Part shown: positions 1-64,000 of the stretch, piece by piece
How the letters are laid out: the number at the start of each line of letters is the position of its first letter
Position numbering within the stretch: position 1 is the stretch's first letter
Assembly (NCBI RefSeq): GCF_021028975.2
Contig: NC_059438.1
Span: forward strand, 186,001 to 250,000
DNA length: 64,000 bases
Direction: 5' to 3'
Origin: Sphaerodactylus townsendi
Lineage: Eukaryota
Made by a program: the position numbers and the translations under genes
The notes under the pieces: generated by a model
The model's input: only the letters and a program-made list of their open reading frames with translations
The model's database searches: none
What the model was told of the DNA's origin: nothing

Positions 1-308
1 AGTTCTTCTGACGAACCCTTGCGTTTTGTCCTTGAAATTTATACTAGCTGTTGCAAAAGCGTTTCGTATTTAAATATATTACATCATCTGCCCTTGATTT
101 CATCGCCTGCAGCCTTAGGTACCAAGACTGCCTATTTCCACTGACTATTCTTAAAGCAAGTAGTATGCCCATCATTCTGCAAGCCAGGATGCAGACTCAC
201 TGCTCACAAAGGAGATATCAGTTACTCAAAAATGCTGTCACTAATATCAGGTGCCTCTGAAAACCTGGCCCCACCTTCCTTCAGTTTCTCTGCAATGCCT
301 GCCATTGT

Positions 309-938
309 AGAAGGAGGAGTTGGATCTATATCCCCCCTTTCTCTCCTGTAAGGAGACTCAAAGGGGATTACAATCTCCTTTCCCTTCCCCCCCCACAACA
401 AACACCCTGTGAGGTGGGTGCGGCTGAGAGAGCTCCAAAGAACTGTGACTAGCCCAAGGTCAAAAAATATATATAGTGAGTCAAAGACAGTACCTTGTTT
501 AACCATTGACCATCAGCCAAGGATTTTATCAACAGTTTTTAAAAGCATCAGACATGGACATCCAACACCATTAGTGGATCTCTTACTCCATTACAGAGAC
601 TTGATATTATTTTATTTGGGATCCTCTGTGTATGTATTGTTCATTGTTTTATTGTTGTTGTTTATAATATGTTGTTGATTAAGAGTTGTGGTTCTGGTAT
701 ATAAATGTTTAAATTATTTTCATTAAAATAGATTTGTATAGTTCGCACTAGAGTCAGACAGGTTCTTTTCCTTTCTTTAAATTAGCCCAAGGTCATCCAG
801 CTGGCATGTGATGGACAGTGCACAAGCTAACCTGGTTTACCAGATAAGCCTCCACAGCTCAAGTGGCAGAGCAGGGAATCAAACCTGGTTCTCCAGATTA
901 GAATGCACCTGCTCTTAACCACTAACCATGCTGGCTCT
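309..938 (-). mobile_element. tRNA-derived SINE (Squam3-like), interrupted by a 320-bp insertion
   Basis: Colinear with copies at 5363, 41903 and 51750; insert 463-782 flanked by duplicated TAGCCCAAGGTCA. Confidence 0.8.
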
Positions 939-1447
939 TGACAGAATACCTACGCTGCCTTCATCTGCCCCAAGTACACAACCGGATAAGGTGTTTCCCA
1001 TGTTTGCTCAATTCAAACAACACTGTTATTTGTTTTCAGTGTAGCCTGAACTGTAACTCAAATGTATGTTACCTTGTGAATGAATGAATAAATATTTGTT
1101 GACAGTCAGTAACCAGATTGATATCAAAGGGATTTACATTCATAAATATTAATTTTAAAAACTACAAAACTATACTTTAAATTTAAAATTAGGATAAAAA
1201 CCTTACTAATCAAATATCATACTGTTATCTAAGTATAGTCCTAATTATACATACAGATCAATTTAGTACCCATTTTTGCCGATTACAAACCATATTTATC
1301 AGTGTAAATTTTTAAAACAGAATTAAGTAGTTGAAAACTATTTTAAAAGTTTATTGCCTTGATTTGTATTGTATCATGGTTTGTATTCTGGTGATGGCTT
1401 TATTCTCTGCTCTTTTTATGCAGGAAAGACTAGCACACAAACATTTA

Positions 1448-1680
1448 CCGTGTTTCCCCGAATATAAGATAGTGTCTTATATTAATTTTTGCTCCCAAAG
1501 ATGTGCTATGTCTTATTTTCAGGGGATGTCTTATTTTTCCTGTGTTCTGTTCGTCGGGCATGCTTCCAAACAAAAACTTTGCTATGTCTTACTTTCAGGG
1601 GATGCCATATATTTCGCACTTCAGCAAAACCTCTACTATGTCTTATTTTTCGGGGATGTCTTATATTAGGGGAAACAGGG
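1448..1680. mobile_element. Tc1/mariner-pogo-type MITE
   Basis: ~22-bp TIRs (ccgtgtttccccgaatataaga / tcttatattaggggaaacaggg), TA on both flanks, three internal repeats of ctatgtcttattttcaggggatg. Confidence 0.75.
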
Positions 1681-2307
1681 TAAGCAGCAAAGACTAGCAC
1701 ACAAACATATAAAGTCAAACATAACAAAGGGCTCACTCCAGCGAAGCATAAGGAGCACTGGGAAGCAAGTCATCATGTGCTCTAAAAGCATTTAGCACAG
1801 GGCACTGACAAACCATTTAAATGTTACATTATTAGAACAGAATAAATTAGCGCACTGCGTAATGTTAAAATCATCTCTCCCCCAGTTCAAAATGAGTGCT
1901 ACATTCCAAAACCATGCAAAAGTAAGTACCTTCTGCCTGCACAAGGGGGACCTCCAAATTTTTCCCAATTCCCCAGTCCCCCCAACTTTCCGCTTCCCCG
2001 GCTGTAATGGACTTTGTTCCCCAATCTTCTGGAAAAAAAGCATTTTAGGGTCACTGGACCCTACAACAAAATAGCAGCAACCAAAAAAAAGCCTTCTTTT
2101 CATTGTGCTTTAACCAGGTTTCACATTTTTCCAGCCATGTAGGGCTAACAAATATTTTAACAAGCAAGCAAATAAATAAATATCATAATAAAGTTTTGCA
2201 GAGGTTCGAGAAATTGCAAGCACAATCATGGCATGTTACAGAACACAGACACTTTCTTCCCTGTGTGCAGAAGGGCAGCCTGCTTTAAAGCATGACAGCT
2301 GCTAGGG

Positions 2308-2799
2308 CAGTGATGGCGAACCTATGGCACGAGTGCCAGAGGTGGCACTCACAGCCCTCTTTGTGGGCACACACGCACAGAGTTCATCATGTGCGGGGGG
2401 CAGAAAATCACCCCCCACACACACACATCTAGGCTGGCCTGGGCCACTGGGCACTGTGCCCCACAGCGAGCAGGGAGGACTCGGCTGGCAGGCCTGGTGC
2501 CTGTGTTCCGGGTGGCTGATGCTCGAGGGGGAGCAGAGGAAGCGGAGTTGCTAGAGAGGCGCAGAGTGGTGCATGTGGGATTTGCTGGAGGCTAGAGCAG
2601 GCTGGCTCCTGCTTGAGTGGGTGGGGCAGAGGGGTGGGGTGGGGTGGAGGCACTGGAGCAGCACAGGGCAGAGCGGCAGGTGCACACAGGACTATAACCT
2701 CAGTATTCAGGTTAAATTGCTGTGTTGGCACTTTGCGATAAATAAGTGGGTTTTGGGTGCAATTTGGGCACTCGGTCTCAAAAAGGTTCGCCATCACTG
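2308..2799. mobile_element. Non-autonomous hAT element
   Basis: TIR CAGTGATGGCGAACC / GGTTCGCCATCACTG; perfect 8-bp TSD TGCTAGGG. Confidence 0.88.
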
Positions 2800-4673
2800 T
2801 GCTAGGGTGTAGTGGTTAGTGTGTCAAACTAGGAACAGGGAGACTCCATGTTTGAATCTGCACTCTGCTATGGAAACTTGTGGGGTGACCTTGGGCCACT
2901 CACAAACTCTCTTCTAACCCATCTCACAGGGATGTAGAGAGAACAAAATGGGGACAGGGAGATCCATGTAAACCCCTCCAGGCCCCTACTGGAGAGAAAG
3001 GTGGGATGTAAACGAAGTAAATTAAATACACCAGGGCCAGGTGGTATTCTATCATGCATCAAAGGGAGACAGAACCTAAGCAAATGTCACCTCTCCCTCG
3101 TGTACATTGATACTATTTTGGTAATCCAATTTTCTGTTCAGAAATCTGGCAAAATAAGATTGGGATGGGGGGAAGAACATTGTAATATAAAGCTTACAAA
3201 ATGTCCTAAATAGTGTTTTCTTAAGGATAAAGCTAAAGGAACAGCTTCTTAGATGCAATCAAGATATCCCAGAAATACATTTCATTTTCAAGGGCGTTTA
3301 CAACTTGCCCAGCCTTGGTCTCAGGGTGGTTACCGAGAATGCCCTCAGAGAACCTAGTCTTGTGATACCAGCTGCACTGAAATGACTCATGTGGTCACAG
3401 TAGCAGGTCAGACAGCAAGGGACTGAGCGTGCACACATGGGTGAGCAGAATGAAGAGGATAATGTCTTCCATGTATAGACCACATTAAGACAGCTCTATC
3501 AGCAAACAATACGCAAATGAGCCTTTGGCAAAAAAGGACTGTCATGCACAAACTCTGTGATGGCTGGTCTTTTGCCCAGGATTTCCAAGATTCACTTAGC
3601 AAGGTCCGCTTCTGAAGACTTTTGCAAGCCAAGTAGCCATTAGACCAAGTCCTCAGACAGTTTTTAGGTGCTGCAATCAGGGGCTATTATTTTTAGTTCG
3701 AGAACAAATCTCTGATGACCTCCCGTGACCCACTGTTTCCTGATAAACGCAGCTTGGCTTAATCCTGGTTGGTAGACCAAAAACAAATGGAAGGTACGTA
3801 ACAATTAACAACAGCTGGTGTCAAACCAAAACATTTTCAATTCCTTGAGACACCAAGAACTTCCAAAACTTCTTCTCACAGCAACCAAATTTAATCTCTC
3901 GTCAAATCTAAAAGAAGCCAGAGTGTCTTGCTCCCCGTATAAAGTTTCCTTGCCTTAGCCTAAACATGACTCTATGTACTTAAATTCTCAAGCCTCTTGC
4001 TGTAAAGGAGTAGATTCTGATTTTTTAAACACAGCTAAGATTCTCAGATTGCCAAATGCTGCATAAAGTGTCAGATTCCTCAAATCCCTTGCCCACAGAA
4101 GCACTTATTTCCTTAACTCATACACTACCTGTCTCCGCAATGGGGACCCAGAAGCCTACATTTTCCTCCTTGCCTCCATTTTATTCTCAAACAACCCTGT
4201 GAGATAGGTTAGGCTGAGAGGGTGTAACTGGTACGAAGTCACTGAACAAACTTCCATGTCAAAGTGGGGATTTGAAGTTGGGCGTTCCAAATCTAGTCCA
4301 ACATTCCAACCACTACAACGTACCAACTCTATACCCCCAGCCATAACGTTAGTCTTAATAGGAACATTAATTCTGTTAACAGTGCAGACATGCTTGAGTT
4401 TGAAACGAAGATATCCTAGCCATGAGAGGCTATATAGCTGATCTGTTCATAGACAGAATATATGGAAATTTGTTGTCGTAATCATGTATTAAGGGAGCAT
4501 ATTATATTTTATTGTATTTCCTGAACAAACTGGTCTGCTTTATCAAGACTTACTTTTCCAATCTTCTCCATCCCTCCCAGGCACAATCACCTGCAGATTG
4601 CAAAGAGGGCTTCTGCTAGCAGCTGTCACAGAAAGCTGCACTCACACAACAATTTCAGCACCGCCTCACTTAC

Positions 4674-12151
<7,478 letters not shown>

Positions 12152-14228
12152 CTTGCCAACAGCAGCCGCCACAAAGAGTGACCTCATCCGCCCAGGCCCC
12201 GCCAAAAGGACCCCGCCTTTCCCCACCGGCTCGGCCGAGGACCTCGCGCGCCGTCGGCGCTGCCGGGTCGCAGCTCCACCCGGGAACTCTTCTGCTCCCT
12301 CCAAGACCCAGCCGCCTCCTCTTGCCCAACCCAGAGGCCCTTTTGGTCGCAATCCTGTAGCACTTCACAGAGGAAATTCAGCCCTACAGGAAGATGAATC
12401 GTTCTTTGCAATCAGGCGGTGTCGCGGGCACCTAAAGGCAGCCGGCTCCCTGGTGTAGGCGATGAGTTCAAGGTTTTCAGGGCCGCCGCCCAGGATTTGT
12501 GCTGAACGGGACCTCTAGTGGCGAGAGCGAGCATTGCAGGTCCTTATGGGCGATTCAGGTATTGGGAAGCGAGAGGCGGCGCGATTGAAGTAGAGCCGCA
12601 GGACCAGTTTGTTGCTTTACTCACAAATGGAGAAGCGACGCGAACAAAAGGGCCTGCACAAGCGATATCGTGGGAAAAGCAGCGCTCAGCAGGGTTGAGA
12701 AACACAATAGGCAAAGCTACTTTTTTTCTCCACGGGCGCCACTGCATTGAGAGAAGGGCCTGAGAGTGCTTTGGCAGCAACGCATGCAATCCCGCGCAGA
12801 AACCTGAGACTGAAGGGACTCTGCATAGGGTTGCACTTGCATAGGGCCCAGGGAATTCTGCCTGACAGCCACGTGGTTGTAGGATGACAGCGCAATATGC
12901 AGAGAGGGCACATTTCCGCCTCCTAGATGAGATCTTAGCACCTCCCTAGTATCCCCTCGGTACCGCCCACTTTGAGAACCACTGATATAGATGGTCTTTG
13001 CACCACAAAGACCTGTCCACCCAACCCACTCTGACCAAGTAATAATTGTCAGTCATATGTTAACTTTCTGTCCAGCTGCGTCAGCCCATAGGGAGCTGAG
13101 TGTACAGTAAATGCTAATGCCCTGTGTAGGAATTAGCCCACTTTGGCACACCCCTAAACTATGGCAGTCCTAAAGGATGATCAAGCAGCCAGGAGGCATC
13201 CAATTATCTCCATATGGCTAGAGGCGAATCGGCCAGTAACAATCTGAGAAGACTGCATATATTCTCTCTAATTTATGGATAAATGTTCTAGAACTAGTAT
13301 GTGAGGACTGTGGTTTAGCTTTGGTGACTTCCATTAGTATACATAAAATGAAATCATTTCAGAGGGTAGTAGAAGAGCAAGATTCATATCTTGTCAAAGA
13401 CTGACAAGACTTTCTGGGTAACTGCTCTTGAGAGTCAAAGCCATCTGATGAAATCCAGCTCCCATAAATTGGAATGGAACGAATGCCCTACAGCCCAATC
13501 TGGGAGGGGGGCTGAATCTGCCTATGGAGGCAGTGGAGGGGGGGGCAGGGCGCCAGATTTGCCCTCCGTGGGGCATTTACCCCAGCAGAGAGGCAAATCT
13601 GCCAGACAGTGGCCACGGCAGCTTTCCACAGTTGACGATTTTCCACACTTGGTGCTTCTGCACCTCCACCAGTGTGGCGGGGGCTTGGCCAGGGGTGGCT
13701 TCCACCCAGCCTTTGGCCACTGAAACGTCGGTGCGGGGGGTGGGGGTGGGGGTTGTGCTTTGGGGATGGCATAAGGGGAACTGGATTTTGGGCAGCAGGG
13801 AGCTTTTTTTGCTTTTAGCCTTCCTGCGGTGCCAAGAAGTTCTCCTGGAGGCAGCGAGGCAGCACCAAAGCAGATCTGCTCCCCCAAAACCAGGGGCTCT
13901 GGATCAGACTGCCCAATCCAACTCACCCACTAGGCGTTCACAACCCTATCTGGAACCCTGTTTGAGTTTTAAATAAACAAACAAGTTGGGTTTGGGGGTT
14001 TAAAATAAATGTTGGCTTTGCTACAGTAGGAGATAGAAGACGGAATTAGTCCTGTCGCAGGGATAGAATCTTTTTGAGACGATGAAGTGAAACAATTCAT
14101 CAAGCAGTACAACAGTAAAATCCACCCAATCCCCGAGGAAAGCTTTTTCCAAAGAATGACTGACATCATACTTCTGTAACAAAACTTTAATCAGTTTGTC
14201 TGGCAGAAATCAACGTGGTGCAAAAGTG

Positions 14229-14255
14229 TCACATGTTTGTATTCTTTTTACTCCT
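14229..14255 (-). CDS. TERB1: Putative TERB1 terminal coding exon (RSKKNTNM*)
   Basis: Strong polypyrimidine acceptor (cctttctcctctctctcttttacag), phase 0 after CAG|gtactg at 16109; ATTAAA on the minus strand at 14191-14186. Confidence 0.55.
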   Translation of the reverse strand, partial: RSKKNTNM

Positions 14256-17200
14256 CTGTAAAAGAGAGAGAGGAGAAAGGCAATGTCAAGAAAGCTTCAG
14301 CAGATGAAAACACAGAACTACCATAATGTTGTGACTCATGATCTCAGGTACTCTGCAAGTTTGTCATTCAAAGCAGTCACAGCTGAATGGGGGGTGGGGG
14401 GTGGGGAAGGTCTCATATCTGGAGACCAGAAGGTGGTCTTAGGGGACTGTTGCTCTGTCTTGTGAGAGAGCAGGATGCCAGAGGGCTCAACTGTATCCCT
14501 GGTGTTTTTTAATATCTACATTATACCTCTGAGAGAATTTGCTCAGGAATATAAGATTTGGTGTCATTACGCTGATGAAACTAGCATCCTTTTTCATCAA
14601 ATCAGGTGAAGTGGGAGCATCCTTGAATGCATTCCTGAAGGCACTAATGGCCTAGATGAAGGGAAATAAACTCAATCCAGATAAGACACAGTTGACAGTT
14701 GTGAGTGGCCGCTTCCGCACAGCCACGCTGGGGGTTGGGTTGGTGTACATGACGCCGACCCAACCCCCCCGGGACCGTTCACACGAACGGTCCCGGTAAC
14801 GACAGGGCAGACGCCGCCATGCTGCACCATCGCCCAATTGACGTATCTTCCCTGCGACTGTCTGGCGCGGCGCCGAGGCCAGGGGACACGCCCCCCTGCC
14901 CTGCGCGACTGCTCCGGAGTCACCAGAGACGCGCCGGAAGGTCGCAGGGAAGGTAAGTCAATAGGGAAAGGGGGGGAGGGTTGGCGCCTTCCAGCTGCTG
15001 CCGTTCGCACAGCAGCTGCTGGAAGCCACCATTTCCCAAAAACCTTGCTCAGGGAACGAGGTGGGAAAATGGCGGTTTCGCGCCGCTGGGGAGGAGCAAG
15101 GGCGGCGCGGCTGCAAAGCAGCTGCGCCCCCCATGCGAACAGCTCCCTAGGGACGGCGTTTTTGCTGTCCCTAGGGCGCTGTAATTGGCCCGTGCGGAAC
15201 TGGCCTCACAACGCAAGCAAGGCTACACTAGGATGACCCTGTAAGAGGATCAGTTCTGGGTAAGCTTGTGCTCTCCCCCTCTCCAAAAATCAGCTTGGCT
15301 ATACTCCTGGATCCCCAGGTGACTGAGTATCATCTTGGGATGATTTGTCAGTTGAACTCATTTCTGGAAGATAAACAGACTCAGTCAGTGTTGTCTGGGC
15401 TTTCATTACTTTGGTGCAATACTCTTTACCTCAGACTAACTTTCCCAAAGGCCCCAAAATGCCAGCCAATGCAGAATGGAAGTCCCTGCCTGGGAAAATT
15501 TGTTTCAGCCCCTCCCTGTTCTTTTTTTAAAGGCCAGTAAAAGCAGTTGTGTTGCAGCATGTCTTTAGGAACTAAGGAGACTTATTCTTCTGCACTTTTA
15601 TTACTTTTTAAAATAGTTGGTTTTTAACTTCAGTAAATATTTTATGAACCCTTTATCTTAAAGAGGTGTACCTGTTGTTGTTTTTAAATAAAGAGATCAG
15701 TTTTTAAATTTCTGTACATTCATACCATATTAAAGTTTCCTATGCGAGCCAGTATGGTGTAGCAGTTAAGAGCAGGGGGACTGGAGAACTAAGTGTGATT
15801 CCTCACTCCTCTACATGAGTAGGGATTCTTATCTGGTGAGCTGAGTTTGTTTCCCTGTTCCTACACAGGAAGCCTGCTGGATGACCCTGGGCTAGTCACA
15901 GTTCTCTCAGAACTCTCTCAGCCTACTTTCCAAAGTGCCTGTTGTGGGGAAAGGAAGGGAAAGGAGTTCGTAAGCCGCTTTAAGATCCCTTTACAGGAGA
16001 GAAAGGTGGAACATAAATCCAAACTCTTTTTTTCTTCTATTCCTACCACATGCGAACATGGACTATTACACAGAAGACTGTCAGAAAGTTAACTTACAGT
16101 AGCAGTACCTGTAACTTGCTGTATTTCTTAGCAAGATCAACGTTTGTCCGTCCCTCCTGAAATGGGTAGGCCCACAGAATTGAATTCCAGTGATGCCCCT
16201 TCTTTTTGACACCATCTAAAAGATAGTTTATTTCTTCTGATGTAAAATCTTTCCTAATTCTTCGTTTGCTTTTTTTAAAAGCTGTGGCAAGCACATCCAC
16301 TGAACGTATCTCACTACCCTGCATATTAAATCAAAACAAGCCATGTGTTTTGTGTGCAATCTTCACACACATAAGGTATAGTCAAGAGTGTAACTAGGAT
16401 TGGGCAAGCCAAAGGCCGTACCCCAGGCACAGCCTGAGGGGGTGCCACGTAGCCCAGAGTCCCCCCCACAAGCTCTACCCCCATTCTCAAACTGCAACCT
16501 TCCCCAGAACTACACATGGAGTTCAGGGGCAGTGCCCCAGTTCAAGGCTGGGTACCAGATCTAGCTTTAAATTGCAGGTTCCGCCTCCCAAGCCTGTTAT
16601 TTAAAGCTGGACCCAGCCAGGCCGAGCCCAGTCTTGAATTGCAGGCTCTGCCCTGTCTGGGCCCATCTTTATACTGTTGGCTCTACCTCCAAAGCACTGA
16701 CTCCAAAGTCACATGGAGTTTGAGGGGAGGGTGTGCAGTTGAACACTTGCCCAGCCTTGAAGTGCAACCCTACTGTCAAACTCCATGTGAAGCTGGGGAG
16801 AGGTGCAGAGCTCAACACTTATCCCGGGTGCCATCTTTAGAAGATACACCCCTGGGTGCAGTGGCTAGAATATTAGACCAGGAATTCAGAGATCCATGTT
16901 TAGATTCCCAGTCTTCCATGGAAGTGTCTTTAGGCCATTCACTCCCTCTCAGCCTAACCTACCACACAGGGGTTTTGTTGGAAAGATAAAATAGAGACAG
17001 GGAGAACCATGTGGCTTTAGGATCCTATTGCAGAGAAAAGTAGGATATTTATAAGGTGCTGCATTCAATCTTTGTGAAGGGTTAGTTGGTATTATAGAAG
17101 CTTTCAGAATAACAAAAAAGACTGAATCATCCAGCTATCTGCACGGCTGAGTGAGGATATGAAACGCCACATCATTGGAGCACTTAAAATTGACAATTCT

Positions 17201-20200
17201 TGTAAACCCACTTTTTAAGTAGTAATTTCACAAGCAGGTCAGCTGAAGTAAACAGAGAAGGTATCATCTTATACCAGTTGCGAATTACTACTGCTGAATG
17301 TGTCCAGTGATTATGACGATTTAACAATATAAAAATGTTATTAGTATTTGTACTAAAATATTAGAATGTAAAATTAAACATACCTCATCATCAAATGAAT
17401 AGGTATGTTTTTCACCCAGACTTGCATTTTCAGGATTGTATTTTTGCTTGCTTGCTTGTTTCTCCATGAATGTATCATGTTTTGCTTGAAGATCTGCTAT
17501 TTTGATCAATATATTATTTGTTACCTAATGAAAACTAATGGCAGAACTATCTATTTTGAAAAAAATATGAGGCCAGAATGGTTGGATTGGTTAGCTGGAG
17601 GGAAATCTTCATCTTTCCTCCACCTACTTTCACCTATAAATATACCCACAGCCATTTCCTAAACTGTTTTCACTCTCCAAGGCTCCAAGACCAGAAGAAT
17701 CCAGCTAAAGAAAAGGTGACCTGGATAGCATTTGCAGGTAGTGAAAGTAATTGGTTTTTTCCTGTAGATGCAAAGCTTTCACCAATATCTTATTAATGCA
17801 AAAAAACCAAAAACCATCAGGCCCTAGGAAGCAAGCCCCCAACTCTACTAAACTGAACAAAGTTGATGATTTATTTTAGAATTATATATATTTAGAATTA
17901 GTATTTTGTGAATTCTTATGCATGGTATTTTGTGCAGAATTGAACAGCTGAAAATCTATTACCTGGACATTGCTTTTAGCCCTTTAATTGGGGAAAGATG
18001 CTTGCAAGGCAGGGTCTGTAAAGGCTCTAATATTCAGACAAAATTATGCACTTTCAAGGCCCACTGAAGTATTGAAAACACTTAAAAATAGCTTAGCTGC
18101 CAATATTCTTATGCATGTTATCATAATTACCGTTATAGCCTGTAGAACAATCCTTGTTAGAGATAATAGATCTTTTTAGATTCCTTTTATATTTCATTTC
18201 AGTTTGTAGAATAACTTTGTGCTGGGTACACAGATGTTGACAAGACTGTAAAATCTTGCAAAAATTGCGACTGTTTAACAAGTGTTCTGTTGTTATACAA
18301 CCTGAAAAAATAGCATATTGTAAAATATCAAGTAAATATAACAATGGCATTCAACAATAAAAAAAATACCTTCTCCTGTTTCCACTGTTTACCACATTCT
18401 TTTCTTTTCCCAAGGCAAGGTAACTATGTATATAATCGTGTCTATGCTTTATAATGGGACAAGAATTTCTGATTTCTTCTTTGCGGTATTATGGTAACAA
18501 ATGTCTCAAAAGAGTACAGCTACTGTGGTGTAGTGGACAGAGTGTTCAACTAGGATCTGAGAGACCCAGGGGCGTTCCTAGGCAAACTGGAGCCCTGGGC
18601 AAAACCTGAGTTTGATGCCCCCCCAATGGGCGGCCAACCTCTCCCATGGTAACCAAACAATGATTTTTTCCACCATGTTGTTTCAAAGTCACCATCACAT
18701 TATAGAACATGCCCCAACTCACAAATCTGAACACAGCAGAAATATTTTTTGAAAACATTTTCAAAATGCTTTCAAAATGTTTTATTACTGCTATGAAAAC
18801 ATTTTATGGTGTTGTATCCAGTCCCCCCAATTGGGGGAAACAGCATCACTTGTTTAAACTAGGGAGCCCAGATTCTCCTTTTAAATCCACCTTAAAGGGA
18901 GAATCTGGGGTCCCCAGTTTAAATAACATTGAAAGTGATGCTGTTTTGGGGTGGATTCTCCCCCACCCTGAAACAGCTTCACTTTCAATGTTTAAACCGG
19001 GGACCTCAGATTCTCCCTTTAAATCCATGCCGAAGGGGATGGATTTAATAATAATAATAATAATAACCTTTATTAGGGATTGGGAGAATAAAAGAAAGAA
19101 AGAAAACAAGCATTGGCAGGAAGGTGGATTTAAAAGGAGAATCTGGGGGAATTTAGGGGCTGCCTGCTGTCAGGGGTGCAATTATTAAGATAGCAGCACC
19201 AAAATTTCAGAGTCTCTTCGTGAGACCCTACTGATGATACCACCCAAGTTTGGTGAAGTTTGGTTCAGGGGGTCCAAAGTTATGGACCCTCAAAGGTGTA
19301 GCCCCCATCTCCTATTAGCTCCCTTTGGAAACAATGGGGGATGGGGGCACTCCCTTTGGGAATTCATAACGTGGGACTCCCTAAACCAAACCTCACCAAA
19401 CCTGGGTGATATCATCAGGAGAGTCTTCCAAAGAATCCCTGAAATTTTGGTGCTGCTAGCCTAAAAACTGTGCCCCCTGCAGGCCAAAAATGGAAAAGAC
19501 ACTGAAAATACAAAAAAATCCCACAAACGAACCTACGCCCCCCCACAAGGCTGCGCCCTGGGCAACTGCCCACTTTGCCCAATGGGAGGAACGCCTCTGG
19601 GGAGACCTAGGTTCAAATTCCTACTCTGCCATGGAAGCTCACGGGGTAACCTTAGGCCAGTCGCACACTCTCAGCTTAACCTACCCCACAGAGTTGTTGT
19701 GAGGATAAAATGGAAGAGGGAACACTGATGTAAATTGTGTTGAGTCCCCGTTAAGGAGAAAGGTAGAATATAAAGGAAGTAAATACATGAAAACAAGAGC
19801 AAAAATGTCCCAGTACCTGAGCATCTTAATTCCGATATTTTAGGATCCATAGAAGTAGTTGGAATATGGTTTGTCGCTGAATTTGTTATGTTCGAACCCA
19901 ATTTAAATGGCTCTGAAAGAAGAGGTTATTTTAATAACATAAAATACATGAAATAAGTATTCAGCTTTGCTTCATATCTTTTATATACTGCAAATTTACT
20001 TTACTACATATAAATACCATAATTATATATAAAGACAATTAAAAAACTAGTTGTGTGCATTATGTTCTAAAATAAGTTTAAGCAGAAAGCATTTTTTTAG
20101 TTACAGGGAAATAGAATGCCGATCTTCTTGCCCACCCTTGTGCTGTACCAATTCCTTTAGAAGCAGTTTATGGGGGTTACAAAGGAGTGGAGAAGAAAAA

Positions 20201-23200
20201 GAAAAGGTAGAAAGGCCTTGTTGCACATACAGACAATTTAATTTTGGCCACGAAAGCAAGCATAAGATGTAATACATGCAAGCTACTTGTTCTACATTCT
20301 GAAATAATTTTATTTCTAATAACAATCAAAGTAGTAAGAACGATATTTAGGTTCTCTGTACCTGTATTTGGTATTTGCTGTGTCACATTTTTAACAACAA
20401 GATCTGGTTGCGTGAACAAACATTCACTGAAACTAACATAAAAAGCACATAGTTGAATCCTGTTCTTTAATACATCACAAAATCCATCAGATCCCTTACT
20501 GCATAGTGGGGAAAAGCACTAGCTGTTATGTCTGCTATTTTTATACATTTTAAAATAAATAAATGTGTAAATTATGCACTCTGATCTTTAAACAAATCTT
20601 TAAACAAACCCATCGGGGAATTATTAGACCAGGGTTCTCTGATGCCTGTAAACTGGTGTTTAAAGACACAGACTTTACTTGCCCACTGTAGGAATCAAAA
20701 AAGTACCAGCAGCAATTGTGTGAGCTGTATGCATTATAAAGCAGTCTAACAAAACATGAGATTTTATGTCCCTCACTCATTTACATCTACAGCTTTGAAA
20801 ACATTTGCCATTCTTCCTAGAAATTGCCAAGCTAGTTAACTAAATACAATTTAGGTATGCACCCAGCAATTTAAAACCCTCCACAGATTTCTATAAAAGA
20901 TGATAATTCTGACACTTGAGGTGCAGCAGTTAAGGAAGTTGTATGCTTCTGGATTAGAATATAGTCCTGAACGAATATGAGAATTATCATTCATTTTTTA
21001 CGCACTGCCTTTGTCAAAACCATTATTGAACATGATATTTTGATATAACAGCATTCATGCCAAGTTTTATTTTTGCTTTCAGAGAGATGGGGGAAGCAGG
21101 GCTAGGTAGGCACTAGGGCTCAGGCAGAGCATTCAACAAAAAGAAGGTCCTGCATGCTTTGTTCTGTGGCCGAGGAATATACTATCTATTATGATCTTTA
21201 TGTGGAACAGAATATAGTTAATAATACTGTATTAACATTTCATGTGATAATCTGAGCTACATTTTACAATTTAAAAGTAACAATGTAGCCTTGTATTTAA
21301 AATTGAAGGTACAGTACCTTAACTGAATATCAGATTTATCAGATTGAAAAACTGTGGTTTTATTTGCAATAGAGACTTCTTTTATGCTGGCCGTTTCCTT
21401 TTTACCAATTGAATGAAGATTATGGTGGTCATTTTGAATGAGTGTGGTGTTGACTGGATTCCTTTTGATAGCCTTTAACTGTTCATTCTTGGATGATTCA
21501 TTTACACGTTTAGTAGCAGTCAGTTCACCCAATACCGAATTTAGCACTGGTTGGTTCTTTTTTGTACATTTTGTGTCTCTACTAGAGCTTTGACCACTAG
21601 TGATTATTCTAAGGTGCTTCGATGTAGTCTGTGTAACATCTTCAGGAGAAATGTCATTATAACCATCAGTAAATATCTGTCTCCTCACTTTTTCCTACAT
21701 TTAAAAAAGAAATCAGTTTGAGGATATACAGCATGCACACAAATAAAACATACTTTCCCCCAAAGGATTAGAAAGGCTAGGCCAAGATAAACAGGCGACT
21801 AAAGGACTAACAATTCACTCAGACAGCACTTTCATACAACCCTGTCTTTTTCCTCAGATTTTGACAGAGGCCCTTTCCCCACTTACCTTAAACCCCGCGC
21901 TACTCTCCTAAAGTAGCGCGGGGTCCAGCTGCACTCCCCACTTCAAGGGCAGCAAGAACGCAGCAGCCCTGACGCTGCCTCTCTCGCGCCCCCTCAGCGC
22001 GCGGCATCCCAGGCGCTCTTCTTAAGGGCGCCTTTTGATGACCCCGCGGAGAGTGCGGGGTCGTGGGGACGCCCGGGCGCACGCCTGGGATGCCGCACGC
22101 TGAGAGCAGCTTGCGGCATAGGGGAGATGGAAGAGAGTGGGGAAAGGCCCAGAATTCCCTAGTTACTACACTTTAAAAAGCCCAACCTCTTGATGTTCAT
22201 TTTCAAGCTGTTGAATGCGATGTAGAATCTGTTTTGCTTTCACCCTGTAGTCTTCAATAGTCTCTTCTCTGTGCTGCAGGTCTGCCTTCAAATGTCCTGC
22301 ATCCTCCCTGCTTGAGGAATTCTCACTTAGTTTCACTGACAATTTCTCAGCTTTTTGGAAAAGAATAAAAATTCATTATTTGGATCAATAAAAACAGAGA
22401 AATATATATTTAGTACTATAAAGGCTCAGGGCCATTTCATGGCAATTTTGGCCTTGTTTCTTTGCAGTATCAAGAGAAGATACTTTAGAAAAGTGGTTCA
22501 TGTGTGTTCTCTCTTCTGTTTCAGTGCCAGGAAAGCTGCAAGCAAAGTTGGCCATCAACAATTAGATCTTTTCCACATGGAAAACTCTCCCCAGTTCGAT
22601 ACAGTTGGGAAACAGGGCCCCCCACCCCCATCCCCACTGCTTCCACATAGCATCATGGTACATTCCCCAGCCTTTTCTCACTCTTCCAAACTAGCTTTAT
22701 TATGAAATTTTGGAAAATATTGCTTCAAGGCTAGATTGCTGCCATGTGGATGGGAAATTTCAGATTTTCCCATTTCCACCCACAGGACAGCCATTTTCCT
22801 TGCAGAGGACTCTGAGACACAGAGGACTCTGAGGCAGAACCTGAGGACACAGTGCAGCAAGAGTTGGCTGCTCCTGAGGAAGACCAGGCAGTAGAGCCAA
22901 CACCCAGCGTTTCCCTGCCTGATGACATTCAGATCCTCTTAGGGAACCCAGTGATGAGCCAGCTGTGCATAGGAGGCAGAAGCAGAGGCTGCTACTGCAG
23001 AAGCAAAGGAGGAGTGCTCGTTTGGCAGTAAGATATGGGAGATTAGAAGTCTCTGCATCTGATGAGGATTAACTTCTTGCAGAATCCCAGCCCCTTGAAC
23101 AAGGCTCTCTATTATATAAGTGTTGCTGTGAGCTTGCTTCTGCCTGGGGGCAACAAGCATGTTACCTATTGCCACCATGTGCCTGGTTCTTCGTTGATTC

Positions 23201-26200
23201 CCAGCCTGCTTCTCAGTTCTCCCGTATCATGACCCTTGGACTGTGATTTGACAATGCCTTGCCTGCTGCCTGCCTTGACCTATTGGACTGTGACCTGACT
23301 ACTCCTTGCCTGCCACCTGCCCTGACTCATTGGACTATGATCTGACGATGCTTGTGCTTGCCGCCCATTTGGCCCTGCGGGGTCAGACTTAGCCATGCCC
23401 CTGCCTGCTGGCAGCACATCTCATTTTTTACAAAAGTAGAAGAGGATAAGTACAGTGTAATCTGCGAGTAATAAATTTGTTAATTGGTGTATTTTCAGTA
23501 AATGGAGAAGGGGAAATACCTAGGCCCTGGGTATTCCACTGCCCCAAGCACAGTGGTATTGGTTCAGGTCTGGAGATGATAATGCCATGCCTGTTCCTTC
23601 CTCTCATGCTGCCATCCAGGTGCAAGACAAGCCCCTTCAAAGTCGCTGGAGCTCAATTTGAACTTCAGCAGCAAAGAATCTCACTGGATGGGAGAAGGCA
23701 AGGCCAAGCCTCAGACAGAGAAAGAACCAACCATCTTCCAATCTATAAAGCCTAGTCAATTGAAAGCAGTTCTTACTCATCACAGGTAGACAGGCAAGAA
23801 AAGTATACAAGTCTGCCCTAAAAATATCTTTTAAAACAGAAATGAAAGAAACAGCAGTCTTACTGATACGTTTGCAGTTCTGAAGCACAAAGGTTGCAGC
23901 CTTGTTTAGTTCTTCGTCCTGTGATTCAGTTAGAGCCTGAATCATGAGTGGAAGGCCGTTGTTCTGAACCAGAACATACTGATTCTCCTCTAAAAAAAAC
24001 AACACCGTTACAGCCAGTAAAATATCTACTCTGTTCAATCAATAGCATGCTATTGTATGAGCTCATTTACTGAGAAAATTGTTCAATGCATCAAAATATT
24101 GACTTTTTATTAGCAAGTGTATGTCAAGGAAATATTATTTATCAGAAGCCAAATCTGATTCTCAAAAGCCTCAAATTGCCTTTTTTGAGCCTCATATTGT
24201 GTAATGTTGTTATGATTGTTGCAACAGCAACTAATTTTAGATCACTTACTACAACAATTTGTAAGATACAGATCTTTTAAAATTTACAGAATATGCTGTT
24301 ATGGATCATGGCAAACCAGAAATAAAATTGAATTAACTGAATGTTACAATTGGAAGGGCAAAATGATGTTTTTCCTTGGTAGGAAACTCCCTTAGATAAA
24401 ACATTCATAAAATAAATATGAATCCTACCGCAACCATCTGTACAGTGTCCAAGGGTAAGTATAATGCTGAATTTTTCTCTTGAATTGATCATGCTGTAAG
24501 AAAGCAATGTCAGTAGATTCGGCACTATGTTATATCTTGCCAAGGCGGCTCCAATTGCATCTATGGGTACAAAATAATTTAGAGAGAAAAATCCATTATG
24601 CATGGAACACAGTGAGACCACCTTAGAAGCTTTATCTTAATATTTGCAGTGATAAGAGTGGGTGCAGACGGGAAGACCCAGCCTCAGCTCAGGGGCAGCA
24701 GATATGGAGGGCAGTAATGGGGGGCAGATGTGGATGGCGCACTTTGGGTACTTGCCCCAGGTGCCATTTTCAGCTGGTACATCACTGGGTATTTAATGAT
24801 ATTGGGCTCTGTTCACTCACAATTATCAGCAATACAGGCATCCAGGGTCTTTGTCACCGCTACTGCTAGTTTTGTGCTTGACAAATTTCCTGATGAATTG
24901 TATATCAGTTTGGCAAGAAGTTCATCCAGCACAGCTAATCCACCAATGGAAGCAAAAAACTGTTGTAATCTTGCTTGAAGAAGAAAAAATAAATATGACA
25001 GTTACTAAACATGCTTTACTCAGAGTTCCCGAAAAGTCACTAATGTCCAGGTATCACCTCAGTCAAATGCTTTTTTTGTGTGCAAAATTCTTAGGAGAAT
25101 TACTGCTATCATTCTCTTAACATTGTATTTTTCTTAAAAATAAAAACTAGTCAACAACCAAAAATAAAAGCACCTTCCCTCACAAATAATCACAATACTA
25201 GCAAGTTTATAAAGCAAAACCTCAACATGCTTTCAAGAGCCCCTTCTGCACACGCAAAATAATGCGTTTTCAAACCACTTTCACAATTGTTTGAAAGTGG
25301 ATTTTGCCATTCCGCACAGCTTCAAAGAGCACTGAAAGCAGTTTGAAAGTGTATTATTCTGCATGTGCGGAATGAGCCAAGGTGTCTTAAGAATATAAGA
25401 AGAGTCCTGCTGGATCAGACCTGTGACTTATCTAGCCCAGCACCTTGTTTCATGCAGCGGCCAACTAGTTTCTCTAAAGGGACAAGCAAAGGGCATAGGT
25501 CTTCCCCTGATGTTAGCACTGCTAGTGAAATGTTTTTGCTTGTTACCATAGTATAATTTTTGTAGAAGCATCATAAATAAAGCCAGAAGAGGGATGATGT
25601 GCCAGCTCACTTGGGTAGTTGCGCTAATTCAAACTGAGCACTAATTCGGTTCTGACCACCAAGTTCAGTACTGGATAGCTAAATTAGAGGATCTTTGGTG
25701 AGCAACTGCCAATCAGTCTAAACAACAGTAAGTTAAATGGATCAGTGTTCCAGGTTGGTGCAAGAGAGCAATACATGTTCATACATTCTCTGGCACTGAG
25801 AACACTTCCCTTCCTCTCCTGATTGTAGTACTCAATTCCATTATGACTTCGAAAATCACAAAGGTAGGGTACCACTTTTCTGTGCTCCGGTTCCAGGAGA
25901 TGAAGAACACCTGAGACAGCAAAAGTTATCCTATCTCCAACTAAAGGACTTGCGCTCTTCACTATTACTCAGTGAAACTTGGTTCCATAAAATATAATGC
26001 GATCATACAGTATTAGATACTTACAATTATTGGCAACGGTGAGCCCAATGAATGAACAAATTGGGCGAACGATCTCAGGTTTTATACAACGTTGCAGGCA
26101 GTCTTTTGCATATGGAAAAACCAAACTGCAGCTTTTTTGATTGTCCTCTGTAGGTGATGAAGCAATATGACTTAAAATTTAAATTGAAAACAGCAGTTTC

Positions 26201-29030
26201 CTTTTTATTTTATGTAATTACACAAACAATGAAAGCAACAGTGATTACCATTCTGGGGGTTATTGACACATGCACAGAGAGCACTGCAAACTGAAGTCCA
26301 CAGCTGATAGCACTGGTTAATATTATGATCTGACACGTTCACCTCAGTCACTGAAAGAGTTGTTCTATTAAGAAAGAAGACAAACTGTGAAAATGGCATG
26401 TTAAAACATCATTGTTCATACTTAACTGCAATAGCTTAGCTTGCTTGCTTACCTGAATAATTCTAGTAAAATGTCAAGGCAACCACATTCTCTCACATAC
26501 GTTTGCCCACTCTCTGTGAAAGAACGAAATATTGGTGTGTAATAAAATATTTCAATTATTAGGTAGCAAATAAACTCTGCAGTTTTTGGAACATTTCACA
26601 CATTCTGTATGATACTGAATGTAAATTCTAAGTGGAGTAGCAGCTAAATGTACAGCATCTTCAGTGTATGTCTAAAAGGCGTAGAACATGAAACAGACCA
26701 TGTTTTCTAGACTTAATCAGTGACACAAAGCCTAAAGATACAAAACCAACATGGTATAAACTATCAATTGTTTAATCCCTTGTGGTTTCTAGTTCTGATT
26801 CTTTCGCTTGGTGAATATTTGACGCTACATTTCATATCTCCAAAATTCAATGGAGCTGGAATTATGCAAATTATAGTACCAGAGTCCAACTGACCTAAGA
26901 CTGTTTAAGGTTGCAATCCTAAATACAGAGATTAGAAAATAAATCCCACTGTACTGTAAGTCTTTTCTAAGTAGCAACCATTGTGATTTAAATTGTGCAT
27001 ACGCACAAGTGTAAGGAAAGACTTACTGTTATTTGACACAAGTACTAACAAGACATAAACAGACACTCTTTTCAAATTCACACTGGAATTCCTCTGCGTT
27101 AGAAATGTACGGAGGTCTTCAAATAATCCAGAAGTACACAGAATCTCCTGACAAAACACTGAAACAACACAAATATTCCTTTGAACACTATACAATGAAT
27201 TTTCTTACATTAATACAACAGAGCCTTTTAACTGCTGATTTTTAAAAAGAAGTCTAAAGTAGAGACTTGGTACGAACAGTAAAAAGGAGATACAAAGTAA
27301 ATCATAAGTTAAATTCCCAGACCTCTCTTTATACACACAATAGGTTGTTATGAAGCTGAAAAAAAATCATATATCTCTGAATGAAGTCTTCAGAATAATG
27401 TGTATATGTTTTTATTTGAGGTATAAAAGGTTTCAAAACCCCCCAACAAACTTAGAAAGTGGTTCAAGAACGCCAAAAATCTAAAGGTAACCTATAGGAC
27501 AGGTAGAGGTACAGCATACCCCTTTTATGTATTTTGGGTCAAACTTAAAATATTGTGGAGTTGCTATCACTGTACATTCCTGGACAATTATTCTACACAA
27601 ATTGATGTTCTGCACACTACTGATAATGAATCAACTATCTTTCACCAAGATTGCCCCAATTACAGATAATTCTCAGGTAATAAGAGCTTTAATTGAACCA
27701 AGATTCTTGAATCAGATATTTTGTAAATTATTAAATACATTAAACATGACATATCTTTTTCAGGCGGATTCTGCGTGGGCCAAAAACAGCGGTGTGAAAA
27801 CGGTGTAAACTCTTTCATGCTGTTTTAAACCATTTTACACCATTTTCACATCAGTTTTTGGCCCATGCGGAATCCACCTCAGAAAGGCGCAAAGAAGCAA
27901 AATAAAAAAAATTAAGGTACATATACCCAGAAGTACATTCAACTGAATTCTTTAGTAAATGTCCTTAGGACTGTAGCCACATCAACTTAAAGATATTACG
28001 ATACATATGGGAATAAGGTTATATCTTACCACTGGTCTCAGCTAAACCTCCTAAAGTAAATAAGGCAGCTTCTTTTACTATGCTGTACACACTCGACTTT
28101 ACCAGGTTATTTACAAACATCAGACCACCTATTTCACGAAAATAATCACTAGCATCATCTGTTGAAAAAAACAGAAACAATAAACGATACTCTGCATAAA
28201 GAAATAAATCACTTCCACCTGGGAACCAATCAAGAAGCAACTTCTAAAATTGTAAAGCAAAATTTTATCCTACTGTTTTGGTGGCAAACTGAATAGACAG
28301 TAACCAAGGCTTCCTTTTGAGAAATAGGCTGGTCCATCTGATACTTAAGACATTCAAGGAGTAAATTCAGGTCAGTTTTCATCTCTGTAAGGATAAAGCA
28401 AGTAGATTTCAGAATTATAATACAACATTTTATTTTTTTTATTAGGGCAGCAGAGTGGTTAGGGTGATGAATCAGATCTGGGGGATATTCAAATTGAAAT
28501 CGCCACTCTGCATGAATCTTGCTGTCTGACCTTGGGCCAGTCACTTTTTCTCAGAAGAACATAAGAGCCCTGCTGGTTCAGACCAGTGGTCCATCAGCAT
28601 CTCATCTCACACAGTGGCCAACCAGTTTCTGTGGAGAATTAACAGCAGGGCACAGAGGTCATGGCCATCCACAGATATTGCTTAATCTACCTCAAAGGGT
28701 TGTTGTTGGGAAGATAAAATGGAGAGAATTATCTACATTCTAAGTACCCTGGAAGAAGGTGAAATAAAAATGTACAATAAATATCTTTAAATAGCTAGTT
28801 AATGAATACCCAGTTGAGAACTCCACCCCTTTGAGAATACAGGGCCTTGGATTCCCCCCCACCCTTTCCATTGTCAAAAGGTATCTCCACCAGCAGAGCT
28901 GACCTTTCTTGCCTCTCCTTTCCTTACTGAAGCCCAAAATCACTCCTGAAATTTTGCTCCTGGGGCGGGGGACCCCACCCCTCATGAACAAGCCTTGGGG
29001 AAACAAGAGGTTTCAGCTGCAAAGCTCCAA

Positions 29031-29081
<51 letters not shown>

Positions 29082-29804
29082 GAGAGTTAAATATATAACA
29101 ATTACACTATATTATAGTTAGTTAAATATATAACAATTCAATATATATTGTTGAAGATTTTCACAGCCGGAATCACTGGGGTGTTGTGTGGTTTCCGGGC
29201 TGTATGGCCGTGTTCTAGCAGCATGATGTTTCGCCTGCATCTGTGGCTGGCATCTTCAGAGGATCTCTGAAGATGCCAGCCACAGATGAAGGCGAAACAT
29301 CATGCTGCTAGAACATGGCCATACAGCCCGGAAACTACACAACACCCCAATTCAATATATAATTAAACATATAACAATTATACCATATTACCAATAAAAA
29401 CTAAAATACAATATGCGTTTAAATAAAACTATTTTATTAAACATTACTAGTAGCTATGTTTATTTATTTATTCTGTTTCCCACTGTTCAGCATCTTTGGC
29501 TCCCAAAGTAGTTTACAGTGACAATATGCCACTAAAATAGAGGTTCTTTCCATTCATAGACCACTAGAGCTTTGTTCCCCATCAGAAGATCCACAAAATT
29601 GTGATTAGGCAAAACCATGACATTAATACTAGGAATGTAATCACTATCATTTCATACAACAAAAATTGGACATATCTCATCTTAAAGAGATACCTGTCCT
29701 AGCTCTTGTTAGAAAATCCAACTGAAGCAACAAAAAGTAAACTGATAGGCATTAAAAATAATTTTATCAGCCTTACCACATTGTCTGTTTTTGGTATTTT
29801 CCAT
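14229..29804 (-). CDS. TERB1: Telomere repeats-binding bouquet formation protein 1 (ARM repeats, coiled coil, C-terminal Myb domain)
   Basis: Exons: 29804-29777 (MENTKNRQC), 28384-28274 (EMKTDLNLLLECLKYQMD), 28158-28030, 27158-27027, 26513-26453, 26364-26249, 26147-26025, 24973-24821, 24560-24429, 23989-23864, 22350-22187, 21694-21318, 20426-20362, 19912-19817, 18301-18131, [uncertain exons within 18026-17384], 16318-16109 (Myb: RRIRKDFTSEEINYLLDGVKKKGHHWNSILWAYPF), putative last exon 14255-14229. Phases are continuous down to 18131. Confidence 0.93.
14707..15205. mobile_element. GC-rich PIF/Harbinger-like MITE
   Basis: GGCC...TTCCGCAC termini; internal identity with 53484-53913; TSD not preserved. 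Confidence 0.65.
15745..16038 (+). mobile_element. tRNA-derived SINE (Squam3-like)
   Basis: Same family as 51750-52042. Confidence 0.8.
17384..17524 (-). CDS. TERB1: Probable TERB1 exon upstream of the Myb exon (VTNNILIKIADLQAKH...YSFDDE)
   Basis: 141-nt open frame, cattag acceptor, GAG|gtatgt donor, phase 0 matching the Myb exon acceptor; acceptor position uncertain. Confidence 0.55.
18567..19599. mobile_element. ~1-kb non-autonomous hAT-like element nested in a SINE
   Basis: TIR CAGGGGCGTTCCT / AGGAACGCCTCTG; 8-bp TSD GAGAGACC/GGGAGACC (1 mismatch); SINE halves on both flanks (~18530-18566, 19600-19790). Confidence 0.8.
21869..22150. mobile_element. PIF/Harbinger-like MITE
   Basis: TIR GGCCCTTTCCCCACT; 3-bp TSD AGA; sister copy at 63329-63610. 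Confidence 0.8.
22801..23418 (+). mobile_element. LTR-like segment
   Basis: TATAA near 23114, 3-4 tandem ~37-bp units (ttggactgtga...tgcc), ends in CA; no clean TSD found. Confidence 0.4.
25238..25378. mobile_element. ~140-bp Harbinger-like MITE
   Basis: Near-identical to 42667-42807 and 43707-43847; TSD AAG. Confidence 0.85.
27763..27878. mobile_element. Short Harbinger-like MITE
   Basis: TIR ggcggattctgcgtgggccaaaaac / gtttttggcccatgcggaatccacc; TSD TCA. Confidence 0.75.
29031..29085. repeat. (CT)n(CA)n microsatellite
   Basis: Directly visible. Confidence 0.9.
29148..29347. mobile_element. Palindromic Penelope-like-derived short element
   Basis: ~85-bp inverted arms centred near 29263; 14-bp TSD CAATTCAATATATA; hammerhead-like core on each strand. 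Confidence 0.75.
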
Positions 29805-30629
29805 TTTGCAACTTGACAGCGCAATTTATCTTAACCTTTGTAAAAAGGGGGGGAGGGGTTCATCATTTCCATTATGAAAGCAGAAATTTAAAAAAAACCT
29901 TTAAAATATTACATTTAATAAAAGCTGACTTTCATAGTAATTTCCTTTCTTGGAACTCACGATACAAAGCCATGTAGGGGTGAAACATAACCCTCAACAA
30001 CCTTAAAGGGTTGTTGTGAAGATAAAAATTGAGAACACAGGTTAAGTTCAGCAACACTTTCAGTTCTGCACTTCTCCACAAAACACCATGCCCCCCCTCC
30101 CACCAGATTTCACAGTGTAAACCTTTGGGAGCGTTAACTCGCAGATGCTTGTACCTCTGCAAAATTTTTGCTGGTTTGCAAGGTGCTCCTGGACTTGAAT
30201 TTTATTCTTAACCTGCCTGAAACTCTTAATGGAGGTCACATAAGGTTGCCAACTTGGGAAATACTTGGGAGACCTGGGGAGGGAGCTTGGGAAAAGTAGG
30301 GTTCAGAGGGGGGACCTCAGCAGGATGTAAAGCCATGGAAACCACCCTCCAAAGCAGCCATTTTTTCCCTGGGGAAGTGATCTTTGTGACCTGGAGGCGT
30401 TGCAACAGCAGATCTCCAGCTCCCACCTGGAGGCTGGCAACCCTTATTGCCACCTGAGCTCCTTGGAGGAAAAGAAAAATAAATATCCACTAGATCACAA
30501 TAATATCTAAGCTCCCCATACAAACTAATCCCTCCTTCTATGAACAGCTCCATGAAAAGATGGGAAAAGATGGGATTTAATTTTGGAGCATCCCAAACAG
30601 GCTGTACAGTCACAGCTGGTCAGGGAAGG

Positions 30630-30920
30630 AGACCTTACTTTGCATGGAAACTTCCTTTGGGGCTGAAAGAAAAGGCTGCATCCAACCCAGATCTGTTTTA
30701 CCACATTGCTGAAGTGATTGAGACTGAGAACTCACCGGCGGCCATCTTCCCATTCAAATAAAGGAGTCTCAGAGAAAAGAGGAAACCGTTTTAGCTCAGC
30801 AGAGAAGGAAAGGCCAACAGGGCCTCTGACTTTTGTTCCCTCATCTGAGAGGATGACTTCGCTCGACTTCCATCACTCTCCTCTCCTCTCCTCCCGCCCC
30901 ATCGCCCCACTAAAGCCTTG
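30630..30920 (-). promoter_or_regulatory. Candidate TERB1 promoter / non-coding first exon
   Basis: The first coding exon has an upstream acceptor (exon start 29835), so a 5' UTR exon is needed. Donor-like CCG|gtgagt at 30736 and AA|gtaagg near 30638; YY1-like, MYB-like (AACCGTT 30784-30790) and E2F6-like (TCCCGCC 30892-30898) motifs. Confidence 0.5.
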
Positions 30921-32618
30921 TCCTAATTACATATTATTCTTTAAAATTCATTTTAAATAGGTTTTCCTTGACTCCTGCTGGGCTTGGGCTGGGGGACCCC
31001 TCATGGAACTACAATCCGCGAATCCTTTCAAGAAGGACAAAATCAATATAAATTGTGCAAAGGGATGTGTCTAGGAATTTCCCTCAGTTCTCCAACACCC
31101 TGGGCCTATGAAGGACTTAAGAGGCTAATACCTTTAAAAAACATGTTTACATTTTGCGCGTGTAACCCATGCCATGTCACTATTTGTATGTGCAGCTGGT
31201 AAGCTTGCTTACATGTTATCAACTGCAAGGGCCCCACCCTCCACAGTTGATCTGGCCTGCAACAGAAGGAAGGCCTACAGCTCAATTGAGGGAATTGCTA
31301 ATTTTTTTTTTACAGGTATGTGGTGGGCCCAATAAGAGAGAAAAGTATATTAGAATTTTCCCAATGTAACGGAAGGGTGCATTAGTTTGCTACTTCTGTT
31401 ATCCACCTCAGTTGATCTGGCCTGCAATAGGAGAAGGCAGGCCCACAGTTCAATTGAGGGAATTGCTTATTTTTTAATAGGCCCAAGTTGAAGAAAGACC
31501 TGCACCAGCTACACTCTATGCAGACAAACAGATGGGCTAAAGAAGCCCTGCATTACTAATTGTTTGGACTTTCTTGCTTTTCTTTATTTACTGTGCACTG
31601 TTTGTAGTTGCAACTGTTTTAAAGGCACTGAAGATTTTGTATAAATGAGTTGTGCTACATATATCTTCACTATTATTTATCCCTAAATGATAGAAAGTTG
31701 TTGTATTTAAATTAAAGGTTTGTTAATTTGTTGAAGCAATTTCATATTTGTTTGACAAGCCACAGGGTGCTGTCGTTATATTAACTTTTAAATTTTCCTA
31801 GATCTCCGATGGAGATTGATGTGCATTGACTTATAAAAATGGTAGACAAAGAATCAGGTTTGTGGTGAAGCTTATGTGGTGATTTTAAGCCAGTCCTTCC
31901 ACACAGGGTTGAGAGAATAACAAAAGGCAGTGGGCCGGTGTATGCCCCCTAAGGGAGGGCAGAGTCCACTGAATGTGGCTGTGAGTATGTGGTGGTCCAC
32001 TGTTTAAGTTTGGGTTGCATTGCTTTTTAAAGATCCCCAGTTTTTAAGGTCGAAAGTGCAAATGGGGACCTGGAAACCAGCCTCATCTGGAAGGGTAGGC
32101 CAGAAAGGAATTAGGTCTGTCCCACCATCAGGCATTTAAATAATAATTTAAGAGCATGTTTATTAATAATATTCCAAACTATATGGTGAATTAATGTATC
32201 TATCTGTGGACTCTGATACTTTTCACAATTTACCATCGAGATGGAAGAGAATGTCACATATTACTTGCTATACATGCTTCAAAATAGGTGTTTATTTGTC
32301 AAAGGAGCTTAGAAATTATTTCCTGAGTGATAACAGGCCAGCTACACATTAAAGTACTAGATCCTAAAAGAACAGAAGTGCTTACATTTAAAACAATATG
32401 AAGTTGACAGTGATTAACCTCTCTTATTGTTGACATTATTTTCCATGTTCCAGCCCATTTTAATAAAATTCGACATTAGATCCTTATTGCAATTGTAAAA
32501 TATTTTAATGAATGACAAAAAAAATACAAAGATGGGTAAGTTGGCAGAAAATATCCAAGGAGCAATACTTGACAGAACAAAATGCAACTGTGCCTTCATG
32601 CAATGTATCGTATTATGC

Positions 32619-35600
32619 CTACAGCTTGAACGTTGCAGAGGTCTGTGACATGCCATTGTAAATATAGGTGTTATTAAAAATTACAAATTGTTTTGTAATG
32701 ATTTTCACAATCTCCTGAGCAGCAGATCCTGTAAAAAACAAGAAACAACTTTTTTTAACAGTTGGAACTTCATGATTTAACTAATACAGCACCTGCCTGC
32801 TTATATTGCAGTCTCACACTATCAGTGGAACATGATCGCTCACAGCCAGCGTGGAGTAGTAGTTAAGACTGGCAGACTAGGATATTTGAGATCCAGGTCT
32901 GCATTATCACTCTGCCATGGGAACATGCTGGGTGACTTTCGGCCAGTCACTCTCCAACAGCGTGGCCTACCTCACAGGGGTTTTGCGCAGACAAAATGGA
33001 GGATTGGAAAGTGATACAGGTCATACTGGATCCCACTGGGGAGAAAGGTGGGATACAAATAAAGATTTGGTTTTGATATCACGCTTTTCTCTACCATAAG
33101 AAGACTCAAAGTGGCTTACGACTGCCATCCCCCCTCCCCTACACCAATGAAGTAGGTGGGGCTGAGAAAGTTCTAGGAGAACCATGACTAGCCCAAGGTC
33201 ACCCCAGCAGGCTTCATGTGTAGGAGGGGGAAAACAAATCCAGTTCACCTGATAAGATTTTGCTATTCTTAACCCCTATACCACACTGGTGGTTTCTGGT
33301 AGATACGGGGTTATATACTATAGATACTTCCTTATTGACTGAGAATGTCCTCCAACCACCAGCGCATTTCTGGAAGTTGCCAAACTTCCATTTCTGGAAG
33401 TTGCAAGGGAAAGGAGAGGAAAGAGCAGCTCCAACCACAAACAGTTGTTCTGCACAAGCTGATCTATAAAAATGCAATAATAAATAAATAAATAAAATAA
33501 ATCTTTCCACCAACATGAATCAAAAAGCCTTCATTAAACATTTCATCCTGCTGTGGTAAAGTATATTATTTCTTATTTGAATAATGTGTATACACTGGAA
33601 AGAACTTTGGAAAAGATTTTGATTTTGTCCTTACAGAAGCATGCGTAAATGTTAGTTTCAGGTATGTTTCACGTAGCTCTAATACTAAAAGGGTAAAGGT
33701 CATCCCCTGTGCAAGAACTGGATCATTACATCCCAGGGGATGATGTCACATCATGACATTTGATTGGCAGACTATATGGGGTGGTTTGCCACTGCCATCA
33801 CCCATTGTCTGCGCTTTTCCCCCAGCAAGCCGACTACTCATTTTACCAACCTTGGAAGGATGAAAGGCTGAGTTGACCTTGAACCAGCTACCTGAAACTT
33901 TCATCAAGGTCAAACTCAGGTCATGAGCAGCTTGACTGCAGTCCTGCCGCTGACCACTCTGTGCCATGGGGCTCCCTATCCTCTAATTCTACAAGTCAAA
34001 TATTCCAGTTGTATAGTTATGCAAAAGAAGAATGCGTTAATATGTGATCAAATCATACTAGCACAAAAGACAGAATCCAAAAGCATATTAATCTTCTTAC
34101 TTATGACAGTAAAAATAATAGTCCATAGAGTAGATCAGTAGTAGTAGGATTTTTACCTCCCAAAAATGCAGCAACGGTATGTGGCTCAGCAGCTCCATAG
34201 CGACAACTATACCAAAGAAAAGAAGAAGTCATCACACTAAGGACAGCATGACAGGGCAAAACTGTGTGCCATTTCAGGACCTGAAATGTTACGTAAAAAG
34301 TAAAAATGGTTTTACGTTTTTGTGCTAAACCATTTGGAGCCTCCATGCATGGTAAGAAAAGTGATATTAAAATGTTGCAATAAATAAATAACACCTAGAA
34401 AAGTGGTACTTTTTCTTTTATATGATACTCACAACTCGTGGATATAATCATCCTTTACTGTTACAGGTAACCCATATTCTTGAAGAAAGCTGTTGAGGCA
34501 AATTTTCAGTTTTCCAATATCATCCTCCACTTGGTAGTTATACACCCCTGCAGAGAAAAAATTAATTATACTTAAGGCTAAAATTTCAGGGGAAAAAACA
34601 GGATATATTTTTGTGGGATAAAAGGTGAAAGGAACTTTACTACCAAAATCAATAACTTTGCAATTTCATACATCAAATGTACAGAATGTTAATAATGGTA
34701 TGACTCTCTAGCTTAAAATGGAAAACAAGACATGCCATCAGTCTATATATTCAAGAACCTGTAACACTGAATATTATTAACCAAATACAATGTTGGCTCC
34801 TTCAGCAGTTGTTCAATAAACCTATTACACTAAAAAAAACCTGCTGGTATTTTCTTTTTTATACCATGGAACAGAAAAACAAAAAGCAATCTTGCAGTAC
34901 CTTAAAAACAAATTTAGTGTAGCTTCTGCTTACGTGGGCCTCAAATCATAATCAGAAGTGAATCTAAGAGTTACTAAAGCACAAGGGTACTTGTTGTTTG
35001 TGCTACAAAGACTACACAGCTACTACACTGGAACATGGCACAGCAAATTGGGTAGTATTAAAATAAGCTTACCTGGGTATCTTCCATGATGTTTAAAAAA
35101 TCTATCCACAGCACGTAACATTAAGTACAGAACCATTTCACTATCTGGATTGTCCATATGGGAAACTTAAGGAGGGAAAAGGGCAATCTGTAATTAAGTT
35201 AATGGTCTGAGCAAGAGCAATGAAAAAAAAGACTGCTAAAATTAATACATTTTTGCCATTTTGCAATGTATAGGCAACCAAAATTTTGAATATTGCATCT
35301 AAGTTATACAACTTCAAGTTTGTCAATTTCCCATCAAGTGGAATTCAAGGTAATATTGTTACCTCGTTGCAATGATGTAATCATGTTCTGTAATAATTAC
35401 TTAGAGAGCCAGCGTAGTGTAGTGTTTAAGGTGCTGGATTAGAACTTGGGAAGCCCAGGTTTGAATCCCCCCTCATACCATGAAAGCTAGTTTGGATGCT
35501 ACACAAAAGTGAAGTGCAAAAAAAGGGGAAAAAAGAAAAAGTTTAGTCTGGCCTTCACTGCTGTAATGCCAAAAACAGTGACTCAATACACCTCACCTGT

Positions 35601-38600
35601 AAAGAGAGATACCTAAGCAACAAGGGTGCATTTGGCAGCTCACTGATTACCCTGCAGTTAAAGTAGTTGTACTACTTCATGTAATAGAAGAAAAGAGGAA
35701 AGCAACAATAAGGCTTGCTGCACTTCTACATTTTCTTCTTCCTGACCAAATAGATGTTTATTTTCAAATCAACATTTGCAAATAATGTTTGCAAAGAAAC
35801 CTACAGTGAACTCATCTTACTTATCTCATCTTTGTTTGAAGTATGCAAACCATACTCTTCAGAAAGGGATCGGCATCGCACCACTCGAAGAAATGCTGAA
35901 TTACTGCCTAAATCAAGGGGGAGGTGGGATTAACACAGACAAACACATATAGCATTCTTAGCATGGATATCAATTTTCAAAACAGACTTCGATTAGTTAC
36001 GTAAAGATTAATTATTGTAAGATTGTAATACTGGTAAATCTGCCATTCCTTCAGTTTTGTAGAGAAATCCCCCCTTCTGTCCCTACTCTATAGTTCAATA
36101 AAGAATTCGATCCATGATATATTCAGCTTAAATACTTATGACAGATTCTGTTACTATTATCTCATAAATGAGCTGCTCAGACTTGTGGTATCTTCAATTC
36201 CTTTACTCTTATCATCATGCCTCATTCAAAGAGCTGTTACGGGCAGCCTTCCCTTGACTTTTGTCTAGTCAACACTTCTCAACTCTCTCTGAAGTCTAGA
36301 GAATTCATCCATCAAAAAGAAGCACCCATCAGAAAGAAGAGACAAACTTCACATGACTTTAATGCATGGCATTCTAAGTGAGCAGAAGTTTCCGCCATGC
36401 ACTACAATGATGCCAGCAGCTTTGATCTCCAGTTGGAAAGACAGCAAAACTGATGTCAACAAGGAAATAGAGCTAGTGAAGACTTCATGCATACAACTGA
36501 GCCCATGAGCAATGAACCTCCCATTCAAGAAAGAAGCTCCAGTATCAGGGTATGTGTCCACTGCACAAAGCAAGCTGGAATACCTACTAATATTTACTAA
36601 AGACATGGACTCACGAACTTTTAAGATACTGACAGTTACTTTTTGTGTTTTTTTAAAGAAAATCAAGATACTTACAAAGTAGTTTTAACTCTCTCTGAGA
36701 AATTGATTCTGGTGCCTATGAAATAAAAATATCATTAAATGCAGTTGTTAAATGGTAACTCTAATACTAAAAATAAAACTTCCTTGTTTTCCAAACACCG
36801 GTCTCTCATTTTGCATTAGTTCAAGCAAATATAAACAGTAAGCAATAAATTACTGAGAAAGAGCTAGTGTCGTCCAGTGGTTAGAGGTATCCACAAGGCC
36901 TGGGGAAATTGAGGTTCCAAGCCTCACTTGCCAAGAAACATACGACATTGTGTCTCAGTCTAACCTAGTTTCACAGGTTTGTTGCAAGGATAAGATGGAG
37001 GAAACGGGCAAACCATGAAATCTACCCCAAACCCCTTGAAGGGCAGAATAAAAATGTAATAAATAAACAAGCAAACTTCAGTGGATTCTGAAGTATTTTA
37101 TCACATCAGGTATTTAAAAACAATCTTTTAGTGTGCATTAACTCCCTACTTCATTGTATTTTCTACATACTGTTTATTATGTTGTGTTAACGGATTCTGT
37201 AATAATGAGGGGCACAGTAAAAAGGGCCAACAGAAAAGAGCTGCTATGTGAACAAAATGAAAAATATGATAGCTTGACTGTATTTATATATTGTCAATTT
37301 TATTTCTTGAAGGAATTCAAGATAGCTTGGATACAATTCTCCACCCTCACCCACCTGCTCCCTTTAAGACAGCAGTAGCCTCCCAAGTGTTAAAAGCTAG
37401 TTGTAATGTTAAAAGGCCTGTTGATTAAATACAAATTCCCAGGTCTAATAAATAGAATGGGTACTCTGGATTGGTCTGTTACATAGGAATCGTTATTGTG
37501 TACAAATGAAGGTCAGGGAGATTCAGCTTATAAGGTGCCACTAAGCTCACCTTGCCTATCGACTGTAACATTTTTGCAGCGTAGTTACCCACAGCTTCAG
37601 CATCTTTTCTTGCTTTCTCACGATACCTTAAAGGGAAGGTGAAAAGCTTCTTTGAAAATCTTCACTACTTTCTAAGAATCAGCGGCTCATTCTCTCTTTG
37701 TACACGGAGAGTCATATTAGCGTTACGCTTTAACAGTAGCAAATGAAACAGACAATAGTGAACTGACCTACAACCTCAGACCAAATTATACATTTGAACC
37801 GCTATTCTTATTTATCTGTGCTTTTTTAAACACACAAATCAGAATCACTCCTTATAAAAAAAGAAATGTCATAAGCTGCTGTGAGAACTGCCCAGTACAG
37901 CTTGCTTGAATAAATGCTACCAGTAACATGAACATCAGAGAAGCAAAAACATTTCAAGCTAATGTATTGTTGAAGGCTTTCATGGCTGGATTCAACTGGT
38001 TGTGGTGTGTTTTCTGGGCTGTGTGGCCGTGGTCTGGTAGATCTGGTTATATATATCCCACTAAACTTTCCCTTCTCACTAGACACAGACTTTTCTCTGT
38101 GATACACCTCTGAAGATGCCAGCCACAGATGCAGGCGAAACGTTAGGAACAAGATCTACCAGACCACGGCCACACAGCCCAGGAAACCCACCACAACCAT
38201 TTCAAGCTAAATTCCAGGTGGACAGTCAGCTTCAAACAAAAAGAGAGAGTCTTACAGAACATGAAAGACGCTCAGATTTAACAAAGTCGCTTTCTGCCCA
38301 CCTCCAACTGTTGTGCCAATTATGCTGATTTTGCTATTCTAACTAGCTTGTTGTGAGGGGTGGAGGGAAATGAGATTGTAAGCCCCTTTGAGTCTCCTTA
38401 CAGGAGAGAAAAGGGGGATATAAATCCAAACTCTTCTTCTTATTATGTTTTAAAAAAATAGGTTCTGGCATTCTGGCACCTCCGCTATAGAACCGATTTG
38501 TGAATCCTGTCATAGAAAGGAGATAAGCCTTGAAGCAGGCATTTGAATGAACCTACGGACAATGCAGATACTTGTAAATATTTGGCCTTGCAGCATTTAC

Positions 38601-41600
38601 CAACATTAACATAAAGAGCACTTACACATTTTGCAATTTGATAAATTTACCAGAATCAGCTATCATATCAGGAACTGTACCCCTGACAGGTAAGTTCCCT
38701 TGACCTTCTTTTCCCACAAATTCTTTTAAAGCTCGAGCCAAAATCCAAAAAGATGGTGTCTGAAATAAATTTAAAAGGTGCATGAACAAATTACAGTTCA
38801 TTGACATTTTTTCCGCAAAAAAGTAAAATGCCAGATAGCAACTGAACAAACTTACCTGCTGTGAGAGATTTGTGCAGCGATCATCATTAAATATGTCTTC
38901 AATACTGACTGGAATCTATAATGAAAAAAGCAAGAAGTACTCACATCAGCAAGAAGTACTCACATCTGCAACCAATAATAGTTTCAGTCAGCTTCTACAA
39001 TATCAGAGGGAAAGGGTTCTTCTTCACCTTTGTAGGAACCACAGCTGTATTCACATTCTTAATCGCTTCTTCAAAGTTTTCTTCATCTTCTTGGACTCCA
39101 TTTTCGTTCTTTAAGATACCTAACAGGGAGCAGATTATATATGAAGCAATCAGATTTTAATATGACAAACTGTCAGATTTGCTAAACTGAGTTCCAGACA
39201 GGCCATTTTCAGAAGCAGTTTTATGTTAAAGCAAAATATTGAAGCATATATTGTAGACACATACTTAAAACTGTGTGTAACCTTTACGGAAACCCAATAC
39301 TAGCAAAATACACATACCAACAGCCTTTGATATACTGTCAAAAGCAATTGCTTGACACTTACCTTGCCTAATCATTTCCCGGAAGGATTCCTTTTCTTTG
39401 TAGTTCTTGGGTATCTGACCACCGCTCTAAATTGAAAAACAGTCATATATTTGAACCCTGTAAAAACTACATGCAGTCAATCATTAGAAGTTAACTGAAG
39501 AGAAGAATAAGCAGGGAGATAGTACTGAGTGAGCATCTGTGTTTGAGCATGTAACAGAAATTTTGAACTGGGACAATAGTTTCCACATGTTTAATTCTTT
39601 GTCAGACAATATGGAAACAACAAGGATAAGACACTTAAACAGTTTTTTAACCACTAGAGTAAACAGCGATGAAAAAGCAAGCGAGACAAAACAGCATCGT
39701 GGTGCGGAATCAGTGCAATTTTTTTTAAGTTCATAAGGGAATAATGTTCTAACTAGTTTTGCCATTTATTGAGAATTAATATGAGAGGTTTGAGGCAACA
39801 TTGTAGTTCCTCCCCCATCTCCTAAACACTCTGCCACCTCATTACCATCTGCAACTTTTGTCCTGCAAGCATGCTCCTCTTCAGAGGGACACATCATTTC
39901 AGAGTTCTGCAGCACGAGCAGTAAAATACATTAAAACAATGCTACAATTCTACATACCTTGTTATACCATTCTTCCAGATATTTAGCTACAATTATGACC
40001 CATGGCGTGTGGCTGTGGTCCTGCGAATACAAGACAATATTGGGAGATGCAGTCACAGATGTCTCACACAACTCACTGTTTGGCTCTAAATTCATATGCA
40101 ATTCTCCTGTTAATGTTGACGATTGGTAATTCTGCTCTGCATTTGGAAATTCCAGCAAGTATTTAAGTGAGAGCTTAATGCTCAGATTCTTTTAGGTATT
40201 TTTTCAGCTATTCAGTCCTTCTTGGGCTGTCTGCCACAGTTAAACGGGAAGTCTGTTGATAAGGCAAGGCTTTCACAAAGAATCCGCCCCAAATTTTTTT
40301 TATATGAACAGTTCACACATTATTTACAGGGAACAATCACGTGAGGTCTTCTAGCAGCCATATGAAATCCTTAAATATAATAAATCTGGATCTATCGTTG
40401 TGAAGCCTACTGAAAGTCTCTATGCTTAAACTATTTTTAAAAATGATCTTTTGGAGGCATGGGTTGTCATTCGCTTCTTCTGGAATAAATTCAAAGTTCA
40501 CAAGCATATTGCTGAATAGAAGTCAGAACTCACGCCAACCTTTTTTTCCATATGATCCAAATCATAGGACTGAATATGCTCCCGCAGCTCTGGAAATGGG
40601 TTATCCAGTCTCAGATCATCCAATGCATTATCCGGGTGAGACTCTATAACTATTAAAACATTAAGAGAGCTTTTTTCCCCCATTTTAATAAAGGGCATCA
40701 CCCCCACCCAGATATTAACGGCTACAGCAGAACTCATCAGAGGCAAGGAAGGGAACAGTCAAGCAGCACCTCCCTGGTACCTGGATCCAAATCCAGCCAA
40801 GAACTGTTCCTTCATAAACTCTTTTGTATTGTGTGTCAATTATTGTGAACTGCTCTGTATGCCATTTTTTAGTTCAGGGGTGAGAAAAACAACACACTAC
40901 AGATAAATTTGGGTCTGGTAAATTACATACATCAAATTTGTACACAGCTTTGAATGGTTACGCAACACCATTTCCTGAAGTAATAACAACATATGTTACA
41001 AAATATTTAAGAAAAACATACACTAAAGGGCAGTTTGAAACTAGAGGATTTCTTGTATCTTTCAACCTATCTCAACTTGGGCCCCTTCTGCATATGCAGA
41101 ATCATGCACTTTCAATCCACTTTCAAATAACTGTGAAAGTGTATTGAAAGTGTATTATTCTGTATTATTCTGCATATGTGGAAAGTGTATTATTCTGCAT
41201 ATGTGGAAGGGGCCTTGGATGTTGTATTTAACCCTTACTATGTCATACCTGTTTCGATAACATTTTTTCTGTTATGTAAAATCACTGATAAACACAGACG
41301 TACAGGCACATGTGCATCTCATAAAACCAAGCATATGGGATACAAAACTATATAAAGTAGGTTCAATCTTTTAAGAGTTTCTTGACAGAAGAACCTTCGA
41401 TTGCTAGATAAAGCTCTCACCTTGATGTTCTTTGATAACTATTCGCATGTATCCTACTAATCCATAAGTCCTACAAACTAGCAATGGGATGTCGTAACTC
41501 CACAGAACTTCTGCAAGTCTTAGCAGCGTACTGCAAAAACAGAAAATACAGGGTTAGAGCCAGAACATATGGCAAATTGTTGCTAATACTTGAGTTGCAT

Positions 41601-44600
41601 CATAACCAAACAGCTGTACACCTGTTCTCGTGCTTTCACTTGCACAATCTCTAGGAATATTTTTTTTTAAATTTCACTTTTTAGTACAACACTGCAGCAC
41701 AAGCTATAAAACACTTCATATGCAGATGGTATTTTTGAATTTAAGCCTTCATTTTCTAAAACAACTGAATCGAAAAAGTGCAAAATTGGACTTTTCCTCT
41801 TAGTAGCAGGACGCGGTGTATGTTTCAGTTGAATATATGATAGTTTAGATATATGTTAAATAGCCAGAAATAATATTTAAGTATCACCTTCTCATCTGTC
41901 AAAGAAGAAGAAGAACAACAACAACAAGAAGAAGAGAAGTTTGGATTTATACCCCCCTTTCTCTCTTGTAGGAGATTCAAAGGGGCTTACAATCTCCTTG
42001 CCCTTTCCCCCTCACAACAAACACTCTGTGAGGTGGGTGGGGCTGAGAGAGCTCAGAAGAACTGTAACTAACCCAAGGTTGCCCAGCTGGCATGTGTTGG
42101 GAGTGCGCAGGCTAATCTGAATTTCCCAGATAAGCTCAAGCGGCAGAGTGGGGAATCAAACCCGGTTCCTCCAGATTAGAATGCACCTGCTCTTAACCAC
42201 TACGCCACTGCTGCTCCCTAAGTACTTTGGTCTTATTTTTAAGTATTTTGGCAAAATAAATGCTACTGTTATACAGGTTTTGTGAACCTATACCAGTTGC
42301 TAAAGAAAATCCAAATTGTTCATTACCTAAAGATAAACCAAGCAGGAGATGCTTATTGCAAAGAACAGCAACTTAATATGTTTATTAACATCTTACAATG
42401 AAAGGATGTGGAGCATCAGACCCTCAATAATACATCGGCCATAGCAGCTAAACTAAGTATTCAGTGGAAAACAACTCACATCACCTGTACTGTGCTGCAA
42501 AGCTGTGTGCGGGAGAGAATGTACAGAAGAAAAGCAATGTGTGGACATGTAATGTTTAACCCCCCACGATTACTACTTTTTCAGCATAGCAAGCAAGCAA
42601 GAATAGCTGGACAGGAACGAGTTGCAAATTCTACCACCATTAGCCCGCCCCCCCCTCCCCATGGAAGGCTCATTCCGCACATGCAGAATAATGCACTTTC
42701 AAACTGTTTTCAGTGCTCTTTGAAGCTGTGCGGAATGGCAAAATCCACTTGCAAACAGTTGTGAAAGTGGTTTGAAAACGCATTATTTTGCGTGTGCGGA
42801 AGGGGCCGAAGAGATGAGGCAGTCTTGCTTTCCACCCCCGTTTCCTGCCTCCCACTTCAGCCCTTATCTAATCAAATTTCAAAGCAGATATTATGTTTTC
42901 CATCAATGAACACACATAGAACTATATACGAGTTGAAAGCACTAAGAATTAACACACAATAACAAACTAGAGTTTTGGACAATGAAAAGTTTCAGATTGA
43001 CTTTTGTTTACCTTTCTGGGAGTTGAGTTGCAATCACAATGTTGAACCGACAGAAAAATGAAGGATCGTTGTCTAGAAGTGTATCTGGATTCTTAAGAAA
43101 TTCAAAAGACATGCTTATTTGATAGTACACACTATCTGACAAAGGGAGTTTGGACTCTAGAACAGTCATAACCCAAAAATTCTGTTGATCTCTACTATTG
43201 AATTCAAATCTAGATGTTCTACTGAAGTTCGTCTTTGCAGAGCCCAAACTGCCCAATCCAGACTGCCCAGCAATTCCATTTAACGCACAACAGAAAGGGT
43301 TGGCTATTTAAAATTCAGAAGAATTATGTCTTTCAGGACAGGACTATCCTGCAGCATAAGGTATTTGCAACCCAGGGAAACTGAGCTGGCTTAGCCTATT
43401 AACATTTTCCCACATTCGCAATCCTCCAGTTCCATGTCAACATTATAGGGGGATAGATCAATCACCCATTGTTTTATACTTCTTCAATATGGCTCACACT
43501 CTGCATCACAACTGGCACAAACCTCTTCCACAAAGTTTCCTGAGACATCACTGTTCAATTCTTGCAATAGTTCTGTGGCACACTGAGCTCGATTCTGTCA
43601 AACACAAAAAAATCAGATTTGTTAGACATCTAAAGCAGCAATCGTGTAGCAATTACTTCCAAGTAAGTATGCACAGAACTGAGCAGCACATTTAAATTCC
43701 AACCTAGGCCCCTTCTGCACATGCAAAATAATGCGTTTTCAAACCACTTTCACAACTGTTTGCAAGTGGATTTTGCCATTCTGCACAGCTTCAAAGAGCA
43801 CTGAAAGCAGTTTGAAAGTGCATTATTCTGCATGTGCGGAATGAGCCCTAAGGGCTTTTGTGTGGACACTATTTTGGACCCTTTTAATGTGGTCAGAGAT
43901 ATGAAGTCACAGGAACTTAAAAAATGGCTGCTGGACAGTTTAAAAACCCATGGGCTGATCTGCAAGCAGGTTACCTGCATTAAAGACTGAAGCCTACAAT
44001 AAAGTACAAAGTAACCTCAAATACAACCCTTTATTACAAAAAGGAAGGAAAGCATATTGCAGCAAGATGATACTGCATAATCAGTTTGTCAATAGTTGTA
44101 TTTAAAATGCCTTTACCTGGCCAATATTGCTTCTTTGTAGGAAAAAACTGAAAAGCAGAAACATAATCCATTAATTGGAAATTTCAGTTAAGATGAAAAA
44201 AATTCCAGTAATCAAACATGTCACATTATGAAATATATATTTTCAAGAAACCCCACTCTTACCGCTCATTCAATAAAAATATTACAGCAATACGACAGAT
44301 TCGGACACAGGGCCACTTTTCTCATTTCAATTAGTTTCAGGTTCTTTATATGTTAAGATTTTATTTCCTTGCTAAAAACTAAACACTAAATTCCTATGAG
44401 TCCAGTAAGTTAAATCCAAAGGACTCCTCCTGTCGAGTCCAATCCCAGAGTTTTGAATTAACCACCTATTAAACATTTTCACAGTAATGAAAATACTACA
44501 AACTTATTCAGAAACACACACCTATTTCCGACATCTTCACCAGCCACTTGATTCCCATCGACAACTGTAAACGATCCAACTCCTTGAAGATGAAAGCAAA

Positions 44601-45921
44601 TGTGGTACTTATATCAAATTACAATTCCTATACTACATATATTTTCTTAAACATTTGCTCTAATTTATACCTGGCAGCACTAGGTTTTTGAGAATCTCTT
44701 GTCCTGTGGCGGTCGCACCTATCAAACAAACATGAGCAAGTTCTAAAGCTTCTTGTCCATGGTCACCCCATAACCTGCAAGATAAACACAGAGTTCCAGT
44801 TCCCTGATTAATGCAAAAGTACTGTTTAATTCTGGTTTGCTTGTGGAACTAGGAGACAGCTAACAGATCTTCCAGTATTTACCTCAACAATTGCTGGTGT
44901 TCTCAACCTGGCTGGCACTGGGAATCAAATCTATGTAGCTTCAACTACATTAAACCATAACTATTTAATCAGGTTGGGAGAATGAGCTGTAAACAGTAAT
45001 GTTAGCTGCAATTCTCTTTAATGTAAACTCCCACTTTGACATCTGCCTTCCTTTAATATATCAAGGCTGCTGCATTTATGAACTATTATTCTGCTTTCCT
45101 GGTTCTTCTAACCTATCACATTTATTATTTTACGTTGGACTACTTTATTTTAACCAATCCTATACCTATGTAACATTCTAATAACATTAAGATGATGTAG
45201 CAACATACGCAAACCCCAGGTCAAAAAAGTAAGTAAATAAAAAGTTTTATCCTTGATCTTCTTGAGTCCAATAAAACAATGTTTCATTCTTGATATTTTG
45301 TGCGAATGCACACAGAAGCTTATATCAAGAATAAAACACTGCTGATCTTAAAGATGCCCCTGAACTCCAACCTCTTTTCTACTGCTTCAGACCATTTAGG
45401 CTACCCTTTTGAACACACCCCAGGTCAGTAGAGGAAAAAACGTCCAAAGGTGGGGACTAAGCATGTCCTAGAAGGGATGGAAAGGTCTAACTGACAGTGA
45501 AGTGCTTAGAATAAATATCACATTGTTATGGTTGTTAGTTGCTTGTAATGCTGAAGATTAAGACTTTGCATCTCCAAAAAGGCCCAAAATGCAGACTTGC
45601 ATTATTTACAGAATCGCGCCTACATAGGGCAGCACCCCATGTCTGGACGAAGCCCCAGGCTGAGGAAGGTCCCAGGAGCAAACGAAGTCTGCAGGGCGTC
45701 ACTAGGCAACAGTCAAGCCCCCTTCCTGGCCCTGCACAGCCTTTGCACCCCAGTCGCTCCCCTGTTTTAAGCCCTCCTCTCGGAAATCATGCACTTTGCT
45801 CCTTGCCACCGCCCGGTCTCTTTCCCCTCGCCCTTCAGGCCGACCTGAGTTGCCGGTCATAGCGCTGCTCCTTCATGCTGACTCTGCCCCGCTGCTGCTG
45901 AAGCTGCACGGCCGCCGCCAT
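32619..45921 (-). CDS. NAE1: NEDD8-activating enzyme E1 regulatory subunit (APPBP1), complete, 542 aa
   Basis: 20 exons: 45921-45845, 44774-44671, 44582-44522, 44147-44117, 43594-43523, 43091-43012, 41530-41421, 40649-40540, 40020-39958, 39426-39363, 39119-39028, 38915-38856, 38759-38626, 37626-37551, 36715-36676, 35907-35821, 35165-35073, 34547-34433, 34206-34157, 32728-32619 (TAG). Total 1629 nt, in frame. Motifs [40 protein letters not shown]. Confidence 0.97.
33060..33290 (-). mobile_element. tRNA-derived SINE (Squam3-like)
   Basis: Family similarity; abuts an oppositely oriented shorter copy at ~32845-33062. Confidence 0.7.
33688..33975 (-). mobile_element. Sauria-type SINE
   Basis: (ACCTTT)-like tail; caaggtcaactcagcctttcatccttccaaggttggtaaaatgagta body; homologous to 62590-62820. 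Confidence 0.75.
37963..38197 (+). mobile_element. Penelope-like-derived short element with inverted arms
   Basis: Same family as 29148-29347; 13-bp TSD CATTTCAAGCTAA (37950-37962 and 38198-38210). Confidence 0.78.
38107..38147 (+). ncRNA. Minimal type-I hammerhead ribozyme motif (Penelope-associated)
   Basis: CCU-CUGAAGA-U-GCC[AGCCACAGAUGCA]GGC-GAAA-CG-UU/AGG: complete core, stem I CCU:AGG, stem II GCC:GGC, palindromic ACGU stem III. Confidence 0.6.
41080..41214. mobile_element. Harbinger-like MITE variant
   Basis: GGCCCCTTC termini at both ends; TSD TTG; internal duplication. Confidence 0.75.
41903..42217 (-). mobile_element. tRNA-derived SINE (Squam3-like)
   Basis: Full-length copy with (CTT)n/(TTG)n tail. 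Confidence 0.85.
42667..42807. mobile_element. ~140-bp Harbinger-like MITE
   Basis: GGCTCATTCCGCAC...GTGCGGAAGGGGCC; TSD GAA. Confidence 0.87.
43707..43847. mobile_element. ~140-bp Harbinger-like MITE
   Basis: Reverse-orientation copy of 42667-42807; TSD CTA. Confidence 0.87.
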
Positions 45922-46150
45922 GATGCTCGCTGTGCCTTCCCCACCCCCCACCGCCGGCCTCGCGCGGAGCCTCTCCTGCACTTCCTCCAGCGAGCCTGAA
46001 GGGGGAGCACGAGGGCAGAGCCGGCACCTAATGCGCCTGCGCAACCACCCTCGCTCTGTTTGGAAATCCCTGGTTGTTTTTCTTATGGTCGTGTAGCATC
46101 TTAACGCACGTGCGGTGGGTGAGCTTGCTGTTGTGGCTGTTTTTCCTGTT
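45600..46150. promoter_or_regulatory. CpG-rich NAE1 promoter
   Basis: GC-rich around exon 1; NRF1-like TGCGCCTGCGCA at 46032-46043; E-box palindrome CGCACGTGCG at 46105-46114. Confidence 0.7.
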
Positions 46151-46386
46151 GGGCAGTGTCTCTCCAGGACATTGGGTGTCATGCCCACTTTGAACACCAG
46201 TTTCTGTTTTTATCCTGGCATGTAAAGTAAGATGGACTTGCAATCTGAAAAAAAAAGGTGCACCTCTAGGTGGAAGTTGATGCATTTGTTCCCCAGGCAG
46301 TGACCATCTTAAGAGTCAGAGCAGACAATTCCACGAAGCCAGTTGCTCCTGCCCTTTTATGGGTAGGGCTGCCAACATCCAGGTGG

Positions 46387-47423
46387 TGTTACCACTGCTG
46401 CTTGGGTAACATTAAGTGATCTTATTTCAGGCAATGTAGTGAGGCGCAGGAAGCTGGTGTTCTTCGAAAGTAGAATATTTTTATTCAAAAGTCATTGATA
46501 CAGCTTGGGCAGGGGAATCGCACCTCCGTAGCCAAGCGCAGGAACTTTTATACACACAGATCAAAAGAGGGCAAGGGGGCAGGTAAGGGGGCAGGTCCCT
46601 TACCTTGCAACAATAAAGAAACATCAACACATAAATGAGAGGTACAATTACAACTTTGTGAATGGGACCATGAGATCTCGCTGTCAGGCGTCTTTCCGCG
46701 AGACTTTACAATAGTGCAGGAACAGGGAGCAAAGAGTGTCCATTCATAAAACTGGGTGAGGTTGTTAATGCACCCAGGTATCTGGTTATCAGATGGGCTG
46801 TTTCCTTAAATTATGTCCTGAGGCTCCCGCACCTCAGTCCTGCAACAAAAGAAAGTTCAAATGGTCCAATGGTGGTCTTGGCGTATTCTTCAACGGCTGG
46901 GACCTCTGAGGTGTCGTCATCAGATTCAATTTGTAATTCCAAGAGGGTCTTTGTTTTGCTAAAAGAGATCTCCCGGGTGTTGGTCCAGAATTCCAGGACA
47001 AACTTCCTTGGGTCTTAATATCAGCTGTTACAAGCCATTGCTTTTTCTAACAGATACAAATATCTAAAGTAACATTTCTAAGTTAAACATTAGATGTAAT
47101 CCTAAAGAACTTACAATATACCTTATATATGTGAACAAGAATATCCTAAACTAACATTAATCGACTGGAAAACCTAGCTAAGACATAAGCATAAGCGTTA
47201 GGCAATCAATAAATCCAACACTGAAGGGCTTATGCTAAGTCTTAAAAGAAATAAAATCAGGAAGAGAACTATATGAAACATTAGCACAACCATATATACA
47301 TGTCTTTTTCAGGCCCTATGGAGACTTTTGGATCACACTGGTCTCTTTGCTCTGGGGCTTGTGTCCAGTGCAGTCTGGTGATAGGCTCAGGAAAATATTT
47401 TTATATTTTTCCTGCCGGTAACA
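46387..47423 (-). mobile_element. Solo LTR (~1037 bp)
   Basis: TGTTACC...GGTAACA inverted termini; 4-bp TSD GTGG; minus-strand TATAAAA at ~46551-46545 and AATAAA at ~46485-46480; splits an older tagggctgcca-type repeat. Confidence 0.8.
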
Positions 47424-48241
47424 GTGGTGGCTGGAGATCTCCCACTATTACAGCTGATCTCCAGGCAACAGAGATCAGTTCACCTGGAGAAAATGACCGC
47501 TTTGGTAGGTGGACTTGATGGCCTTGTATCCCATTTATGCTCCTCCCCTCCTTATGTCCCCACCCCCAAATCTGCAGGTATTTCCTAACCCATAGCTAAC
47601 AACTCTACTAATCTCATTATAGGCTGCTGCTTGAACTATTTTATGGTACCAAACAACTTTTTCCTGTCTTTTTTTTTATATCTTGAACTTCACATACGCA
47701 TTGCAGATTTGACAATTTCACACTATTTTTGTCAGGAAACTGTTATTTTAAGTTGTCAGTGATCTATTTTTATGGCCAATGATTTTATGCTGGGCTGGGA
47801 ATTTAATGCTAGATCTTAATTAGCATCTTTTCATACTTTATTTTTATTGTTTTCATTTTGTCAGATGCCACAGGCAAGTTCCCAAGAGAGTCAGCTTATA
47901 CATTTTCTAAATAAAGAAATATATAAATATTGTCTGTAGAAAGTCATCACTGGCTGCATGTGATCCAAAAAAGTGATGTTATTGTTCTGCTACTAGTAGA
48001 CTGTATGCTTATGCCCTTAAGAATAGATTTTGTGTCTGTGCAGTTGTATAGTGATTTGATTCCCAGATGGGAGGGATTGTTTTGTTAGTAGATACCAATT
48101 GTACAGTGTTAAAGGCAGTGGAACTATGGGGGTAATTTCAGGGACAGTTTAGCAGCCCAATAATTGGATACTGAACAAAACCAAATGCCCCTTTGTGTGA
48201 CCTCGTAATAAAGTTTATGAGTTACTTTACAGCAATTGATG

Positions 48242-48333
48242 ACAGATTTTGCTTGCTATCTTCCAGGTAGAGTAATATGAAATCACCACAGATTTTGCTT
48301 GCTATCTTCCAGGTAGAGTAATATGAAATCACC
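48242..48333. repeat. Perfect 46-bp tandem duplication
   Basis: acagattttgcttgctatcttccaggtagagtaatatgaaatcacc x2. Confidence 0.95.
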
Positions 48334-48754
48334 CTATATTATGTGATTTTAAAATTGTGTCCTTAGGAGAGCATCTTTGTCTCCCCAAACGCCTTCTCAA
48401 AATCAAGACTTCCTTTTATAGCCTAAGGGCATTCCTGCACGAGATTCCCTTCAAAGCTCTGGGGTGACAATCACATGCATGGAATCATTACAAGTTAAAC
48501 CCCATCTGTGCCTCTCAAGGACTCTAATGGTTTGTAAGGTTGGGTATAAATATCTGAGTGGACAAATGTAATAAAATGATTCTTGCTGTGATCCTATAGA
48601 GGATCAAAGGACTTTTATTCAACGCAGCAAGGAATTGCACATGACTCAATCTACTGTGGGATTCTGTCAACATTTCTAACAATGCAAACCAGGGTAGGAA
48701 GAGGAATTGCTTCTGCCCCTTTAAGAGACTGACACTGTCCCAGAAGTGAGCTAT

Positions 48755-48760
48755 TATAAA
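48755..48760 (+). promoter_or_regulatory. Probable CA7 TATA box
   Basis: TATAAA ~70 nt upstream of the CA7 ATG in a non-CpG-island context. Confidence 0.5.
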
Positions 48761-48825
48761 GGCAGGTAAGCTGCAGTTCTTGGATTAAAGAGCTGGCAGC
48801 AAAGGAGAAAGAAGGAGGCTGCATC

Positions 48826-51800
48826 ATGACCAGTCATAAGTGCTGGGGATACGGGCAGAAGGACGGTAGGTTGTCTGCACTCTTTCCACCTCTGTTTCTT
48901 CCCTTTCTCGTCTATTCTGCTTAATATATTTAGATACAAACTGCTTGCTACTGAAGTGTGACAGGCAGGTAACTGGTTAACTGATAAGCAAGTCTTGAAT
49001 TATTGCTTGGAACTGGCACAAATTTCAGTGCCTAATGAATGCTCCCCAAAGCACGGCCCAGCAACAACCATAGATGCTTTTTCCATTTCCTTTGAGCACA
49101 AGAAGCAATACATTTTCTTGGTGACCTGGATGACCTTTGCCCTTTCAAGAGTCCTTTCCAAATAATAAAACCATGCACTTTTCACTTAATGCACTCCCAC
49201 AAATGCTGAAGGGGACAGAGTTTTTGTAGGACTTGAGCCAAGAGGGAAGAGCCGTGCTCCAGAACCGAACCAGAAGGGCTGCGGAAGCGTACAGGTAAAA
49301 CAAATGCCATCGAAAGGGACTCCAAATAATTGAAGCACATATGTGAGAATGGGATGGAGAGCCCTGCTATGTTCACCAGTTATTTTTATATGAGCATTCC
49401 TGCAGCTGAGCAGAGCAAAGAAAGAATGCACAAAAGCAGGAGAAAATTATTAAAACATTTCTAAAATTGTCAGAATGCTTCAGATGTGTTACTTTTCACT
49501 GGTGACGCAACAAGCACTGTAGAGGCACATCACACTTTGTGGCAGCAAGCTACACAGCTCTTAGTTCCAATGACTGACGGGAAGAATGGAAGGGGGATAA
49601 TATCAGTGACATAACATTGAACCCTGGGAAAATGTGTACGGGAAGGAGCATCTCTCAGCAGGGCAGCGCCTAATGCTGCTTACATAGAATCTCTGTCTCT
49701 CTGTCTCTCTGTCTCTGCCTCTCTCTCTCAGAAAGTCTATATATTTCCTGAGACTCCCATAGAGCTTCTGCCAGTTACAATATGGGCTACCATTTTAATG
49801 CAATGTAAGGGGGGAAATATGCACCTGAAAGTAAAAAGTCTGGCTAGTTTCTAAGTATCATCTTGTATGTTTTGTAGCTGATCAAAATTAGAACTCAGAA
49901 TTGGTGCCATGTTGTGTATCTTGTTCCACAGGACCTGGAGCTTCTGATGTTGCCAGAGTAGGGGGGAATACCCACTACCATAATTTCCATACTACTGTGA
50001 TGTTGGCAGATGTTTTATAGTACAGAGGTTCACTGTTCCCAAAATTAGTTCTTTGGTAGCCTGGAGGGATCACTGATTATTCTAGACAAGCTCATTGGTG
50101 ACTTTGACCAAAGGAAATATTTCCTTATGCAACAAGTGATTAAAACGTGGAATTTGTTGCCAGAGGATATAGTGATGGTCACAAGCATAGATAGTTTTAA
50201 AAGGGTGTTAGACAAATCCATGCAAGGCAGGTCCTTCAGTGTCTACTAGCCATGGGGACTAAAGGGAGCCTTTACATTGAAAGGCAGTCAGCCTCTGAAT
50301 CCCAGTACCAGGAGGCAAGGCCTCAGCCTCAGTGTTCTTTTGTTGACCCTCCAGACTGGTCGGCTACTGCGTGAGACAGGCTTCTAGACTAGATGGAGCA
50401 CTGATCTGATCCAGCAGGGCTCTTCTTATGTTCTTATGATTGTCCCCCTCACAGTAAGGCAACAGTCAAACAACTTACAAGAACAAAAAGGGACTGTCTA
50501 TGGTCTTGAAGTAACAGTGGCTTTCATTGTTTTTCAGGACCCGCTCAGTGGCACACGGTCTACCCCATTGCCCAAGGAAACCGTCAATCCCCAATTGACA
50601 TAGATTCAAAGCAAGCCATTTTCGACCCCTGTTTGAAGCCTTTCCGGGTTTCGTATGAATTGTGTGCATCTCTTGAGCTCTCCAACAATGGACACTCGGT
50701 CACGGTGGACTTTAAGGATGTTGATGACAAGGCAGGTAAGCATTGCTGGTTACTGTCACACTCCCGTAAAGGACGGGAATGGCAAAGGCCTGTTTGAGCC
50801 TGGCTGAGGTCAGACTCAAATGGGCCCTTGCTGCCCCTGAGCTCCACTTGGGGATTGGGGGGTGGGGCAATCTGGCTGGTGAGTCTGGCCAGCTCTGCTC
50901 CCGATCTCCATCTGGAGATTGAGGATGGGGCTAGCCCTGCTCACTGGCGGTCTACTGCTTCCCACCCCACACTCCCTGGCTGGAGAATTTGGGGCCAGGG
51001 AGCAGCTGCGGGGGGCACAGCACCTGGGGTAAGCCCCAGGCAGCCTTTTATTAAGCTACGCCCCTGGGTGGAGCCTGTGGAGGGTGGGGAGGAGCAGGGC
51101 CTCGCTGGGGTATAATGCCACAGAGTCCACCCTCCAAAGCAGCCATTTTTTTCAGCGGAACTCATTTTTGTTGTCTGGAGATCAGTTCTAATTCGGGGAG
51201 ATCTTCAGGCCCCACCTGGAGGTTGGCAGCCCTACCCCAAGGCCAATGAGAAACCAGTTCTCTTCTTCCTTTACTGGACGGTCAGAGCAGCTGAGCTGCA
51301 CATCTCTTCAGACCCTCCCTATCCCAGTGTCTTACAACCAGCAGCCCCAAGGCTTAGATCTACACACTTTGGCTCTTGCCCTTCAGTTCACACCAAAGGC
51401 TGGTGCCTCAGGATCAGATCAAGCTTTAAAACGTTTTCAAAATTGTCCATACAATGACATTATATTTATTTTAATACCTCCCCTTTCTCCCAAAGCAGCT
51501 TGTGTGACTCCGCCTTGATGAGCTTGTATGACTCTCCGTTCTCCATTTCATCCTCACAACAACCTTGTGAGGCAAATTAGGCTGAAAGGAATAAGCACCC
51601 CCCAGGTCACCCAGCAAACTTCCATGTCAGAGCAGGGATTTGAACCTGGACCTCCCAGAGCTTAGTCTGACACGAAGTCTAACAGTAGTGGTACAGAATA
51701 TGAATGAATTGTGTTGCCTGCTTGTTTAATGTGTACAAGATAATGCGTAGAGAGCCAGCATGGTGTAGTGGTTAAGAGCAAGTGCACCTGGAGAACCAGG

Positions 51801-54704
51801 TTTGATTCCCCGCTCTGCCACTTGAGCTGTGGAGGCTTATCTGGTGAACCAGATTAGCCTGTGCACTGCAGCACATGCTATCTGGGTGACCTTGGGCTAG
51901 TCACAGTTCTTCAGAGCTCTCTCAGCCCCACCCACTTCACAGGGTGTTTGTTGTGGGGTGGGGGAGGGAAAGGAGATTGTAAGACCCTTTGAGTCTCCTT
52001 CAGAAGAGAAAGGGGGGTATAAATCCAAACTCTTCTTCTTCTACAAAATATTGCTCCATCTCTTCCACCAACTTACCCTCCCTATACAGTTATCCCTGTA
52101 CAGTTGAAGCAACACTAGAATTAGAAAGAGGCAGACTTCCGAGTGAGTAGGAGGCACAAGAGAGAAGAACTTGGAAAGCTTTGCCTGTACATCTATCCCA
52201 TTCATTGAGGGAGAAGGGATGTTTACCTTACGTTGGTTCATGCCCAAATTCTGGTATTATGGTGCCAAAGGTTTCCCCTGGATAGAGTGTGATGCAAAAA
52301 AAAAAAAGGCCTTCAATGCTATGGTTACAGTCTCCCGTGACAGATCAAGAAACACTGGTGAGGCCATTCCTGATATCACTACAGCATTATCAGGTGCTGT
52401 ATTAAGTTGCAGCCACTCAGTCACTTAAGACGAACCTAACTTGCAAAGACCTCGGAGTAGGAACAGTTCAGTATATGTGTAGCATCTAATGGGATTTCAA
52501 GGACATTGAGGCAAAGAGAATGAATCGCTTCTCCATAAAGTTGAACAGAAGTGTTGCAGGACCGAGCTAGCTCAAAGTTGTTTGTTTTTTTAAATTTAAA
52601 TTAATTATTTGTTTGTTTGTTTTGGCCAGTCTCAATATGGTAAGGGTAAGGATGTCCCCCTATGAATTAAAAGTGCGTGCATTAGAACCACAACATCAGG
52701 ATTCTGCGGCACATTGCCCACACAGCAAACCTGCCGTGCCAGAAACTAAGGGATACCCCAAGTTCGTGTCCTGCTTCCTGCTTTACAGATGCCCTTTGAG
52801 TTGCCTTTGACATGTACCAACTCAGTCTGTATGAGAGAGCTGGCTCTGCGTCCAGATGGAAGCTTTTGTGTCAGATATGCTGCAGCAGTGTCCTGAACAT
52901 CCACAGTCTTTACAGGGACTGCATTCTTCCAGTAAAATGTTGTTTTATTTATGGAAATAGGGGTCAGCTACATGTTATGACATACCAGACTCAGGGATGA
53001 TGTGAGGAAAATATACCATGTCATTAGGCCCTGTCATTCATGGGGATTTGAACCCAGATATTCTGCACATCCTTAAAAAAAATGAAAATCACTACACCAT
53101 AGTAATCCTTTGCTTTACTTCCTGCTCACAGTGGTAAGCGGAGGGCCACTGGAAGATCCTTACAGACTAAAACAGTTCCATTTTCACTGGGGGAAAAACC
53201 GTGGTTGCGGATCAGAGCACACCATTGATGGCAAGCCTTTTCCTTGTGAGGTGAGTCACAACCTGTCTGCTGTGGTTGCAAAGGAAACCATAGCCTGCGG
53301 AAGTGAAGCAATCTTTCTTGGAAAATATCATTTGTAGTGTAAGAGAAGGCTTATGTTTCTCTAGAGTTGCAGAAATGTGATGCAGAGCACAGATTTGTTT
53401 GTATGTATCAGCACCCTCCAGATGGTTGATTGCTGTGCAACAGTAAAATCACAAAAATAGGCCCTGTCTGAATTGCTTACTCTGGCCGTTTCCGCATGGG
53501 CATTTAATGGCGGCCTGGAGACGGCAAAAACGCCGTCTCCAGGCCGCCATTCACACAGGGGGCGCAGCTGCATCGCAGCCACGCCGCGAAGCCGGCGTTT
53601 CCCCAGAGTGCTCGGAAGCGCTCTTGTTGGGGAAATGCCCCCTCAAAGCCGCTGCCGAGCGAACAGCAGCGGCTTCGAGACGCCTCCCCCACCCGGCACT
53701 TACCTTGTCCCCGGGCCTCTGGCGCGTCGCCGAGGCCTGGGGACACGCCCCCCTGCCCTGGCCCGGGGACATGCCGGGTCGGCTGGGTGCCGGCGCTGCA
53801 TGGCGCCGGCTGCCCGGCTCTTTCCAGGACCGTCCATGCGGACGGTCCCAGCGTCGTCAGGTCGGCGTCGGAAACGCCAACCCGGCCTTTTCCACATTCG
53901 TGCGGAAACGGCCTATGATGGAAAGGTGTAAAAGACCAAATTCAGGTATTGGCTGTGACATGGACATTGATGCTCCCCGTGATAGTGTGGATATGTTCTG
54001 ACTGAAGCAGCATTCGATAGAGAGCTCTCTATTGATATCGCTTCATAGGAAGTGGTGTCATACTGTATGCTGTTCCAAAATGGATCCAAGATTTTTGTTC
54101 TAAAGCCCTGGCGAGTTCCGGCATGACAGATTCATGAACCTTGATCTGAAACAAGAGTTTTCTTTTGTGTTTACAGTCACTGTTGATTGATTCAATAAAG
54201 CAATGGTTATTTGCAAGTTTCCTGAGCTTCGTCGACTTTCCAGAAATTCTGGCAGCTTTTCTGTTCTGAGCAAAGCTAAGCATTTGTTGTTCTCAAACAT
54301 AATCAGCCTTGACCTTGTCAGTTAACATTGACAATAACGATGCATAACTCCCTTCACCAGCTCCACTTAGTTCACTGGAACGCCAGGAAATATGGAACCT
54401 TTGGAGAGGCAGCGGAGGCTCCAGATGGCCTAGCCGTGGTTGGCATCTTCTTAGAGGTAAGAGCCACAGAAATAATTGCTTCTGCTCAGAGAGATGTTAC
54501 CTTTTCCACAGTTTAAGATCCAAAGTGCATGTTTAAGAAGCTGGATTTGTGTTGGAGAAAGATGCTTAATGAAACTAAGCATATAAATAGCACTTTTAAG
54601 TGCTCAAACTGTTTCATGTTCATCATCACTGTAATCATGTGATATGCTATGGATAGGACCGTCTTGACTTGGATCTGTCTCAGCTACGCTGGTCCCATCA
54701 GATC

Positions 54705-54784
<80 letters not shown>

Positions 54785-57700
54785 GCATTTTTATACCGCC
54801 CTCCCCCGGAGGGCTCAGGGCGGTGTACAACACTAACCAACAAACAATAAAACAAGATAAAAATAAATTAAGATTTAAAATGCAGCATTCCATATCAAAC
54901 CTTATTTAAATTTTTAAAATAGATGGCATCCGACTATTAAAACCTCCTCTTAAGAGAGGGACAGTGGGTCTAGGATGTTTCTCAGCATGTTTGTTTCGGG
55001 CACCCACATCAGCGGCTGGTCTCCCCAAAGGCCCGGTGGAAAAGCTCAGTCTTACAGGCCCTGTGGAACTCATTGAGGTCCCGCAGGGCCCGGACAGCTG
55101 GAGGGAGAGCATTCCACCAGGCAGGGGCCAGGGCCGTAAAAGCCCTGGCCCTGGTGGAGGCCAGCCGCATCATAGAGGGGGCTTAGAAGCTAAGCAGTGT
55201 TATCCCTGGTTACTATTTGGATGAGAGACTATTGAGGATGTTCTAGATCAGGGGTAGGGAACCTGCGGCTCTCCAGATGTTCAGGAACTACAATTCCCAT
55301 CAGCCCCTACCATCAGCCCCAATTGGCCATGCTGACAGAGGCTGATGGGAATTGTAGTTCCTGAACATCTGGAGAGCCGCAGGTTCCCTACCCCTGTTCT
55401 AGATGCTAGGCAGAGGCAGGCAATGGCAAACCACCTCTATTCGTCTCTTGTGGGGTGGCTTGTTGAAAGCCACCTAGTGAGTTGGGATCAAAACTGGCTG
55501 GGATGACATTTGAACTAGCAACTTTTGGAACTTAGCTCTGGCTCTTTGCACCTGTGCTACAAAAGCCAGTAAGGAAACTGCAATCATTAAGCTATATACC
55601 TGATTATGTAGCTATAATATCTTTACTTTAAGAAGTAAACTGCATTTTCATTTGACCTCATCTGGGCAGCACAAGCCGACCAGCTATCTACTGCTACAGT
55701 CATTGTTATGCAAGTCCACATTCTTATACAGCTTTTTTGTCTTTTTTAAAATTTTAGATTGGGAAAGAACATGCTGGTATAAACAGAATAACAGATGCCT
55801 TGTACATGGTCAAATACAAAGTAAGTCTTACATCAAAATTTAGTGTCATCTGTGCGTGATCTGGAACTTTTTGTTCAGACATTGCTGGAGTGGTAGGTAG
55901 CCCCCATTATGGTCATGAAAGCAACAAAACCGGGCCATCTCTAAACAAACTGGGGTGGGGCTGGTTCTACATGTGTGGGACCTCCCTGGCATGCAAGAAC
56001 AAAAAAAGTCATCAGAGTAAAAAATGGGCATAGGACTCAAAGGCAATTTGGTATATTCCAGGAGACATAGATAGTACAGAACAGGGGTCGGGAACCTTTT
56101 CCCCTCAAAGAGCCATTTGGCTCACCACCAAATTTGGCTCACCACCAAAGAGCCATTTGGCTCACCCCCCCACCCACTCGCTCACCCCCCGTCCGCTCCC
56201 CCGCCGACTTGCTCGCTCGCTCGCTAGCCCTCCCTCACCCACCCACCCCCGCGGGCTAGAGATGTGCCCGCCCTGCTTCCTGCAGGGTGGGCGAAGAGGG
56301 GCCCGGCGGCTCGGCCTGCCCAGCCGCCGGGAGAGCGCCCGCCCCGCAATCAGCGGGGCCGGCAGGAGCCAGAGCCCGCGGCGCGGCCTCGCCGGCCACG
56401 GGCTAGAGATGTGCCCGCCCTGCTTCCTGCAGGGCGGGCGAAGAGGGGGCCGGCGGCTCCGTTCATGGAGCCGCAGAACAGCGGCGGAAGAGCCGCATGC
56501 GGCTCGCGAGCCGCGGGTTCCCGACCCCTGGTACAGAACATTTGAATCCATTATGGAGCAAGTGTTAGAGAAGAGGGTATAGTGCAGTGGTGGCGAACCT
56601 TTGGCACTCCAGATGTTATGGACTACAATTCCCATCAGCCCCTGCCAGCACAGCCAATTGGCCATGCTGGCAGGGGCTGATGGGAATTGTAGTTCATAAC
56701 ATCTGGAGTGCCAAAGGTTCGCCACCACGGGTATAGTGCAATCCTAAGGAGAAGTTACCCCAGTATACGCTCATTTATTGCAATAGACTTAAACAGGAGT
56801 AACTCTTCTTAAGATTGCGCTGTTATCTTACTGGTGTGCTTGTGAATTTATAGAATCCCAAGGGAAGAGATTTTGGGGGTAGGATTTCCAAATTGTCCCC
56901 CCTCCCCACCACACACACAAATAATTCTTCACAGACCTCCAGTTTGTCAAGTATTGACTTTTGTGTCTTGGGGTCAATGGATGAACAGTTTTCTCTCCAG
57001 TCGCAGCACTATAAATATGCCATTGTGACAGTAATAAAAACTTCACCTTCCATAACCTTATCTCGGTCCCCTTTCGTTTGGATTTCTTCCATCCCCCTTT
57101 GGACCCAATGCCTTGAGGACTGTAGTTCAGTTCATGCGCTTGAGCCATGTACGGGGTCATTTCTGATACTGTTTCTGCCGCATGTCCATAATGCTAGAGG
57201 AGAAGTTCACACTGAGAAGCCAAACCTGTACTTGGGTTCAGACCACATCCGACTGTAGTGGGGTCCCACAGAATGCTTCATCATACAAAAGAGCAGGAAA
57301 AAGTACTCCACCCAAATACTAATTGTGGAGAAGGACTGAAGCTTAGTGTCTTCTGGACGAAGGTCTGTTTTTCTTCTAAATCAGCTGTCGCCACAAATCC
57401 TTTTCTTCTACGTATTTTGACTCTGAGCTTGTCAATTTCAGTCTGAAATCCTGATCAACCACTGTGGTTTGGATACCTTTGACACAGATTCATAGTGCTA
57501 GGCAAGAACAATCCTTGAGTAGCTTCCAGAAATTTTTGAACATATAGGTTGCACCTTTGGTTCCTGCTCTTTTTATTACCCCCCAACCATCCTAATCCTG
57601 GTTCCTCCTTTCTTTAGGGAACAAAGGCTAAGTTTAAGTGCTTCAACCCGAGAAGTCTCCTGCCCTCTTGTCTAGATTACTGGACATATCCTGGATCTTT

Positions 57701-58784
57701 GACAACCCCTCCCCTTAATGAGAGTGTGACTTGGATAGTCCTGAAGGATGCCATTAGGATATCTGAAAAACAGGTACTTGTATCCTTTCGTTTGTTTTTG
57801 CAATAAGAGCCATGATCTCTGCTCTTAAAAACTTGTATGCTGACATAGTATATTGGTTTATTTGTATAGCAACAACGCAAGGTCTGCAATACTTGGAGAG
57901 GCAGCATGCGTAGTGGTTAGAGTGTCAGCCAAGGTTCTGGAAGAGCCAGGTTCAAATCCCAGCTCTGTGATGGAAGCTCTTGGGTGACCCTGAGCCAGTC
58001 ACAAATTCTCAGCCTAGCCTACCTCATAGATTTGTTGTGAAGATAAAACTGACCAATGATCTCTGTCATTTCTGTCAAGCATCCCTGTGGAGATGTTCAA
58101 TGTATGTCCAAGGCTTTCACAGCCAGAATCTACTACTAGAGCCGAGCTGCACAACCCGGAAAACCCACAACAATCACCCCATTCTTAAGTCCCATAAAAA
58201 TATTTGTCTGCCATTCCCTTTGTATTAATTATTTAAACACCCACCTATTTTTCAAATAGACTGTAACTTAAATATTTCCTTTTCCTTTTTAAAGAGCTTT
58301 ATTTGGTTCCATACTGAGCCACATTCAGCTCAGGAGCCACAGTTTGTAGATCCTTGTAAATAGACTTTACAGACTGAAAACAAAGTCATTTTTAATCTGT
58401 AAAATTACACAGTAATCCAAAGCTGAGTAGTTCCTTTCTAAGTTCAATGAACTTAGAAAGTCAATGGGCATTTGGACATCTGACTCTGTTCAGGGTGGGA
58501 TTGTTGGTCTGCTAAAACTCCTTTGAGCCCATTTGTTCACTGCAAAGATCTGCTGGCTCTTATGATGAAAGATATCTGTGCCTTTCCTGCTGGCTCTTGC
58601 TTTTGGCCTCATTCTCTGATGACCTTCCTAAGCAGTAATGCTATTGTGCCTGAATTTACAGATGGGGAAATTCCGAACCCTCCTCTTTACCACTGAGGAA
58701 GATGAAAGGATCCACATGGTGAATAACTTTCGCCCCCCGCAGCCTCTCAAGGGAAGAGTCGTACGTGCATCTTTCAAGGTTTAA
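48826..58784 (+). CDS. CA7: Carbonic anhydrase 7, complete, 264 aa
   Basis: Exons 48826-48865 ([13 protein letters not shown]), 50538-50735 (RQSPIDI, NNGHS), 53132-53250 (QFHFHWG, GSEH), 54361-54456 (LHLVHWN), 55758-55820, 57618-57773 (YPGSLTTPP), 58662-58784 ([19 protein letters not shown]). Total 795 nt. Zinc-ligand histidines, the His64 equivalent and the Thr199 equivalent are intact. Confidence 0.97.
50085..50440 (+). mobile_element. CR1-type LINE 3' end fragment
   Basis: Degenerate CR1 ORF2 C-terminal signature (WNLLPEDIV...FKRVLD) and (TTCTTATG)-type tail. Confidence 0.65.
51750..52042 (+). mobile_element. tRNA-derived SINE (Squam3-like)
   Basis: Full-length with (CTT)n tail. Confidence 0.85.
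53484..53913. mobile_element. GC-rich PIF/Harbinger-like MITE
   Basis: TIR GGCCGTTTCCGCA / TGCGGAAACGGCC; flanks TCT/TAT. Confidence 0.75.
54708..55181 (-). mobile_element. LINE 3' fragment (L2-type) with (AATC)n tail
   Basis: (TTGA)n at 54708-54782 followed by ttttataccgccctcc...gctcagggcgg; short CTTA duplication at the flanks. Confidence 0.55.
55249..55396. mobile_element. Palindromic hAT MITE
   Basis: TIR CAGGGGTAGGGAACC; near-perfect hairpin; 8-bp TSD TTCTAGAT. Confidence 0.9.
56082..56530. mobile_element. GC-rich non-autonomous hAT element
   Basis: TIR CAGGGGTCGGGAACC; 8-bp TSD GTACAGAA; internal ~65-bp duplication. Confidence 0.9.
56585..56730. mobile_element. Palindromic hAT MITE
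   Basis: TIR CAGTGGTGGCGAACC; 8-bp TSD GTATAGTG. Confidence 0.9.
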
Positions 58785-59574
58785 ATTATCGCAAGTGAAC
58801 TTCAAACAATCCAAAGTGCTTCAGTATCTGCAAGAACTGGATAATTGGGCCTCAGATTAGATCTCCAGATCAAAAGGGACCATGGGGCATTAAAAGCATT
58901 TGATCCAAGCACAGATTAAATTAGGATAGCGGTTAAAACCCTTATGGCAGATACGTGCTCATTCTAACCCACGTTTCCTCTCAGGAAGTCATTTGGCTTC
59001 CAGAGAACTTCAGCTTTTATTTCCTAAAGGAACATTTCTAGCCTTCCTGGTGACAGAAGGAAGCTTTTTTTAAAAAAATATAGGTACTGTTGAGGTCTCA
59101 GAAACTCAACAAAAGCTTCAACAGGGTCTCTAGAAGCCACAACAAGAGGTTTGGGTCAACGACCACCTCCGCCAATGCTTTCCATTCTCTTGACAGAAGT
59201 TCTTAATCTGAACTCTGAGATAAACCAGATATGGTTGTTGAAACAAATGGTGCAAGCCCAGCATGTCAAACTGCAGCTGGCAAGATTCCTATTGCCTGAA
59301 AACAAGCACATTTACTTGGAAATCTTGTCCCAGTCTGTTCAGTGGGGTGTATTCCTAGAGAAATGTGCATAGAACTGTGACCAGTTGGTTTGCAGTTCAG
59401 GCCTACACCCGGTTACTTATGGATTTAGAAGGGCGTAACTCTGTTTAGGATTGTCCTGCTGGATAACTGGGTGTTGCCAATGGTAGCAGTTTTATTGGTC
59501 TCACAGTATAAGGGCCGGCAGATTCAGACATGGAAAGGGGAGATCGACCCACATGCTATTGCAAAGGCATAGCA

Positions 59575-59945
59575 TAAGAAGAGCCATTCTGGATGAGAGC
59601 AAAGGCCAGTCTAGACCAGCACTGTGTTCACACACCGGCTGATCAGCTGCTTCCAGGAGTCCCACAAGTGAATCAACTGCAACAGCATTCTCCTGCCTGG
59701 CTCCCCAGCAACTGATATAAGGAGGTATACTACCTCTGGAGGCATTAGATATCCATTAGTAGTAGTAGTCATTGATAACCCCATTCTCCAATTCTTTGTC
59801 CACTCTTTTTTAAGTTGGCGTCCGTAACTATATACTGTGCAGTGAGTTCCTCAGTTTATCTATATGCTATGTGAAGAAATACTTCCTTTTGTCTGTCCTA
59901 AATCTGTCCCATCAGTTTCAGTGGATGACTCCAAGTTCTACTGTT
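59575..59945 (-). mobile_element. Decayed CR1-type LINE 3' fragment
   Basis: cataagaagagcc...ctggat...gtgaagaaatacttcctttt pattern, similar to the reverse complement of 50085-50440. Confidence 0.5.
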
Positions 59946-60461
59946 AACAGCATCAGCCTCCAGGACCCATTTACACTGGTGTAATCCTCTGGCAAGAACA
60001 CTATGAACTGCAATAAAGAATCATCTAGAATAAAGACCAGTGAATAGTAGAAAGTAATTTGGGAAGCCAGAATGAAAAGCCCTGCAGTTTTCCTAATGAA
60101 AGTGAATGGTTCAAGGTATATTTTTACAATCTTGTGCATTTAATACCTATACCTTGGTCATTGCTGTAGCTATAAAAGGAAAGAATGTTTTACTTGATCC
60201 AAGTTACTGTGTGGTTTGCTGCCCTTGACTGAGCTCCATTGCTCTAAGAAATGCATATCCTTGTTTGAGCTGACACTCTTAAAAATTGCTTCTTGGTGAT
60301 TTAAACTTATTATAAAATTGACTTTGAATCTTTTGAGGAGAGCACCCTACAACTTGTATCTACACTGGCTGAGCTTCCTCTAAGTCTACACAATTGATGG
60401 GATAATACCATTCCATCCTTGCCTTCCTTTTCGCAGAAGAAATGAGAAATGGCATTGGAAC

Positions 60462-60820
60462 AGTATTGGATGGTGTATTGGTTAAGAGCAAGTGGGTTCT
60501 AAACTGGAGAACTGGATTTGATTCCCCACTCCTCTACCTGAGTGGTGGAGGCTTATCTGGTGAACCAGATGTGTTTCCGCACTCCTACATTCCTGTTGGG
60601 TGACCTTGGGCTAGTCACAGTTCTTTGGAACTCTCTTAGCCCCTCCTATCTCACAAGGTATCTATTGTGGGAAAAGGAAGGGAAAGGAGCTTGTAAGCCA
60701 CCTTGAGTCTCCTTACAGGAGAGAAAGATGGGATATAAATCCAATCTCCTCCTCCTCCTCCTCCTCCTCCTCCTCCTTCTTCTTCTTCTTCTTCCACTAC
60801 TATTACTACTACTACTACTT
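60462..60820 (+). mobile_element. tRNA-derived SINE with compound (CCT)n(CTT)n(CTA)n tail
   Basis: Family similarity; tail at 60746-60820. Confidence 0.8.
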
Positions 60821-60829
60821 TGTCTGTGT

Positions 60830-61270
60830 GCTAGAGAAGCTTTTCATTAATAACAATGCACCACCCAACAGAGAGTCAAATTCAGGAACCAAACAGCACA
60901 GCAAACCAAGAGGCCATTTTGTACTTGCATGCATTCATGCAGTGCTATTACAAGACCTAATAATTTCAGCTATACTATCTCTGACTTGTTTACATGCTCA
61001 GCCCTTGGTGTGTTATGTGCCATCATGTCTCAGCAATTACCTTTTTCTCTCTACATCAGACAAATAGGTCAGTTGCTATATATATGTATACAGGGATGCA
61101 AACCAGATATTAAAAATCACAGTGTTCAGAAACCCTTGGATGAACATTTTAATCTTCCAAGGCATTCTGTTGCTGATGTACAAGTGACTGTTCTCCAACA
61201 AAAGAACTTCAGGAGGAGACTCCAATGTGAAACTGCTGTGTTAGAATTCATTCAGAAGTTCAATGATGTA
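60830..61270 (+). mobile_element. Degenerate Penelope-like element, GIY-YIG endonuclease region
   Basis: ORF 60929-61393 reads FTCS..VLCAIMSQQ.P..LYIRQIGQ.L...IQG.K.DIKN...QKPL.EHFNLP.HS.AD..V.VLQ, a decayed version of the PLE GIY-YIG domain. Confidence 0.8.
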
Positions 61271-62589
61271 AACTGCCCTGAGTCTATTGGGGGAGGGCGA
61301 TATATAAATTTAAGCAATAAAATAAATACCAACTCACCACTCCCATCCCCAAAAGACAAAGAGTTGAAATTTTTAACTCCCTATAATTTTTAAATATATT
61401 GGCCAGACCTGGGACTCTCTACCTTTGTTCAGCTTTTAACCAAAATGTGAGATTTCTAACTTCCTAGAGCTACAGAATATCTTGGTTAAATGTGTAACTC
61501 CGTTTTATATCAGCTAGGTACGTTGAACCAATGTGTGGCCTCTTTCATTTCCTTGATTAGAATTGAATTTTACTTAATACATTTCACCCACCACTTTTAT
61601 TGAATAGATCTAAATAGTTATTTGTATTTCTGGGCGAGTTCATCCTCATCTACTCTTGAGCAGATTTACTACTGTTCTGGTTGGATCTATCTGTAACCCA
61701 TCTGGATCCCCTCACTGTATACAGCAACAACAATATTCATTCCAGTCCCTTTGACAGGAAGTCATGCCTGAATAATTTACAGCAGGATTTACAACAGTTC
61801 TCTTTCTTTTTCTCCTACAATTTTGCCATTTTCGTTGACCAATTTATGCCCTTATAGAACACTATTTGTACCGCTCTGTTGGCTCTCTCTTTGTATTTAG
61901 AATTGTAATTAAGTTAAGCCTTGTTCTCTGTTTCTGTTCCTTTGTTGGTTTAACTGCTTTTATGTTGCTGGTATTATAATGAGAAATGTTAAAAAGCTCT
62001 GCCTCTTTTCTTCTCCCTGTTTGTACCTTTGATTATAAAGGTATCTGCATAAGGATTGTACACTCCCTTACATCTAATGAAGTCATGTCTGACCAATGCA
62101 ACCTTATGCGGAAATAAAATCCAGTTACTATTTAAGTTACCACAAGACTCCTGTTTTTAAGGGTTGCTCAATTTGCACGTATACAAATAGGGGGTACAGA
62201 TGGAGGCAAGAGGTACCCCTCCAGGGCTGCTGAACCCCTACCCCACATCATATCCAAAGAACGAGTGGGAGACGATCCTGCATGCCAAGATGCTTCAGCC
62301 AACACATAGCTCTCTGTCTGCCTCCTTGTCCCCCAATTCAGATCTGCTAGTTCTTCCTAAATACACTACTGATCTTCCCTGCCCACAGCTCTGAGGGTGG
62401 AGTTCTCTAAGACCTCATGGCCCCCTGAGCAGAAATATCTGCTTAACAATTGGCACCCATTGTAGAACATTAACTACAGCCCTGTCCAGTTATGATTTTG
62501 GTAAGAGGAAATTATACTCTGCAGGATTCTCTTGTTATAAACAGTCACCATTTTATGTGAATAGGGCAACATGTAGCTTTTTCCACGTA

Positions 62590-62820
62590 TGGAGTTCGAG
62601 CCCCCTGGGAGTCAGATATCCTGGCAGCTGGCTCAAGGTCAACTCAGCCATCTATCCATATCTTGGTCGGTAAATGAGTACCTAGCTCATAGCTAGGGGG
62701 TAAAGAATAGCTGGGGAAAGCAATGGCAAACTACCTCACAAAAATGGCTTGCCTATAACATCACGGCTTGCAGTGGTACCCCAGGGTCGGACACGACTGA
62801 AGGGGAAACTTTACCTTTAC
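62590..62820 (+). mobile_element. Sauria-type SINE
   Basis: ggctcaaggtcaactcagcc body; ends actttacctttac. Confidence 0.75.
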
Positions 62821-63328
62821 GCATGGTCAAGCTTTCTGCAGTTACACTTCATGGGTACTGACGCATGTTGCCCCTTTCATGCAAAATGGTGGCCACAAGT
62901 ATTGAGAGGTTTGTGGGTGGCATGTTCTGCCATGACTCAATGTTGGACAAGCTAGTCCACTGCTGTTATATAGCAGGAATCTTCTGGCATTACATACGTT
63001 ATGACCCATTCAAAAGAAAGCCATTTCAATACTCCACAGAAACAATGCTACTTAAAAACAATTAGTCTGCAAATGCCACCTAGTGGCCTTTATTCACTTG
63101 GTTTCTTGTTGGCTCTGCTGTTATTCCCAACTTGAGAAAGTAGAAAGTCTTCCTGCCTGGAAAGATCTTGCCACTCACCTTGGACATTATCAGAATGGAA
63201 GTCATTTCAAATTGCCATTCCTATTTACTGTGATCTGACAAAGCAATAGTGGCTGTAACAATTTCAGGCAGGTAGCCATGTTGGTCTGCAGTAGAACAGC
63301 CAAGATGCAAGTGCAGTAGCACCTTAAA

Positions 63329-63610
63329 GGCCCTTTCCCCACTTACCTTAAGCCCCGCGCTACTCTCCTCAAGTAGCGCGGGGTCCCGGGGCACTCCCTA
63401 CTACAGGGGCGGCGACAGCGCAGCCGCCCCGATGCTGCCGCTCTCGCGCTCCCTCAGCGTGCATAATTCCTGGCGCTCCTCAAAACGGTGCCTTTTGATG
63501 ACCCCGTGCAGAGCGCGGGGTCGTGGGGACGCCCAGGCACTCACCAGAGATGCCGCGCGCTGAGAGCAGCACACAGCAAAGCGTGGTCAAAGGTAAGTGG
63601 GGAAAGGGCC
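63329..63610. mobile_element. PIF/Harbinger-like MITE inserted into a Penelope-derived repeat
   Basis: TIR GGCCCTTTCCCCACTTACCTT; 3-bp TSD AAA; host repeat ~63262-63705. Confidence 0.85.
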
Positions 63611-63908
63611 AAAGACAAAAGGAGTTTTGCCTCTCAGAAGTTTATACCCTGGATATTTTCTTGGTCTTTAAGATGCTATTGGGCTTAAATACAGCTATAA
63701 CAGATATCATACAGGACTTATCTCCTGATATCCTACAGGACTTATCTCCTGGCTTTATCGTGGAACCGCTGCGACTTGTCTTGCCACATTCCCCCAGATC
63801 ATTCACACCTCGCATGGATCTCACATGATATTGGTGGTGCGACAGGAAGGTCATCCACGTATAGTGCCTTTTTGAAACTACTGGTGCTTCCAAGCTTTCT
63901 GGGCTTCC

Positions 63909-64000
63909 AAGACTGAAATATCCCAAATCAACTTTTGAAGAGCAAAAAAAAACCATCTTGAGATGGCTCTTCAAAAGTTGATTTGGGATATTTCAGTCTT
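63909..64000. repeat. Perfect 35-bp inverted repeat truncated by the window edge
   Basis: 63909-63943 is the exact reverse complement of 63966-64000. Confidence 0.9.

Follow-up and report, generated by a model that had tools for sequence, protein, structure and literature searches.

The gecko Sphaerodactylus townsendi carries an intact TERB1 gene that lacks the TRF1-docking IxLxP motif, as does every complete squamate record among the best 120 of 758 TERB1 matches, and the peptide groove of squamate TRF1 is substituted. The peptide contact between TERB1 and TRF1 is the textbook link from shelterin to the meiotic nuclear-envelope tether. Comparing the sequences on both sides of this interface, we place at about 0.6 the probability of the combined reading, in which a single ancient deletion likely removed the motif and squamates have probably given up the peptide contact between TERB1 and TRF1.

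The gene lies on the minus strand of the window, meaning the whole 64,000-nucleotide stretch of DNA that was analysed. The RefSeq TERB1 protein of S. townsendi (P0001) maps to it from 28385 to 14232 in 17 blocks, three N-terminal residues being unmapped, and all of the blocks are open, in keeping with the preliminary description that the rest of TERB1 is intact. Exon 18299-18132 was 100% identical to P0001, and the translation of exon 15 matched the TERB2-binding fragment of human TERB1 (PDB 6j07_B, E 1.1e-12). The upstream coding exons (19815..28385), all in open frames, encode the ARM repeats, coiled coil and linker; they are followed by exon 15 with the TERB2-binding (T2B) helices (18131..18301, phase-1 end, final G before a GTAATT donor), exon 16 (17384..17496, ADLQAKHD and onward, the orthologue of the turtle TLQTDQD exon), the Myb-like exon (16109..16318, recognition helix AKKYSK) and, from the P0001 mapping, the final coding exon (14232..14255). 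The N-terminal ARM repeats matched PF00514 and were identical to human TERB1 at 239/362 residues, the T2B helices at 26/49 and the Myb-like domain at 36/51. A genome search found a single copy, and two ordinary neighbours were recognised in the window by sequence match: NAE1 (~46000-34000, minus strand) and a carbonic anhydrase gene (50510-53334, plus strand), an adjacency that agrees with the human gene order. With ARM repeats, T2B helices and a Myb-like domain devoid of the K-D-R DNA contacts, all in one copy, the gene is an intact single-copy TERB1 orthologue. High-copy repeats, recognised by contig depth, occupy window positions 16000-16100, 16500-17000 and 18525-19000.

A direct DNA scan from 18130 to 16319 in the three gene-strand frames found no [IFY]xLxP, bearing out the earlier observation that no ILLTP-like motif lies between the first 15 exons and the Myb exon. 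Human ILLTP comes straight after ICNKK, and ICNKK aligns with the end of exon 18301-18131, placing the position of the human motif just behind this exon.

Homologues were compared as gene models, the best 120 of 758 matches, the gecko genome being the one whose DNA was read. Squamates contributed 27 proteins from 25 species, of which 25 (23 species) hold both T2B and Myb; a Tiliqua model that skips T2B and a truncated Rhineura model were set aside. None of the 25 complete records had an IxLxP between T2B and Myb, and the only squamate matches, Zootoca ILLNP and Hemicordylus CILTP, lay upstream of T2B. Among the same best 120 of 758, the motif was carried by 91/93 records of non-squamate tetrapods (turtles 30/31, crocodilians 5/5, birds 47/48, one caecilian and mammals 8/8), the two misses being a truncated model and an LVLTP variant, so that alignment of squamate, bird and turtle TERB1 set uniformly motif-less squamates against tetrapods that are mostly carriers. 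Outside squamates, other tetrapods and many fishes have 1-3 copies per protein. The motif was likewise missing (0/29) from a set of isoform records in which both anchors are present, drawn from Podarcis, Lacerta, Pogona, Hemicordylus, colubrids and Anolis; five of these 29 repeat proteins of the 120-record set. Some fish and frog models (Amia, Hymenochirus) lack the motif too, and LTP motifs in ray, chimaera, sturgeon, caecilians and frogs indicate that it is ancestral. The squamate TERB1 linker was variable and held no shared new motif as judged by eye; an S/T-P site was missing from it in 13/15 squamates checked and from the P0001 linker, and the gecko motif region had no CDK-type T-P-x-K/R site. 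The lack is real and not species-specific, and it very probably reflects a loss across the squamate lineage. No tuatara is among the matches listed, so this loss can be dated no more closely than to some time since squamates diverged from turtles and archosaurs.

On the other side of the interface, the gecko TERF1 gene is intact (contig C9, adjoining KCNB2), with a TRFH domain, nine open blocks and a K-D-R-W-R Myb, which rules out loss of TERF1 as the cause of the motif loss. TRF1 has been found at telomeres in Anolis (PMC8653790), and R102, E106, Q127 and R131 have been named as its peptide-binding residues (PMC12635197; human numbering throughout). Gecko TRF1 reads R, L, Q, G and F at 102, 106, 127, 131 and 142, and thus departs from the canonical groove. 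Y124, which we take to be a groove residue as well, occurs together with R131 in human, in 14/14 turtles and in 17/17 birds, as against 0/24 squamate records with a residue there; the squamate replacements are C or S at 124 and Y, C, G or H at 131. At position 106 the human E is Q in turtles and birds and L in 22/24 squamates, and position 104 is L in 21/22 squamate records, while R102 and Q127 are retained, as is F142 in 19/24. Bird TRF1 also varies at R102, and the motif is kept in both turtles and birds with their Q106. The column counts and tests that follow omit 8/62 TRF1 records: P0269 (alternative first exon), P0282 (unnamed fragment) and six lacking the segment (P0299, P0302, P0305, P0316, P0317 and P0325).

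TRFH columns fixed in turtles and birds number 92; full replacement in squamates affects 9 of them, with reciprocal counts of 0/53 for turtles and 5/58 for birds. Of the residues named in PMC12635197 that are fixed in turtles and birds, 2/3 were replaced squamate-wide against 7/89 other columns (Fisher test, p 0.024), and the addition of Y124 and F142 to the groove set gave p 0.006, both being post hoc tests of one event on one branch in which records are not independent samples. A TIN2 FxLxP is reported in mammals only (PMC8653790), so that in reptiles the groove likely serves mainly TERB1; this fits TERB1 as the constraint on the turtle and bird groove. A Pfam TRF search and a TINF2 search matched nowhere and are uninformative on the presence of either. 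Complex prediction for a gecko TRF1-TRFH dimer with TERB1 565-712 returned a score of 0.00, in a run made without alignments and with the fold of the partner uncertain, and is weighed on neither side.

L104, L106, K110 and C124 are nearly fixed across squamate TRF1 records, a pattern that resembles remodelling to suit a new ligand more than decay. It is this near-fixation that makes a co-evolved swap the main rival, one in which squamate TERB1 or TERB2 would dock in the TRF1 groove through a new, non-consensus peptide. Consistent with such an exchange, the groove surface is more hydrophobic (L104, L106, C124, Y/C/G131), F142, R102 and Q127 mostly persist, and the gecko genome retains FLLPP in TERB2. 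However, the variable TERB1 linker offers no common new peptide, and the FxLxP of TERB2, a putative docking site, is reported in all metazoans (PMC7227075). We consider the swap unlikely, although it is the alternative that fares best. A parallel may exist in TRF2, where the gecko protein has Thr at docking residue F162 (DWITD versus human DCSFD; one genome; sequence match at L033:9037-9297, G000:C14:25385037-25385297, minus strand). In the same single genome, a positional match to Apollo (E 0.2; L043:2254-2454, G000:C5, plus strand) has YDFSP in place of YLLTP. The two changes are possibly a second co-changed TRFH interface, which would count in favour of the swap. The wider proposal that squamates rewired the whole TRFH docking code, with TERB1 motifs lost, the TRF1 groove rebuilt and TRF2 and Apollo changed in step, is put forward tentatively and seems to us doubtful as a whole.

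The manner of the loss was approached through the exon structure behind T2B. Outgroup models skip two blocks, A and B, as units, each beginning xxLTP. An extension behind T2B is common among squamate models. The one in Hemicordylus scored highest against the distal half of block B, at 32.8, where none of 18,950 other squamate 21-mers exceeded 19.5. The gecko sequence read in frame past donor 18131 (GNYDNMHKNIGS; 18093..18130, minus strand, stop at 18095-18093) also matched this distal half and ranked 2 of 15,954 positions as a match to the extensions of other geckos. Within it, DNMHKNI (18122-18102, in frame) matched the start of that half at a level reached by 3/805 windows, with a 7-residue sub-profile picked after the alignment had been inspected. 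The counterpart of 18093..18130 is still coding in models of other geckos, Hemicordylus and snakes, whereas S. townsendi has a stop. Extended forms have G, S or C at the junction in 14/14 cases, with N always next; this fits x-GT-AAY, as expected from read-through of one donor. We infer that 18093..18130 is what survives of the distal half of ancestral exon B, the second motif exon.

These features suggest that the loss probably occurred by one old deletion removing both ILLTP copies. Such a deletion would have begun immediately past the donor of exon 15 and ended midway through the second motif exon (B), and would have taken both copies together with their CDK-type T-P-x-K sites; as the remaining junctions are all phase 1, the reading frame would have survived it. 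No copy of the motif region was found elsewhere in the gecko genome by a low-sensitivity search, and a moved copy was rejected at a best match of only E 1.7. Window 17791-17721 has a frame, KILVKALHLQEKTN, in which HLQEKTN at 17770 resembles turtle NLQEKYN; it was tried as a remnant of the YxLxP half and discarded for lack of significance, with counts of 336 and 676 among 805 windows. KILVKALHLQEKTN would carry the DNMHKNI remnant further, provided that the ~330 nt separating the two were inserted later.

The preliminary description had instead taken segment 18026-17963 (minus strand) for the TRF1-binding exon, frameshifted in this lineage, with PLQTL as the eroded ILLTP. Its account of the segment was accurate: 64 nt flanked by ttag and GTAATA, with a phase-2 end, reading EPLQTLPCKHLSPIKGLKAMS when joined to the phase-1 end of exon 15, and followed by no good phase-2 acceptor, since none listed (score > -3) opens into the next exon. 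The acceptor is fair and the donor good (8.0), although the same intron has another donor at 7.0, all on a rough matrix built from only 15-16 sites of TERB1 itself. Were this a decayed motif exon, the eroded motif would be KHLSPIK and not PLQTL, which lacks both anchors. KHLSP has the L and the P, with K replacing I/F/Y, and is the sole xxL[TS]P of the intron; LSPIK continues the frame of exon 15 when acceptor 18026 is used and has a chance expectation of 0.012 per intron, for a pattern picked afterwards. Within the intron both motif profiles also score highest at this segment, but these scores are not significant, that against the turtle, crocodilian and bird motif-exon profile being reached by 95/805 and 224/826 background windows in two tests and that against the second profile by 109/805. 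Furthermore, it sits downstream of the remnant of an exon that ought to come after the motif exon, and it is out of phase and included in no squamate model among the matches listed and the isoform records. Neither PLQTL nor KHLSP is an [F/Y/I]xLxP TRFH-binding motif in a coding exon. We hold a decayed exon here to be improbable: the evidence favours the old deletion upstream of the segment, which is itself probably intron, its homology to the motif exon being unsupported.

The compensating exon proposed alongside it (17788-17721, minus strand, spliced to acceptor 17524) has a weak donor and is absent from the RefSeq model. No extra exon is needed, because splicing from donor 18131 to the phase-1 acceptors 17496/17493, overlooked in the preliminary description, would preserve the frame, as the RefSeq model has it; the resulting junction x-[DN]-[LF]-[QK] is seen in most other squamate models. 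The exon 16 acceptor is a tandem NAGNAG (17496/17493), and at this junction the isoforms of Podarcis and Hemicordylus diverge by a single residue. At the A-run of the segment, where the frameshift might have been an assembly indel, contigs from three DNA runs (two samples) crossed with 0 gaps, ruling out such an error; the verdict rests on these gap-free spanning contigs, run X4 being without coverage of 17616-18423. In the sample of run X3 the last base of exon 15 (window 18131), beside the donor, is changed from G to A on the gene strand.

How the complex would reach telomeres can be considered from its other components. Gecko TERB2 and MAJIN exons are present, with two matches each. Telomere bouquets form in Paroedura picta and Pogona (PMC9597255), and TERB1 of both is motif-less (best 120 of 758 matches). 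In mammals, MAJIN-TERB2 binds DNA directly, the affinity of a wider TERB1 region for TRFH exceeds that of the lone peptide by at least 100-fold, and the TERB2 C-terminus also contacts TRFH (PMC6297230). TRF1 has additionally been reported to bind Speedy A (PMC5988695). TERB1-TERB2-MAJIN would then be recruited without the peptide, mainly through DNA binding by MAJIN-TERB2, helped by weaker TRFH contacts outside the motif in the TERB1 flanks and the TERB2 C-terminus. By analogy with mammals we give this particular replacement even odds, and favour it because MAJIN-TERB2 binds DNA, TRFH contacts exist outside the peptide, and the Myb and TRF2 routes are unlikely.

Those two routes were the ones suggested previously, and here the preliminary description held in part. 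A tether without the canonical TRF1 contact agrees with the missing motif, the intact TERF1, the uniformity of the squamates sampled and the matching groove changes; a takeover by TRF2 or by a DNA-binding TERB1 Myb did not stand. TERF2 is present with the equivalents of Q105/R109 kept, and the TERB1 Myb exon is well conserved. However, squamate TERB1 has no YxLxP (best 120 of 758 matches), gecko TRF2 lacks the stacking Phe, and the gecko Myb recognition helix is A-K-K-Y as in turtles and not K-D-R-W-R. The mammalian TERB1 Myb does not bind DNA, and restoring three residues did not regain binding (PMC8867601). This takeover is highly improbable. Weakest of all, and barely credible, is a motif exon missed by annotation or lost through mis-assembly: the comparison set does consist of gene models, but the three-frame DNA scan was empty, independent contigs agree with the assembly, TERB1 is single copy and 23 species agree (best 120 of 758 matches).

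The gecko genome also contains three extra TERF2-like copies: L030:883-1668 (G000:C1, ~168.919 Mb), an intronless open frame of 261 codons with an intact K-D-R-W-R Myb and no TRFH match; L031 (C1, ~13.196 Mb), also intronless, which carries a frameshift and aligns to TERF2 in six blast pieces; and L032 (C6, ~5.493 Mb), a fragment.

Set beside the human system, the gecko keeps the ARM repeats, T2B helices and Myb-like domain of TERB1 and the TERB2, MAJIN and TRF1 genes, but lacks IxLxP and a T648-type CDK site and has a TRF1 groove changed at 104, 106, 124 and 131. With turtles, crocodilians and birds it shares the flanking exons, and squamates appear to retain the far half of the second motif exon as a remnant; unlike squamates, which have none, these groups mostly have two ILLTP-type motifs, to which turtles and most birds add a YxLxP (best 120 of 758). 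Invertebrate TERB1 resembles that of squamates in having T2B and no IxLxP (da Cruz et al. 2020, PMC7227075); there, however, the absence of the motif is regarded as original and only one TRF exists, whereas squamates would have lost it secondarily, and the gecko keeps TRF1 and TRF2. In the mouse Terb1 TRF1-interface mutant (Long et al. 2017, via PMC6823321 and PMC6361898) the TERB1 peptide contact is similarly unusable, but that change is engineered and causes male sterility, mainly from failure of X-Y pairing (PMC6823321), while the squamate change is natural and bouquets still form.

The motif has been described as conserved 'mostly in Vertebrata' (PMC7227075); the main text of that paper does not mention reptiles or lizards, and its supplementary alignments may include a lizard whose gap went unremarked. 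A squamate loss was not reported in the literature searched, most subscription papers lying outside its scope, or in PMC13005343. Squamate TERB1 appears to be a real, lineage-wide variant of a known TRF1-docking system whose loss we did not find in print. A whole reptile order likely without the contact on both sides, with relatives that have two or three motif copies and with bouquets kept, amounts to a natural experiment. In breedable Paroedura, Pogona and Anolis it can be asked how TERB1-TERB2-MAJIN finds telomeres without the motif, whether a T648-type CDK site is needed for cap exchange and whether the contact is needed mainly for pairing short pseudoautosomal regions. If squamates did rewire the TRFH docking code as a whole, the meiotic tether of lizards and snakes would be recruited by a route independent of the TRF1 peptide and free of the CDK switch, and this route may show the ancestral way in which the complex finds telomeres.

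Finally, turtle, crocodilian and bird TERB1 (P0013-P0115) was seen to combine two tandem ILLTP-type motifs with a YxLxP of TRF2 consensus, mammals having one motif; one of the two could sit in each groove of a TRF1 dimer.
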